Assembly: GCA_034530615.2 (NCBI GenBank)
Contig: JAVRCV020000034.1
Span: 1-64,000, forward strand
Direction of reading: 5' to 3'
Source of the DNA: Aulosira sp. ZfuVER01
GTDB taxonomy: Bacteria; Cyanobacteriota; Cyanobacteriia; Cyanobacteriales; Nostocaceae
Length of the DNA: 64,000 nt
Below are positions 1-64,000 of this stretch, one piece after another. The position numbers and the translations under genes were made by a program. How positions within the stretch are numbered: position 1 is the first letter of the stretch; each line of letters begins with the position of its first letter. The notes under the pieces are model-generated. The model made no database searches. It was not told the DNA's origin and was given only the letters and a program-made list of their open reading frames with translations.

Positions 1-55
1 AAGTGAAATCCTTTCACTGTAAGAGATTTAACATTTTGGCTAAAGATAAAATTAA

Positions 56-391
56 TTTGTTTATCTCTGTTCATTTTCTTACTACAGCGAGATGGAAGCG
101 ATCGGGATTAAGCTGTATCGCTACAAACATGGATTTATGCACCAAAAAATTATCCTCATCGATGATGATATGGCAGGGGTAGGAACAGTCAACTTAGATA
201 ATCGCTCATTCTTCCTCAACTTTGAAGTCATGGGTTTTGTAGCTGCACCCCAATTTGTGGAAAGTGTAGAGAAAATGTTAAAGGATGATTTGGCTGTTTC
301 TGTTGCTGTTGATTTTTCTGAATATTATAAAAAACCTCTGTGGTTTAAGTTAGCTGTAAGAATTTCTCGGTTACTGATGCCATTGTTGTAA
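56..391 (+). pseudogene. cls: 3' part of cardiolipin synthase (PLD family), 5'-truncated or interrupted
   Basis: Second HKD motif (HQKIILIDD...GTVNLDNRSFFLNFE). The frame extends back to FVYLCSFSYYSEM at 56, then an in-frame TAA at 53-55; no other frame continues the protein upstream. Confidence 0.75.
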
Positions 392-588
392 AAAGTATTT
401 ACTTATTAACTCGATACAACAATCCTAATTTGTTGGTAAACATCGCTTTTCCTCTGATTTTGAAGCCACAGCATATCATATATACCTCTGTTTCACTGCT
501 GTTTTATCTCAACAGTTAGATGTACCTCTTTTTGCATCATGCAACGCTATGAGAGCTACTGATAACGATTTCTGGGAAAGATAAATTT

Positions 589-1626
589 GTGGATATCAGC
601 AGACGAGATTTATTCAAAGTAGTGTCTACTTCCGGTTTAGTTGCAGCGGGATTGGCAGGTGGGGAAAGTTTATTCTCTCAATTATCAGCCCAAAATCCAC
701 CCGCTACAACTCAGACGACAAGCGGCGAAATGATCTATAGAACCTTGGGACGGACAGGAGAAAAAGTATCTGTTATAGGTTTAGGTGGTCATCATATTGG
801 ACGACCAAAAGACGAGCAAGAGGGTATACGTCTCATCCGTACTGCTATCGATCGCGGCATTAATTTCATGGATAATAGCTGGGACTACCATAACGGAGGT
901 AGCGAAATTCGCATGGGTAAGGCCCTCAAAGACGGTTATCGGCAAAAGGCCTTCCTGATGACTAAAATAGACGGACGAACTAAACAAGCAGCTACTAAGC
1001 AAATTAACGATTCTCTCCAACGGTTGCAGACAGATCGGATTGATTTGCTACAGCATCATGAAATCATTCGGATGGAAGATCCAGACCGAGTATTTGCTCC
1101 TGGTGGGGCGATGGAAGCTGTCTTAGAAGCACAAAAAGCAGGTAAGATTCGCTACATTGGCTTTACCGGGCACAAAGATCCTCTTGTTCACTTAAGGATG
1201 CTCGAAGTTGCTGCTCAAAATAACTTCCGTTTCGATACAGTACAGATGCCATTGAATGTAATGGATGCCCACTTCCGGAGTTTTGAACGCCAAGTTCTAC
1301 CTAGACTTGTCAAGGATGGAATTGGTGTGTTGGGGATGAAATCGATGGGAGACCAAAATATTCTGAAAAGTAATACAGTTAAACCCATCGAATGCCTACA
1401 TTATGCAATGAATCTGCCGACTTCAACGGTAATTACAGGTATTGAAAGTATGGAAATCCTTAACCAAGCGTTTGAGGTAGTACGTACATTTCAGCCAATG
1501 AGCCAACAACAAGTTAGAGAATTGCTAAATCGTACTCGTCAAGTGGCTTTAAAAGGTCAGTATGAGCCGTTTAAAACTACTAGTCAATTTGATAGTACAG
1601 CTAAGAATCCTGAGTGGTTAGGATAA
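589..1626 (+). CDS. Aldo/keto reductase with Tat signal peptide
   Basis: SRRDLFK twin-arginine leader; YRTLGRTGEKVSVIGLG, DNSWDY, IDLLQHH and GKIRYIGFTGH AKR motifs. Confidence 0.9.
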   Translation: MDISRRDLFKVVSTSGLVAAGLAGGESLFSQLSAQNPPATTQTTSGEMIYRTLGRTGEKVSVIGLGGHHIGRPKDEQEGIRLIRTAIDRGINFMDNSWDYHNGGSEIRMGKALKDGYRQKAFLMTKIDGRTKQAATKQINDSLQRLQTDRIDLLQHHEIIRMEDPDRVFAPGGAMEAVLEAQKAGKIRYIGFTGHKDPLVHLRMLEVAAQNNFRFDTVQMPLNVMDAHFRSFERQVLPRLVKDGIGVLGMKSMGDQNILKSNTVKPIECLHYAMNLPTSTVITGIESMEILNQAFEVVRTFQPMSQQQVRELLNRTRQVALKGQYEPFKTTSQFDSTAKNPEWLG

Positions 1627-1647
1627 CAGTGAAATTATTCATCTAAG

Positions 1648-1683
1648 CTAAATCTGCACTGGCAATAGACAGTGCAGATTTAG
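1648..1683. terminator. Hairpin between convergent genes (probable bidirectional terminator)
   Basis: CTAAATCTGCACTG / CAGTGCAGATTTAG perfect 14-bp inverted repeat. Confidence 0.7.
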
Positions 1684-1742
1684 TACAACTTGGTACAAGA
1701 AACTTATGTGCGATCGCAAATCGCAACTACAGCATTAGGAAC

Positions 1743-2138
1743 CTAGCGTTTTACTGTGTTAGAGATATCTCTACCAGCCCGTGCTGCACTATCCTTAACA
1801 TCACCAGCAGTTTCTTTAGCGCCTTCTACGTAGCCAGAGCCAAATTCTTTAAAAGCTTCTCCTGATTGTTGCCCAATGCGCTGAAGTCTTTCACCAGGAG
1901 CGTCTTTGGTTTCCCGTGCTTCTCTATTCCATTCACCTATTGTTTTAGGTCTTTGAGCATTATTCTGCTCTACTTTTTCCCGTGCTTGGTCGCGCAGTTC
2001 TCTGCTGCTACGCCCATCATAAACATTTGTTGTCAGTACTATCAAACCAACTAAGGCGACAGCCATAAAGCGTTGTACTTGAAATCCCTTCAGCAAAGAA
2101 CTGATGTGAGCGATCGCGTTAGAAATCAAATTTATCAT
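1743..2138 (-). CDS. Hypothetical membrane-anchored hydrophilic protein
   Basis: One hydrophobic helix followed by a charged, LEA-like tail; start codon uncertain (2138 or 2159). Confidence 0.7.
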   Translation of the reverse strand: MINLISNAIAHISSLLKGFQVQRFMAVALVGLIVLTTNVYDGRSSRELRDQAREKVEQNNAQRPKTIGEWNREARETKDAPGERLQRIGQQSGEAFKEFGSGYVEGAKETAGDVKDSAARAGRDISNTVKR

Positions 2139-2458
2139 GCCAATACTCCGTTGGTACATTCTCGATATTTTGCAAATTTTCGAGATATCATTGGCTCACT
2201 CCAAAGTTGGCTAATCACATGAGAACCTAAACTTAGTTTCTGCTTTGTAATTAACCTAACCAATGGAATTATGGATTTAGGATTTTGCAGCCAATTGTCT
2301 CTTTTGATTACAAATCCAGAGTAACTATAAAAAATTAATTATCCCTCTAACAAAAGTTATAGCTTGGTGAGAAATTATCTTTACTTATCTAATCAACGAT
2401 AAACATGAGCGCAGGATAGCGATCGCTATTTTTCTCAAAACGCGATCGCTATCATTAA

Positions 2459-2833
2459 TTAACTTGTAACCGTCACCGATTTTTTGCGGGAAGGACGCTT
2501 GCGGTCTGATTTTTTCTTCAATCCCACTGCTTGCGCTTGATCGCTATCTGAGCCATATTGCCCGCGTACAACTTCTTTCATTGCTATGATCGCATTATGG
2601 AATTCCCATTCTGCCAATCTAGCAGCATCAGCCGCAGCACGGTATGAAGCTAGTTTCTCGATTTCCGCTTGTTGCTGCACCATCATCGCCTGATAAGCTT
2701 GCTGTATGTGTGTAACAGAAGCATCAGTACGAGATGTGTCATAAGTGCCGATGGTTTGTAAACCGTGCAATGAGTCAACATCTTGACTAATGACTAAAGG
2801 ACGCAAACGATTTGTTGTATTTTGAAGAGCCAT
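2459..2833 (-). CDS. Conserved hypothetical helical protein (124 aa) with basic C-terminus
   Basis: Clean ORF with helical A/Q-rich core, QYGSDSD motif and KKKSDRKRPSRKK tail. Confidence 0.8.
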   Translation of the reverse strand: MALQNTTNRLRPLVISQDVDSLHGLQTIGTYDTSRTDASVTHIQQAYQAMMVQQQAEIEKLASYRAAADAARLAEWEFHNAIIAMKEVVRGQYGSDSDQAQAVGLKKKSDRKRPSRKKSVTVTS

Positions 2834-2954
2834 AAATAGTTACGTAGTAAACTATATATTTAACGTGCCCATTACAACAAAAAAAATAGCAGTAAGATGA
2901 AATATTCAGCTACAACAAGATGAGAGAGAGTTGGTTAACGCTTTGCAAATCTAT

Positions 2955-3150
2955 GTATTGGCATAACAGAGCGACGTATTAATATAACAGAGCGACGTAT
3001 TGGCATAACGGCCCGATGTATTAACATAACAGCCCGACGTATTGGCATAACAGAGCGACGTATTAACATAACAGCCCGACGTATTGGCATAACAGCCCGA
3101 TGTATTAACATAACAGCCCAATGTATTGGCATAACAGCCCGACGTATTAA
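2955..3150. repeat. 21-bp tandem array (9 units plus a partial), alternating subtypes
   Basis: Units of the form GTATT(GG/AA)CATAACAG(AG/CC)CGA(C/T); GG and AA variants strictly alternate, giving 42-bp higher-order periodicity. Confidence 0.95.
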
Positions 3151-3310
3151 TGGCGCAAGCGAGAAGTGTTGCTATTTAGCTGTAATAATTATGGCGATCG
3201 CTCATAGTTGCATTGTGCAACAGGGGGTAGAAAAAGCGATCGCTAATTTTGTACACTGCATTAGCTCTTGTGTAATACCGTTTCTCTTTAATTATGATAT
3301 CAATACGCTG

Positions 3311-3592
3311 GTAAGGGCACGGCAATGCTTATTGGTGTCAACTTAAACTTAGATGCATACAGCGTAAGTCTTTGGGGTTCTCTCTCTTTACACCATAAAC
3401 TTTCGATCCCCCCTAACCCCCCTTGAAAAAGGGGGGGAAAAGAATCAAAGTCCCCCTTTTTAAGGGGAGCCACTGCGTTGCGGGGGTTCCCCCGGTTGTA
3501 GCAAGTGGCGTGGATTTAGGGGGATCAAATATCTTGAGTAACAAAGCCTTTCACGTTCAGTTGACACAGGCGGACAATGCTGTGCCCTTTAC
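3311..3592. repeat. Nested stack of small dispersed/REP-like repeats
   Basis: Outer GTAAGGGCAC..GTGCCCTTTAC; inner GTGTCAACT..AGTTGACAC; inner GATCCCCCCTAA..TTAGGGGGATC; innermost 44-bp insert at 3468-3511. Confidence 0.75.
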
Positions 3593-3670
3593 GGACTAGG
3601 ATTTGAGCTTATACTGATTATTCATACAGCTTAAGCAACAACTTCAGCCCTTAATCAGTCAACTTCCTGC

Positions 3671-6600
3671 ATGAACGCTGATTTTCAAGAATACCTAGAA
3701 TCAGTCTGCCACACTTATCAATGTTGGTGGCAAAAGTACACCATTACAGATGTAGAAGGGCGTAGACAAAACTCACCGTTTGAGGGCTTGATGGTAGCAA
3801 CGGTGTCGCCAAAGCAAGACAACCGAGGTGATACCCAGGAGAAGACAGAACGCTTACCAGTGCAGGAAGGGTTACGTAAATATGCAGAGAATCATGTATT
3901 ACTTGTAGGTAAACCAGGTTCAGGCAAATCTACAGCGTTAGCGCGGCTGTTGTTGGAAGAAGCAGAGAAAGCAAAATCTCTAGGCGATTCGGGGTGCATA
4001 CCCGTGCTGGTGGAGTTGCGGCAATACACAACTTCAGTGCTGGATTTGATACAAAATTTTTTGCATCGGCATGGATTATATATAGATGTAGAAATCAAAA
4101 CCTTGTTGCGTAATCGGCAATTGTTGCTGCTTGTGGATGGGGTAAACGAGTTACCCAATGAAGAAGCACGGCGAGAGTTAAAAACTTTTCGGGAAAATCA
4201 CCCCAAAACCCCCATGATTTTCACTACGCGAGATTTGGGTGTAGGTGGCGATTTGGGAATTGAGCAAAAGCTGGAAATGCAACCCCTAACAGAAGAACAG
4301 ATGCAGCAGTTTATCCGCGCCTATTTACCCGAAACAGGTGAGGAAATGCTACAGCGCTTAGGTGAAAGATTGCGCTCTTTTGGGGAAACGCCCTTGCTGC
4401 TGTGGATGTTGTGTGAGTTATTTCAACAAACAAACGATATACCGCCAAATTTAGGTTTAGTGTTTCGACAGTTTACGCAATTTTATGACAGCCAAATCAA
4501 AGATGATGTTCGAGTAGTTGAGGAGTTGCGCTGCTGGTGGAAGCAGTCATTAGAAGCATTGGCTTTCACCATGATGCAAGGAGAAACGCCAACAGAATTG
4601 CGAGTCATCATTGATAGGCTTGAGGCGGAAGAAATTTTGACGAAGTTTCTGGAAGGAAAAGTTGATTATCCGCCTACTCGCGCCAAAGAATTGCTGAAAG
4701 ATTTACTCAAGCATCATTTAATCCAAATTAGTAGCAATGAAAAAATAGAGTTTCGCCACCAGCTGATTCAGGAATACTACGCTGCGGAATGCCTACTTCA
4801 GAAGCTTCCTTATATTAGTAATGAGAAGTTGAAACGGGATTATCTAAATTATTTAAAGTGGACAGAACCCTTAGCGCTAATGTTGGCTTTAGTGGAGAAA
4901 GAAGCGCAAGCAGTAGAGGTGGTGAAGTTAGCGCTAGAGGTGGATTTGAATTTAGGAGCAAGGTTAGCAGGAGAGGTAAAGCCGGAGTTTCAGAAGAAAA
5001 CTGTTGATTTTATTCTAGAGTTAGAAGTTTCTGAATCGCTCAAGATAGAGTTTTTAGGGAATGCTCGCTCTGTGCATGGAGTTGCATTTTTAATTAAGGG
5101 ACTACAAAATCAAGATTCTGATGTGCGTATAATTGCCGCAGAAGCATTAGGAGAAATCAAAGATAGCCAAGCAGTAGCACCATTGATTAATGCTTTGAAC
5201 CATCAAGATTCTGATTTGCGTATAACTGCCGCAGAAGCATTAGGAGAAATCAAAGATAGCCAAGCAGTAGCACCATTGATTAATGCTTTGAACCATCAAG
5301 ATTCTGATTTGCGTATAACTGCCGCAAAAGCATTAGGAAAAATCAAAAATAGCCAAGCGGTAGCAGCATTGATTCAATCTTTACACGATCAAGATTCTTG
5401 GGTGCGTATTGCTGCCGCAAAAGCATTAGGAAAAATCAAAAATAGCCAAGCGGTAGCACCATTGATTAATGCTTTGCATGATCAGGATTCTTTGGTGCGT
5501 ATAATTGCCGCAGAAGCATTAGGAGAAATCAAAGATAGCCAAGCAGTAGCAGCATTGATTCAAAGATTGAATCATCAAGATTTTGATGTGCGTATAACTG
5601 CCGCAAAAGCATTAGTAAAAATCAAAGATAATCAAGCAGTAGCAGCATTGATTAAAGATTTGAATCATCAAGATTTTGATGTGCGTGTAATTGCCGCATA
5701 TGTATTAGGAGAAATCAAAGATAGCCAAGCAGTAGCACCATTGATTCAATCTTTGCACGATCAATATTATTATGTGCGTATAATTGCCGCAGAAGCATTA
5801 GGAGAAATCAAAGATAGCCAAGCAGTAGCACCATTGATTAATGCTTTGAACCATCAAGATTCTGATTTGCGTATAACTGCCGCAAAAGCATTAGGAAAAA
5901 TCAAAAATAGCCAAGCGGTAGCAGCATTGATTCAATCTTTACACGATCAAGATTCTTGGGTACGTATTGCTGCCGCAGAAGCATTAGGAGAAATCAAAGA
6001 TAGCCAAGCGGTAGCACCATTGATTCAATCTTTGCACGATCAAGATTCTTCGGTGCGTATTGCTGCCGCAGAAGCATTAGGAGAAATCAAAGATAATCAA
6101 GCGGTAGCACCATTGATTCAATCTTTGCACGATCAAGATTCTTCGGTGCGTATTGCTGCCGCAGAAGCATTAGGAGAAATCAAAGATAGCCAGGCGGTAG
6201 CACCATTGATTCATGCTTTGAATGATCCTGTTTCTTATGTGCGTATTGCTGCCACAAAAGCATTAGGAGAAATCAAAGATAGCCAGGCGGTAGCACCATT
6301 GATTCATGCTTTGAATGATCCTGATTCTGGTGTGCGTAGTATTGCCGCAAATGCATTAGGAAAAATCAAAGATGCCCAGGCGATAGCACTATTGATTTAT
6401 GCTTTGAATGATCCTGATTCTGAGGTGTGTAGTCGTGCCGCAGATGCATTAGGAGAAATCTGTAGTTCTGAAGTACTTCCTCAAATGTGGAAATTACGAT
6501 TAACTGGGGTAAACAGTGCAAAAAATATCATTTCAAAGATTCAAGAGCGTTACAAGTTTTATAACCATGAAATTTTTCATTCTGCCTCAATAGAAACCGC

Positions 6601-7678
6601 CACTCAAACAGAATCAAAAACAATGCAATATCAAAATTTTCAAATATTAGTTGATAAAAATAACCAAATTCGCGCCTCTTCAGAACAAGGTGATGTTTCG
6701 GCTGAATTCCGCTTAGACATGAACGAAATTGAACTAGCCTTAGAACTGATTGAATTGAACAAAACAAATGATAAATTACTCAAAAGATTAGGAAACCAAC
6801 TTTACCAAGCGCTGTTTCCAAACCAAATTAACGCTCGCTTCCATGCCACAATGGCAGGGGCACAAGCAAATCAAGAAAGCGTTCGTTTGCGCTTAATATT
6901 TCAATCTCCCCAATTAGCCGCACTCCCCTGGGAATTCCTCTATGACGCAGAAACCAATACCTTTTTAGGAAACAACATCCAAACAGTACTGTCTCGCTAT
7001 ATTGACGTTCCCCTGCAAAAACGCGATATCATAACCGCTAAGTTACCCCTAAAAGTGCTACTCGTCATTTCATCTCCTACTGACTTAGCTAAATTAGACG
7101 CAACTGGCGAAGCAACGCTGATTAACTCAGCGCTGGAAACACACATCAAAGCAGGTCAAATAGAATTAGATATTATCAAAGAAGCTACCACCCGCAACAT
7201 TAATCAAAAGCTGCGCGAAAAACCCTACAATATATTCCACTTCATCGGGCATGGTGTTTTTAAAGACAACAAAGGCCACATTGCCCTGGAAGATGACAAT
7301 AAGCAAGCTAAATTGATGGATGAAGAAAGTTTCGCCAACTTTTTTTTAGGCTACCGCAGCTTGGGGTTAGCTGTACTCAATTCCTGTCAAGGTGCAGAGG
7401 TGTCAGAGCAGCAAATCTTTACCGGAATCGCACCCAATCTCGTACAACGGGGAATACCTGCGGTAGTTGCGATGCAATATTCTATCCGTGACACCACCGC
7501 CAAGATTTTTGCCGATGAATTTTACCGCACCCTGGCTCTCGGCTATCCTGTAGACGCTGCTATTCAAACAACCCGCAACGCCATCTCAATAGAAGTCGGA
7601 TTAAATCAACGCGATTTTGCTACACCAGTACTATATATGCGTGCAAAGGATGGCATCATCTTGGATTTTCCTACATAA
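3671..7678 (+). CDS. NACHT NTPase + ~15 HEAT/PBS-like repeats + C-terminal CHAT (caspase-family) protease
   Basis: Walker A GKPGSGKST, Walker B LLLVDGVNE, FRHQLIQEYYAA; 31-aa repeats; CHAT motifs LPWEFLYD, FHFIGHG, VLNSC, VVAMQY, FATPVLY. Confidence 0.9.
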   Translation: MNADFQEYLESVCHTYQCWWQKYTITDVEGRRQNSPFEGLMVATVSPKQDNRGDTQEKTERLPVQEGLRKYAENHVLLVGKPGSGKSTALARLLLEEAEKAKSLGDSGCIPVLVELRQYTTSVLDLIQNFLHRHGLYIDVEIKTLLRNRQLLLLVDGVNELPNEEARRELKTFRENHPKTPMIFTTRDLGVGGDLGIEQKLEMQPLTEEQMQQFIRAYLPETGEEMLQRLGERLRSFGETPLLLWMLCELFQQTNDIPPNLGLVFRQFTQFYDSQIKDDVRVVEELRCWWKQSLEALAFTMMQGETPTELRVIIDRLEAEEILTKFLEGKVDYPPTRAKELLKDLLKHHLIQISSNEKIEFRHQLIQEYYAAECLLQKLPYISNEKLKRDYLNYLKWTEPLALMLALVEKEAQAVEVVKLALEVDLNLGARLAGEVKPEFQKKTVDFILELEVSESLKIEFLGNARSVHGVAFLIKGLQNQDSDVRIIAAEALGEIKDSQAVAPLINALNHQDSDLRITAAEALGEIKDSQAVAPLINALNHQDSDLRITAAKALGKIKNSQAVAALIQSLHDQDSWVRIAAAKALGKIKNSQAVAPLINALHDQDSLVRIIAAEALGEIKDSQAVAALIQRLNHQDFDVRITAAKALVKIKDNQAVAALIKDLNHQDFDVRVIAAYVLGEIKDSQAVAPLIQSLHDQYYYVRIIAAEALGEIKDSQAVAPLINALNHQDSDLRITAAKALGKIKNSQAVAALIQSLHDQDSWVRIAAAEALGEIKDSQAVAPLIQSLHDQDSSVRIAAAEALGEIKDNQAVAPLIQSLHDQDSSVRIAAAEALGEIKDSQAVAPLIHALNDPVSYVRIAATKALGEIKDSQAVAPLIHALNDPDSGVRSIAANALGKIKDAQAIALLIYALNDPDSEVCSRAADALGEICSSEVLPQMWKLRLTGVNSAKNIISKIQERYKFYNHEIFHSASIETATQTESKTMQYQNFQILVDKNNQIRASSEQGDVSAEFRLDMNEIELALELIELNKTNDKLLKRLGNQLYQALFPNQINARFHATMAGAQANQESVRLRLIFQSPQLAALPWEFLYDAETNTFLGNNIQTVLSRYIDVPLQKRDIITAKLPLKVLLVISSPTDLAKLDATGEATLINSALETHIKAGQIELDIIKEATTRNINQKLREKPYNIFHFIGHGVFKDNKGHIALEDDNKQAKLMDEESFANFFLGYRSLGLAVLNSCQGAEVSEQQIFTGIAPNLVQRGIPAVVAMQYSIRDTTAKIFADEFYRTLALGYPVDAAIQTTRNAISIEVGLNQRDFATPVLYMRAKDGIILDFPT
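5111..6470 (+). repeat. Intragenic 93-bp tandem repeat encoding HEAT repeats
   Basis: About 15 near-identical 93-bp units; unit starts at 5111 and 6413 are exactly 14 x 93 apart. Confidence 0.95.
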
Positions 7679-7707
7679 CATTATGTTCGGTTGCTCAGTT
7701 AGAAAAC

Positions 7708-7808
7708 GTCATTGCGAGCGAAGCGTAGACACGAAGTAGCTGCCCGAAGGGTAGTAATTACAAGTCCTCTGTGATTGCTTCGCTTCACTTCGTTACGCTC
7801 GCAATGAC
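7708..7808. repeat. REP-like palindrome GTCATTGCGAGCG...CGCTCGCAATGAC with a small internal insert
   Basis: 13-bp terminal inverted repeat; insert TAGACACGAAGTAGCTGCCCGAAGGGTA. Confidence 0.65.
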
Positions 7809-7877
7809 AAAGTATTTATCCCAACTTGATATAATACACATCGAGAAATAGCGATCGCACTTCGCATCCACACTGAA

Positions 7878-7923
7878 ATTAATTAACTTGCGGACGTATT
7901 AACATCACAGCCCGATGTATTAA
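7878..7923. repeat. Collapsed second copy of the 124-aa gene end plus 21-bp repeat
   Basis: ATTAATTAACTTG (same as 2454-2466, spanning the stop codon of the 124-aa gene) followed after a few bases by GTATTAACATCACAGCCCGATGTATTAA. Confidence 0.75.
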
Positions 7924-8061
7924 GATTGCAGAAGGTTGTTTTTTGATCGATGCCAAATCAATTGACTACATTAATTCTACGTATAATTGCATAGACACAA
8001 GCTTTCGCACTGGCTGCGATCGCATTTTTATCTCTAGCACTATATTGACAGGTGCAATCAT

Positions 8062-8133
8062 GCCCAATGGTACAAAGTATAAAAGTCCCTCTGTTTCACG
8101 GAGGAGATAACCGTTCGATTCGGTTTACTGCCA
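8062..8133 (+). ncRNA. Degenerate tRNA-Glu(TTC)-like RNA or pseudo-tRNA
   Basis: Anticodon arm CCTCT-GTTTCAC-GGAGG; T arm AACCG-TTCGATT-CGGTT; ends TACTGCCA; 5' acceptor strand and D arm do not fold properly. Confidence 0.55.
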
Positions 8134-8135
8134 CT

Positions 8136-8207
8136 AGCAACGTAGTTCAAACAGCAGAATTCTTTGGAGTAGACTAAGAGATGCGGGTGCGAATCCCGCC
8201 GTTGCTA
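8136..8207 (+). ncRNA. tRNA-like RNA with non-canonical anticodon arm
   Basis: Perfect acceptor AGCAACG/CGTTGCT; TA-GTTC..GAAT D arm; T arm GCGGG-TGCGAAT-CCCGC; 72 nt; anticodon arm pairs only TCTT/AAGA. Confidence 0.7.
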
Positions 8208-9197
8208 TGCAGAATGCATAATTTCGTCTACTGCTGCACAAGCCTTATGGAAGCGTTCTTCCCAGGAACCGCTAATTAGAACGTAGCGCCTATTTCTTGA
8301 TTGCAATTCTTGAATACAGCGATCGCGAAACTCTATTCTTAGATGAGGTAGGTAGCGCTGATTATCATCAACCCAAGGCACATCTACATCTAGCACTAGA
8401 TATAAATCATACTGTCGCTGTTCTGCTTGTTGATAAATCCACTGAGGACATTTACCAAACAGCACATCACTCCAAATGATAGTGGTTATCAGGTCAGTAT
8501 CGCAGAACATCACGCGGTTTGCCTGCCTAGCTAATGCATCTTCAGAAGCAATTTGTCCCCTAGCAATCAGTTCGATATCTGCAAAATCACATCTACCATC
8601 TTTAGGATCTAGCAAACCACGGGCATACTCGCTGATATAAACTGTGTTGTAATGTGCTGCCAAGTTTTGCGCTAGGGTTGATTTACCTGTAGATTCTGGC
8701 CCAAAGATGCAAACACGACGCAGGAAATAAGGACGGACACAAGGCGGGATATAATGCCAGTGAGCGATCGCATTTTGCCTCACCTTCGTTCCAGAAATTG
8801 GTACTAAACTGCGAGCATAGTCTACAGGAATATAATTTGCTCCCAATATTTCCGCCAGCTTCCAACCATAATCTTCTGATGCAAATACGTAGTCAGGGCC
8901 AGTTGGTAGCACCCGGCGAATAGTATCATGCCAAATCTGCCAAAAATCTGGGTGTTCCTGTGGTTCTTGGGGATTTTCATCAGTTACATACACCACATTC
9001 ACATCAGGAAACATCTCTCGCATCCAGCCATAGCGGAGATGTCCGGGAATTGGCTCAGATTTAATCGAACAAACTAGAACTGTGAGATGGTTAACATAGT
9101 TACGGGCAAAATCAACAAGGTATTGATGTCCAAGATGCGGCGGCATAAATTTGCCGAGAATCATACCAGTAGCCGCTTTTTGAAAGCCTTGTTCCAT
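8205..9197 (-). CDS. nadR: NadR-type NMN adenylyltransferase / ribosylnicotinamide kinase (no HTH domain)
   Basis: GKFMPPHLGH nucleotidyltransferase motif, ISGTKVR, GPESTGKST P-loop, CDTD; adjacent to pnuC. Confidence 0.85.
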   Translation of the reverse strand: MEQGFQKAATGMILGKFMPPHLGHQYLVDFARNYVNHLTVLVCSIKSEPIPGHLRYGWMREMFPDVNVVYVTDENPQEPQEHPDFWQIWHDTIRRVLPTGPDYVFASEDYGWKLAEILGANYIPVDYARSLVPISGTKVRQNAIAHWHYIPPCVRPYFLRRVCIFGPESTGKSTLAQNLAAHYNTVYISEYARGLLDPKDGRCDFADIELIARGQIASEDALARQANRVMFCDTDLITTIIWSDVLFGKCPQWIYQQAEQRQYDLYLVLDVDVPWVDDNQRYLPHLRIEFRDRCIQELQSRNRRYVLISGSWEERFHKACAAVDEIMHSA

Positions 9198-9730
9198 GTC
9201 AAATATCCCAGCACCGCTAACACAAGAAACACCGCATACAGCCCAGTTGTAGGGTAAAGTTTTTTAACTGCATACACCCCAACAGCCAGTATATCTACTG
9301 TAATCCACAGTAGCCAGCACTCTAAAATTTTCTTCGCCATCAACCACTGCGCAACTAAGCTGATAACAGTAATGGCAGCATCCCAGTAAGGTAATGCTGC
9401 ATCGGTGTAGCGATGCATAACAAAACCCAGGCTGAAACTACCTGCAATTGCTACCCCACCCCAAACTATTGCACCTAAGCGGGTAATCCGAGTGACATGA
9501 AGTTCTCCCCTATCCTTTCCTCCATGTAGCCAAGCATACCAACCGTAGATTTGCAAAAAGACATAAATCACTTGCAGAATTACATCTGAGTACAAACGGG
9601 CTTCGTAGAAAATGAAGATGTAGAGAAACACCATCACCAAGCCTGTAGGCCAGCACCAGATATTTTCTTTAACAGTTAACCAAACACTAATTAAACCAAA
9701 CAGCGCCGCAATAATTTCAATTTGACTCAT
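9161..9730 (-). CDS. pnuC: Nicotinamide riboside transporter PnuC
   Basis: Polytopic membrane protein with WPTG, QIYGWYAW, YWDA and WLLWITVD motifs. Confidence 0.9.
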   Translation of the reverse strand: MSQIEIIAALFGLISVWLTVKENIWCWPTGLVMVFLYIFIFYEARLYSDVILQVIYVFLQIYGWYAWLHGGKDRGELHVTRITRLGAIVWGGVAIAGSFSLGFVMHRYTDAALPYWDAAITVISLVAQWLMAKKILECWLLWITVDILAVGVYAVKKLYPTTGLYAVFLVLAVLGYLTWNKAFKKRLLV

Positions 9731-9806
9731 TAGGATAAAGCAATAGGCAGTGGACAGGAGGTGAAGCCGTCACAGGATGCAAAGCCTGATAAACAAGAGA
9801 AAAAAA

Positions 9807-12800
9807 TTACACTGGAATTTTAATGCTAAATTCTGTTCCTTCACCCAGAACAGATTTGCAACTCAGTTTCCCACCATGAGCTTCTTCAACGATTTGACGG
9901 GCGATCGCTAACCCCAATCCCGTCCCTTTTCCTACAGCTTTGGTCGTAAATAAATGGTCAAATATTTTTGATTTGACTGATTCACTCATTCCTTTACCAT
10001 TATCAGCAATGGTGATTTTAGCTAAATGATTCTCTATCGAAGTTGTAACGATAATTTTGTTAGGGTGAGCTTTGATTTGTGCAAAATCTCGTCCAGTATT
10101 CGACTCTTCTAATGCGTCAATAGCATTTGCCATAATATTCATAAATACCTGATTTAATTGCCCAGGAAAACATTCTATTTGTGGGAGACTACCGTAGTGA
10201 GTCAATACTTCAATTGCCGGACGTTGTTCATTAGCTTTGAGACGATGTTTGAGAATAAGAATAGTGCTATCAATGCCTTCGTGAATGTTAAAAGGCACTT
10301 TGTAATCTTTATCAGCACGGGAGAAGGTGCGAAGTGAAGTGCTGATATTTTTGAGCCTGTCACATGCCATAGTCATAGAATCAAGCATTTTGGGTAAGTC
10401 TTCTAAGCTATATTCCAAGTCAATTTCTTGGGCATGTTCTGTGATTTCTTCACTTTGGTCGGAGCAAGTTTCTTGATAGAGTTTCAAGTGTTCCACAATA
10501 TCAGCGATAGTGGGTTTAGCTTGTTTAATGCTCGCAGCAATAAAACCCAAAGGATTATTCATTTCATGAGCTACACCAGCAACTAAGTTGCCCAATGCAG
10601 ACATTTTCTCACTTTGAATTATTTGTAATTGCGCTTGTTGCAAGGCAAGTTCTGCAACTTTGCGATCGCTAATATCCATCATCACACCATCCCAAACGAT
10701 CGAGCCGTCGGCTTGCCGTTCCGGTCGTGATGCCGCCTGCACCCATTTCACAATGCCAGAGGTGGTAATAATGCGCCATTCCTGCTCAAAAGCTGTCAGA
10801 GTCTCGGCAGAATGAATGAACGCTTGGGTGAGGTTTGAGCGATCGTCTGGATGCTCGTGCATCCGAAAATTTGTGATACCTGCTAAGAAATCTTCGGCTG
10901 GCACTTCATATAGAGCTGCGCAGCCTGGACTAACGTAGGGAACTGAAACAGAACCATCAGGAGCAAGGCAAAGCTGGTAAATTATGCCAGGAAGATTATC
11001 CGCTAGCTTTTGAAAGCGGGCTTTGCTGGCACTCAGTTCTGCTAGCATTTGTTGGGCTTGCTCATAAAAACGAGCATTTTCTAGAGAAATTGCGGCTTGA
11101 GTGCAAAGTAGATTGAGGAGTTCCACGCGATCGCTTGTAAACGCTCCTGTAACTAAACTATTTTCTAGGTACAAAATTCCTATCAACTTGCCTTGATGCA
11201 AAATCGGACTACACAAGATACTATGAGGCTGTTGACGTACAATATACGGGTCATTCGCTAAAATTGGATCTGCTGTCGCATCTACCAGAACAACAGTTTG
11301 ATTGCTGTGCTTGACTTTGTAAATTAGTTTGTGGGGAATATCTTGACTATCTTCAACAGGAATTCTCTGCAACACAATTGGCTGTGTTCCCTGGGTAATT
11401 GAGCCTTTAATTAACAGCCGCGAGTCTCGTAACAGCATTAATACACATTTATCAGCCCCCGCATTTTCGATGACGATTCTTAGTAACGATGCAAGCAATT
11501 TTTCCAGTTCGATTTCACTGGAGATCGTGTGGGAAGCTTTGAGAATCGCTTTTAAATCTAGGGTATCTGAGACACTGCTGCTAGAATTGGCAGAACTTGT
11601 GGAAGTGACAGTCCCCAAGGGGATGATGGTTTCGTTAATTGAGAGGGTCGAACGAGTTTGCTGTAATATCGGGGCAAGTAGTTGGGGATAGCGTTTTTCT
11701 AAATCGGCGACTTTGGCTTTTGCACCCCATTTGGCGTAACAATAGTAAGCTTCTTGCATATAGCCGGCAGCAACTTTGGCTTTACCCCAACCCAAGTAGA
11801 ATTTAGCTGCTAGTTCGTTAGCTAAGGCTTCTTCTTGGATGTAGCCGTTTTCTTTAGCAAGAGCAATAGCGCGATCGTAATAATCTCCTGCTTCATAATT
11901 TTTGCCTAATACCCGGTATTTTTCTGCCTCTACCAAATCTACTTTATGTTGGTGATTCATGGGTGCATGATGTGCCCATTGCTTTAACCGGGTTTGGTTT
12001 TCTATTACACCCTGCAATGCTGCTGATGTTTCCTCTAATTCTGGATTCAATTGTGCCAAAGTCAGCAGCGAATCATAAAGATAAAATGCTGGTTCGCTGA
12101 CTAATCCTGCACCAGCCATAAAATAGCGTCTGACTTCAATAGCATGATTTTTCGCTGGCTCAATTTCTCCAAACAAGAAACAAAGCATTAATTTATATAA
12201 ATGGAAAATATACAATCCATATCCATCATTGGTGGATTGTAGCTGCTGGAGAAATTCTGTTTCTTCAAGGGCTTTTCCAGACAAAAATGTGGTGTATTCT
12301 CCAACACCCAGCAAATTTAAAACCGGTTGCCAATAAATCCGACAATAATTTGCGGTTGTCAATTGATTTAATTGCATCAAACTATGGCAGTAAGCGCAAA
12401 TATCCTGCTCTAAGGTAGCCAGGGGTTTACTGCACCAAAAAGAATTGAGACAAACACTGTGACCATTGTAACCAGCAAGTACCAGGTTGCCAAATTCTAG
12501 GGCAGAGGTGTAACCCTCTTGCAACATGGGAAGTGTTTTTTGAATGTGAGAGTTGCGGTGTACAACAAACAACCCCAAGAGCATCAAAACCTCTGTTTTA
12601 CTGGCTTTGGCATCGAGTTTTGAGATAATCTGGAGTGCCAGAAAACCAAACTGCGTTCCTGTATCTACGATTTGGAAGAAATTGCAGAGAATATTGCCAT
12701 GATTCGCATAGCCGTAAGTAGAAGTCGAAGTGTTACCGTACTGAATTGAGAGTTTAACGGACAAAGTATTCAGCAATGGGAACAACGCTGAACCAGTGAG

Positions 12801-15578
12801 GTAAGCTGCTGGGCTAATGATACTGGCAATCTTGAGAGTAGCGAGTTTTTCGGGATCTTGCATCTGTGGCAAGTTAACCAAATCGGCAATTTGCCTATCT
12901 CCAATCAGTTCCTCAATCTCTTGGATTTCCCGTTGCAGATCTGATGGTGTGGGTGTTTCAGGAAAGGTGACACCAAGCTGTTGTAAGACTGGTTGGGCGA
13001 TCGCGATCGCTGAAGTCAATTGACTTTGGAAAATCTGCGATTGAATTCTAATGCAGTAAACATTCACCTTTTCTAATAAAGAATGTGCCTGTTGAATGAC
13101 GGTATCAATGAACTGTTCCATCACCTCAAAATTACCATTTAGCAGTGCTACTTCTGCCGCTAATTCATGCAAGGCGAGGGTCATTTCATACTGCTGCTGC
13201 CAAGTCTTTTCTCCCAACAAAGACAATCCCACTGTGACATATTCACTTGCTGCTTGATAGGCGGTAGAATTTTTGGCTTTGCGAGATGCAATCAGATTAA
13301 GTTGTGCTAGTTCATTTCGTTGAATTTGTTCGCTAATTAAAGCCGTGCCGTAATTTAATTGATTGACGATTTCAAAAATCCGGTCTTCTCTTGCTTGTGC
13401 GGAAATCTGTTGCAACAGCAGTTGTCCGATTTGGTAATGAGTTGCCTGTTTTTGGTCGTCGGGAATTAGGGAATAGGCGGCTTGCTGGACGCGATCATGT
13501 AAGAATTTGTATGTAACAATCAGTTTATTTTCTGATGTAAGTGCTTGATTTTCTTGCCCGACATAAAACTTATAAATATCACCAATTGGTAAAATCAACC
13601 CTTCTTGCAAAGCTTTCCACAAAGCCGCAGCCGTCTCAATTTCTGATTGCTGCGAAACAATTGCTAAAGTTGCTAAATCAAAACAGTTACCAATACAAGC
13701 CGCTAACTGCAAGACATCTTGAGTTGATAGAGGTAATTTTTGCAGTTGCAAACTCATAAAAGTTACAACGTCATCTGTAACTGCTTGAGCCGTCACTTCT
13801 GATAGATTGCATTGCCAACAACCTAACTCAAAGTCAAATTGAATTAATCCATCTTGATGTAATGCTTTAAGAAACTGTGTAGCAAAAAATGGATTGCCTT
13901 TGGTTTTTTGATAAATCAATACAGAAAGATGCCATGCTATATCTTCTGAACATTTGAGTGTGTCAGCTACTAACTTATTTACTTGCACTTGACTCAGTGG
14001 TGCTAAAGTAATCGTATTAATCTTTGCTTGTGATTTAGCAATTTCACTCAAAGTCAACATTAATGGATGACCTGTGCTGACTTCGTTATCGCGGTACGCA
14101 CCAATAATGAAAAGATGACTTGTATCAGCCATTAATAGCTGCATTAACTTCAGCGATGCCGAATCTGCCCATTGCAAGTCATCTAAAAACATTACTAATG
14201 GATGTTCTGCACTGGTGAAGACTTGCGTAAAGTTTTGGAATAATAAATTAAATCTATTTTCTGCCGCCGTTCCTGATAACTCTATCGCTGATGGTTGTTC
14301 GCCAATAATTCTTGATAGTTCAGGAATGACTTCAATAATTACCTGCCCATTTTCGCCAACAGCATCTAATATTTTAGTTTTCCATTGTTGAATTTGGACA
14401 TCGCTTTCGGTTAGCAATTGAGCCATTAAATCTCGGAAGGCTTGCACAAAGGCACTGAAGGGAATATTGCGCCCAAATTGGTCATATTTCCCTTTAATAA
14501 AATAACCACGTTGTCTAACAATTGGTTTGTGAACTTCATTGACAACCGCAGTTTTCCCAATCCCAGAGAAACCAGCAACGAGCATTATTTCTGTGGCACC
14601 AAAACTTACTCTATCAAATGCTTGCAGCAGGGTTTGAACTTCAGCTTCTCGTCCATAGATTTTGTCGGTAATGAGGAAGCGATCGCACACATCACGCTGT
14701 GCAATTCCAAAACCCTCAACCTTACCATTTTTTTGGAGTTGCGCTAAACAATTTTCTAGATCGTATTTCAATCCCAATGCACTTTGATATCTATCTTCAG
14801 CATTTTTTGCTATTAATTTGCTGATGATTCTCGAAATGACCGCCGGAATTTCGGAATTAATTTCATGTACTAATGGGGAAGTTTGAGCAAGGTGACAATG
14901 CACCAACTCCATTGGATCATTTGACGCAAAAGGTAATTCTCCTGTGAGTAATTCATAAAAAGTGACACCCAGAGAATAGAAGTCTGTGCGATAATCAATC
15001 CCGCGATTCATTCTCCCTGTTTGTTCGGGAGAAATGTAAGCTAGTGTTCCTTCTAACACATTGGGATTCACTAGAGTTTGTGTTTCTCGTGGTAATAAAG
15101 ATGCAATACTAAAGTCGATTAATTTAACTTGTTTAGTTTCGGGATTAATTAATATATTGCTGGGTTTAATATCTTTATGAATAATGCGCTCGCGGTAGAG
15201 TATATCTAATGTGTTGCACAGTGCCACTGCTATTTGTAAAAATTCCTGTACAGACTTTATATGTAACATCTCTACGTGGTCAAAATAATTTTTGAGAGAA
15301 GTCCCGCCAAAGTCTTCCATTACCAGTGCATAACCATTTTGGTAAGGTTCGAGGCTATAGGTTTGAACAATCAAAGGTGAGTTGAGATTTTTGGCAATGG
15401 TGTACTGATTGCGAAACGATAAGAGTTCATGGAAGCTAGGATAAGGATTTTTCAGTAGTTTAATCGCTACTGGTAATGAGTCAGTTTCTCGAACTGCTCG
15501 ATAAACCAGCGTTCTGGAACCATTGTAGAGTTCTTCAATGATGCGATATCCGGAAATACTGACAAGAGTGCTAACCAT
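9807..15578 (-). CDS. Ser/Thr kinase - AAA ATPase - GAF - PAS - histidine kinase (HstK-type)
   Basis: IIHKDIKPSN, GFSGIGKT, FLDDLQWAD, GAF (LYLEN), PAS, VAHEMNNP, GKGTGLGL. Confidence 0.93.
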   Translation of the reverse strand: MVSTLVSISGYRIIEELYNGSRTLVYRAVRETDSLPVAIKLLKNPYPSFHELLSFRNQYTIAKNLNSPLIVQTYSLEPYQNGYALVMEDFGGTSLKNYFDHVEMLHIKSVQEFLQIAVALCNTLDILYRERIIHKDIKPSNILINPETKQVKLIDFSIASLLPRETQTLVNPNVLEGTLAYISPEQTGRMNRGIDYRTDFYSLGVTFYELLTGELPFASNDPMELVHCHLAQTSPLVHEINSEIPAVISRIISKLIAKNAEDRYQSALGLKYDLENCLAQLQKNGKVEGFGIAQRDVCDRFLITDKIYGREAEVQTLLQAFDRVSFGATEIMLVAGFSGIGKTAVVNEVHKPIVRQRGYFIKGKYDQFGRNIPFSAFVQAFRDLMAQLLTESDVQIQQWKTKILDAVGENGQVIIEVIPELSRIIGEQPSAIELSGTAAENRFNLLFQNFTQVFTSAEHPLVMFLDDLQWADSASLKLMQLLMADTSHLFIIGAYRDNEVSTGHPLMLTLSEIAKSQAKINTITLAPLSQVQVNKLVADTLKCSEDIAWHLSVLIYQKTKGNPFFATQFLKALHQDGLIQFDFELGCWQCNLSEVTAQAVTDDVVTFMSLQLQKLPLSTQDVLQLAACIGNCFDLATLAIVSQQSEIETAAALWKALQEGLILPIGDIYKFYVGQENQALTSENKLIVTYKFLHDRVQQAAYSLIPDDQKQATHYQIGQLLLQQISAQAREDRIFEIVNQLNYGTALISEQIQRNELAQLNLIASRKAKNSTAYQAASEYVTVGLSLLGEKTWQQQYEMTLALHELAAEVALLNGNFEVMEQFIDTVIQQAHSLLEKVNVYCIRIQSQIFQSQLTSAIAIAQPVLQQLGVTFPETPTPSDLQREIQEIEELIGDRQIADLVNLPQMQDPEKLATLKIASIISPAAYLTGSALFPLLNTLSVKLSIQYGNTSTSTYGYANHGNILCNFFQIVDTGTQFGFLALQIISKLDAKASKTEVLMLLGLFVVHRNSHIQKTLPMLQEGYTSALEFGNLVLAGYNGHSVCLNSFWCSKPLATLEQDICAYCHSLMQLNQLTTANYCRIYWQPVLNLLGVGEYTTFLSGKALEETEFLQQLQSTNDGYGLYIFHLYKLMLCFLFGEIEPAKNHAIEVRRYFMAGAGLVSEPAFYLYDSLLTLAQLNPELEETSAALQGVIENQTRLKQWAHHAPMNHQHKVDLVEAEKYRVLGKNYEAGDYYDRAIALAKENGYIQEEALANELAAKFYLGWGKAKVAAGYMQEAYYCYAKWGAKAKVADLEKRYPQLLAPILQQTRSTLSINETIIPLGTVTSTSSANSSSSVSDTLDLKAILKASHTISSEIELEKLLASLLRIVIENAGADKCVLMLLRDSRLLIKGSITQGTQPIVLQRIPVEDSQDIPHKLIYKVKHSNQTVVLVDATADPILANDPYIVRQQPHSILCSPILHQGKLIGILYLENSLVTGAFTSDRVELLNLLCTQAAISLENARFYEQAQQMLAELSASKARFQKLADNLPGIIYQLCLAPDGSVSVPYVSPGCAALYEVPAEDFLAGITNFRMHEHPDDRSNLTQAFIHSAETLTAFEQEWRIITTSGIVKWVQAASRPERQADGSIVWDGVMMDISDRKVAELALQQAQLQIIQSEKMSALGNLVAGVAHEMNNPLGFIAASIKQAKPTIADIVEHLKLYQETCSDQSEEITEHAQEIDLEYSLEDLPKMLDSMTMACDRLKNISTSLRTFSRADKDYKVPFNIHEGIDSTILILKHRLKANEQRPAIEVLTHYGSLPQIECFPGQLNQVFMNIMANAIDALEESNTGRDFAQIKAHPNKIIVTTSIENHLAKITIADNGKGMSESVKSKIFDHLFTTKAVGKGTGLGLAIARQIVEEAHGGKLSCKSVLGEGTEFSIKIPV

Positions 15579-15653
15579 GTTGCGCTCATCATAGTAATTT
15601 ATCGATTTATTATTCCCAGAGATATCAAGTCATCTTTAAGCCAGAGACAAAAT

Positions 15654-15722
15654 TTACATGGGAAGTTTGATGAGAAATTCAGTACCTTCACCCAAAACAG
15701 AGTTAAAACTCAATTTTCTGCC
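15654..15722 (-). pseudogene. 3'-terminal relic of a further histidine kinase paralogue
   Basis: Minus strand reads GRKLSFNSVLGEGTEFLIKLPM*, matching the C-termini of both intact kinases in the window. Confidence 0.75.
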
Positions 15723-15775
15723 GATTTTTCCGAAATTTTGATGATAGATTTCAGCATTCTTATGCTAGTTTTTAA

Positions 15776-16384
15776 TTAACCAATCGGACGATTACCAGGA
15801 TTTACCGCATGAATGTATTCGCTACCAGAATGCGGTCTGCCACGTTTATAATAAGCTTCCTCTGGTTGACCCCATCCTAACTGTAAAATTATTTCTAAAA
15901 AGTTGGAATTCTCCCACTTCCATAAACTTGCCCATTCTGTTCTTTGGGAAATTCTTTCTACATCAATTTGGTTAATTTGTTGATATTGTTTGCTGTTATT
16001 AAAACTCAAGTACAAATCCATATCTGAGGTGACTTTATACCAAAATTCTAATATAGAATTTTTGGCAGATTGTAATACCTCTAAGTCATGACTCAGAGCA
16101 ATTAACTCACTATCGATTTTGGGATAATTTACAGTTTTGCCTTTGACATTTACTTCATGCCAGATAATTCCTGAGACTCGATTTTCTCTTTGATAGTCGT
16201 GAATGGCAGCTTTAAAATCTTGATAAGCGGTGAACTTTTGCAGCCCATCAGTTCTGATAAACTGGTCAATCAAAGGATTGCCTGAGACTGTTACCTCTAA
16301 CTTTAGGCGTTCCCCTTTGAGGCAAGCTTGACGTTCGGCTGCCAAAATTTGGATGAGTTCTTCGGTAGTGTAAACCTTTGACAT
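15776..16384 (-). CDS. Hypothetical protein
   Basis: 202-aa ORF with no recognised motif. Confidence 0.75.
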   Translation of the reverse strand: MSKVYTTEELIQILAAERQACLKGERLKLEVTVSGNPLIDQFIRTDGLQKFTAYQDFKAAIHDYQRENRVSGIIWHEVNVKGKTVNYPKIDSELIALSHDLEVLQSAKNSILEFWYKVTSDMDLYLSFNNSKQYQQINQIDVERISQRTEWASLWKWENSNFLEIILQLGWGQPEEAYYKRGRPHSGSEYIHAVNPGNRPIG

Positions 16385-16411
16385 CAGAACACACTCTAAT
16401 TAGTCATTGGT

Positions 16412-16508
16412 GAGTCAGTGCAGTCTTGGGGAGCCAGTCCGTTGCGGGGGTTCCCCCGTTGAAGGAACTGGCGTGGTTTCCCCCATGAGCAACTGCGAAC
16501 CCGAAGGG
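16412..16508. repeat. Small dispersed repeat carrying a 43-bp nested insert (16432-16474)
   Basis: Host matches the reverse complement of 30091-30144; insert matches 3468-3511. Confidence 0.8.
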
Positions 16509-16659
16509 TAATTAGACATCTGATATGGACTATAGACTATGAATTAACTTTCTCTGTTGTTAACTCAGGTTATTTAAAGATTATCTCTTGGCAAAATTGA
16601 CAATGTAGTATCAGATATCACTAAAAATTTGGGCAGACCAATTTGGTCTACCCTCAAAG

Positions 16660-17244
16660 TTATTTACTTAGCTCACTGCTGAATTCATTGAAGGAACGCC
16701 GCTTTAACTGTACTGATTCAGTACGAGGTAGTAAATCAAACACTTCACGAAAGCGATCGTCTATTTCTTCAAAAGGTACTTGACCCTGCTTATTTAAAAC
16801 TACTTTACCTGATTGATCGAACACTACAACTTGAGGCACAACTCCAGAGTAGTAATATGTTGGATCGGTAGGGTCATCAGTCTTTTTGGATGAGAGGGTA
16901 TCTACACTGATAGGGAGAATCTCTGCTGCTTTACCGTAAAATTCCTGTACCCGGGAAATTGTGATGGCGTATTCCTTACAATCTTGGCTGTCATCGACAT
17001 AAAAAGCCAAAAATGAGGGCTTATGCTCTGCTAGGGATTGTGCTAATGTCTGTCTCGGAGGAACTAACGAACCATTACCAGCATAAACAACGAAAATGTT
17101 GCCGTCGTAATTGTCATCCTTAATACCAGCAAATGCTGGTTGGATATTTATAATCAACAAGCACGCAAGTAGCACCAGAGCTTTAGAAATCAATTGTTGC
17201 CAATTAGTTTTTTTATGTAAAAAAGGAAACTTTAAGCCATTCAT
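16660..17244 (-). CDS. Thioredoxin-fold thylakoid protein (photosystem I accumulation factor, Slr1796-like)
   Basis: Signal/TM segment, YDGNIFVVYAGNGSLVPP, FYVDDSQDCK, VPQVVV. Confidence 0.75.
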   Translation of the reverse strand: MNGLKFPFLHKKTNWQQLISKALVLLACLLIINIQPAFAGIKDDNYDGNIFVVYAGNGSLVPPRQTLAQSLAEHKPSFLAFYVDDSQDCKEYAITISRVQEFYGKAAEILPISVDTLSSKKTDDPTDPTYYYSGVVPQVVVFDQSGKVVLNKQGQVPFEEIDDRFREVFDLLPRTESVQLKRRSFNEFSSELSK

Positions 17245-17675
17245 CAAAAGAGACCTTGAGAGCTACTATTTTGTGGGTTTGTGCTGAATTCAGCAAGCAG
17301 CGCTGGATATATGATTACGTCCTGGCACCATTTTTTAAGATAACGCCTTTGGGGACTGGGGAGTGTGGGGAGTGTGGGGAAACAAGGTGGACAAGGGGGA
17401 CAAGGGGGACAAGAAATTTTAGATTTTAGATTTTGCGAAAAGTTGCAAGGAGGGTTTCCCTCCGTAGCAAACTTTTCAAGACGGATTTTAGATTGAAATC
17501 CAATCCAAAAGACGCTCGCGGACTCGCTAACGCTGCGCTAACGCAAATCCAAAATCCAAAATTGTTTCCAATGCCCGATGCCCCATTCCCAATATTTAAT
17601 ATCGACTGGCTTTTTGAGCAAGGATTCGCTAAACTCACAAAATTAATTTAAAACTTAAGCTATTAGCTAACTACT

Positions 17676-19016
17676 GTGGCAAACAAAATACAACTTATAG
17701 ATAGATTCAGACTTGGTTTGGCGGTGTTGGTGGCGAAAAGCGTGACGTTTATAGTGCGATCGCTCCGCTTAGGTGCTGCTAGTGTATTACCAGGCTCGAT
17801 TGCCCGTCGTATTGAACCCCGACTACTGCAATTATTGAGTCAGCAGGTGAAACAAGGGGCAATTCTGATTGCTGGCACTAATGGTAAAACTACCACATCG
17901 CTGCTATTACGGGAGATATTGGAACGTAAAGGCTACCGCGTTTCTCATAACTCCACAGGTGCAAATCTGGAAAATGGCTTGATGACAGCGCTGATGGATA
18001 ACGCTAGCTTAACGGGTAGCTTAGATGTTGATTACGCCATTTTAGAAGTTGATGAGAACATCTTACCTAGGGTATTAGCACCGATTCAACCAAAGCTGAT
18101 CCTGTGTTTAAATCTGTTCCGCGACCAACTCGACAGGTACGGAGAAGTCGATACTATTAGTAAACGCTGGGGAAAGGCGATCGCTACTTTACCACCTGAA
18201 ACTATCGTAGTGGCAAATGCTGATGACCCAACAATCTGCTATCTCGGTCAACAATTATCGCAACAGCGCGTCTCATTTTTCGGTTTGACTGAACCGGAAC
18301 ATTATTTAGAAGCAATTCCCCATGCTGTCGATTCTATCTATTGCCCCAGATGCGGACAAGCTCTCGACTACAAAGGCGTTTACCTGTCCCACATGGGCGA
18401 ATATAGCTGTTCTAAATGCGGCTTTAGTAGAAGTCAACCCAGCCTCAACAGTAGCGAATGGCCGCAAATTCTTGTGGGCTTGTACAACAAATACAATACC
18501 TTAGCTGCTGCCACTGCTGCCCAAGAATTAGGAGTTGATGCAGCTACTATCCGCGATACCATTCCCAACTTCCAAGCAGCTTTCGGACGTGCTGAAGAGT
18601 TGGAAATCAACGGCAAAAAGGTACGGATTTTATTATCAAAAAATCCTGTAGGGACTAATGAAACTATTCGCGTAGTCACTCAAAGTACAGATAAAACTAC
18701 TTTGCTAGTCTTAAACGACCGAGTGCAAGATGGCGAAGATGTATCTTGGATTTGGGATGTAGATACAGAAAAACTAGTCCAGCGTGGAGGTACTTTAGTT
18801 GTGAGTGGCGATCGCGCTTATGATATGGCCTTACGTTTGCGTTACAGCGATCCCAATCCTGAAACTAATTTTAATCTAATTGTGGAAGAAGATTTACGTG
18901 ATGCTATCAACACAGCATTAGCGCGTACACCCAACAACGAAACGCTGCATATTTTACCCACATATACAGCGATGTTGAGTGTCCGCGAAGTATTAACTGG
19001 GAGGAAAATTCGGTAA
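17676..19016 (+). CDS. murT: MurT-like Mur ligase (DUF1727)
   Basis: GTNGKTTT, GANL, LNLFRDQLDRYGE, CPRC/CSKC zinc finger, DGEDVSWIWD. Confidence 0.88.
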   Translation: MANKIQLIDRFRLGLAVLVAKSVTFIVRSLRLGAASVLPGSIARRIEPRLLQLLSQQVKQGAILIAGTNGKTTTSLLLREILERKGYRVSHNSTGANLENGLMTALMDNASLTGSLDVDYAILEVDENILPRVLAPIQPKLILCLNLFRDQLDRYGEVDTISKRWGKAIATLPPETIVVANADDPTICYLGQQLSQQRVSFFGLTEPEHYLEAIPHAVDSIYCPRCGQALDYKGVYLSHMGEYSCSKCGFSRSQPSLNSSEWPQILVGLYNKYNTLAAATAAQELGVDAATIRDTIPNFQAAFGRAEELEINGKKVRILLSKNPVGTNETIRVVTQSTDKTTLLVLNDRVQDGEDVSWIWDVDTEKLVQRGGTLVVSGDRAYDMALRLRYSDPNPETNFNLIVEEDLRDAINTALARTPNNETLHILPTYTAMLSVREVLTGRKIR

Positions 19017-19106
19017 TTTGGGAATGGGGCATGGGGCATTGGGCATTGGGCATTTCTCCCCACACTCCCCACACTTCCCTGCTCCCTTGTCCCCCTTCCT
19101 TCCAAG

Positions 19107-19508
19107 TTATTGCAACTTAACCGCTGCACGCTGAATTGGCAGCACTTCTTCTAAAGCCAACTCATGGTCAGCTGTTAGATGGCTGCTACAGCAAATAGTA
19201 CTAAAGAAAACTTTTTGACCAACTACTTCCGAAAAATGCTTTTCTAAAAGTAAGCGGGAGGTAATATCTCCTAATAATTCTGAAATGTCTTTGGTGAGTT
19301 GGTCTTTATCATCACGGTGAACCATTCTAAATTTAAACTTGGTTTCACCGACTAAATCTTTAACAGCTGAATCAAAATTATCTTTTTTACTTTGAACATA
19401 AGCAAAAGATTGTTCTTCCAAGAACTTCCATGCTTCGGGGAAAATCTCCCGAATTTTTTCGAGATGATTCTCTGTTTGGTAGACTAATGTAGCAGTTTTA
19501 CAATCCAT
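19107..19508 (-). CDS. Hypothetical protein
   Basis: ORF between murT and gatD on the opposite strand; ATG at 19508. Confidence 0.7.
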   Translation of the reverse strand: MDCKTATLVYQTENHLEKIREIFPEAWKFLEEQSFAYVQSKKDNFDSAVKDLVGETKFKFRMVHRDDKDQLTKDISELLGDITSRLLLEKHFSEVVGQKVFFSTICCSSHLTADHELALEEVLPIQRAAVKLQ

Positions 19509-19882
19509 AAAGCAATTTTTCAGGTTGTGAAACAAACCTATGCCAATCTGTAATCTTACGGCTCAACAGGAAAAGTGAAACTGAATTTTTAAAATTCCCT
19601 GGTAACTCTTTTGGGATTATCGGCAAAATGTTACTGCAAAACTGTTACATAAAATACGAATAAACATAGCAACTAAGCCAAATGTGCGATATGCTTACCC
19701 AAACTCTAGATATACACCGGATTTTCCGAAAATGAAGAGAAAAAAATATGAGTAATCCACTTACGCAACAGACATAACTAAGGATAAAAACTTTTTAGTT
19801 AGACGCTCATGTGATAAATCTCACAACCAGGGCATGAAAATCAATGCCCTATGCCCTATGCCCCATTCCCAAATTAGCTTAT

Positions 19883-20701
19883 ATGACTTCTCAAAAATTT
19901 GAAATTACAATTGGTTGGTTATACCCGACGCTGATGAGTACCTATGGCGATCGCGGTAATGTAATTACTATAGAACGTCGCGCTCAATGGCGAGGATTCA
20001 ACGTTAAAGTTGTACCCCTAGATCAAAATGCTACAGCAGAAGCTATTAAATCTGTAGATTTGATTGTCGGTGGTGGCGCACAAGACCGACAACAAGAAAT
20101 TGTCATGCGTGATTTGCAAGGTGCAAAAGCCGATGCCATGCGTGAAAAAATTGAAAATGGCACACCAGGAGTATTTACCTGTGGTTCACCCCAGTTACTA
20201 GGACATTATTACGAACCCGGATTAGGACAGCGTATTGAAGGCTTGGGAATATTAGATTTAGTCTCTGTACATCCTGGTGAAAATACCAAACGCTGCATAG
20301 GTAACTTAGTAATTGAAGTTACAGCCTCTCGCCTAGCGCAAGATTTAAAAGCGATGACGGGTAGCACACCGTATTTAGTTGGCTTTGAAAATCACGGCGG
20401 ACGCACCAAGCTGGGGAAAGTGGAAGCTTTGGGAAAAGTAGTTTACGGTTTGGGCAATAATGGTGAAGATGGGACTGAAGGAGCATTTTATCAGAATGCC
20501 ATAGCCACCTATTCTCACGGCCCCCTGTTACCCAAAAATCCCTTTGTCGCAGACTGGCTAATTCAAACAGCGTTGCGGCTGAAGTATCAACAGCCAATTA
20601 CCCTAGAACCCTTAGATGATACCTTGGCAATGCAAGCACGGGAAGCGATGTTTAAGCGGTTGAAAGTAAGCTTACCAACACCTGCTGTGGCTAACGTTTA
20701 A
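19883..20701 (+). CDS. gatD: GatD/CobQ-like glutamine amidotransferase
   Basis: YGDRGN, GGGAQDRQQ, TCGSPQLLG, GFENHGG, SHGPLLPKNP; close to murT. Confidence 0.88.
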   Translation: MTSQKFEITIGWLYPTLMSTYGDRGNVITIERRAQWRGFNVKVVPLDQNATAEAIKSVDLIVGGGAQDRQQEIVMRDLQGAKADAMREKIENGTPGVFTCGSPQLLGHYYEPGLGQRIEGLGILDLVSVHPGENTKRCIGNLVIEVTASRLAQDLKAMTGSTPYLVGFENHGGRTKLGKVEALGKVVYGLGNNGEDGTEGAFYQNAIATYSHGPLLPKNPFVADWLIQTALRLKYQQPITLEPLDDTLAMQAREAMFKRLKVSLPTPAVANV

Positions 20702-20903
20702 TTAAAAGCTTACGCACCAAAAATCTTGGATGGTGCGTAAGAGAGTTTACAATTAAAAAATACCCAAATTGTACTAGGGGCAAGGCTTCCACAGACTGTC
20801 AAGAAACAGACATTTGATCGATGCCGTGCCCCTACTTTTCATGCCAAAATTCAGCAATACCTGAGTGATAATGATATATTTTCCTCAGAATCCGTAAAAA
20901 TGG

Positions 20904-21047
20904 TTGCCGTCTTTGAATTTAAGCGGCAACCAAATCACGACGATACCGGAAGTCATCACCCGCCTGCAAAACTTAACTTCGCTGTTTTTAAGGAACAACC
21001 CCATCGAACAGCCACCACTGGAAGTGGTTGAACAGCGTAATAAATAG
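20904..21047 (+). pseudogene. Leucine-rich-repeat relic, resembling the last LRRs of a Roco (LRR-ROC-COR) protein
   Basis: Reads LPSLNLSGNQITTIPEVITRLQNLTSLFLRNNPIEQPPLEVVEQ; bounded by stops at 20895-20897 and 21045-21047. Confidence 0.75.
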
Positions 21048-21190
21048 GCTCTCCATCCAATTGTGTAGATCTGATGGCGATCGCAGATGTAAAATTCTCA
21101 ACCAAATATACACAGATACACAGGTGCGATCGCATTATTGCAACAACGCACCCTACCAAAGCTATGCGATCGCATTTATGCTATTTTCAA

Positions 21191-21353
21191 CTCAAAAATC
21201 AAGTTTCTGACTCGCAAATCAAGTTTCTGATTCGCAAATTAAGTTTCTGACTCGCAAATCAAGTTTCTGACTCGCAAATTAAGTTTCTGACTCGCAAATC
21301 AAGTTTCTGACTCGCAAATTAAGTTTCTGATTCGCAAATTAAGTTTCTGATTC
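21191..21353. repeat. 20-bp tandem array (7 full units plus partials)
   Basis: AAGTTTCTGA(C/T)TCGCAAAT(C/T) repeated from 21201. Confidence 0.95.
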
Positions 21354-21617
21354 AGAATTTAGCTTCATAACTGGTAAACTTGTATATTTCCAAAAATTTC
21401 AATAAATATATGCATAATCTACCTGTTTGCTAATATATAGGCACTCATGCTTATTTTAGCTTTTATTTAAACTTTAGCTTCAACAGCCCGAATACAAAGA
21501 GCGATCGCAACCTAAAACCCAGTATAATTACCATGAAAACAATTGCTGTCAGAACTAAGCAACTAATTTCAATATAATTCCAGAGGATACTTAATGCTAA
21601 ATTGGTAAACAGTAAAG

Positions 21618-22412
21618 ATGAAGTATATAGTTGGGATAATTATATTATTAATAATGGCTGGCATAAGCATAATACTCAAAGCAGAAGTTGATAAAAAATC
21701 TCATCATTACTCCAACGCTCAACCACTTAGAGTATTATTTATTGGTAATAGTTATACATATTACAACAATCTCCCCAATTTGACGCGACAGTTAGCTTTA
21801 TCAGCCAAAGAATCTAGAAAACTAGAAACTGAAATGGTTACGGTTGGTGGAGCGACATTAGAGAAACTTTGGAATCAAGGCAAAGCATTAAGTAGGATTA
21901 GAAGTAGACAATGGGATTATGTGGTACTGCAAGAACAAAGTACTTTACCTATTACCAATCCACAGTTGATGTACGAATACGTGCGTTTATTTAACGCTGA
22001 GATTAGGCAGGCTAATGCCAAAACAGTGTTCTACTTAACTTGGGCAAGACAACATCGACCAGAAACGCAACAGGCATTAAACGATTCATACATGACAATT
22101 GCCAAGGAACTGAATGCAATCTTGGCTCCAGTAGGGATAGTTTGGCAGCAAATTCAACAAGAAAATTCAAATCTCAGTCTTTATAATCCAGATAAAAGTC
22201 ACCCCAGTTCAATTGGTTCGTATGTGGCAGCGTGTGTCTTCTATGCAATATTTTATGGTAATAGTCCAGAAGGATTAAGCTATAAAAACGGTAACAATAA
22301 ATTGAGTAATTTAGTAAAAAATAGCAGTGGTGAGTTAGAAAGCTTAAAAGCAGCAGATATTGAATTGATTCAAAGATTGTCTTGGGATGTTGTGAGGAAA
22401 TTTGTTAGGTAA
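21618..22412 (+). CDS. Exported SGNH/GDSL-family hydrolase
   Basis: N-terminal TM, LFIGNSYT, WDYVVLQEQS, DKSHP. Confidence 0.85.
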   Translation: MKYIVGIIILLIMAGISIILKAEVDKKSHHYSNAQPLRVLFIGNSYTYYNNLPNLTRQLALSAKESRKLETEMVTVGGATLEKLWNQGKALSRIRSRQWDYVVLQEQSTLPITNPQLMYEYVRLFNAEIRQANAKTVFYLTWARQHRPETQQALNDSYMTIAKELNAILAPVGIVWQQIQQENSNLSLYNPDKSHPSSIGSYVAACVFYAIFYGNSPEGLSYKNGNNKLSNLVKNSSGELESLKAADIELIQRLSWDVVRKFVR

Positions 22413-22736
22413 AAATTATTTTAAATTTGCCTATCTACTTGATGTAATTTCCAGCAATAACAATAAAAATAACCTATATATGTAATGCGAAACTAAAGGC
22501 TCTCCACCTTGAATCTGTCTTTAGGCATTGGCCTGTGACAATGAATTAGCCTTCCTTAAGTAGGATTAAATGCCTAATAATTGCTGTCCCTGAGGCAGAA
22601 GATTTTGAAGTATAGAACAACTATATTTTTGCTTAATTATGGTCAGCATAGCCAACGTGTGATGTTTCTTGTATCGCTGTGGCTCTATGTACTTTCTTCA
22701 CTTCTGCCAGGTTAAGTAGTTAGGAGACTCTAAGTT

Positions 22737-23594
22737 ATGCGTTGGGAATTTGGGCGTAGAAGCACCAATGTAGAAGACAGGCGCGGAACTCGAATTTCGG
22801 CCCCTGTAGTCGGAGGTGGTATTGGAGCAGTAATTCTGTCGTTGATAGTTGCGTTTTTGGGTGGCGATCCCAGTGTAATTTGGGATCAAACACAAACTCC
22901 AAGCGATCGCCCTGACTCCCAATCTCCTCAAACCCAACGTTCAGCGACAAGCGATCGCATGGCTGATTTTGTTTCGGTTGTCCTAGCTGATACGGAAGAT
23001 ACGTGGCGCAGTATATTTCAGCAACAAGGAAGAACTTATCGGGAACCAACTTTAGTTCTGTTTACGGATGCAGTGGAGTCTGCTTGTGGTTTTACGCGAT
23101 CGGCTGTAGGCCCATTTTATTGCCCTAGCGATCAAAAGCTCTATATCGACTTAAGCTTTTATCAGGATTTGAAAAATCGCTACAAAGCACCAGGCGATTT
23201 TGCCCAAGCTTATGTGATTGCTCATGAAGTTGGGCATCACGTTCAAAATCTTATGGGTATTTCCGATCGCGTGCAGGGATTGCAGCGTCAAGCCGATAGA
23301 GTAGAAGCCAATCAACTTTCAGTCCGACAAGAGTTACAAGCAGATTGTTTCGCTGGCGTTTGGGCATATCATGCCGATCGTTCGCGACAAATTATAGAAG
23401 CCGGCGATATTGACGAAGCATTAAATGCTGCCAGCAGTATTGGAGACGATCGCTTGCAAAGTCAAGCAAAAGGATATGCAATTCCTGAGTCTTTTACCCA
23501 TGGGAGTTCAGCCCAAAGAGTCCGCTGGTTCCAAAAAGGAATTCAAACGGGTAATCCTGCACAATGCAATACTTTTGCAGTGGCAAATCCTTAA
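22737..23594 (+). CDS. Neutral zinc metallopeptidase (YpfJ-like)
   Basis: NVEDRRG, GPFYCP, AHEVGHHVQ, ELQADCFAG, FTHGSSAQR. Confidence 0.9.
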   Translation: MRWEFGRRSTNVEDRRGTRISAPVVGGGIGAVILSLIVAFLGGDPSVIWDQTQTPSDRPDSQSPQTQRSATSDRMADFVSVVLADTEDTWRSIFQQQGRTYREPTLVLFTDAVESACGFTRSAVGPFYCPSDQKLYIDLSFYQDLKNRYKAPGDFAQAYVIAHEVGHHVQNLMGISDRVQGLQRQADRVEANQLSVRQELQADCFAGVWAYHADRSRQIIEAGDIDEALNAASSIGDDRLQSQAKGYAIPESFTHGSSAQRVRWFQKGIQTGNPAQCNTFAVANP

Positions 23595-23868
23595 AATTTC
23601 ACCATTAAGCTTTTCATCAGAATGTGTAAAGATTATTTAGGAAATAGGTGTTAAAATTCTTACTTTACTACTGAAGGTATAGAGAAATATCTCTATTTAT
23701 GCAACGCTTTTGTTGCTCAACTTTAATATGGTTAGAACCTCAGTAACAATTTTTTGATAGAGTGATGCTTTGTCGAACCTCTTCATCTCGTAAACATTAA
23801 TGTATCTAGTTTTGCTGTTTTAGTGAAATAAATTGTGTCTATGGGAATACTAAGTCCGGTACTTAGGA

Positions 23869-26800
23869 TTGGACACTATGCTCAATATTCCCGGATACAA
23901 GATTGGTGAAGAACTCTACAATGGCTCTAGAACATTGGTTTATCGGGCTATTCGAGAAACTGACTCATTACCTGTAGTCATTAAACTGCTGAAAAATCAG
24001 TATCCTAGTTTTAGTGAACTGTTATCTTTTTGCAATCAGTACAGTATTGCGAAAAATTTCAACTCACCTCTAATTATTCAAACCTACCGCCTCGAAGCAT
24101 ACCAAAATGCTTATGCGCTCATAATGGAAGACTTCGGTGGAATTTCTCTTCTAAAATGGAAAGCTAATGGTAGGGAAAAATTTCTACAGGAGTTTTTAGA
24201 AATTGCGATCGCTCTGTGCAAAACTCTTGATATATTATACCACGAATGCATCATTCATAAAGATATTAAACCCAGCAATATATTAATTAATCCCGAAACC
24301 AAACAAGTTAAATTAATTGATTTTAGTATTGCATCTTTATTACCGCGAGAAACCCCAGCGATAGTTAATCCTAATGTATTAGAAGGGACACTTGCTTACA
24401 TATCTCCAGAACAAACAGGCAGAATGAATCGCGGGATTGATTACCGTACTGATTTTTATTCTTTGGGTGTGACTTTCTATGAATTACTCACAGGAGAATT
24501 ACCATTTCAATCAAATGATGCGATGGAATTAGTGCATTGTCATATTGCTAAAAAACCACCTGCATTCAAGAATTGTCAAGAAATTCCCCAGGTAATCTCA
24601 GATATTGTCATGAAGTTGATGGCAAAAAATGCTGAAGACAGATATCAAAGTGCCTTGGGACTAAAATACGATTTAGAGAAATGTTTATCCCAACTTCAAG
24701 AAACTGGTTCGATTGAAAATTTTGAAATTGGACAACGAGATGTATGCGATCGCTTCATTATTCCCGATCAGCTTTATGGCAGAGAAGCTGAAGTATCAAC
24801 GCTACTGCAAGCATTTGAGCGAGTAAGCCTTGGTGCAACAGAAATGATGCTGGTTGCTGGGTTATCTGGAATTGGAAAAACAGCAGTTGTCAATGAAGTT
24901 CATAAACCAATTGTCAGACAACGCGGTTATTTTATCAAAGGTAAATACGACCAATTCCAACGTAATATTCCTTTTTCAGCTTTTGTGCAAGTATTCCGCG
25001 ACTTTATAGGTCAACTATTAACTGAAAGTGACGCACAAATTCAACAATGGAAATATAAAATATTAGAGGCTGTAGGAGAAAATGGAGGGGTAATTATTGA
25101 AGTTATCCCCGAATTAGAAATAATTATTGGCGCACAGCCCCCTGCTATAGAATTAACAGGAACAGCAGCGCAAAATAGATTTAATTTTTTATTTAAAAAA
25201 TTCACTCAAGTATTTACTACTGCTGAACATCCACTAGTGATATTTTTAGATGACTTGCAATGGGCAGATTCAGCATCATTAAACTTAATTCAGCTTTTAA
25301 TGTCTGATACTGGTTATCTTTTTTTAATTGGAGCGTACCGTAACAACGAAGTCAAACCAGCAGATCCGTTAATGTTGACTTTAAATGAAATTCAAAAAGC
25401 TCAATCAACAATTAACACCATTACTTTAACGCCACTTAATCAAGTAGAAGTAAATCAGTTAGTGGCTGACACACTTAAATGTGCAGAAGATTTGGCATGG
25501 AATCTTTCTATATCTATCTATCAAAAAACGCAGGGTAATCCGTTTTTTGCAACACAGTTTCTTAAATCATTACATCAAGGAAATTTCATTCAATTTGATT
25601 TTGCCTTAGGTTGTTGGCAATGTGATATTACCCAAGTAAATCAACTGGCATTGACAGATGATGTGGTTGCTTTTATGGCATGGCAATTACAAAGAATGCC
25701 CCAATCAACTCAAAATGTATTGCAATTAGCAGCTTGTATTGGCAACTCTTTTGATTTAGCAACATTGACAATTGTTTCTCAGCAGTCAGAGATAGAAACT
25801 GCTACTGATTTATGGAAAGCATTGCAAGAAGGATTAATTTTACCAATTAGTGAAGTTTATAAATTTTATCACGCAAACGAGCGCGATCGCTTGGAACAAT
25901 TGACGCTACAAGAAAGCAATACTAAACAAATAGCAAAATATAAATTTTTACATGACAGAGTACAGCAAGCTGCCTACTCGCTGATTCCCGAAGAGCGAAA
26001 ACAAGCAACTCATCTGCAAATTGGAAAATTACTCCAGCACAATCTATCCGCAATAGAACAAGAGGAAAAACTGTTTGATATTGCCCTGCATTTGAATAAA
26101 GGAATTAAGTTAATCGCTGAATCGAGAGAACGGGAAACCTTAGCTAAACTTAACTTAAAAGCAGGAGTTAAGGCGAGAAATTCTACAGCATATTCGGCAG
26201 CAAGAACATATTTTCAAACTGGACTGGAGCTACTACCAGAAAATTGTTGGATTCATCAATATGAATTGGCTTTAAATCTGCATATTGCCGCAGCTGAAGC
26301 TAGTTATTTGAATAGTGACTTTGAGAGCATGGAACAGATAGCAACAATAGTATTGCTATCGGCTCGCCCAATTTTAGATAAAGTTAAAATTTATGAAATT
26401 CAAATTGCAGCGCAAGTTTTACAAAGTAACGTGCTAGAAGCGATCGCTGTTGGCAGAAAAGCATTAGCACAATTGGGGGTTGAACTACCAAAAGAACCTG
26501 ACCCAGCTTTGATTGGCGAAATGCTACAAAACCTGACCACCCAACTTGCAGGTAGACAAATTGCAGACTTGATCGATCTGCCATTAATGACCGATCCCAC
26601 CACAGAAGCAGCAATGGAAGTGTTGGGAATGTTGTTTTCACCTATTATCCAAGGAATGCCAGGTTTATTACCTTGGCTGAGTTCGATGATGGTGAGTTTA
26701 TCTCTGCGATCGGGCAATACTGTGGCATCAACAACTGGATATGGTATTCACGGTATGGTATTGTGTGGTTTCTTAGAAGACCCTGCCACAGGCTATGCTT

Positions 26801-29703
26801 TTGGTCAATTAGCTCTGAATTTACTGGAAAAATTTCATATCCAAAAGAATAAATCCGGTGTCCTTTCTTTGTTCGGCTGCTTTATTCAACATTACCAAGA
26901 GCGATTAGATGCCACAATTCCGCTACTTTTAAAAGCCTACCAAACTGGCATCGAAACCGGAGATTTTTTACACGCTGGTTTTGCTCTTGGTGGTCACAGT
27001 GATGGCAGGTTTTTCAGTGGTGAAGAACTGAATAGTTTTATTCAAGTCATGGCTGATTATAGTCTGGCATTGGCTCAGGTGAAACAATATTCTGCTCAAG
27101 TATATCTGAATCTGGGAAAACAAGCGGCAGAAAACTTGGTAGAGCCACTCAGCCAACCAGATTGCTTGATTGGCAATACCTACAATGAAACTTTGATGCT
27201 AACTAAGCACCAGCAAGATAATGACTTCATAGCGATCGCCCAAGCTTATATCTACAAACTGCTACTTGCTTGCTATTTTGCTAATTATACAGATGCACGC
27301 AATTATATAGCCCAAGCCCAGCCGTGTTTAATGGCAGTATCAGGCTCGATTTTTGTTCCCATTTTCCATTTTTATGCCGCGCTAACTTATCTAGGGCTTT
27401 TCCCCACTCAGTCAGAGTCGGAGCAAGCCGAACTGCTTGCTATTGCTGCCACTCATCAAACAATTCTGCATCAGTGGGCGCAATATGCGCCGATGAACCA
27501 CTTGCATAAATGGTATCTAGTAGAGGCTGAACGTCATCGAGTTTTAGGTGAAAAATTTGCAGCCAGTGAGTGTTATGACCAAGCGATAAATCTGGCTAAA
27601 GAACATCAATTTATCAACGAAGAAGCCCTTGCTAACGAATTAGCAGCCAAGTTTTATCTGGAATGGGATAAACAGCGCATTGCCGAAGAATACGCGATCA
27701 AAGCCTACTATAACTATGCTCGTTGGGGTGCAAAAGCCAAAGTTGCCGACTTGGAAAGACGTTACCCGCAACTTTTAGCAGCCATTTTGCAGTCAACTCG
27801 CCCTCACCTCTCGCTTCAGGAAACCCTCATTGTCGGGGAAACCTTCACCTCTACAAGTTCTTCTTCGCACCGGATCTTTAACGCCTTTGACTTAGCTGCT
27901 ATTCTCAAAGCGACTCATGCTATCTCTGGCGAAATTGAACTAGAAAAACTGCTGTCATTGTTGCTTTCGATCGTCATTGAAAATGTGGGGGCTGATAAAT
28001 GTGCGTTCATGATGTTGCGAGACGAACGCTTGTTAATCAAAGGGTTAGTTACCGTAGGAATGGAACCTGTGATTTTGCAGCGTCTTCCCATTGAAGATAG
28101 CCAGGATATTCCCCTGAAGCTAATCTACAAAGTCAAGCACAATCGGCAAACTGTTGTGCTGTTTGATGCTAGTGCCGATTTGACTTTAGCAAATGACCCG
28201 TATATCGTGCGTCAACAGCCAAAAAGTATCTTGTGCAGCCCAATTTTACATCAAGGTAAATTGCTGGGTATTTTGTATCTCGAGAATAACTTAGCAACAG
28301 GAGCCTTTACTAGCGATCGCGTTGAACTGCTGAACTTAATTTGCACTCAAGCGGCAATTTCTCTAGAAAATGCCCGACTTTATCAAAAGTCTCAAGAATA
28401 TACGCAACAGTTAGCACAATCTCTCGCAAAATTGCAGGCTAGTGAAAATCGCTTCCAAAATTTGGCAAATAATATTCCTGGTATGGTTTACCAATTCCGT
28501 TTGGCAGCTGACGGTTCAACTTCAACACCTTATGTTAGCTCTGGCTGTTTCGACTTGTATGAGTTAGAGCCAGAGTTGGTGATGGCTGGTGTACATAGCC
28601 TTAATGCCATGCATCATCCTGATGATGACCTAAATGTTATCCAAGCAACGATCGAATCTGCCCAAAATTTAACACCATTTGAGCAAGAATGGCGTATTAT
28701 TCTGTCTTCGGGAAATGTGAAATGGGTGTGCTCTGCTGCTAGGCCAGAGCGACAAGCTGATGGCGCAATTTTATGGGATGGGGTGGTAATTGATATTAGC
28801 GATCGCAAAAAAGCAGAACTTGCCTTGCAACAACAATCACTTGACCTAGAGCAAGCCCTAACAGATCTACGAAACGCCCATTTACAAATCGTTCAAAGTG
28901 AAAAAATGTCTGCATTGGGCAACTTAGTTGCTGGAGTAGCTCACGAAATGAATAATCCTTTGGGCTTTATTTCTGCTACTCTCAAACAGACTAAACCAAA
29001 TTTTGCCGATCTAACTGAACACTTAAAACTCTATCATAAAATGATAGAAAATCCCGGAGATGAGATTCTAGATCATGCCGAAGAAATTGACTTAGATTAT
29101 CTCTTAGAAGACTTACCTAAGACTATAGATGCGATGGTTATGGCGTGCGACAGACTGAAAAATATTAGTACTAGTCTTCGTACCTTTTCCCGCGCCGATA
29201 AAGATTACAAAGTACCATTTAATATTCATCAAGGCATCGATAGCACCATTCTTATCCTTAAACATCGTCTTAAAGCTAATGAACAACGCCCAGCAATTGA
29301 AGTCATCACTCAGTATGGTGATTTACCCCAGATTGAATGTTTTTCCGGACAATTAAATCAAGTATTCATGAATATTTTGGCTAATGCGATTGATGCTTTA
29401 GAAGAAGCAAATATTGGTAAGGGCTTTACAGAAATCCAAGCCCAGCCTAACTGCATCACAATTACAACTTCATTAATAAATAAAATTGTGAGAATTGCCA
29501 TTGCTGATAATGCTCAAGGTATGAATGCAGAAATTCAACAAAAAATATTCGAGCATTTATTTACAACTAAAGCTGTGGGAAAAGGAACTGGATTAGGATT
29601 GGCGATCGCTCGGCAAATTGTGGAAGAAATCCACGGCGGTAAATTGACTTGTAACTCTGTTTTGGGCACAGGTACAGAGTTTATTATTGAAATTCCAATG
29701 TAA
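23869..29703 (+). CDS. Ser/Thr kinase - AAA ATPase - GAF - PAS - histidine kinase (HstK-type), paralogue of 9807-15578
   Basis: Same domain motifs; ATG at 23878 is an alternative start. Confidence 0.93.
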   Translation: MDTMLNIPGYKIGEELYNGSRTLVYRAIRETDSLPVVIKLLKNQYPSFSELLSFCNQYSIAKNFNSPLIIQTYRLEAYQNAYALIMEDFGGISLLKWKANGREKFLQEFLEIAIALCKTLDILYHECIIHKDIKPSNILINPETKQVKLIDFSIASLLPRETPAIVNPNVLEGTLAYISPEQTGRMNRGIDYRTDFYSLGVTFYELLTGELPFQSNDAMELVHCHIAKKPPAFKNCQEIPQVISDIVMKLMAKNAEDRYQSALGLKYDLEKCLSQLQETGSIENFEIGQRDVCDRFIIPDQLYGREAEVSTLLQAFERVSLGATEMMLVAGLSGIGKTAVVNEVHKPIVRQRGYFIKGKYDQFQRNIPFSAFVQVFRDFIGQLLTESDAQIQQWKYKILEAVGENGGVIIEVIPELEIIIGAQPPAIELTGTAAQNRFNFLFKKFTQVFTTAEHPLVIFLDDLQWADSASLNLIQLLMSDTGYLFLIGAYRNNEVKPADPLMLTLNEIQKAQSTINTITLTPLNQVEVNQLVADTLKCAEDLAWNLSISIYQKTQGNPFFATQFLKSLHQGNFIQFDFALGCWQCDITQVNQLALTDDVVAFMAWQLQRMPQSTQNVLQLAACIGNSFDLATLTIVSQQSEIETATDLWKALQEGLILPISEVYKFYHANERDRLEQLTLQESNTKQIAKYKFLHDRVQQAAYSLIPEERKQATHLQIGKLLQHNLSAIEQEEKLFDIALHLNKGIKLIAESRERETLAKLNLKAGVKARNSTAYSAARTYFQTGLELLPENCWIHQYELALNLHIAAAEASYLNSDFESMEQIATIVLLSARPILDKVKIYEIQIAAQVLQSNVLEAIAVGRKALAQLGVELPKEPDPALIGEMLQNLTTQLAGRQIADLIDLPLMTDPTTEAAMEVLGMLFSPIIQGMPGLLPWLSSMMVSLSLRSGNTVASTTGYGIHGMVLCGFLEDPATGYAFGQLALNLLEKFHIQKNKSGVLSLFGCFIQHYQERLDATIPLLLKAYQTGIETGDFLHAGFALGGHSDGRFFSGEELNSFIQVMADYSLALAQVKQYSAQVYLNLGKQAAENLVEPLSQPDCLIGNTYNETLMLTKHQQDNDFIAIAQAYIYKLLLACYFANYTDARNYIAQAQPCLMAVSGSIFVPIFHFYAALTYLGLFPTQSESEQAELLAIAATHQTILHQWAQYAPMNHLHKWYLVEAERHRVLGEKFAASECYDQAINLAKEHQFINEEALANELAAKFYLEWDKQRIAEEYAIKAYYNYARWGAKAKVADLERRYPQLLAAILQSTRPHLSLQETLIVGETFTSTSSSSHRIFNAFDLAAILKATHAISGEIELEKLLSLLLSIVIENVGADKCAFMMLRDERLLIKGLVTVGMEPVILQRLPIEDSQDIPLKLIYKVKHNRQTVVLFDASADLTLANDPYIVRQQPKSILCSPILHQGKLLGILYLENNLATGAFTSDRVELLNLICTQAAISLENARLYQKSQEYTQQLAQSLAKLQASENRFQNLANNIPGMVYQFRLAADGSTSTPYVSSGCFDLYELEPELVMAGVHSLNAMHHPDDDLNVIQATIESAQNLTPFEQEWRIILSSGNVKWVCSAARPERQADGAILWDGVVIDISDRKKAELALQQQSLDLEQALTDLRNAHLQIVQSEKMSALGNLVAGVAHEMNNPLGFISATLKQTKPNFADLTEHLKLYHKMIENPGDEILDHAEEIDLDYLLEDLPKTIDAMVMACDRLKNISTSLRTFSRADKDYKVPFNIHQGIDSTILILKHRLKANEQRPAIEVITQYGDLPQIECFSGQLNQVFMNILANAIDALEEANIGKGFTEIQAQPNCITITTSLINKIVRIAIADNAQGMNAEIQQKIFEHLFTTKAVGKGTGLGLAIARQIVEEIHGGKLTCNSVLGTGTEFIIEIPM

Positions 29704-29944
29704 GCTTGAAAATTTCGCAGTCCTGATAACTCTTGTGAAACCTAATACCAATTCACGAAAATTATGCTACAGATAGATTTTTCGTATGGGTTTAGCATTG
29801 CTAAACCCTCTATCATGTATTTGGATCATTCTTAAAGTGAAATAGTATAACTTGTTTCATTAAGTTTTTATTCTACTGGACTGGTTCTTTAGTCCCTAAC
29901 AATATAAATCACCGCCCTCTCTGGACAAAGGACGGCTACTAATT

Positions 29945-30175
29945 GAAGAAGGCAGAGGGCAGAAGGTATTGTAAGATCGGGGATTCAGACCCCTCCTAAA
30001 CAAGAGCCACCAAATTTTCAATTTGGTGGGGGTCTTAAACCCTTACTCTCTACGGTCGTGGCAGAGGGCTGGAATCAGAATTTCCTTCTGCCCTTCGGGT
30101 TCGTCAGTCGCTCATAGGGGAAACCCCCAAGACCGCGCTGACTCACCTTCTGCCTCCTTCCCTCTGCCTTTCTTG
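29945..30175. repeat. Heptamer-bounded composite repeat containing an empty copy (30091-30144) of the 16412 element
   Basis: AAGGCAGAGGG..CCCTCTGCCTT inverted ends, internal palindromes. Confidence 0.6.
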
Positions 30176-30443
30176 ATAACTGTTAAAAAATGATTGCGAC
30201 AGATGGATTCAGTAAACTCGGACACAGAAGGCAATTTCCAACCTAAAATCCAAAATCTAAAAAGCTATTACTTGGCCAATTCTTCACTTAAATAGTCAGT
30301 GCAATATACTCACCTTTGTTTTCTTTAGCGGAAACATTTGTGAGTTGCTTTAAATTTTATTGTAGTATTTGCCGTTATTTCGTATCTGATACCAACCAAT
30401 ATAGAGGTAGTTGCCAACCCTGTTAACCACTATAGTTTTGCTT

Positions 30444-31079
30444 TTAATGCATTTCGTCGTATTCTGGCGCTTCCACCCGTCTGGTTTCCATCCGAGGGGG
30501 TAACAACTCTGTACGACGTATTGGAACTAAAGGCTGTGTAGGGCCTTGGTAAGGATGAATCACTTGTACAGTGCGGGTAGTACGCTGTTTTGGTGAAAAT
30601 AAAGCCAAAACTCCAGCTACGACAACACCGCCACCAATTGTTAAAGTCATACCTCCAACTGCCCAAACTATCGGTGAAGACCACCAAGGGGTTTGAGGTT
30701 GCAAAGCGGCTTTCTGGTTATTCTGTTGCGCAAACATTTGTTGTTGCTGCTGGTTATAACTTTGGAATTGCCACTGAAGTTGTTGATTTTGCGCTCTCAA
30801 CTGCTCGTTATCGGTTTTTAAACGCGCCAACTCCGACTTTACAGATTCGATATCCGCTAATCGCTCAGTATTGGGAGCCGTCGGTGGCTGATTATTGGGA
30901 TACAGCGGTTGTTGATAGGGATATTGGGGCGGCATCATTTGTGGTTGTTGTACCACAGCAGGCATCTGCGGGGTGACAGCAAAGTTAGGCTGCATAGAAT
31001 TACCTGCCCCTTTGAGCAATAAGAGAGCCGCCAGTCCTGCTACGGCGACTCCGCCGATAAACGCCATACTCTCACTCAT
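30444..31079 (-). CDS. patN: Heterocyst patterning membrane protein PatN
   Basis: Two hydrophobic segments, Q/P-rich region and coiled coil; lies downstream of trpA as I recall for Nostoc/Anabaena. Confidence 0.7.
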   Translation of the reverse strand: MSESMAFIGGVAVAGLAALLLLKGAGNSMQPNFAVTPQMPAVVQQPQMMPPQYPYQQPLYPNNQPPTAPNTERLADIESVKSELARLKTDNEQLRAQNQQLQWQFQSYNQQQQQMFAQQNNQKAALQPQTPWWSSPIVWAVGGMTLTIGGGVVVAGVLALFSPKQRTTRTVQVIHPYQGPTQPLVPIRRTELLPPRMETRRVEAPEYDEMH

Positions 31080-31349
31080 CGCTTAAGCCCCTCAACTGCG
31101 ATTGAATTATCATAAGTTTGTAACTGACTCACTCTCACACTCATATTTTCTCGTCTACTTGATTCACTTCACATAATACCCAAACTATAAGCGATACTCC
31201 CAGCTAGTTTTTTTACAGCATCATATTTGCTGCTAATATTCAAGATTATATCTGTTAGATTGTCTACCAACTAAAGGCAGAAAAACTACACTGTTATATA
31301 TTTTTAATCTAGTTTTCGCCTCGCATCAAGACTAGTATATATACTGGTG

Positions 31350-32150
31350 CTACTCAGTCTTGATAGCTGTTTTTAGACTTTGACAAAATTCTGCGATCGC
31401 ATTTAACCCTTCTTCTGGAGTCCCTTCTGCCAAACGCTTCACAAAAGCGCTACCCGCGATCGCCGCATCCGCACCCCAATCTTTAATCTGACGCGCTTGT
31501 GCAGGTTCGGAAATGCCAAAGCCCACACCAATGGGTTTTTCCGTAACACTACGAATTTGTTTAAGTAAATCTGACACTCGCGTTGCTACTTGCGTTCTCA
31601 TGCCAGTCACCCCAGTAACACTGACAAGATAAATAAATCCTTGAGAAGCGCGAGCGATCGCTTCTATTCGTTGGGCGGAACTTGTGGGTGCAACTAACAA
31701 CGTTAAGTCAATACCGATTTCACTAGCTGGTTGGAGTAAACCAGAAGCTTCTTCTAGCGGTAAATCGGGAACTACCAAACCTGCTACCCCCGCCGCCGAA
31801 ATTTGCTGGAGAAACTTGTCAATTCCCCGATGCAAAATTGGGTTGTAGTAAGTAAACAAAACGATGGGCGCTTTTAAATCGGGAGTAGTGGCTTGCAACA
31901 TTTCCAGCACACTATCCAATGTTGTTCCCCGTTCTAGGGCGCGGGTAGCAGCGGCTTGAATCACTGGCCCATCTGCTAGCGGATCGGAGTAGGGAACCCC
32001 TAGTTCAATAATATCTGCCCCACTGCGATCGAGAGTGCGCAAAGCTGCTGCTGTTGTTTCTAAATCAGGATCGCCAGCTGTGATAAACGGAATTAAAGCA
32101 CACTCTTTATTGCGTCCAAGAGTTTCAAAGCAGTGGGAAATGGCAGTCAT
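31350..32150 (-). CDS. trpA: Tryptophan synthase alpha subunit
   Basis: [34 protein letters not shown]. Confidence 0.98.
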
Positions 32151-32223
32151 TGGTCAAGATTCACTCAGTCAGTTGTCATATAGTATCAAACAACGGACAA
32201 CGAACAAACGACCAATGCGCCCT

Positions 32224-32535
32224 CTAAACCTGAGTTTGTTTTTCCTGTTCAATCTCAGCTTGAATTTTTTCTAGTTCTTCGGGAGTAAGTTCGTCCAGCC
32301 GCTTTTGGAAAAAGGCTTGCTCATAATCTTCCCGTTGTTGATGGTAGGTCATGTTTTTCCCCACCGCACGGAAGATATAGGTGGCTAACCAGCCAAGCAA
32401 TCCACTGACTAGCAAGACTTGGCTCCATATACCAGCTTTTTGACTATCTAAACCTACTAGCTCCAAGCCTAGATATGCTATCCCTCCAGCAACAAAAACC
32501 CCCAAGCCAATACCTATAGCATCAATGCGTCGCAT
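32224..32535 (-). CDS. DUF3007-family membrane protein
   Basis: MRRIDAIGI start, two TMs, MTYHQQ; ndhL-DUF3007-trpA order. Confidence 0.85.
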   Translation of the reverse strand: MRRIDAIGIGLGVFVAGGIAYLGLELVGLDSQKAGIWSQVLLVSGLLGWLATYIFRAVGKNMTYHQQREDYEQAFFQKRLDELTPEELEKIQAEIEQEKQTQV

Positions 32536-32559
32536 GAGAATTATGACCTACCAATCTTG

Positions 32560-32772
32560 TTAAACTTCAATTTGTCGCCGCTGGGGTCGAATATTTATAA
32601 ATGGCGATAAAACCAACAACCCCGGAAAGAAGAAGAACACCAGAAAGTACATAAAGGTGCGCTCTATAGAACTAGCCACATACCAGCGCTGCTTCAGATA
32701 AAATAGAACAGCCACTGGGATGACCAACAAGTAAGCTCCAGCTAAAATCAGATACAGCAGGGCTACAATCAT
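32560..32772 (-). CDS. ndhL: NDH-1 subunit L
   Basis: [16 protein letters not shown]...[10 protein letters not shown]...FFFFPG; the longer ORF in the track only adds STRR-derived residues. Confidence 0.93.
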
Positions 32773-32850
32773 AATTTTTTTCTGAGATAGACAAGAACGT
32801 TCAGTACATTTATTCCCATCATAGGCTGAATGCCCAGACTCAGGGAAGTA

Positions 32851-32993
32851 GGGGAACTGGGAATTGGGAATTGGGCATTGGGAACTGGGAATTGGGAATT
32901 GGGAATTGGGAATTGGGAATTGGGCATTGGGAACTGGGAATTGGGAATTGGGAATTGGGAATTGGGCATTGGGAATTGGGCATTGGGAATTGG
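32851..32993. repeat. STRR heptamer array (GGGAATT/GGGCATT/GGGAACT)
   Basis: About 20 tandem 7-mers; shorter tracts of the same family near 19020, 35350, 43255 and 54955. Confidence 0.95.
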
Positions 32994-33352
32994 ACATTTC
33001 TTCCCCCTGCTTTTTCATCGGGACTGTCTTGTGAATCTTTTTGCTTGCAATTAATTATTTGATTGTGTTATCCTTGGAAAGGCTTTTGCGAAAAAGACTT
33101 TGGTATCACCAAATAAATTAAATGCAGATGCCAATATTAGGTGGCGATCAGGAAATATCCAAAGCTAAAAAGCGATCGCACAATACTGTTACTCTTTCAA
33201 GCAGTATTTGGCGTAGCCACCAAAACCAGTACAATTGCTTTTCGTGAACAAAATTTTTTAAATCTAGTTGCACAAAAGACACAATTGATGCTGGAATGTA
33301 TGAGGAGGTATTTGCTACTTCCAAATGACAATTAGCTCCTAATAAATATTAG

Positions 33353-33714
33353 GGGGGTGTGGCGGAATGGTAGACGCTACGGACTTAGTTAACTGAGCCT
33401 TGCTGGAGAAATCCTTCAAGTGTAAGCTCTCAAACTCAGGGAAACCTAAATCTGGTAACAGACATGGCAATCCTGAGCCAAGCCCAAAAATTATAGATTT
33501 TTGATTATTGATTGAAATTCAATTCAAAATCTAAAATTCAGGGAAGGTGCAGAGACCCGACGGGAGCTACCCTAACGTTAAGTCGAGGGTAAAGGGAGAG
33601 TCCAATTCTTAAAGCCGAAAGTTGTTGAAGCGATTAGGCAGTAGTGAAAACTACGGGAGAATGAAAATCCGTTGACCTTAAACGGTCGTGTGGGTTCAAG
33701 TCCCACCACCCCCA
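33353..33714 (+). tRNA. trnL: tRNA-Leu(UAA); exons 33353-33386 and 33664-33714
   Basis: GGGGGTGTGGCGGAATGGTAGACGCTACGGACTT^AAAATCCGTTGAC...GGTTCAAGTCCCACCACCCCCA. Confidence 0.97.
33387..33663 (+). ncRNA. Group I self-splicing intron in the trnL(UAA) anticodon
   Basis: Core elements AAACTCAGGGAAACCTAAA, AATCCTGAGC, GTGCAGAGACCCGACGG, GAGAGTCC; terminal G; heptamer repeats in P6b. Confidence 0.96.
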
Positions 33715-33997
33715 TTACAACAATTCGTAATTAAATCCTGTTTCAGACTGAGATTTAGACGTTGATCGAAACAAAGCCACGTAAATACAAGCTGTGCTTC
33801 ACCAAAGATTACGAATTATAGCAATTTGAAAAAAGAATGCGACAGATGCATCTGTGGGGGCGGAGAAACCCCGCTCCTTACGACAGTTGGTATTTCACAA
33901 TTATTAATTGAATCGGAATTACGAATTAATAATTAGTTCCATCAACTTTAGAGTAGGAGAATTGTCAAATCAACTCAACCACAGGATGGGATGAGCG

Positions 33998-35347
33998 ATG
34001 GCTGAACACTATACATTGAAGAAAGTTAAGAAATCCCTTCAAGAAGCTGGCGTTAAATTTGTTCGCATTCTTTGGTGCGATAATGCCAACATCATTCGCG
34101 GAAAAGCTGTTCATTTAGGGATGTTATCTCACTATTTTGAACATGGTGTTGGCATTTCCGCCGGGGAACAGGGTATACCTGTGATGTATGATGCGATCGC
34201 TCCTAACAGTGGTTTGGCTCCAGTGGGTGAGATTCGCTTAGTACCAGATTGGTCTAGCCTCACACCTTTACCTTATGCTCCCGGTCATGCCCGTGTTATG
34301 GGAAACATGGTACTTGATGGGCAACCTTGGGCTTATTGTCCGCGCAATTTCCTGATGCAGATGATAGCGGCGGCGAAACGTGAGGGTTTGGAAATTCAAG
34401 CAGCATTTGAAAATGAGTTTTACCTACTACGGCAAACATCTGAGGGAATTTTACCTACAGACTCAACGGTTTTTGGTTCGACGCAATCAATGGATATTAA
34501 TCGTGAAGTCATTGATGCGATTGCCGATGCCCTCATTACCCAAGGAATTCCTGTAGAGCAGTATTATCCAGAATCAGGCCCCGGTCAACAGGAAATTTCT
34601 ATGCGGTATACTGATGCTTTACAGGCTGCTAACTGGCAAATTGGATTTCGCGAAACAGTCAGAGCGATCGCTCGTCAACATCAGCTTACAGCTTCTTTCT
34701 TACCGAAAATCTTTCCTGATGCGGCTAGTAGCGGTTGTCACATCCACCTCAGCCTTTGGCGTGATGGGAAAAATCTGCTACCAGATCCGCAAGGTGTTTG
34801 CGGTCTTTCCCAGTCAGCCAGAGCATTTATTGCCGGGATACTACATCATCTGCCAGCACTGATGGCATTAACTACCCCTAGTCCTAATTCTTACCGCCGC
34901 ATCCGTCCTCACACTTGGAGTGCTGCTTTCCGTTGTTGGGGATTAGATAACCGCGAAGCCGCTGTCAGAGTACCCAGCGACCCAGGATTAGAAAGTTCTA
35001 GCCATTTCGAGGTAAAAACCGTGGATGCGTCAGCTAATCCTTTTATAGCTTTAGGCGCGGTGATTGCAGCCGGATTGGATGGTGTACAGCGAAGTCTAGA
35101 ACCCCCAAACCCCGTAAACGAAGACCCCGGAAACTTGCTAATTGAACAACGTACAGCTAATGGAATTGACCCCTTACCCACAAATCTGGGGGAAGCACTA
35201 AACCATTTCAAACAAAACAATGTCTTGTTAACTGCTTTAAATCCACAATTATCACAAGCGTTTTTGGCAGTACGTCAAGCCGAATGGGAAGCCATGAAAG
35301 ATTGGGAATTAGATGCAGAAGTAAAGTTGTTATTGGAGAGATATTGA
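33998..35347 (+). CDS. Glutamine synthetase-like gamma-glutamyl ligase
   Basis: FENEFYL, ESGPGQQE, SGCHIHLS, NREAAVR, EVKTVDASANP. Confidence 0.88.
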   Translation: MAEHYTLKKVKKSLQEAGVKFVRILWCDNANIIRGKAVHLGMLSHYFEHGVGISAGEQGIPVMYDAIAPNSGLAPVGEIRLVPDWSSLTPLPYAPGHARVMGNMVLDGQPWAYCPRNFLMQMIAAAKREGLEIQAAFENEFYLLRQTSEGILPTDSTVFGSTQSMDINREVIDAIADALITQGIPVEQYYPESGPGQQEISMRYTDALQAANWQIGFRETVRAIARQHQLTASFLPKIFPDAASSGCHIHLSLWRDGKNLLPDPQGVCGLSQSARAFIAGILHHLPALMALTTPSPNSYRRIRPHTWSAAFRCWGLDNREAAVRVPSDPGLESSSHFEVKTVDASANPFIALGAVIAAGLDGVQRSLEPPNPVNEDPGNLLIEQRTANGIDPLPTNLGEALNHFKQNNVLLTALNPQLSQAFLAVRQAEWEAMKDWELDAEVKLLLERY

Positions 35348-35452
35348 TTGGGCATGGGGCATTGGGCATAATTTTTCCTTGTCCCCCTTGTCCCCCTTGT
35401 CTCCCTTGTCTCCCCACACTCTCCCTTGCTCCCATTCCCCAACTAAGCGAAT

Positions 35453-36577
35453 ATGCGAATCAATCTTGCTGATATTCCCTTAATTGACCAACACGCCCAT
35501 AACATACTTCGACCGGAAGTAGCTGCGCGTTATCCTTATGCGGCTGCTTTTACGGAAGGATATGACGAGGAAATAGTTAACAATCATGCCCGTCACACTC
35601 TATTTTATCGGCGCAGTCTGCGGGATATTGCGGCGCTATTGGAATGTGATGCCGAGGAAACTGCGATCGCAACACGTCGGCAAGATTTAGGATTAGAAAA
35701 TCTGACGCGACTTTATTTCCGTGCTGCTAACCTGGAAGCAATTTATTTAGATGACGGATTAGATGTTGAAAGTATCCTACCTCTCTCATGGCATGAAAAA
35801 TTGATTCCCGTCCACAGAATTCTGCGGTTGGAGGTGGTAGCAGAACAGCTAATTCCTCAAATCGCAGATTTTGAGAGTTTCTTAGCAAGATTCACTAGCG
35901 AAATTGACCCGCCACCACCTGGGGTTATCGGCTTTAAAAGTATTGTTTGTTATCGTACTGGTTTGGATGTCCAACCTGTGACTTTTGAAGTTGCAGCCTC
36001 TCGCTTTGACGCAATTAAACAACAGCTTACCGATCAACCATTGCGTTTGGTTGATAAACCTCTGATTGATTTTTTACTGCAACAAGCTTTATTAATTGCT
36101 GCTAAATATCAGCTACCAGTGCAATTACATACTGGCTTTGGCGACCCCGATCTAGATTTGCGATTAGCTAATCCTTTAAACTTGCGATCGCTCTTAGAAT
36201 TACCCCAGTACCGTCATGCACCTTTAGTACTGCTACACGCTTCTTATCCATATATGCGAGAAGCTGGATATTTAGCTTCTGTCTACCCCCAAGTTTATTT
36301 AGATTTTGGTTTGGCAGTACCATCTTTAAGTGTATCTGGAATGCGAGAAGCCATCAGGCAATTACTAGAGTTAACTCCTACTAGTAAACTCATGTATTCC
36401 TCTGATGCTCACTCAATTCCAGAGTTGTATTATTTAGGAGCCAAGTGGGGTCGTCAGCTATTGGCAGAAGTGCTAAACCAGGCAATTCAAGATACTGATA
36501 TTACTGTGAATGAAGCAGAGGCGATCGCTACTGCAATTTTACGCGAAAACGCCTTATCTCTGTATTTAAAAAAATGA
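35453..36577 (+). CDS. Amidohydrolase (FluG N-terminal-like)
   Basis: IDQHAH, FKSIVCYRTG, QLHTGFGD, LLHASYP, SSDAH. Confidence 0.88.
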   Translation: MRINLADIPLIDQHAHNILRPEVAARYPYAAAFTEGYDEEIVNNHARHTLFYRRSLRDIAALLECDAEETAIATRRQDLGLENLTRLYFRAANLEAIYLDDGLDVESILPLSWHEKLIPVHRILRLEVVAEQLIPQIADFESFLARFTSEIDPPPPGVIGFKSIVCYRTGLDVQPVTFEVAASRFDAIKQQLTDQPLRLVDKPLIDFLLQQALLIAAKYQLPVQLHTGFGDPDLDLRLANPLNLRSLLELPQYRHAPLVLLHASYPYMREAGYLASVYPQVYLDFGLAVPSLSVSGMREAIRQLLELTPTSKLMYSSDAHSIPELYYLGAKWGRQLLAEVLNQAIQDTDITVNEAEAIATAILRENALSLYLKK

Positions 36578-36707
36578 CGTACTTTTAAAGCTTTATTGTA
36601 GTATGGTGGGCAATGCTCACCATATACAGATTTTCGTGAGCATTACCTATAACCTCATATTTCAAAAATTAAATAGTAATCCTATATCCAGATTCTCAAG
36701 AAAATTT

Positions 36708-37490
36708 ATGCTAAGTGAAAATGGCTCAATTCTAAATCTTTTTACTAAGCCGAAACCTGGTCTGAAGATGAGAGAAAATACCAAAATAAACTTTAAATCT
36801 AGTTATGGTATAGAGGAAGATATTAATGCTAATCCTATAAGCCCTAGACAAGTTTTAATTGTCAGGTATGAAGATATTGTAGAACTAGCAATTCCTCCCG
36901 GTGAATTACGAGAAAATCTGGTTATCCAAGGCATAAAAGCTGAAACTTTTCAGCCTGGTTCTCTCATAACTTTTGAAACTGGTGCTGCGGTTCGCCTTAC
37001 TTTCTATTGTGAACCATGCAAAAGAATAAACCATTTAGTTAAATCACTAGCTAGCATCCAAGGTAAACGAGGAATTTTAGGTGTAGTTATTAAATCAGGA
37101 GAAGTTCAGGTTGGTAGTCATTTTCAAATTACACCTCATCAATTTCCTGCATTATCAGAAAAGCCTTATGAGCGGTTTCTCGAAGTTCTCCTAAAACTTC
37201 CACCTGGAAAAGTCGTGACCTATAAGCAAATACTTCAAATAATAGGAGTAGATAATAGCTATATGCGAGCTATTCCTATATACATCAAGAAAGCCTCTGC
37301 ACTTGATTATCCCATACATAGAATACTAGACTCTCAAGGTAATTTAATATCTCATGTTCCCGAACAGAAGAATAAACTAGAAGCTGAAGACATTCAAGTA
37401 TTGTGCAAGACAGAGCTATTGACGAAACACAATAAATATTCGGTCAATCTCAAAGATTATCTATGGAAAGACCAAGCGATTTATTCGTAA
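36708..37490 (+). CDS. MOSC domain fused to an alkyltransferase-like (Ogt/ATL) DNA-binding domain
   Basis: RQVL, LRENL, CEPC, RGILGVV (MOSC); PPGKVVTYKQI and PIHRI (no catalytic Cys). Confidence 0.75.
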   Translation: MLSENGSILNLFTKPKPGLKMRENTKINFKSSYGIEEDINANPISPRQVLIVRYEDIVELAIPPGELRENLVIQGIKAETFQPGSLITFETGAAVRLTFYCEPCKRINHLVKSLASIQGKRGILGVVIKSGEVQVGSHFQITPHQFPALSEKPYERFLEVLLKLPPGKVVTYKQILQIIGVDNSYMRAIPIYIKKASALDYPIHRILDSQGNLISHVPEQKNKLEAEDIQVLCKTELLTKHNKYSVNLKDYLWKDQAIYS

Positions 37491-37652
37491 TATGTATATA
37501 TAGTTATTCAGAGTTAATTTGCAAAAATTTTAGATATTAAGTATGCAATCTGCTTATACAACTAATATAAGAATCTTTAAAAGGAATTACGAAAAGATGA
37601 AGATGCGTCAAAAAAGCTTAAAGTAAAAACTGTAGCGTATGTAGCAGTTTCC

Positions 37653-38009
37653 ATGAAACTTTCCTTTATTCCCACGGCAATGACTCTTACCCTCTCACTA
37701 GGAATAACCTGGCTGAATGCATCTTTCAGTAATACCGCCTATGCTGTAGATGATGGCAAAACAGGAGTTTGTGAAATTCCAACAGTTAGACCTAGTGGTG
37801 GAAATACTCTGCAAAGAATGCTGGCTATGCAACTGTGCGAACAAGCTCAGTTAAATCAGCAACAAAAACTTACCGTAACACCCATAAAACAGAGTAATCC
37901 AGCTTCTTCTATAGCCTTACCAACGCAGAGTAACCAAGCCCCTACTAGCGGAGTTAATGATTCTAATACATCCCAACCTACCCCTCCACCAGAACCAATA
38001 GGGAAATAA
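37653..38009 (+). CDS. Small exported hypothetical protein
   Basis: Signal peptide ending AYA, two Cys, P/Q/S-rich tail. Confidence 0.65.
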   Translation: MKLSFIPTAMTLTLSLGITWLNASFSNTAYAVDDGKTGVCEIPTVRPSGGNTLQRMLAMQLCEQAQLNQQQKLTVTPIKQSNPASSIALPTQSNQAPTSGVNDSNTSQPTPPPEPIGK

Positions 38010-38354
38010 GATTGGGCATACAAAAATGTCTCCTAGTTCCTTAAAGTGAACAATTGGTATTAGAGTACTTTGTACGGGCAGTTTGCTCAAGTCGGCAAAG
38101 CCGCCCACGCAACTGCCCTCGTCTTTGTGGTAAAAAATCATAGAACCACAGAGACACGGAGACACAGAGAGAAGAGAGATTTTCATGCCCTCGTTGTGTG
38201 ATTTATTACATAACCGTCTAATACTATTTTGGATTTTGGATTTTAGATTTTGGATTGTAAAAGATTGATTGACCAAGCTTTTGGACGATCCATCTGTCGC
38301 AATCATTTTTTAAATTGGTATAACTTAAAAAAGTTGTTTGCGCAGAGATAACTC

Positions 38355-40772
38355 CTAGACAATTATTATGTCAGCAGCAGAGATAAAGCCAGAATTAGTA
38401 TTGAGGCTAGCAAATTGAATGATACTTGCCCCATTATTAAAGCTTAAAGCTCCTGTATCGCTTTGGTAGCTGAACTTGTTAATATCTGTGGCAGTTATAC
38501 CAAAGCCAGAGCCGTTAATCTGAATTTTATCTCCAGCTTGACTAGAAAAGTCTGCGATCGCATCAATTCCTTCTGATACAGAATTGAAAATAAAAGTATC
38601 GGCTCCCGCAGCACCTGTGAGGGTGTCATTACCAAAACCGCCTGTAAGGATATCGTTACCGGAACCACCTACCAAGGTGTCATTTCCATTACCACCTATC
38701 AGGATGTCATTAGTAGCATCGCCATCAAGGGAGCCATTTTCATTTTGTCCGTAGAGAAGGTCATCACCATCTCCGCCATCGATGTAGTCGTTACCCTGCT
38801 CACCATAAATACTGTCATTGCCAAGACCACCTGTGAGCGTATCATCACCAGCACCGCCATAGATGGAATTATTATCGGCATTACCTGAAATATTGTCACT
38901 ACTGCTACTACCGTAAGCCGTGTTTGTGGGAATCAAGTCAACATAGTTGATATTGAAATTATCCGCGAGCATTTCCAGGCGCAGTTCATGACTACCTGCA
39001 CTCAAGCTCAGTCCGTTTGCGATCGCATCACTCCAATTTTGATATCCTCCTGTAGGAGCGATATTCAAGATTCGCTCTTGCTGATTGTCAATTGAAGTTT
39101 TGAGTTGTTTTTGAGTGTTTTCTGCAGTAGCAACTCTGGCTACAAGGTTATAAAATCCATTCTCTGGTATCTTCAGATCGTAGGTAAGCCATTCTCCAGC
39201 CTTAATCCAGCCCACATTGAAGCCACCGTCAACATCACTGGTCTCCTCAATATCTACATTTAAATCATGGCGATATTTGCCACCTGCATTACCATCTGTT
39301 GTATCGTAGGCGTTTTTGTAGTTCTCTGCTTCAATCCGAATTGTAGACCCATTCACAGAATTGGTCGATCCACCATCAGGCCTGGCTTGATTATTTCCAG
39401 CAACCTTTTGATAGGCTTTCAGTACATTCAAGCGACCGCCAGTGTTGATTTTGCCTTGCAAAGAACTAACCTTGTCAACACTCGAAAGTAAGGCGTTTCT
39501 CAGCTCTAAAACGCTAAGATTGGGGTTAGTAGCTAAAAGTAATGCCGCCGCACCACTGACATAGGGAACAGCCATTGATGTACCACTCCAGCTAGCATAC
39601 TGATTGTTAGGAAAGGTACTGTCAATATTTAACCCAGGTGCGGCTAGATCTACGGAATTTTCACCATAGTTAGAAGCACTTCCGTTGGGAAAAGAGGCCA
39701 GGTTGTCATTTTCATCTGTAGCTGCAACGGTAATGATATTCGGTAGATTGTAGCTTGCTGGATAATGTGGTTCGTTATCAATATTTCGATTGCTATTACC
39801 TGCTGCTGCTATAAATAAAACGTTTGCATATTGACTAATAGCATCATATTGAGCTTGATTGAAAGCGCTAGAGCCAAAACTAAGATTGATGATTTTGGCT
39901 CCGTTCTTTACAGCATATTTAATCCCATCCAAAATATTCCATAAATAACCGTCTGGGTCACTTGATTTGAAATGCTTCGTAGGCATGATTGAGACATTCG
40001 GACTGACCCCAATCACACCTAAGTTATTGTTACCTACAGCACCAAGGATACCTGCAACGTGAGTTCCATGTCCTGCTAGTGAGTGATCGTCTGTGGGATT
40101 ATTATCGTTATCGCCAAAGTCCCAACCGTGGATGTCATCAATATAACCGTTATTATCATCATCAATTCCATTTCCTGCTATTTCTCCGGGATTCGTCCAG
40201 ATATTCGCAGCTAGATCGGGGTGAGTAATATCAACACCAGTATCAATAACGGCAACTATTACGCTCCTACTACCTGTGGTATAGTCCCACGTGGCTGGTG
40301 CATTAATCTTTTTTAAACCCCAGAGACTGTTAAAAGATGAATCGTTAGGTGTCCAGTCGGGTGTTACTGCATTATTATCTGCATCTTTGTTGATATGACT
40401 TGTTGGAAAGTCATTTTTAGCAATGATTGAGCTATTTTGCCTGACTCTTAGGACATTTAGGCTATCTGAAAAGTGATTTCCATGTTCTTTGGGTGTTGGA
40501 TAATAATCTCTAATACCAAAGTCCCCTATTTCTCTGGAATTCGCCCAGATATTAGCAGCTAAATCAGCTACGACTAAATTGCTGCTGCCTCTGGTATCGT
40601 CCGATGCTACTGTTGCATTAATTTTATTTAAATCCCAGAGACTACCAAAATATGAATTGTTTCGTATCCTTTCAGGTGATACTGACTCATCATTATTTGC
40701 ATTTGTCTCTTTATGACTAGTACGCAGGTAATCGCTCATCCTGAAATGAGCATCGTTATATAGTTTCCGCAT
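38355..40772 (-). CDS. S8 subtilase + carbohydrate-binding module (CBM6-like) + RTX calcium-binding repeats
   Basis: VIDTG, HGTHVAG, GTSMA triad; IEAENY...GWIKAGEWL; GGxGxD nonamers. Confidence 0.92.
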   Translation of the reverse strand: MRKLYNDAHFRMSDYLRTSHKETNANNDESVSPERIRNNSYFGSLWDLNKINATVASDDTRGSSNLVVADLAANIWANSREIGDFGIRDYYPTPKEHGNHFSDSLNVLRVRQNSSIIAKNDFPTSHINKDADNNAVTPDWTPNDSSFNSLWGLKKINAPATWDYTTGSRSVIVAVIDTGVDITHPDLAANIWTNPGEIAGNGIDDDNNGYIDDIHGWDFGDNDNNPTDDHSLAGHGTHVAGILGAVGNNNLGVIGVSPNVSIMPTKHFKSSDPDGYLWNILDGIKYAVKNGAKIINLSFGSSAFNQAQYDAISQYANVLFIAAAGNSNRNIDNEPHYPASYNLPNIITVAATDENDNLASFPNGSASNYGENSVDLAAPGLNIDSTFPNNQYASWSGTSMAVPYVSGAAALLLATNPNLSVLELRNALLSSVDKVSSLQGKINTGGRLNVLKAYQKVAGNNQARPDGGSTNSVNGSTIRIEAENYKNAYDTTDGNAGGKYRHDLNVDIEETSDVDGGFNVGWIKAGEWLTYDLKIPENGFYNLVARVATAENTQKQLKTSIDNQQERILNIAPTGGYQNWSDAIANGLSLSAGSHELRLEMLADNFNINYVDLIPTNTAYGSSSSDNISGNADNNSIYGGAGDDTLTGGLGNDSIYGEQGNDYIDGGDGDDLLYGQNENGSLDGDATNDILIGGNGNDTLVGGSGNDILTGGFGNDTLTGAAGADTFIFNSVSEGIDAIADFSSQAGDKIQINGSGFGITATDINKFSYQSDTGALSFNNGASIIQFASLNTNSGFISAADIIIV

Positions 40773-41519
40773 TTAGTGAAAAACACCTTTAAAAGTAATG
40801 TTAAATACTAGAAAAAAAGGCCAAGAAATTTTTATTCACGAGAGAAAACTCTAAGCAAGTATTTCCAGAAGAACTAAATCAACAAATATCGGGCTTATTT
40901 AGTTTCTGATTACTCGCTTAATCCTAGGAATTCATACCAACGATAGAGAGATGTAGTTGTTAGTTGAGCCTACATACTTAGTAAGTTACTAATTATTTCA
41001 GTATGTTTTTTTAGCAATAAATTTAAATTTTAAGAAAATTCTTGTAAGAAACATATCATGTAATTTAAAGCACGTCAATAAAAAAATATGTATTGGGGAT
41101 CGGAGTCTATTATAGGTCAAGATGCTTACAAGGCAGAGGTTAGGGGAAAATAGAATCGAAATTAATCTTTGGTATAAAATTTCAAAAAAGAAAATATTTA
41201 AGATGTAAACTAGTCCGATACTGCTAATTTTTGGAACATATTACTGACAGGCTAGAGCAAAGCAGCAAGACTGTTATTTGCTTACTATGTATAATTGGAA
41301 AAATTAAACTGCGTAAATGTAGTACTGCTTTGTAGCCCTAAAAACTAATATATCAAGCGTGGTACATACCAGGCTTGATATTAGCTGCCTATGATTTTAG
41401 GTTTTTGCAATAAATAATAATAGAAGTAAGCTGATTTCTGCTGTCCTATTATCAAGAAATTATTTTTAAGCTTAATACTCAAGCACAACTCAAAAAAGAA
41501 CAGATATAACCAAAAAGTA

Positions 41520-41560
41520 AGGCGATCGCTCTCATCTTACCCCTAAAAGAGCGATCGCCT
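41520..41560. terminator. Hairpin built from two HIP1 sites downstream of the radical SAM gene
   Basis: AGGCGATCGCTCT / AGAGCGATCGCCT inverted repeat with an adjacent A-run (U-tract on the minus strand). Confidence 0.55.
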
Positions 41561-41574
41561 CAAAAAGCATCGAT

Positions 41575-43143
41575 TTAACTAACAGGCTCTAGCTGATAAC
41601 TGACTTTCTCTTCTTGTTGCTTCTGCTTTAAATCAGCCAGTTTCGCTCGCAACTGCGCTCTAACCTCATAGCGGTAGTTGAAGAAGTGTTCGCCAACACC
41701 TAAGGTTGTTAGATAATCATATAGCAAGCGGGGTTTAGCAAAGGCGATCGCTACCAATTGCCACCAGAACCGCCACCTTGTTGAACGCACCACACCTTGT
41801 CGCCAGCAAATTGCTGAAAACAACCGGATTTCATGCGAAGTTATTTTACGCTGAGATTTCCCCCGCCACCCGTTCATCATCATAAAGTGGCGGAAAGTGC
41901 GTTTCAAGTAAGGCATCGGTTCATAGATGTTCCAAAATGCTTGGATGTATTCCTCTGTAATTTCCTCCACTGGGCGCGTTGGTTTAAAGTTCATCAGTGC
42001 GCCTTGGTGGAAGGTTCCCAAACCATCAACCAATCGCTCTTCCTGCTGGAGACGGTTCCACATTGCAGTATTCTGCAATGCTTGCAGCATACTAAATTGC
42101 CCTTGGGGAATGCCAGTCTCCTCAATAAATTCTTGAATTCGTTCTCCCGCACCAGGACGTTCGTTGTCGAAGCCGATGATAAAACCAGACATAATCTGCA
42201 ATCCTGCCCGGGTAATTTTGTGGCAAGATTCAATTAAGCTTTTGCGTGTATTCTGGACTTTGTGAATCCCTAAAAGACTATCTGTGTCTGGGGTTTCGAT
42301 ACCCATAAATACAAGGGTGAAGCCAGCTTTCACCATCAACGCAATTAATTCATCATCCTCAGCTAAATTAAGTGAAGCTTCTGTGAGCAACACAAACGGG
42401 TAATCATGTGCTTCCATCCAGGGAATCAGGGCTTGTAAAAATACTTTGGCATTACGCTTATTGCCGATAAAATTATCATCGACAACAAACACATACCGCC
42501 GCCAGCCTAAATCGTAGATAGTTTGAAATTCCCGCAGCATCTGTTCTGGCGTCTTGGTGCGAGGCTTGCGTCCATACAAGTTAATAATGTCGCAAAATTC
42601 GCATTGGAACGGACAACCACGGGAAAATTGTAATGTAATTGCCAAGTATGCATCGAGATTGAGTAAATCAAACCGTGCAATTGGCGTTTGAGTGACATCG
42701 GGTTTTTCTGGAGAACGGAAAATTCCCCGTTCATCTCCCCGTGCCAAAGCTTCTAAAAACAGGGGAATAGTGCATTCCCCTTCATCTAAAATTAGATATT
42801 GCGCTCCTGCTTCTAAAGCAAATTCGGGTACTGAAGTAGGGTAGGGGCCCCCAACTGCTACCTTTTTACCTAACGCAATTCCCTTTTGAATTAACTCTCT
42901 AAAATCCTGTTTCTGGATAATCATCGCAGAGATGATTACCATATCACACCAATCCCAGTCTGCATCCGTCTCTAGAGAGACATTGCGATCGACAAATCTA
43001 ATTTCCCAATCACTAGGCAGCATTGCTGCTATAGTTATTAAACCCAGTGGTGGATTGGTAGAACGTAAACCTGCCAAATCAAGGGTCTCTTGGTAAGACC
43101 AAAAAGAATTGGGCATTATCGGCCAGAGTAGTAAGGCTCGCAT
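41575..43143 (-). CDS. B12-binding radical SAM protein (DUF4070 C-terminus)
   Basis: PPLGL, GGPY, SRGCPFQCEFC, DDNF, GFIIGFD. Confidence 0.92.
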   Translation of the reverse strand: MRALLLWPIMPNSFWSYQETLDLAGLRSTNPPLGLITIAAMLPSDWEIRFVDRNVSLETDADWDWCDMVIISAMIIQKQDFRELIQKGIALGKKVAVGGPYPTSVPEFALEAGAQYLILDEGECTIPLFLEALARGDERGIFRSPEKPDVTQTPIARFDLLNLDAYLAITLQFSRGCPFQCEFCDIINLYGRKPRTKTPEQMLREFQTIYDLGWRRYVFVVDDNFIGNKRNAKVFLQALIPWMEAHDYPFVLLTEASLNLAEDDELIALMVKAGFTLVFMGIETPDTDSLLGIHKVQNTRKSLIESCHKITRAGLQIMSGFIIGFDNERPGAGERIQEFIEETGIPQGQFSMLQALQNTAMWNRLQQEERLVDGLGTFHQGALMNFKPTRPVEEITEEYIQAFWNIYEPMPYLKRTFRHFMMMNGWRGKSQRKITSHEIRLFSAICWRQGVVRSTRWRFWWQLVAIAFAKPRLLYDYLTTLGVGEHFFNYRYEVRAQLRAKLADLKQKQQEEKVSYQLEPVS

Positions 43144-43309
43144 CAGCACATACCCCGGAGTAGAAAAGTTACTTATTCCCAGGTTACTGCTACTCGATCT
43201 GACGCGACTTTAACTTTTATCGACTTTTGTAAAGTAAAGGTACATAAATTTTGGGGAATGGGCATTGGGCATTGGGGAGTGTGGGGAGTGTGGGGAGTGT
43301 GGGGAGTGT

Positions 43310-43486
43310 CTCACAAGTGTAGGTTTTTTATTTGCGTATGAGTGGGCACTCTCAAACAGAGTGATAAACGTGGTTCAAATAACGAAATTTCGTTCTTGGG
43401 TGGGAAATCAGAAACTAAAATTTGAGTTCTTAACCAACGCAAAAACCCCATTTCAGCCAAGTTTGTAAAATACCTACACCTGTCAG
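43310..43486. mobile_element. 177-bp MITE with 21-bp terminal inverted repeats
   Basis: CTCACAAGTGTAGGTTTTTTA versus reverse complement of right end CTGACAGGTGTAGGTATTTTA (18/21); flanked on both sides by GTGGGGAGTGT. Confidence 0.75.
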
Positions 43487-43653
43487 GTGGGGAGTGTGGG
43501 GAGAAATGACAATTGCCTTTTGACACTTGACTTTTGACTCTGGACTCTTGCTTAATGCCCAATGCCCACTTGCCCAAGAAAATGTCAAAATAAAATTTGT
43601 TTTGTAACCGCTGCTTTACATAGCGCGGATTTGAGATAACTAACTTGAAATTT

Positions 43654-44664
43654 ATGGGCAAGCAGCGCGTTCTGTCGGGAGTTCAACCAACTGGAAATTT
43701 ACATTTAGGCAACTACTTGGGAGCAATTCGTAACTGGGTAGAAGCCCAGAGTGATTACGAAAATTTCCTTTTTGTCGCTGATTTACACGCGATTACGGTG
43801 CCACACGACCCTAAAGAGTTGGCATCTAATACCTATACCCTTGTGGCTCTCTATCTCGCTTGTGGTCTAGATTTAAATTATTCCACTATCTTTGTACAAT
43901 CTCACGTCTCGGCACACAGCGAACTCACTTGGTTGCTCAACTGTATTACACCCCTCAACTGGCTGCAAGACATGATCCAGTTTAAGGAAAAGGCGGTCAA
44001 ACAGGGCGAAAATGTCGGTGTCGGCTTATTGGACTACCCGGTGCTGATGTCTTCTGATATTTTGCTGTACAAGGCAGATTATGTCCCTGTGGGTGAAGAC
44101 CAAAAGCAACATTTAGAATTGACGCGGGATATTGTCAATCGCTTTAATCACTTATTTGCTAAACCAGATCAACCAGTGCTGAAGCTACCAGCACCTTTGA
44201 TTCGCAAGGAAGGCGCAAGGGTGATGAGTTTGACTGATGGTACTCGCAAAATGTCCAAGTCTGACCCGTCGGAATTAAGCCGGATCAATTTGTTAGATAC
44301 ACCAGAACAAATTGCCAATAAAATTAAGCGCTGTAAAACCGATCCAATTCGTGGTTTAACTTTTGACGATCCAGAGCGTCCAGAGTGTAATAATTTGTTA
44401 ACGCTATATATGCTGCTGGCTGGTAAAACAAAAGAAGAAGTAGCGGCTGAATGTCAGGATATGGGTTGGGGAAAATTCAAGCCATTATTGACCGAAACAG
44501 CGATCGCAGCCTTAAAACCGATCCAAGATAAATATCAGGCTGTGATGGATGACAAAAGCTATCTAGAGAAGGTGTTGCAGGAGGGACGGCAAAAAGCTCA
44601 AGCAGTTGCTAACCAAACTTTGGCAGAAGTGAAAGCTGCTTTAGGATACTCTATGCCTCTTTAA
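43654..44664 (+). CDS. trpS: Tryptophanyl-tRNA synthetase
   Basis: SGVQPTG, HLGN, VPVGEDQKQH, KMSKS. Confidence 0.98.
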   Translation: MGKQRVLSGVQPTGNLHLGNYLGAIRNWVEAQSDYENFLFVADLHAITVPHDPKELASNTYTLVALYLACGLDLNYSTIFVQSHVSAHSELTWLLNCITPLNWLQDMIQFKEKAVKQGENVGVGLLDYPVLMSSDILLYKADYVPVGEDQKQHLELTRDIVNRFNHLFAKPDQPVLKLPAPLIRKEGARVMSLTDGTRKMSKSDPSELSRINLLDTPEQIANKIKRCKTDPIRGLTFDDPERPECNNLLTLYMLLAGKTKEEVAAECQDMGWGKFKPLLTETAIAALKPIQDKYQAVMDDKSYLEKVLQEGRQKAQAVANQTLAEVKAALGYSMPL

Positions 44665-44724
44665 GGATTTCGCTTTTAGGGGTAATTTGATTTACCCTGT
44701 AAGAAAATTGAAATCTTGAATGTT

Positions 44725-45654
44725 ATGCCTGATACCCAGAGTAAGACAGTCTTGAATGCCTTTCGCCGAGCCGCGCAAGCCGGCGAATTTTTAGTAACTG
44801 CTGAAGTTGCTCCTCCCAAAGGCGGAGATGCAACACACATGCTCCAAATGGCGGCGACCCTTAAGGGGAGGGTTCATGCCGTCAATATTACCGATGGTAG
44901 CCGAGCAGTATTGCGGATGTCTTCGTTAGTGGCTTCAGCAATTTTATTGCAACATGGAATTGAACCGATTTGTCAGATTGCTTGCCGCGATCGCAACCGA
45001 ATTGGTTTACAAGGTGACTTAATGGGTGCTCATGCTTTGGGTATCCGTAACATTTTAGCTTTGACTGGCGACCCCGTAAAAGCAGGCGATCACCCTGATG
45101 CTAAAGGTGTCTTTGATTTAGAAGCGGTGCGACTGCTGCAACTAATTAGAAAGATGAATCAAGGTTTTGACTGTAATGAAAAACCGCTAACAGATGGCGC
45201 ATTAGATTTATTTACAGGTGCAGCAGTTGACCCACAATGTGCGAGTTTGTCAGGCTTGCAAAGTCGCTTTGAACGCAAAATAGAAGCCGGAGCGCAATTT
45301 TTTCAAAGTCAATTAATCACAGATTTTGAGCGCTTAGAAAAATTCATGGACACCATCGCCGCTGGTTATAAAAAACCAATTTTGGCAGGAATTTTTCTGT
45401 TGAAATCGGCAAAAAATGCCCAGTTTATTAATAAATGTGTTCCTGGAGTAAATATTCCCCAGCACATTATTGATAGATTGGCACAAGCAAAACATCCGCT
45501 TGAAGAAGGCGTAAAAATTGCCGCCGAGCAAGTGCAAATTGCTCGGCAATTGTGTCATGGTGTCCACATGATGGCAGTGAAGCGAGAAGATTTGATTCCG
45601 CAAATTTTGGATTTAGCGGGAGTAGCACCAGTTAATTTGGTGGGAGTTAAGTAA
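44725..45654 (+). CDS. metF: Methylenetetrahydrofolate reductase
   Basis: AEVAPPK, NITD, CRDRN, LTGDP, GAQFFQSQ. Confidence 0.9.
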   Translation: MPDTQSKTVLNAFRRAAQAGEFLVTAEVAPPKGGDATHMLQMAATLKGRVHAVNITDGSRAVLRMSSLVASAILLQHGIEPICQIACRDRNRIGLQGDLMGAHALGIRNILALTGDPVKAGDHPDAKGVFDLEAVRLLQLIRKMNQGFDCNEKPLTDGALDLFTGAAVDPQCASLSGLQSRFERKIEAGAQFFQSQLITDFERLEKFMDTIAAGYKKPILAGIFLLKSAKNAQFINKCVPGVNIPQHIIDRLAQAKHPLEEGVKIAAEQVQIARQLCHGVHMMAVKREDLIPQILDLAGVAPVNLVGVK

Positions 45655-45673
45655 AAAAGTAATTACATTTTTG

Positions 45674-45706
45674 AAACCCCAATCTCTTTGAGAGATTGGG
45701 GTTTTT
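45674..45706 (+). terminator. Intrinsic terminator after trpS-metF
   Basis: AAACCCCAATCTCT-TTG-AGAGATTGGGGTTTTT. Confidence 0.8.
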
Positions 45707-45846
45707 CTGTTAAGTTACTTGTAAAAGTATGAGTGTATTATTTTTGTTATTAAGAATGTTTGAATATTTGGGGTTTCTGGCTAATCTATGGTAGTTTAAA
45801 CCAAAATCCAGCAAATACTCTGTTGTTAAACTGACTTAAAATTTTT

Positions 45847-48561
45847 ATGGCGGATAACAGTACAGGTAATGCAGATTCTCGACAAGAGTCTATTCTGAAT
45901 GCTAGTGTCAGCGATCAAGCAACAGAGTCAGACTCTCTTGGTTTTGAACCTTATGTTAGTGCGATCGCAGAGTTTTTAACCAATCCTGTAACTCAACCTC
46001 CACTCACTATTTCCATAGAAGGTGCATGGGGTAGCGGTAAGTCTTCTTTTATGAAGCAACTCCAGAAAGCTATTGAAGAAAGTCAACAGAAAAAGTTTGA
46101 GAAGAAGTTACAAAATAATTTGGGAAAGTTTGACAGGAATGCAAGGGCAAATATTAAAAATTTTAGGAAGCGCTTAGAACAAAGATTTTATAATACTTTT
46201 AAGATACGTTTAACAAGTCGGCTTGGTGACATTTTTGAATTTATTTCTATTAAAGGTTTATTTGTTTTAACTACTATATATAAATATTTATACTTAAATT
46301 TTAACAAGCTTAAACCTAAGCCAAAAACAGTTTGGTTCAATGCTTGGAGACATGATAAAGCTGAAGCTTTATGGGCAGCCTTTGCACTTGAATTTTTGCG
46401 TCAGATATCCACATCTCGCTATAGTTCTGATTCTTTAAATATTGGGATTGGTCACGTTAAACTATTCTTATCTCGCTTCAATTTGAAAGAGGGTTGGCTA
46501 GATTTTATTCGGACACTTGCCCAATTAGGGATTGGTATATCCGCTATTGTAATAATTGGGATTCTTTCTTTTTTAAAAGGGCCAGCATGGGTTGATGAAT
46601 TGTCCAAGGGAGTAAAAAATTTAAATATACGCCTAGAACAGACTAATAAAACTCAAGAAAGAAATAGTAGTTCTCAGTCAAAAAATAGTATCAAAGAAAG
46701 AAAGAACGATACTTCATCTCATCAAAATAATAACTCTAATCAAAAACATCCCACAAATCAAGATAGAACAGAAAATTCCCTGCCAGAAAATCCCTATTCT
46801 ATACCTATCGGAGCCGCTAGTATTGGAGGTTCAACTTTAGCTGTTATATCACTATGGCAGCAACTTCGTAAATTAGTTGGAGACCCAAAAAAAGCCCTGA
46901 TTAAATATCTCCAGGCTCCTAATTATAAAAATCAGGTTTCTTTTGTAGAGAAGTTCCATGAAGATTTTAAGAAAATTGTCGATGCTTATGCAGGTAAAAA
47001 CAATAAAGTCTATGTTTTTATTGATGACCTCGATCGTTGTGAGCTTCCTAAATCTGCTGACCTGATGCAGGCTCTTAACTTGATGATATCCAACGATCCT
47101 CATATAATTTTTATTCTTGGCATGGATAGAGAGAAGGTAGCAGCAGGTCTTGCAGTCAAATACAAAGATATTCTCCCTTATCTGCCTTCATCCTCAATCG
47201 CACCTAACACCGACAATCAAGATACCAGAAGTTCATTCTTGAGTGGTATAGAATACGGTTATGCTTTTCTGGAGAAGTTTATCCAAATTCCCTTTCAAGT
47301 ACCACAACCTGCTGAGTCAGACTTTAAGCGTTTTTTATCTACAATCGCCCTTCCTATTCAGCAAAAACAGAAACCCAGTTTTTTGAAGTCTGTTTATAAT
47401 AATATTTCCACATTATTCAGGAAATTGAATCATAAGCAGCAGCCAGAACAAGCTTCACAAGGAGAATCGTCAACAGAAAAATCCCAAACAACAGAGAAAA
47501 AAGATAGAGAAGAGCATCGTGAGAAAATCAAACTTGATGTAACCGAAGATTCTAAAACAGTTCGGAATATTGTGTTAATGGTAGCTCCTGCTTTGGATTA
47601 TAATCCGCGTCGTTTGAAGCAATTTATTAATTTGTTCAGACTCAAAACCTATATTGCCAGTAATACAGGACTATTTGATGAAATAGTCAAACAATCGCAG
47701 GAATCATCTATTAATCAACCTTTGACCTTAGAACAATTGGGTAAGTTTACTGCTATTAATGTAAAATGGCCGCGGCTACTTGCTGATTTAGATGTAGACC
47801 GTAAGTTACTCACAAATTTACAAAAGAGAGCGCTTAATACTGCTGACTTTGATTTTAGTCAGTGTAATGAAATTACAAAAGATTGGGCTGATAAACCAAA
47901 GTTATTGGAACTACTGCGCTGCTATCCGGGAATCATTTCTTCTGCTTTACCAGATGAATACATACTCGAAGATAAATATAGCCTGGAAAAAGTAGATGTA
48001 AATAAACTCTTACAGGTGTCCCCAGGAACACAAGATGATCTGAGTTCTGAAAGAGGCGTAGACTATACAAAATTGCGCGACTTACTAGCAGCCAGAAATT
48101 GGAAAGAAGCTGATCGAGAAACTCATAAAGTGATGTTGCAAGCTGTCGGGAGATCAGAAAACGACTTTATACTTATAGATGAACTTTCAAACTTCCCATG
48201 CACTGACCTTCATACAATTGACCGCTTGTGGGTAAAATATAGCAATGGGCGTTTTGGCTTCAGCGTTCAAAAGAACATTTACTTAGAGGTCGGCGGTAAG
48301 CTGAACGCTGAACAGACTGAAGAAAGCATCGATGAAGAGATTGAGAATAGATTGAAAGCCCATAATGATTTTTGCGATCGCGTAGGATGGAGAGAGGAAA
48401 GCAGCCTAGCTACAAGCAACTGTGATACCGCAGATCCAATAGGACACCTTCCCACGCTGATACTCACATATTACCCACGCACTTACCGCATCACGCTGCG
48501 TGACATTACATCAGACTCCGCTTCTTACATCACTCTCTTCTCTCGTTATCAAAAATTGTAA
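45847..48561 (+). CDS. KAP-family P-loop NTPase with TM insert and C-terminal GUN4 domain
   Basis: GAWGSGKSS, WFNAW, FIDDLDRC, FLEKFIQIP, NPRRLKQFIN; GUN4 motifs WKEADRET, IDRLWVKYSNGRFGFSVQ, VGWR, GHLP. Confidence 0.88.
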   Translation: MADNSTGNADSRQESILNASVSDQATESDSLGFEPYVSAIAEFLTNPVTQPPLTISIEGAWGSGKSSFMKQLQKAIEESQQKKFEKKLQNNLGKFDRNARANIKNFRKRLEQRFYNTFKIRLTSRLGDIFEFISIKGLFVLTTIYKYLYLNFNKLKPKPKTVWFNAWRHDKAEALWAAFALEFLRQISTSRYSSDSLNIGIGHVKLFLSRFNLKEGWLDFIRTLAQLGIGISAIVIIGILSFLKGPAWVDELSKGVKNLNIRLEQTNKTQERNSSSQSKNSIKERKNDTSSHQNNNSNQKHPTNQDRTENSLPENPYSIPIGAASIGGSTLAVISLWQQLRKLVGDPKKALIKYLQAPNYKNQVSFVEKFHEDFKKIVDAYAGKNNKVYVFIDDLDRCELPKSADLMQALNLMISNDPHIIFILGMDREKVAAGLAVKYKDILPYLPSSSIAPNTDNQDTRSSFLSGIEYGYAFLEKFIQIPFQVPQPAESDFKRFLSTIALPIQQKQKPSFLKSVYNNISTLFRKLNHKQQPEQASQGESSTEKSQTTEKKDREEHREKIKLDVTEDSKTVRNIVLMVAPALDYNPRRLKQFINLFRLKTYIASNTGLFDEIVKQSQESSINQPLTLEQLGKFTAINVKWPRLLADLDVDRKLLTNLQKRALNTADFDFSQCNEITKDWADKPKLLELLRCYPGIISSALPDEYILEDKYSLEKVDVNKLLQVSPGTQDDLSSERGVDYTKLRDLLAARNWKEADRETHKVMLQAVGRSENDFILIDELSNFPCTDLHTIDRLWVKYSNGRFGFSVQKNIYLEVGGKLNAEQTEESIDEEIENRLKAHNDFCDRVGWREESSLATSNCDTADPIGHLPTLILTYYPRTYRITLRDITSDSASYITLFSRYQKL

Positions 48562-48627
48562 AGTATAACATATAAGGCTTTCGCAAGTTTGTAAACATTT
48601 ATTAAAGCTCAATTTTCCACGTATTTA

Positions 48628-48940
48628 TCAACATTTCATCGATCCGATACCTGTCACTGTGGGCTGATAGCAGTGTGCCTGAACAAATTTTTCTGCTACC
48701 TGATGCACCTCCGTACTTTCAGTTACTTTTTGGTTATTCCAAGGTAAACTCATTTGCCCAGGCGAAGACTTTTTAGCCTTACCAGCCTTAATCATCGACG
48801 GTAAAAAGCGACTACCCCAATAATTCCTCTTTTCAGGTTTTGCTTGCGGTAGATATTTTTGACAAAATCTGCGATACTTCGCCGCGCATTCATCCAAAGT
48901 TCTTCCCATTTGCAAAAACGCTGGATGCCATTGAGTTAAT
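48628..48940 (-). pseudogene. C-terminal remnant of a REP-associated/IS200-like tyrosine transposase
   Basis: LTQWHPAFLQMGRTLDECAAKYRRFCQKY...SPGQMSLPW resembles the cyanobacterial RAYT tail (recalled); the catalytic N-terminus is absent. Confidence 0.6.
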
Positions 48941-49100
48941 GTGTATGGTTAGAGAATATTTATAGAACGCTTCTCTAAACAACTTTATGTGGTAAAGCCT
49001 ATGTAAACATTGTCCTTTCCCCTTAGATTGCTAAACTAAAAAACAACCCTGACCCCTGCAAAGGTAATATTATGACCACAGAAAAGGGTTTTCAGCTTCG

Positions 49101-49374
49101 CAATTGCCGTTTCGGACATTACAATTGCTGTTTCGGACACTACAATTGCTGTTTCGGACACTACAATTGCTGTTTCGGACACTACAATTGCGATTTCGGG
49201 CACTACAATTGCGATTTCGGGCACTACAATTGCTGTTTCGGACACTACAATTGCCGTTTCGGACACTACAATTGCCGTTTCGGACACTACAATTGCCGTT
49301 TCGGACACTACAATTGCCGTTTCGGATACTACAATTGCGATTTCGGACACTACAATTGCGATTTTGGCGATCGC
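49101..49374. repeat. 21-bp tandem array (12 units plus a partial ending in a HIP1 site)
   Basis: CAATTGC(CG/TG/GA)TTTCGG(A/G)CACTA units starting at 49101, 49122 ... 49353. Confidence 0.95.
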
Positions 49375-49485
49375 AAAAACAGGCTCTTGACAACTTAAAT
49401 TAGTTTCATCTAATGAGTGCGATCGCCCTTTTTCTTGCGAGTTGCTAAACTAAAAAACAACCCTTATCCCTGCAAAGGTAGCCTT

Positions 49486-50229
49486 ATGACCTCTGCAACC
49501 AATTTCACAGACGAACTCACGCCTTTCCCCGACCATACGCAGCTACCAGAGTCCGATGGCACTTTTGTGAAAAATTGGCAAGAGCATCCTCAAAGCATTT
49601 TACTGACAGACTCAATTACACCAGTACTGAAAAAATTACATCCCGATAATCAATATTGTATTGGTCAAGACTTAGGTATTTATTGGCGCTTAACCGATCC
49701 TCCAGAAAAAGGCCCAGAAGCACCGGATTGGTTTTATGTAGGCAATGTACCGCCCTTGCTTGATGGGCAAACGCGACGTTCTTATGTACTGTGGCGAGAG
49801 TTTATTGCCCCATTAGTTGTCTTAGAATTTGTCTCTGGGGATGGTAGTGAAGAACGAGACACAACTCCTTGGAAAGGAAAATTTTGGATTTATGAGCAGG
49901 TGATTCGTCCTCCCTTTTATGGCATTTATGAAGTGAATAAAGCCAGCGTCGAAGTTTATAAATTTATTGGTGGGCAATATCAGTTATTAGCAGCAAATGA
50001 GCGCGGACATTATCCCATTACTCCGTTGGGAGTTGAGTTAGGTATTTGGCAAGGACAGTATCAAAATGCGGAATTACCTTGGCTGCGCTGGTGGGATGAG
50101 CAAGGTAATTTGTTGTTAACTGGTGAAGAAAGAGCAGAACAAGAATCCCAACGGGCGGAACAGGAACGCCAACGAGCCGATCGCCTAGCTGCACAATTGC
50201 GATCGCTCGGCGTTGAACCAGAAGCCTAG
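49486..50229 (+). CDS. Uma2 (DUF820) family endonuclease-like protein
   Basis: PDHTQLPESDG, APDWFYV, LEFVS, WLRWWD, AEQERQRADRL tail. Confidence 0.9.
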   Translation: MTSATNFTDELTPFPDHTQLPESDGTFVKNWQEHPQSILLTDSITPVLKKLHPDNQYCIGQDLGIYWRLTDPPEKGPEAPDWFYVGNVPPLLDGQTRRSYVLWREFIAPLVVLEFVSGDGSEERDTTPWKGKFWIYEQVIRPPFYGIYEVNKASVEVYKFIGGQYQLLAANERGHYPITPLGVELGIWQGQYQNAELPWLRWWDEQGNLLLTGEERAEQESQRAEQERQRADRLAAQLRSLGVEPEA

Positions 50230-50448
50230 TACTGCTACGCGGAAGTCAAAAGTCAAAAGAATTATCCATTAATTTCGTAGTCAGGACTTTATTTCTGATT
50301 TTCATCGCCTCAGTGCTGACTAAGAACTGTTAATAAAAAAATACAATTACGCTTTGATAACTTGATGACAAAACGAGTAGCAAATTGTGTAGTCTCTGAG
50401 TTATTTTGCACTAGCACAATACAATAAACAATCATTTGGGCTGGTGAA

Positions 50449-52680
50449 ATGTGGACAAAAGTTAGGCAACTACTTTGGCAATGGCGTAGCTTATGGATTA
50501 TTACCCCTAGTGTTGCCGGATTGATTCTCTTGCTCCGCTTATCTGGGTTTTTACAGTTCCCAGAGTGGACATTATTCGATCAATATGTGCGTTTACGTCC
50601 CCCAGAACCACCTGACGATCGCATTGTAATTGTTGGTATTGATGAAGAAGATTTACACGAACTAATTGGACAGGACTACATTCCAGATAGTTTACTCGCT
50701 AAGTTACTCGTAAAACTACAACAGAGAAAGCCTAGAGCCATAGGTTTAGATATTTATCGCGATTTACCTGTAGAACCAGGACATACAGAATTAGTCAAAG
50801 TTTTTCAAAATAGTTCCAATATAATTGGTATCCAGCAACTTACCGGAGCAGGCGTTCCTCCTTCCCCTGTACTCAAAGCTAAGGGACAAATAGGCGCTAA
50901 TGGTTTACTGATTGACGCAGATGCTAAAGTCAGGCGGGGATTTTTGTCTATTAGCGATCGCAAAGGCGAAAAGATTTGGAGCTTTGGAATGCTGCTGGCT
51001 TTACGTTATTTGCAACCGCAAGGAATCATTCCTCCCCCAATTGATGCACCTAGATATCGCTTGGGAAAAACTTTATTTCCGGCTTTTGGTGCAAATGATG
51101 GTGCTTATGTGCGAGCTGATGCTAGCAAATACCAAATTTTATTGAATTATCGGGGGTCAAAACAGTCCTTTCACTCGGTTTCGATGAGAGATGTGTTGCA
51201 AGATCGTCTACCAGCAGATTGGGGACGCGATCGCATCATCTTAATTGGTAATGTAGGAGAAATCTTTGAAGATTTCGTCTTTTCTCCCTTCAATAGCGGT
51301 TTTCCTTTGGGTATCGAACGCACACCCAGGGTAGAAATCCATGCTAATCAAATTAGCCAAATTATTAGCAGTGTAATCGATCGGCGTCCTTTGATTAAAA
51401 CTCTATCAGAACCATTAGAATGGTTGTGGATTTTGTTATGGTCGGGAGTGGGTGCTACCCTGATTTGGGAATTGCGATACGTTGGTGGAATAACGAAAGT
51501 TTCATTTCATAAAGTAATCGCTCCTTTTCTCGCGGCGATCGCTTTAATAGGTATGACTTTTCTGGCTTTTTTAGGCGGTTGGTGGATACCAGTTGTACCG
51601 CCATTATTAGCTTTAGCAGGAAGTGCGATCGCGGTTACAGCTTACCTGGCGCGCACAGCTGGTGCAATTCGCAAAACTTTTGGTCGTTACTTAACTAATG
51701 AAATAGTTGCGAATTTATTAGAAAATCCTGAAGGACTCAAGCTAGGGGGTGAACGACGCAAAATTACCATCCTTACCTCCGATTTACGCGGATTTACAGC
51801 CATATCTGAGCGCTTACCTGCTGAAGAAGTTATTAAAATTATCAATCTCTACTTAGGTTACATGGCTGATGTAATTACCCAGTACCAAGGAACGATTGAT
51901 GAATTCATGGGAGATGGGATTTTGGTGCTTTTTGGCGCTCCCACCAATAGAGAAGATGATGCCACAAGAGCGATCGCTTGTGCCGTAGCCATGCAATTAG
52001 CGATGGAGCCTGTTAACGAAACCATGAAACAACTAGGATTACCCCATTTGGAAATGGGGATTGGGATTAATACTGGTGAAGTTGTAGTAGGTAACATTGG
52101 CTCAGAGAAACGCAGTAAATATGGCATTGTTGGCAACCAAGTTAACCTTACCTATCGGATAGAATCCTATAGTGTTGGCGGGCAAATTTTGATTTCTGAA
52201 TCAACCTTCCAAGAGGTAGGTTCGTTAGTCAGAATTGATGAACAAAAAGCAGTTCAACCAAAAGGTGTACAGCAACCTATCACAATTTATCAAATTGGCG
52301 GTATTGGTGGAGAATATAATCTTTATCTACCTATAGAAGAAGAGATATTTTTTAATTTACCGGAAGCAATTCCGCTACAATATGCAGCTTTGGATGGTAA
52401 GCATATTGATACCTCAATGATGGCAGGAGAGTTGATAAAGATTTCATTAAAATCAGCAGAAATCAGTGTTGAGCATAGTGCAAATTCTGTAGTTTTAGCT
52501 CCTTTAACTAATCTCAAGCTGAATCTACTGATGCCTGATAGTGAGGCATTCAGCGAAGATATATATGCTAAGGTTGTAAAACAAGCAACAAAAAATAGTT
52601 TTTATATTCACTTTACAAATAAGCCACCAGATCTTGAAAAACAATTAAGCACACTATATAACTCAATCAAAACAAGTTGA
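50449..52680 (+). CDS. CHASE2-domain class III adenylate/guanylate cyclase
   Basis: IVIVGIDE, IGLDIYRD, three TMs, SDLRGFT, FMGDG, GINTG, GNQVN. Confidence 0.92.
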   Translation: MWTKVRQLLWQWRSLWIITPSVAGLILLLRLSGFLQFPEWTLFDQYVRLRPPEPPDDRIVIVGIDEEDLHELIGQDYIPDSLLAKLLVKLQQRKPRAIGLDIYRDLPVEPGHTELVKVFQNSSNIIGIQQLTGAGVPPSPVLKAKGQIGANGLLIDADAKVRRGFLSISDRKGEKIWSFGMLLALRYLQPQGIIPPPIDAPRYRLGKTLFPAFGANDGAYVRADASKYQILLNYRGSKQSFHSVSMRDVLQDRLPADWGRDRIILIGNVGEIFEDFVFSPFNSGFPLGIERTPRVEIHANQISQIISSVIDRRPLIKTLSEPLEWLWILLWSGVGATLIWELRYVGGITKVSFHKVIAPFLAAIALIGMTFLAFLGGWWIPVVPPLLALAGSAIAVTAYLARTAGAIRKTFGRYLTNEIVANLLENPEGLKLGGERRKITILTSDLRGFTAISERLPAEEVIKIINLYLGYMADVITQYQGTIDEFMGDGILVLFGAPTNREDDATRAIACAVAMQLAMEPVNETMKQLGLPHLEMGIGINTGEVVVGNIGSEKRSKYGIVGNQVNLTYRIESYSVGGQILISESTFQEVGSLVRIDEQKAVQPKGVQQPITIYQIGGIGGEYNLYLPIEEEIFFNLPEAIPLQYAALDGKHIDTSMMAGELIKISLKSAEISVEHSANSVVLAPLTNLKLNLLMPDSEAFSEDIYAKVVKQATKNSFYIHFTNKPPDLEKQLSTLYNSIKTS

Positions 52681-52783
52681 GTAAACTCGCTCTGACTGCT
52701 GATGCTGGAGAAATTATTCTTGCGGCATTATCTCCCATTACAATAAAACCTAGCAAAGGCAAATTAGTATCTATTTTAGGTAT

Positions 52784-53362
52784 ATGTCTATTAAAAATCA
52801 GAAACTTTTGTATCACTTGACTTCTTTGGATAATTTTGAGTCTATCCTGAATAATGGTTTATTAGCACGTAACAATATTGGAGACTTTGATGATGTAGCT
52901 GAATTGGATATTATTAATTTTAGAAAAGAAAAGAATTTAACTAGATATGTTCCTTTTCACTTTTTTGCCAAAAATCCCTTTGATGGAAGAGTTCAAAAAA
53001 ACTTTCCTGATAAAGAGTTTATTTACATCTGCGTTAAGAGAGATTTTGCGAAAAATAATAATTTTCTCATAATCCCTAAACATCCTAGAGCTATGAAAAG
53101 TTTAATCTTATATGAATATTTAGAAGGCTATCAAATGATAGAATGGGATATAATGGATAAAAGAGATTATGCAGATGACAATTGCAGACATATCTGTATG
53201 GCAGAGTGTTTGTCACCCAAGACAATTAGTCATAGTGACTTCAGCCATATTTTCGTTAGAAGTCAGGATACTCAAGATTTTATTAACGAAATATGTTCCT
53301 ATATCTTAGGGGATTTGCCTAATTTTTATGTCAACGTTAATCCCAACATGTTTATTGATTGA
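52784..53362 (+). CDS. darT: DarT ssDNA ADP-ribosyltransferase toxin (DUF4433)
   Basis: YHLT..N..SIL..GLL, YVPFHF, MAECL (catalytic Glu position); directly upstream of a macrodomain gene. Confidence 0.85.
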   Translation: MSIKNQKLLYHLTSLDNFESILNNGLLARNNIGDFDDVAELDIINFRKEKNLTRYVPFHFFAKNPFDGRVQKNFPDKEFIYICVKRDFAKNNNFLIIPKHPRAMKSLILYEYLEGYQMIEWDIMDKRDYADDNCRHICMAECLSPKTISHSDFSHIFVRSQDTQDFINEICSYILGDLPNFYVNVNPNMFID

Positions 53363-53365
53363 TCT

Positions 53366-54385
53366 ATGTTCAAATTTACTGTTGGCGATATTTTAGAATC
53401 TACCACAGAATGCTTGGTCAACACAGTTAACTGTGAGGGATACATGGGCAAGGGAATTGCCTATCAGTTTAAATTAAGATTTCCTGAGAATAACAAAGAA
53501 TATATTAAAGCTTGTAGGAATAAATCTCTTAAGATAGGGACAATACACTATTTTTGTGAACAAGGAAAGTTAATTATAAATTTTCCGACAAAGGATAAGT
53601 GGAGACAAAAATCAAAAATTGATTATATTCATCAAGGTCTGACAGAATTAGTTAAATTGATACCAATATTAAATATTAAATCTATAGCTATTCCACCATT
53701 AGGTTGTGGTAATGGTGGTTTAAATTGGACTGATGTGAAGCCAATTGTAATTAAGTATTTAACTCCTATTTCCGATTCAATAGAAATATTAATTTATGAA
53801 CCATCTCAATATTATACAGCAAAGACTACAGAAGCTCCAAAACTAAATGCTTCACATTTAGTTTTGATGAACTTTAAGTCAAAACTACATAAATTTAATA
53901 AATTGCGACTACAAAAAACAGGGTACTTTATGAATATATTTTTGGATAAAGCTTACTTCAAGTTTTCCAAGAATAATTATGGACCTTACGCTCATTCTAT
54001 TGATATTCTCTCAAAAGATATTAAAGAATTCCAAGATTTTTATAGTGTTAATACAGAAGAAGCCTTACGTTTAGCACAAACTATGCTAATTAGTGAATCG
54101 GTAGAGCAAAAACTTAAAAGTCTTAGTAGGGCTATTGATGAAGCTACAGTCTTCGTGAATGAAATTGATAATGATGAAGATTTAGAGCTACTTTCAACAA
54201 TTTGCTATCTGTTGGAAGATGAGCAAGAATTAACAGTACAAGATATTGGTAGGAAGATAAAAGAATGGTCTCTAAGAAAGGCTGATAAATTTACTGAAAC
54301 CGATATTTTGGATGCACTCATTTTTTTGCAAAATAAACATATCATTCAACAAAATTTATTAGGCTTATATAGCCTAATAAAATAA
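53366..54385 (+). CDS. darG: DarG macrodomain antitoxin
   Basis: GDIL, VNTVNCEGYMGKGIA, NFPTK, PPLGCGNGGL; C-terminal LQK..YF, YGPY, LELLSTI. Confidence 0.88.
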   Translation: MFKFTVGDILESTTECLVNTVNCEGYMGKGIAYQFKLRFPENNKEYIKACRNKSLKIGTIHYFCEQGKLIINFPTKDKWRQKSKIDYIHQGLTELVKLIPILNIKSIAIPPLGCGNGGLNWTDVKPIVIKYLTPISDSIEILIYEPSQYYTAKTTEAPKLNASHLVLMNFKSKLHKFNKLRLQKTGYFMNIFLDKAYFKFSKNNYGPYAHSIDILSKDIKEFQDFYSVNTEEALRLAQTMLISESVEQKLKSLSRAIDEATVFVNEIDNDEDLELLSTICYLLEDEQELTVQDIGRKIKEWSLRKADKFTETDILDALIFLQNKHIIQQNLLGLYSLIK

Positions 54386-54547
54386 TGTCTTGTTAAAGCT
54401 AGCTAAGATTAGAGAACTAATTCAAAAATTCGGTTTTGCATTTGATCGTTTCTATTGTGCAAAAGTTCTCGCCTTTGTGTTTACTAGTGTTGCCAGGTAG
54501 AAAAACCTTCCTACCTAGCAAATTTTTAAAGACGAATTTTGAATCGC

Positions 54548-54916
54548 TTACAATCCCACTAATTCACGAGATTCAAAATCAGTGAGTTGTTGAGCGATCG
54601 CTAATCTTGCTTCTAACTTCGCTACACTAAATTGGTTACGCAGATATTCTAAATGCGCGATCGCATTCGCTTTGTCTGCGGTTAGTCGTAGCTGTGTATC
54701 TACTGCCTTTTGATATTCTGGATTAACTAGTAGCACTTCAAAGCGACGAGCTTTCCGTTGTGCATCGTTTTTTAAATCCATATCAAAGGAGGCGCTACGA
54801 TCTGCATTACCTTCAAATCGGTTAATTTGCTGTTGAACTGCCATCAACTGAGAATCTAATTCATTTACCCGTTGGGCAGCTTGTACTATTGCATCTGGAT
54901 AATAACTCAGTTGCAT
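54548..54916 (-). CDS. Hypothetical coiled-coil protein
   Basis: MQLSYYPDAI...LKNDAQRKA...RNQFSVAKLE; the upstream extension in the track is STRR-derived. Confidence 0.75.
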   Translation of the reverse strand: MQLSYYPDAIVQAAQRVNELDSQLMAVQQQINRFEGNADRSASFDMDLKNDAQRKARRFEVLLVNPEYQKAVDTQLRLTADKANAIAHLEYLRNQFSVAKLEARLAIAQQLTDFESRELVGL

Positions 54917-55084
54917 AATCAAATAATCTTCCTCTTGCTTGAAAATTGAAATTGGGAAATAGGGCATAGGGCATGGGGCATTGGGCATTGGTCAAGAGTC
55001 CAAAGTCCAGAGTCTAGAATCAAAAGGCTATAGTGGTTTCTTCCTTGTCCCCCTGCTCCCTGCCCCTCTGCTTCTTCTGCCTTC

Positions 55085-55348
55085 TTAAGCTGCTTCTCGT
55101 AATTGTGATGAAGCACTCATCTCTGGAAATGAGAGCGATAGTTGTTCAGCTTGTGGTACAGCAGCTTGTTCCAACACTGTCACTTCGATATTCACACTCA
55201 CCAAATAACTGCCTGTATCAGCACCAACCGCATCAGCGATTAATTTGGCAATATCTGGGCGTTTTGCAGTGAGTGGATCGCGTAAAATACACCGATCCCA
55301 TTCATGTTTGGCAGTGGGATTGAGGCTGAGAATGTAGTGCTTCATCAT
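55085..55348 (-). CDS. Hypothetical protein (87 aa)
   Basis: Clean ORF downstream of a LexA-box promoter; QLSLSF near the C-terminus. Confidence 0.72.
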   Translation of the reverse strand: MMKHYILSLNPTAKHEWDRCILRDPLTAKRPDIAKLIADAVGADTGSYLVSVNIEVTVLEQAAVPQAEQLSLSFPEMSASSQLREAA

Positions 55349-55432
55349 AGAACTAACCGTTTATTCCATCTTCCTGAAAACTGCCACAGAGCCATTCTGC
55401 GCTTAACCAGGCTTTGTGGGGGCTATACTGCT

Positions 55433-55463
55433 ATTATAGTACATTTGTACTTAATTGTGTCAA
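55433..55463 (-). promoter_or_regulatory. Sigma70-type promoter overlapped by a cyanobacterial LexA box
   Basis: Minus strand TTGACA-N19-TATAAT; palindrome AGTACATTTGTACT (55438-55451) fits RGTACNNNDGTWCB. Confidence 0.75.
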
Positions 55464-56134
55464 AAATGCAGGTAAAGCTCAACTTTGGTGAGGTTTGGTT
55501 CTTCTTGTACTTGGCTTGGGAGGGAAATTTTGGATGAGCAAATGCAGCCACCAAACCGAAGAAGTAATACCAATTCAAAAATCTCTCTTGGAAAGTTCTG
55601 ATGCCTGCGGCAACCCCTTCAGTGTACGGAGGAAACCTCCGCTCAGACTTTCCGCAAAATTCAAAATTAGGAAAGCCAGATTTAGTTTAGGTTTCAAGGT
55701 TTGTATCTGTTGCTTGATTTTGGAGAATTGCTATAAGCCCTCTTTTGTTACTTTCAGCAGAGAATAATCCCTAAGTCTTATTATTGGGTTATTTATCAAC
55801 AAGCTAAGTTAAATGAGAAAATGATCATGCGATCGCTCAATTGATGATTTTGTCTAAGGTTCAGATTGGGTAGAGTATTATTCTCTCCCCGTAGTGATAA
55901 AAGAGGGATAAGTCTACTTCAATAGACTCAGCTGCATATTTCAGTCCAATTGAGTGGACTTTCGCTAGAAGCCTTTGAACTTCAGTGTAGGCGAGATGAC
56001 AGTCAGTACTATACTTTGACTGTTGCAAACATGGGACTAACAACAAGACATCAAAGAGAAGAAGTCAATAACAACGCTCGCGTTTTCCGTATTTAATACT
56101 ACTTATATTCTATCGCATTGTATTGAGATTGAGG

Positions 56135-58228
56135 TTATTCATTCCCGAATTCCTCTCCTATCAAGTTAATAAAAGATTGCTCCCCTGCAATATCATCAAA
56201 ATCAAGATCTGTTGCGGCTTCTTCTTGATATTTTGGGTTTAATTTAATCGCCTGTTGGAGATTTTCTAAAGCTAATTCTAGGTTTCTTTGGAGTGCATAA
56301 CAAGCGGCTTTGTTGTAATAAGCACTAGCATAATCTGGTTTAATTTCGATCGCTTTGGCAAAAGAGGCGATCGCTTCTTCGTCTCGTCCTAGCCGCACCA
56401 AACTATAACCGCGTTTATCCCAAACTTTGGGGGATTCTGGTTTAATTTCGATGGCTTTGTCAAAAGAAGCGATCGCTTCGTCGTATTCTTCCAACTCTAT
56501 CAAGGCCAAGCCGCGATTCATCCAAGCAACTGCATCATCAGGCTTAACTTTCGTGGCTTGATTAAACGAGACAAAAGCTTGTTGATGTTTGCGTAAATTC
56601 CCAAACGCAACACCGCGATCGCACCAAGCTTGATGGTCATTCGGATTGATTTTTAAAGCTGTATCATAGGATGCGATCGCGGTTGCGTAGCGTTTCAACC
56701 TGGCGAGAGCTAAACCTTGTTTAAACCAAGCAACGGCGTTATCTGGCTGGATTTTAACGACTTGGCTGTAAGCTGCGATCGCGTCTTCATAGCGCTTTTC
56801 ACTAAACAGCAAATCTCCCTGTCCTAGATATTCAGCAGCAGCAATTTCTTGTGATTGTGATGGCTCCTGAATATTTTCTACAACTTCAGATTTCGTAAAA
56901 TCTGGAAGCGATGGCCCTTTAATTTCCGTTAGTTCTCCCAGAATCAGATCCTTGCGTTGTTGAGCATCTAGCTGTAATTCCGAAAGTTGCGATACAAAAT
57001 CTGTTTCTAACTTTTCTAGTTTTTCCAGAATCAGAATTTTTTGTTGTTGAGCATTTAACTGTAGTTCTGAAAATTGAGATGTAAATTCCAAGCCAGATTT
57101 TTCTAAATTTTCAATTATGATCTGTTTTTGTTTTTGAGCATCCGCCTGTAATTCAGCTATTTGGCTGGCAAATTCTGTCTGTAATTTTTTTAAATCTGCA
57201 ATAATTTTATCTTTTTGCTGTTGACTGTCAGATTGTAGTTCTAATATTTGGGATTTAAATAAACTTTCTATTTCCCCAATGTTTGCTAGGGATGTGTCTT
57301 TTTGTTTTTGAGCCTCTACCTCTAAGTTTGAGATATGCGTAGCAAATTCTGTTTGGGACGTGGCTAAACTCTCAACAAATATATTTTTTTCCTTTTCAGT
57401 TTCAGACTGCAAGCCAGATAAATGCACCGTAAATTCCGACCTAGATTTATCCAAATTTTCAAGAGTTATATCTTTTTGTTGTTCAGCGCTTACTTGCAGT
57501 TTAGATAACTCCTCAGCTAAGTCAGATTCTAATTTACGCAAATTTTCAATAGTTATATTACTTTGATTTTGGGCTTCAGACTGCAATTTTGATAATTGAG
57601 CAGCAAATTCAGTTTCCAAATTTTCTAGATTTTTCTGGATGATTTGAATTTCTGATTCTAATTTATTGATAATATTATCTTTGGCTGCTGAAAAATCTGA
57701 TGTAATTATAGATAAATTATCTTGCTCAACTTTAATCTTTTCTTTTAGAGTATCAGCTTCTTTGCCTAAATCGGTAGTTATCTGTTTAACTTGTTGAATA
57801 GCATTTTCAGCTTCTTGTTTTACCAGAGTTAACTGACTTTGTAAGTTTTCTACGCCTTCTAGCTGTGACATAGCTTGATTAACAATTTCCCGAATTGCTA
57901 CCCGTCGTAACAGCCAAACTAAAGCAATTACTGCCACTGGAAACAAGCTTAATAAGACTAGCCAGATATTAAATAACATGGTGGTACGACTAAAGTTACG
58001 CTCAAAATCAGATTGGGCTGCTTCTTGAATCTGCTTTTCTGCCCGCAGTCTTGTCAATTCTTCCCGTTCCTGATTCGATATTACCGGAGTCGGTGTCACT
58101 GCTGGTGATACAGATGGTGTAGTTTGCCCACTGACTTTACCAGTAGACAGCAAAAAGGGCGAAAAGACCATAACGCTTTGCAAAACTAAAGCGTAGATGA
58201 CTGGATTTTTGCTCTTCATAAAGACCAT
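56135..58228 (-). CDS. Membrane-anchored long coiled-coil protein with C-terminal TPRs
   Basis: Signal-like N-terminus, one TM, ~22-aa coiled-coil repeats, about 6 TPRs, YNKAACYA. Confidence 0.88.
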   Translation of the reverse strand: MVFMKSKNPVIYALVLQSVMVFSPFLLSTGKVSGQTTPSVSPAVTPTPVISNQEREELTRLRAEKQIQEAAQSDFERNFSRTTMLFNIWLVLLSLFPVAVIALVWLLRRVAIREIVNQAMSQLEGVENLQSQLTLVKQEAENAIQQVKQITTDLGKEADTLKEKIKVEQDNLSIITSDFSAAKDNIINKLESEIQIIQKNLENLETEFAAQLSKLQSEAQNQSNITIENLRKLESDLAEELSKLQVSAEQQKDITLENLDKSRSEFTVHLSGLQSETEKEKNIFVESLATSQTEFATHISNLEVEAQKQKDTSLANIGEIESLFKSQILELQSDSQQQKDKIIADLKKLQTEFASQIAELQADAQKQKQIIIENLEKSGLEFTSQFSELQLNAQQQKILILEKLEKLETDFVSQLSELQLDAQQRKDLILGELTEIKGPSLPDFTKSEVVENIQEPSQSQEIAAAEYLGQGDLLFSEKRYEDAIAAYSQVVKIQPDNAVAWFKQGLALARLKRYATAIASYDTALKINPNDHQAWCDRGVAFGNLRKHQQAFVSFNQATKVKPDDAVAWMNRGLALIELEEYDEAIASFDKAIEIKPESPKVWDKRGYSLVRLGRDEEAIASFAKAIEIKPDYASAYYNKAACYALQRNLELALENLQQAIKLNPKYQEEAATDLDFDDIAGEQSFINLIGEEFGNE

Positions 58229-58439
58229 CCCTATCTGTTGCTCAGTTTTTTAAAGCGGCGTACCTCTCCAATCTATAACAGATTATTAAGTTGTGAGATA
58301 TTAGCAGCAGCAATTCAGAACGCACTACCCGTTTGTGGGGAACTTGGGGTCTGAGACAGAACCAAGATGCGATCGCGTCAACAAGTTAATAATGTAGTTA
58401 AGCCTTGACCTGATTACATTGCCTCTGGATTCTTAGCAG

Positions 58440-59708
58440 ATGTCACAAAATCCCTTCTACGTTGGTGGCCCAGTACCTCCAGATTACTTTTTCGGCCGCA
58501 ATTCTGAAGTTAGAATCGCTTTCGACCAAATTTCCCGACGTGCCCATTTAGCAATCTATGGTAGTCCTGGGATGGGCAAGTCTTCTTTGTTACGCTACTT
58601 AGCTTCACCCATAGTCTGGCAAGCACGAGGACGAGATGCAAGCGCAGCATTTATTATTTCTATCAACTGTACAGGTATAAGTCCTTTCACACCTTCTGGT
58701 TTTTGGCGAGAAATTCTCAGTCTGTTGCAAGATGAAGCTGAAGGTGATGACTCTCTACAAGCTGATATTCAACAGTTATTGCAAGAAGAAAGGGTAGAGA
58801 AAGGAGACTTGCGCCGAATGCTGCGGAAAATTGGGCAGCGTGACAAGTTCTTATTGCTGTTGTTAGATGATTATGATGCGGCGCTGCACCCAAATGACCA
58901 ATACACTGAAGCTCAAATGCTCACCTTCTTGAGTGAATTCCGCGATCTAGCAGTTCACAGCAATGAAGGTAAATATCTTTCAACAATTGTTACTACCTTT
59001 CGCCGCCTCAACGAACTTGGCCCGACAATTACCCCTGGTGGTTCGCCGTGGTATAACCATTATCTCTTCCGGCTCCTGCGACCTTTACCCGCCAATGAGG
59101 TTAATTCCCGACTTAACATCTCTATTCCTGGTAATTTGCGAGCAGGAGTTTTAGAAATCATTGACGGGCACCCAGCATTACTGCAAAATGCAGGTTATCT
59201 GCTCTATGACACCATCCAAGCTGGACAAACTCCCGATATTCAGTCTTTTACAAGAGATTTTGAAAGCGCTACCGAGCAATACTTCCGAGATACATGGAGA
59301 TTTTCTACTGAAGAAGAGCAGATTCTCTTAATGCTGATTGCTCTTGTGCGTCTTCAGGGTCGCTTAAATAGAAATACCCGCTACTCTCTAGGTGACATTG
59401 ACCTAGTTTTCAGCCAACGGAGTCGAGAACTAATTGATTTGGAAGAACGAGGAGTAATTCAGCGCACATTAGATGAGGGGAAAACTGTTTACACTTTTAA
59501 TTCATCAATGATGGAGTGGTGGGTAATTCAAGAAATCTACAACACTAACGAGGCGCAACTGGAAGGACGGGAGAAAGTTTTTCTCAATTTAATGAGCCGC
59601 GAGCAAGCAGGTACAGTTAAAAAAGCGATCCGTTGGGTATGGCAGCATCGAGATATCGTCCAGTCCTTAGTATGGATTATTCGCAAACTCGGAGGCGACC
59701 CTACTTGA
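58440..59708 (+). CDS. STAND/AAA-type ATPase without an evident effector domain
   Basis: NPFYVGGPV..FFGR, GSPGMGKSS, LLLLDDYD, GHPALLQ. Confidence 0.85.
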   Translation: MSQNPFYVGGPVPPDYFFGRNSEVRIAFDQISRRAHLAIYGSPGMGKSSLLRYLASPIVWQARGRDASAAFIISINCTGISPFTPSGFWREILSLLQDEAEGDDSLQADIQQLLQEERVEKGDLRRMLRKIGQRDKFLLLLLDDYDAALHPNDQYTEAQMLTFLSEFRDLAVHSNEGKYLSTIVTTFRRLNELGPTITPGGSPWYNHYLFRLLRPLPANEVNSRLNISIPGNLRAGVLEIIDGHPALLQNAGYLLYDTIQAGQTPDIQSFTRDFESATEQYFRDTWRFSTEEEQILLMLIALVRLQGRLNRNTRYSLGDIDLVFSQRSRELIDLEERGVIQRTLDEGKTVYTFNSSMMEWWVIQEIYNTNEAQLEGREKVFLNLMSREQAGTVKKAIRWVWQHRDIVQSLVWIIRKLGGDPT

Positions 59709-59779
59709 GAAGTAATTGTCACCTGGCTTATGCTTAAGGTATAGATGGATCTACTTCCTTCGGGGAGGAGTTGGCGAGA

Positions 59780-61795
59780 ATGGTTTCTGCAACCGATTGG
59801 GAAGATAATCCCTACATTATTGGTCGCCCAATTTACGAACCAGAGCTATTTTTTGGCCGTGAAGATCTATTCAATTTTATCCAAGACAATCTGAATAAAC
59901 GGGCACAGGTGATTTTGCTACATGGTCAGCGACGCATTGGCAAGTCGTCTGTACTATCCCAAATTCCTAACTTTATTAATCTAGAGCAGTTCTTGTTCGT
60001 GCCTTTGTCTCTCGAGGGTAAAAGTCAGAAGTCCTTGAGTGAAGTTCTTCATGAGTTAGGAAGAGATATTATTGATTACCTGGAATTATCCAAACTCCAA
60101 GTTATCCTACCTTCAAAAAGCGATTTGGCGGAAGATGCCCAAATATTTTTCAATAATTTCTTGCCCCAAATTTATCAAGCAATAAATGGTAAGAATTTAG
60201 TACTCTTGCTGGATGAATTTGATGTTTTGGGTGATTCTAACGAAGATTCAGCCGTTTCTCACTTCTTTCCCTGTCTCCAGTCGATAGTTTATTGGCACAA
60301 GGAACTTTTTATTATTCCAGTTGTGGGACGACAATTAGATGATATGCCTAACTTACTCACATTATTTAGGCAAGCTCCCCATAGAGAAATCGGTCTACTC
60401 GATAGACACAGTGCAGAACGGCTAATTGTTAAACCTGCTGAAGGAATTCTCAGATATGAAGCTGATGCTATAAACGCAATTTGGGAACTTTCAGCAGGGC
60501 ATCCTTATTTTACGCAAGTAATCTGCTTTGCGCTTTTCTCACAAGCCAGGGATGAGCAACGTTGGCAAGTGAATCGCCAAGATGTAGAAAATATTGTAGA
60601 GGAGGCGATTGAGATTGGCGAGGCTGGTTTAGCCTGGTTCCGGGATGGATTGCCAATTCCTGAACGAGTAGTTTTCTCAGCAGTAGCAAAAGCCCAACAG
60701 CAGCAAAACTCAGTAGTTAAAGGAGAACCTTTAACACAGCTTGTGCAGTGTGGTGTGGTTTTGACTGAACCATTTCATACAACAGAAGAACGATTGCTAG
60801 AATGGGGATTCTTAAAGCAATTAGGAACTTCAGAGAATTACCTAAATACCTATAAAGTTGCAGTAGAGTTAGTGCGTCGCTGGCTAATTAAGCGGTATCC
60901 ATTGCGCAGAGAAATTTGGGAATTAGAGAAACTCGATAGAGAAAGCGATCGCATCTATCAACAAGCAACAAAGCTATATCAAAATAATCATATACAAAAT
61001 TCACTCAAGCTATATGAACAAGCATTGCAGATTAATCCCAACCACTTTGATGCGCTGTTTAGGCTAGCTGAGGTTTGCATAGATATCAAAGATTTTGATC
61101 AAGCAGTAGAACTCTATGCCCGAGCTTATAAAGTCGATCCAATCCGTAATAAAGAAGGATTTGTCCAAGCTTTGCTCAGTTATGGGCAAGAACTAATGGA
61201 GCAAAATAGATTTGAAGCGGCAAAAGAACAATTTAGGCAAGCATTAATACTTCAGCCTGATAATACAGTTATACAAACAGCTTTAGTTGCGGCTCAAGAA
61301 GAAACAAGGATTTATCGAAGCGGTGAGAGAGTTGTCATTACAAATGGCAGATACGTTGAAAAAGTGAGCGACTCAATCATTAGTAGTCACCCAATTAATA
61401 TCGGTGAGCAAAGCATAAATATTAATCAAGGCATAGATTTAGGAGATGTGACAGTCGGTGATGCAACTTATTTAGTTAGTACTAGTATTGCTCAACTGCA
61501 AAATTTAGACGATCCAGATGCAGCAAAATTAGCAAACTTACTTCAACAGTTGCAAACAGAAATTATCAGTACCAGAGAATTAGATCTGGAAGATAAAGCA
61601 GAAGCTTTGGAGCAAGTAATTGCCTTAGCTGAAGCGGGTAAATATCCTGAGGAAGGACGGATGCGGAGGTTAGCAAGAACCTCGTTTAAGATTTTGATAG
61701 GTACGCTTGCAGGTTTACCTAGTTCGGCAACTTTAGTGAGAACTGCTAATCAATTATTGCCAGCAATTTCTAAATTACTAAATTTGAATTTGTAG
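59780..61795 (+). CDS. STAND/AAA-type ATPase + TPRs + C-terminal helical domain
   Basis: NPYIIGRP..FFGR, GQRRIGKSS, LLLDEFD, GHPYFTQ, three TPRs; GGAGGAG 9 nt before ATG 59780. Confidence 0.85.
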   Translation: MVSATDWEDNPYIIGRPIYEPELFFGREDLFNFIQDNLNKRAQVILLHGQRRIGKSSVLSQIPNFINLEQFLFVPLSLEGKSQKSLSEVLHELGRDIIDYLELSKLQVILPSKSDLAEDAQIFFNNFLPQIYQAINGKNLVLLLDEFDVLGDSNEDSAVSHFFPCLQSIVYWHKELFIIPVVGRQLDDMPNLLTLFRQAPHREIGLLDRHSAERLIVKPAEGILRYEADAINAIWELSAGHPYFTQVICFALFSQARDEQRWQVNRQDVENIVEEAIEIGEAGLAWFRDGLPIPERVVFSAVAKAQQQQNSVVKGEPLTQLVQCGVVLTEPFHTTEERLLEWGFLKQLGTSENYLNTYKVAVELVRRWLIKRYPLRREIWELEKLDRESDRIYQQATKLYQNNHIQNSLKLYEQALQINPNHFDALFRLAEVCIDIKDFDQAVELYARAYKVDPIRNKEGFVQALLSYGQELMEQNRFEAAKEQFRQALILQPDNTVIQTALVAAQEETRIYRSGERVVITNGRYVEKVSDSIISSHPINIGEQSININQGIDLGDVTVGDATYLVSTSIAQLQNLDDPDAAKLANLLQQLQTEIISTRELDLEDKAEALEQVIALAEAGKYPEEGRMRRLARTSFKILIGTLAGLPSSATLVRTANQLLPAISKLLNLNL

Positions 61796-61972
61796 AGGTA
61801 CAGAGATATTTTCTCACCACGGGAGAAGGCAAGAGTTAAGAGAAGCGATCGCAATTGTTTATTAGTTAAAAATAGAGTAAAAAAACGAAAGTAAGGCTGG
61901 CGATTAAAGCCTAAAAGCTTACTTTCGTAAATTAGCATATTTGGTTGTTTATATTTAGACAATGCTCTAAAT

Positions 61973-63103
61973 CTATTTATTAACATCGAGCAAGCGCGAA
62001 GTTTGGAAGCGTTCCATCCACTTTTCTAAATAGACTTGATTCGCTTGTTGTTCAGATGGATCTTGGCTATCTAAAGGATAGGGCATTAATCCCAAAATCG
62101 CAGCTGAAGTTACACAGAACATTGATTTTTGGAAAGTTATACAAATTTGCACTCGCAAATCATCTTCACCTCGGGGAGTGCGGCGATACACTTCATGCAA
62201 ATATTCTGGCAGATAATGCCGCATATCTTGCATTAATAAAGTAGGAGGAATACCAGCACTGCCAATGGGTAAAGGATCGGCATATAATGCACCATATTGA
62301 AAGCGAGCTTGATCGGGGGGAATTTGATATGCTTGGGCGTTGTATGTAACTGTACCAGAGAAAGGAGTTCCCCGAAAGAAAACTGCTTCTACATAAGGTA
62401 TTGCTGTATCTGCTAAGAAAGTTAAACCAAGTTTCTTGGGAAGAATTTCATAGACTTTATTGTCAATTGTTACTTCGTAAGTAATAGGCCTTAAAGCATC
62501 TGCTACCAACCCAGCTTTAATATGTTCTACAACTTGCGGAATTGTTTTGATTTCGCCTCTGTCATAGCGGTCTGATAGGTTGAGGAAGATATCAGCCATC
62601 ACGCGCCAGAATTGCCCTAATCCACTGTAGTAGGCAGAAACACGTAACTGTTCGATTAAGAAATCGGGAAACAGTTTATTCATTCCCTGCACTAAGGGAT
62701 TATTTTTAAATTTGGCTGCAATTACAGCTTGGGCTGCTGCTTGAAATTCTTTACTATCTAAATATGTATCCAGTCCACCGCCACCATGCCACATCATGGA
62801 CTTCATGCAATACTCGGCATATTCAAAATTAATTCTATCATGCCACCAGTGACGGAATAATTTCTGCCAAGAAAATTCCCCGTTAAAATATTTGAAAAAA
62901 GGAAAAAATACTAAAAATTGATGATCGGCAATGTAGATAAGATTTTTGGAATAAGCATCTAGAACTACACCGTAGCTTTTGAGAATGCCAACTACTTCTA
63001 AAACATTCTGTGGGCTATCAGCAAGTAGTGCTTCTCCTGTTTGTAAGCGTTTGATATACTCAGCTAAAGGATTGTTATAAGGCTTGTTTTGTATAGCTAC
63101 CAT
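61973..63103 (-). CDS. cupB: CO2 hydration protein CupB (ChpX)
   Basis: 376 aa; LKSYG, DRINFEYAEYC, EAVFFRG, GIPPTLLMQDM; downstream of ndhD4. Confidence 0.9.
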   Translation of the reverse strand: MVAIQNKPYNNPLAEYIKRLQTGEALLADSPQNVLEVVGILKSYGVVLDAYSKNLIYIADHQFLVFFPFFKYFNGEFSWQKLFRHWWHDRINFEYAEYCMKSMMWHGGGGLDTYLDSKEFQAAAQAVIAAKFKNNPLVQGMNKLFPDFLIEQLRVSAYYSGLGQFWRVMADIFLNLSDRYDRGEIKTIPQVVEHIKAGLVADALRPITYEVTIDNKVYEILPKKLGLTFLADTAIPYVEAVFFRGTPFSGTVTYNAQAYQIPPDQARFQYGALYADPLPIGSAGIPPTLLMQDMRHYLPEYLHEVYRRTPRGEDDLRVQICITFQKSMFCVTSAAILGLMPYPLDSQDPSEQQANQVYLEKWMERFQTSRLLDVNK

Positions 63104-63253
63104 TATGATTTCTCCAAAAGAGTAAGAATATTATTCAGTTATTTGTCATTTGTTAATTGCTTTTCATCAGTAGCTGATTATTCATGGGTTACAAACTCGA
63201 TCGTTGTGTTTGTAGTAAGGATGAGGCAATACTACAAACCCAATATCTGACTT

Positions 63254-64000
63254 TTAATTTTTGTCTGCCTTATCTAAAGCAACTGTTGCCACTATGTTTT
63301 GCGTATCTACCATTGCTGTGATTGTTGGTTCAGTCCAGCGCGTTAACCAAGCAGGTTGGATACCAAAAATCACAATCAACACAGCTAAAACTATAGATGG
63401 GATGCGATCGCTCCAATACACCCGTGGTAAGTTGGTAACTTGTGCCGATAAGCGTCCAAAAAAGGCTTGATTAACGAGAATTAAGAAATAAACAGCAGTC
63501 AAACCTGTACCAATCATACATAACAATGTTTGGACTGGGAAAACTGGGAAACTGCCCCGAAAAATTACGAATTCGGAAATAAACCCTAGCATTCCGGGTA
63601 TACCAGCACTGGCCATGACTCCCAAAACCATCAAACTACCAATAACAGGCATACCGCGTTCTGGATTTAGCAGTCCACGGACGACATCTAAATCACGACT
63701 ACCAGCTTTTTTATAGACAACACCCACCAGCAAAAACAGTAGCGCCGAAATCAAGCCGTGGCTAATCATTTGCATGACAGTACCTAACACGCTTAACGGT
63801 GTAGCCGCCGCCGCCGCTAAAAGGATATAGCCCATGTGTCCAATAGAACTGTAAGCCACCATTTTTTTCATGTCTTTTTGGGCGATCGCACAAGATGCAC
63901 CATACAGTACACTTACTACTGCCCAAGTTGCCAGCCAAGGAGCCAAATAACCCCAAGCTTCTGGTAACAAGTTCATGCCAAATCGCAGTAAGCCATAAGT
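63254..64000 (-). CDS. ndhD4: NDH-1 subunit D4 (N-terminus lies beyond the window)
   Basis: QKDMKKMVAYSSIGHMG, MISHGL, GLLNPERG; adjacent to cupB. Confidence 0.88.
   Translation of the reverse strand, partial: TYGLLRFGMNLLPEAWGYLAPWLATWAVVSVLYGASCAIAQKDMKKMVAYSSIGHMGYILLAAAAATPLSVLGTVMQMISHGLISALLFLLVGVVYKKAGSRDLDVVRGLLNPERGMPVIGSLMVLGVMASAGIPGMLGFISEFVIFRGSFPVFPVQTLLCMIGTGLTAVYFLILVNQAFFGRLSAQVTNLPRVYWSDRIPSIVLAVLIVIFGIQPAWLTRWTEPTITAMVDTQNIVATVALDKADKN

Follow-up and report, generated by a model that had tools for sequence, protein, structure and literature searches.

A small gene with an upstream 21-bp array beside a NACHT-HEAT-CHAT gene of Aulosira: a conserved module and its possible part in cassette exchange

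In a 64,000-nucleotide stretch of the Aulosira sp. ZfuVER01 genome (contig JAVRCV020000034.1, positions 1 to 64,000; hereafter the window), an NLR-like gene has on its left a 124-aa gene with a 21-bp tandem array upstream, and on its right what looks like a fragment of the same arrangement. This raises the question of whether gene and array form a unit, and whether such units take part in the gain and loss of large immune-type genes. The original prediction held that the module was duplicated, that one copy collapsed, and that it may act as a recombination or capture platform for accessory defence cargo. The features of the locus are as follows.

2415..2466, no strand: stop-codon flank of the 124-aa gene, an inverted repeat of two octamers that we take to be HIP1, then ATTAATTAACTTG
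2459..2833, minus strand: 124-aa gene of a family without a name
2862..2870, minus strand: J-box-like promoter element GGGCACGTT (SigJ extended -10) between the array and the 124-aa gene
2955..3150, no strand: non-coding tandem array, 21-bp unit, 9.3 copies
3151..3260, no strand: left-module tail with two HIP1 sites, recurring in relatives
3671..7678, plus strand: NACHT-HEAT-CHAT gene, 1335 aa (domain search and motifs)
7841..7889, no strand: likely remnant of a deleted paralogous gene, its stop-codon flank (match in G411; the rival reading is a degenerate repeat unit)
7893..7923, no strand: about 1.5 units of the left-array family in left-array orientation (the orthologous G003 site has about 8 units)
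7920..8035, no strand: right-module tail, orthologous in G003 and G013

The two flanks of the NACHT-HEAT-CHAT gene

Bacterial NLR-like NACHT proteins carry a NACHT NTPase, a repeat sensor and a protease-type effector in one chain. The 1335-aa protein has the same three parts (NACHT at residues 76-220, then HEAT repeats, and CHAT at 1039-1305), which by domain content places it among them with a putative defence activity; it differs from the known members in that CHAT is C-terminal to the HEAT repeats. Its motifs are intact (Walker A at residue 80, Walker B at 152, CHAT His at 1190 and CHAT Cys at 1236), the HEAT region consists of 14.5 repeats of 93 bp, and its PADLOC matches are at the domain level only.

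Both flanking structures are real. On the left, the 124-aa gene has its upstream array of 9.3 units; on the right, ATTAATTAACTTG at 7878 is followed by about 1.5 repeat units oriented as in the left array. The shared ATAGCGATCGC (2416 and 7848) fails as a module boundary: it is only HIP1, as we call the octamer inside it, and carries no information, since the 11-mer has 394 copies in the genome and the octamer 7,740. ATTAATTAACTTG lies at 2454 and 7878 and occurs three times in the 8.0-Mb genome, where an order-5 Markov model predicts 2.0 occurrences; this 13-mer also aligns as a degenerate repeat unit, and we rejected it as sufficient proof of collapse. The match of the right copy to the left copy was equalled by 4% of HIP1-bearing control segments. 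Positions 7841-7889 agree at 40 of 49 columns with the sequence immediately after the stop codon of a homologue from another genus, G411 (E = 4.3e-5 for the G411 genome, in a search of 151 genomes). From this sequence match we consider the right flank to be likely an eroded second module derived from an older paralogue. The predicted collapse is thus likely, while the right copy did not arise recently from the left one, since the right flank resembles other paralogues.

Orphan arrays do not in general seem to have arisen by gene deletion: of 47 other arrays, none had a flank match ending at a stop codon, and two of them scored high in this test through another dispersed repeat. One orphan array (C79:23602) sits where G008 holds gene and array. 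A second candidate (C59:107146) was dropped because the array faces the other way.

The gene, its array and its promoter

Among homologous loci in five phyla, 87 of 123 have an array upstream of the gene and 3 of 127 have one downstream; upstream arrays occur at 41/50 loci in Cyanobacteria, 27/47 in Acidobacteriota, 8/10 in Chloroflexota, 5/5 in Bacteroidota and 5/9 in Verrucomicrobiota; at the detection threshold, 36 of the 123 had none upstream. A further set of 30 loci, 4 of them seen before, gave 30 upstream arrays and none downstream. By hand count, the array pattern occurs in 32 of 48 genomes with the gene (it is absent from 16) versus 7 of 103 without it, a comparison that is partly circular because the gene's own array is included, and in which related genomes are not independent. 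Arrays are rare where the gene is missing. A period of 21 fits best at 47 of 48 non-cyanobacterial and 35 of 38 cyanobacterial loci, whose array sequences are unrelated. Together, the 124-aa gene and the array upstream of it are a conserved module, in which the period of 21 is kept while the sequence changes. Our literature search found no description of such a gene-array pair, within the limits that an earlier repeat paper of 2020 might discuss neighbouring genes and that the supplements of a 2026 bioRxiv noncoding survey might hold these 21-bp arrays. A possible relation of the arrays to HagB/DUF6261 repeats was not supported by the records listed.

The array unit comprises two inverted 6-bp half-sites with 3 bp between them and a 6-bp linker. 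Its palindromy exceeds that of column-permuted controls (1.64 vs 1.12; higher in 71 of 88). Fully complementary arms nevertheless occur in only 10 of 58 units, where chance gives 6.3, a pattern that fits tolerant half-sites better than RNA stems. The genome holds 93 periodic arrays, with 12 clusters of two or more; the left array's family has 16 members, 2 of which adjoin a gene. The units are near-identical alleles that mix freely between sites.

Constant-size tandem repeats of 20-21 nt are described in bacteria, including Cyanobacteria, as variable and non-coding, with periods of 20-21 and 41-42 and several families per genome (Subirana and Messeguer, PMC8161180). The present array agrees with this description in repeat length, variable sequence, non-coding state and number of families. 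In the portions of that paper used here, the repeats are called enigmatic, their match to two helical turns is noted, and a polymerising protein is proposed and not named. Compared with those portions, the present module adds a gene family, a fixed position, a promoter and cargo bracketing. The 124-aa family is a candidate reader of such repeats, and its homologue in a tractable Nostoc is turned on about 170-fold in hormogonia under SigJ.

The 124-aa protein gave no specific family or fold match in Pfam, NCBIfam, PADLOC, PHROGs or PDB sequences, and nothing specific in structure searches (Foldseek against PDB and viral structures, VIA-align, ESM Atlas), the best matches, which may be no more than a generic coiled coil, having a Foldseek E of 6.6 and a Z of 5.8 over 66 residues with an rmsd of 2.7. 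No recombinase or transposase family was found in the protein or at the loci examined, and the IS200-related tyrosine transposase is absent among the Pfam matches of 113 family members and in NCBIfam. The predicted model has three helices and no strands, and the C-terminal tail is rich in Lys and Arg. The protein is predicted to form an antiparallel coiled-coil dimer with basic tails: the homodimer score was 0.79 against 0.02 for the best control, the contacts are antiparallel, at least 98% of them agree between runs, and the pLDDT is at least 88. In the calibration, which is only roughly valid for the alignment used, 20 of 30 solved dimers came up to the dimer mark, as did 1 of 23 monomers. 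Tyr31, His79 and Asp18 are kept in at least 90% of the 113 family sequences, and Asp18 and His79 appear in contact across the modelled dimer. Long helices readily pair in such predictions. The family was found at no viral locus and in no phage record, and a single match in 72,556 plasmid records indicates that the loci are chromosomal.

GGGCACGTT at 2862-2870 has the J-box pattern (GGG, +2 A, +7 T near the start). J-box-like elements occur in 38 of 50 cyanobacterial leaders versus 170 of 5,796 genes of the Aulosira genome, and in 29 of 30 leaders of the further set. According to the supplement of PMC6495340, as far as it was used here, the 78% identical Nostoc homologue Npun_R5029 is induced about 170-fold in hormogonia (wild-type series 11, 150, 706, 1912, 679; sigJ mutant 3-28), while neighbouring protein-coding genes fall. 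These expression data belong to the homologue in another species. By analogy, SigJ-dependent induction in hormogonia likely extends to the Nostocales members of the family. The mapped start of Npun_R5029 and the J-box both fall in the interval that separates array from gene, which leaves the array out of that mRNA.

The same data bear on two readings in which the array acts through its transcript. An array working as an RNA, either a guide or a repeat antitoxin to which the basic tail would bind, would be in keeping with the partial palindromy, with 180 G-U versus 114 A-C pairs on the gene's strand, and with promoter-like hexamers on the plus strand in the array (four sites at 9 of 12). However, the homologue's start and J-box leave the array out of its message, the arms are mostly non-complementary, the array has no unique spacers and no Rfam match, and promoter-like hexamers are no more frequent than chance would give (5 vs 3.5 +/- 1.9); we regard this reading as improbable. 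Type III toxin-antitoxin loci, where a repeat array and the ToxN-type nuclease downstream of it share one transcript, are likewise unmatched, with the promoter between array and gene and no ToxN or Rfam match. CRISPR, TIGR and VIPR arrays also differ, having unique spacers and Cas, Nop-domain or RAMP effectors that are absent here, and repeat periods given as 60-79, 18 and 5 in the part of the preprint cited (bioRxiv 10.64898/2026.10.21.760802). That the array encodes a heptad-repeat peptide pairing with the long helix of the 124-aa protein could be argued from 21 nt being seven codons and from two frames open on the gene's strand in the window. Against this, no frame or residue pattern is common to the loci, 30 of 95 arrays lack an open sense frame and 27 of 95 an open antisense frame, and periods of 20 and 41 bp also occur and break the frame; no frame is thus kept open, and the peptide reading, largely refuted, is very improbable.

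Arrays and cargo in relatives

A second array or remnant lies behind the NACHT orthologue in six of nine relatives, and the period scan showed a variant right-hand array in six relatives, while three of the nine have no right-hand array within 3 kb. The six count for the original prediction and the three against it. Including Aulosira, arrays bracket NACHT-HEAT-CHAT in seven of ten genomes, with two types of right-hand array, and they also bracket TPR-CHAT and LRR-Roc-COR genes. Much of the bracketing reflects common ancestry.

Comparison with relatives gave an empty configuration and also different cargo. In G013, one gene, one array and the right-hand tail are present without the NACHT gene, and that genome also has two intact modules around other cargo, a TPR-CHAT gene and a TPR gene. 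The right-module tail in G013 follows an intact gene and array, and copies of the left-module tail in relatives lie beside small cargo and behind right-hand arrays.

NACHT/CHAT neighbours occur at 8 of 64 testable arrays versus 61 of 2,633 other intergenic regions (odds ratio 6.0, p = 1.7e-4), and at 3 of 120 sites of four other repeat classes. The other 56 arrays have ordinary neighbours. Close array pairs exceed expectation in G003 (5 vs 0.56) and Aulosira (3 vs 0.68); in G013 the excess (2 vs 0.76, listed sites only) is not significant. All 10 close pairs in the three genomes are in direct orientation. The 11-mer sharing between the two arrays at the locus is 0.45 within G003; of the four comparisons between G003 and Aulosira, three gave 0.15-0.23 and one gave 0.36.

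The arrays have the appearance of borders between cassettes. Active capture, as implied by the proposed capture platform, did not find support: no recombinase was found at the loci examined, no integrase among the genes read at 20 regions or scanned at 15, and no target-site duplication or precise insertion at the loci compared. Among 32 arrays of two relatives there was no precise empty site; in the four cases in which the array was absent and both flanks could be aligned, the intergenic region differed throughout. Passive recombination is likelier than active capture.

Readings of the locus

We give roughly even chances to a joint reading, in which the 124-aa protein docks on two-turn arrays and same-orientation arrays recombine the immune genes that they flank. 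The rod-shaped antiparallel dimer with basic tails would bind its own array and the gene-less sister arrays, which would offer DNA docking sites two helical turns apart. A SigJ-type promoter between array and start codon would have the protein made as filaments become hormogonia, when it would coat the array sites as an architectural or autoregulatory factor. Separately, arrays in the same orientation are likely substrates of homologous recombination, through which the big repeat-protein genes that they enclose (NACHT-HEAT-CHAT at this locus, TPR-CHAT and LRR-Roc-COR at others) would be copied, exchanged or dropped as whole blocks. The right flank is likely what is left of an older second module: its gene would have gone by deletion before the divergence from G003, and its array would have decayed further since. 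The linkage of gene and array, the constant period, the non-coding state, the promoter motif, the induction of the homologue, the bracketing and the empty configuration are observed and the dimer is predicted, whereas DNA binding, the role in the cell and recombination at the arrays are what we infer. The two-fold axes of the array are not 21 bp apart for one dimer, and the geometry therefore seems to fit only loosely.

Integrons hold accessory genes, often of defence type, between repeated sites in one orientation. An active, integron-like cassette system, in which the arrays serve as recombination sites and the small protein drives excision and capture, by itself or together with a host enzyme, would account for the two right-hand array types and the bracketing in seven of ten genomes, for the other bracketed genes, for the NACHT/CHAT enrichment at arrays compared with other intergenic regions and other repeat classes, for the excess of direct pairs in G003 and Aulosira, and for the conserved Tyr31, His79 and Asp18 with their modelled contact. 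Single genes between sites in one orientation are integron-like; on the other hand, no integrase is linked, tandem arrays of 200 bp take the place of attC hairpins, and most arrays flank ordinary genes. Neither the protein nor the loci examined yielded a recombinase or transposase family, the 32 arrays showed no precise empty site and no target duplication, the pair excess in G013 is not significant, and much of the bracketing is ancestral; this reading is unlikely. An integrase-free variant seems rather less likely again: here the induced coiled-coil dimer would promote exchange between same-orientation arrays in dispersing hormogonia, through a Tyr/His/Asp active site or rods bridging two arrays, and NLR-, CHAT- and Roco-type genes would be reshuffled. 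It is decidedly doubtful that the arrays are hitch-hiking, self-homogenising satellites, spread within variable islands by gene conversion and tandem duplication and never read by the protein. Most arrays are gene-less (only 2 of the 16 family members among the 93 adjoin a gene), genome-specific variants are common to both arrays of the locus, as in G003, and units mix freely between sites, all as such satellites would; but a fixed side, distance and period over five phyla would be hard to maintain without a reader, and arrays are rare in genomes without the 124-aa gene.

Two further kinds of known system are similar in part. In parC/ParR, tubC/TubR and the R6K or P1 iterons, phased repeats lie upstream of the gene for a protein that is often autoregulated. 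By analogy, the present module resembles such partition centromeres and iterons in its phased repeats upstream of a gene for a small, presumably DNA-binding dimer; it differs in having no linked ParA, ParM, TubZ or Rep gene, variable neighbours, chromosomal loci, and a modelled fold that is neither ribbon-helix-helix nor helix-turn-helix. RAYT-REPIN systems, as presented in the part of the paper considered (Bertels and Rainey, PMC3116915), similarly have a gene beside cognate repeats, many gene-less copies and several flavours; a REPIN, however, is a hairpin doublet whose mobility comes from an IS200-related tyrosine transposase, whereas the 124-aa protein is a predicted all-helical rod and its repeats are phased tandem arrays, with no precise empty site among the 32 compared.

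If the joint reading is true, arrays would offer filamentous cyanobacteria an easy way of acquiring, duplicating and discarding large immune-type genes. Cassette loss by array-array exchange draws on one genome, G013. The direction of the change in G013 follows from parsimony and a gene-tree node with a support of 0.71.

The gene-plus-array module and its family

The intact 124-aa gene, its array and, behind the NACHT gene, ATTAATTAACTTG with a partial repeat in the same orientation are all present in the window, as the original prediction had it. The sequence gives the following features:

2459-2833, minus strand: 124-aa gene
2862-2870, minus strand: GGGCACGTT, fitting the J-box (the SigJ extended -10 promoter element), between the array and the start codon of the 124-aa gene
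2955-3150: 21-bp array of 9.3 units
3671-7678, plus strand: NACHT-HEAT-CHAT gene, 1335 aa
7878-7923: 13-mer ATTAATTAACTTG, then about 1.5 repeat units oriented as in the left array
8135-8208, plus strand: tRNA-like element beside nadR

The gene-plus-array module is real, and its predicted novelty holds as far as we searched, since literature searches gave no description of the pair. The gene occurs in 14/14 genomes of the genus, 48/151 of the family and, with a wider profile, 26/301 of the phylum. Close homologues number 638 among 676 candidates and form 493 representatives after clustering at 50%; the named ones are all hypothetical apart from two stray labels. Beyond the phylum, loci of the gene family were collected in Acidobacteriota, Chloroflexota, Bacteroidota and Verrucomicrobiota, and in one gammaproteobacterium; of 261 loci, 80 were retained. 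Viral contigs and phages gave none, and 72,556 plasmid records gave one match. No family fit was found in Pfam, NCBIfam, PADLOC, PHROGs or PDB.

Counting periods of 20, 21, 41 or 42, 87 of 123 distinct gene loci have an array upstream and 3 of 127 have one downstream; among 30 further Nostocales loci, four of them seen before, the array is upstream in all 30 and downstream in none. The best period is 21 at 47/48 non-cyanobacterial and 35/38 cyanobacterial loci, the unit sequences share no relatedness between phyla, and no conserved reading frame is maintained through the arrays. By hand count, 32 of the 48 genomes that carry the gene show the array pattern, versus 7 of 103 without it; related genomes are not independent in this count, which also includes the array belonging to the gene itself.

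Centromeres, iterons, integrons and type III toxin-antitoxin systems each miss a defining test here. The RAYT-REPIN system is similar in that one gene has cognate repeats alongside and dispersed copies (PMC3116915), but the 124-aa protein is not a transposase. The arrays are members of the constant-size 20-21-nt repeats of PMC8161180, for which the authors proposed a protein without naming it.

Distant paralogues of 122-140 aa, each with its own upstream 20/21-bp array, lie on source-genome contigs C3, C10, C32 (e.g. C32:36320-37044), C44, C50, C66 and C79. Since five of the six checked lack the J-box, the superfamily is not all SigJ-driven. Another family, of ~155-aa proteins, has the 21-bp array downstream instead of upstream (contigs C15:216222, C48:70653, C65:145299).

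Probable hormogonium induction and a putative DNA-binding rod

GGGCACGTT matches the J-box consensus of SigJ promoters (PMC6495340), and 38 of 50 cyanobacterial leaders have a J-box, versus 170 of 5,796 genes of the source genome. Six of the remaining leaders lack both J-box and array, and six lack the J-box only. The leaders at loci L066, L067, L069, L070 and L071 belong to a divergent clade with neither element, which is a natural control for the role of the array. Npun_R5029, a homologue with 78% identity, starts at 11 and reaches 1912 after 12 h of hormogonium induction (PMC6495340, supplement files 1 and 2), stays within 3-28 when sigJ is mutated and is included in the sigJ regulon list, while its protein-coding neighbours drop during the same series (PMC6495340, supplement). 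At locus L273, which encodes a protein identical to that of Npun_R5029, the upstream 21-bp array ends outside the promoter region.

The model of the 124-aa protein (pLDDT 90.5, pTM 0.60) has helices at residues 12-27, 40-93 and 98-102, and nine of the last 20 residues are Lys/Arg; fold searches returned generic coiled coils and nothing else. The predicted homodimer pairs antiparallel about residue 64 with a score of 0.79, compared with 0.02 for the best of three controls, and its runs agree in at least 98% of contacts with pLDDT of at least 88; among solved structures, 20 of 30 dimers attained the dimer mark, as did 1 of 23 monomers. A 54-residue helix spans about 80 Å and 21 bp about 71 Å, and the helix would thus roughly match the repeat in length.

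Palindromicity of the units exceeds that of permuted controls in 71/88 arrays, and the unit in the source genome comprises two inverted 6-bp half-sites separated by 3 bp, plus a 6-bp linker. Since complementary arms occur in only 10 of 58 units, against 6.3 expected by chance, the sequences suggest DNA half-sites rather than RNA stems. The source genome has 93 arrays of the 20/21-bp period class, about 10 of them within genes. They fall into at least 12 sequence families; the family of the left array accounts for 16 of them, and a pattern search for it finds 18 sites. The window contains two further arrays without a gene, both from other families, at 21190-21361 and 49101-49367 (periods 20 and 21), the former of the same family as the array upstream of the C32 paralogue.

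As the most likely reading, to which we give even chances, the 124-aa protein would be a rod induced in hormogonia and would bind DNA, with the arrays as phased docking sites and additionally as passive borders of cassettes.

The right flank as a probable relic of a second module

The common ATAGCGATCGC ahead of both copies, cited in favour of duplication, is uninformative because it contains the HIP1 octamer, found 7,740 times in the genome; the 11-mer itself occurs 394 times. ATTAATTAACTTG alone is ambiguous: it also aligns as a degenerate repeat unit, and 4% of HIP1-bearing controls score at least as high against the left stop flank. Against 151 genomes, the right flank matches DNA of the relative G411 immediately beyond a homologous gene, over 40 of 49 columns and ending at that gene's stop codon; the score of 51 compares with 33 at the 99th percentile of 400 controls, the G411 target having been added after its discovery. 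The HIP1-to-stop spacing is closer to other paralogues than to the left copy, and the relative G003 carries the same right-hand tail and about eight array units with no gene. From these observations, the right flank probably represents a second, older module that had lost its gene before the split from G003. The predicted collapse of a second module is therefore likely, while the spacing speaks against a recent duplicate of the left copy. Another gene-less array of the source genome occupies a site where the relative G008 has gene and array; no stop-flank relic was found at 47 other arrays of this genome.

Arrays as probable cassette borders

Elsewhere, TPR-CHAT and LRR-Roc-COR genes are bracketed by arrays. 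With our own profiles and the window locus excluded, a NACHT/CHAT gene stands next to 8 of the 64 array regions and next to 61 of the 2,633 other regions, which gives an odds ratio of 6.0 (p 1.7e-4); of the 83 non-coding arrays, 65 could be scored. Four other repeat classes show no such excess. Array pairs within 20 kb number 5 versus 0.56 expected in G003, 3 versus 0.68 in the source genome and, from listed sites only, 2 versus 0.76 in G013; all 10 close pairs are direct, some common by descent. The recombination or capture platform of the original prediction would most likely be a passive boundary role. An active cassette system built on the arrays is possible but less likely: no recombinase was found at the loci read, a comparison of 32 arrays gave no precise empty site, and the neighbours of most arrays are ordinary genes, all of which count against active capture.

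The NACHT orthologue is present in 9 of 14 genus relatives, all with the module on the left (across a contig break in G006). In six of the nine, another array, or a remnant of two units, follows the NACHT gene in direct orientation; the 3 kb behind the gene hold none in G014, G012 and G008. Since the variant in these six differs from the window's remnant, a right-hand array has arisen on at least two occasions, and the copies of the left tail or NACHT leader behind it mark tandem duplications. An empty configuration of the kind proposed as a check occurs in G013, where a left-type gene (sister to the left-copy orthologues, tree support 0.71), the same TPR neighbour and one array are followed by the right-hand tail, with no NACHT orthologue; a second intact module lies 7.3 kb off, with TPR-CHAT and TPR genes in between. 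Exchange between two arrays would yield exactly this arrangement, and loss of the NACHT cassette seems more parsimonious than gain.

In G010 and G005, a gene near-identical to that of G004 and G014 is preceded by a leader and array of the type that belongs to another paralogue (L039:5536-5945; L040:6166-6590), a sign of leader-plus-array swapping. The HEAT tract (5109-6460 of the window) differs in length among relatives, whose proteins range from 1149 to 1614 aa, the kind of variation that a diversifying sensor should show. A PARIS-like AriA/AriB pair or its ATPase lies within or beside the island in three relatives (L032:865-3035; L037:5372-7557; L042:5827-7173). In three relatives a four-gene block, missing at this site in the window, separates the right-hand tail from the tRNA-like element, and five relatives have one to three tRNA-like copies at the nadR-side site:

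L034:4160-8911, L031:4398-8951, L038:8730-13447: MoxR-type AAA ATPase, DUF2201 metallopeptidase-VWA, pentapeptide protein and short-chain dehydrogenase
L031:3906-4334, L034:9238-9311, L038:13560-13958, L044:67-137, L045:3934-4009: tRNA-like copies

These copies receive Glu, Ser, Met, Tyr or Cys calls, so there is no conserved anticodon, and the element beside nadR may be a tRNA mimic of the Y-RNA/YrlA kind rather than a tRNA.
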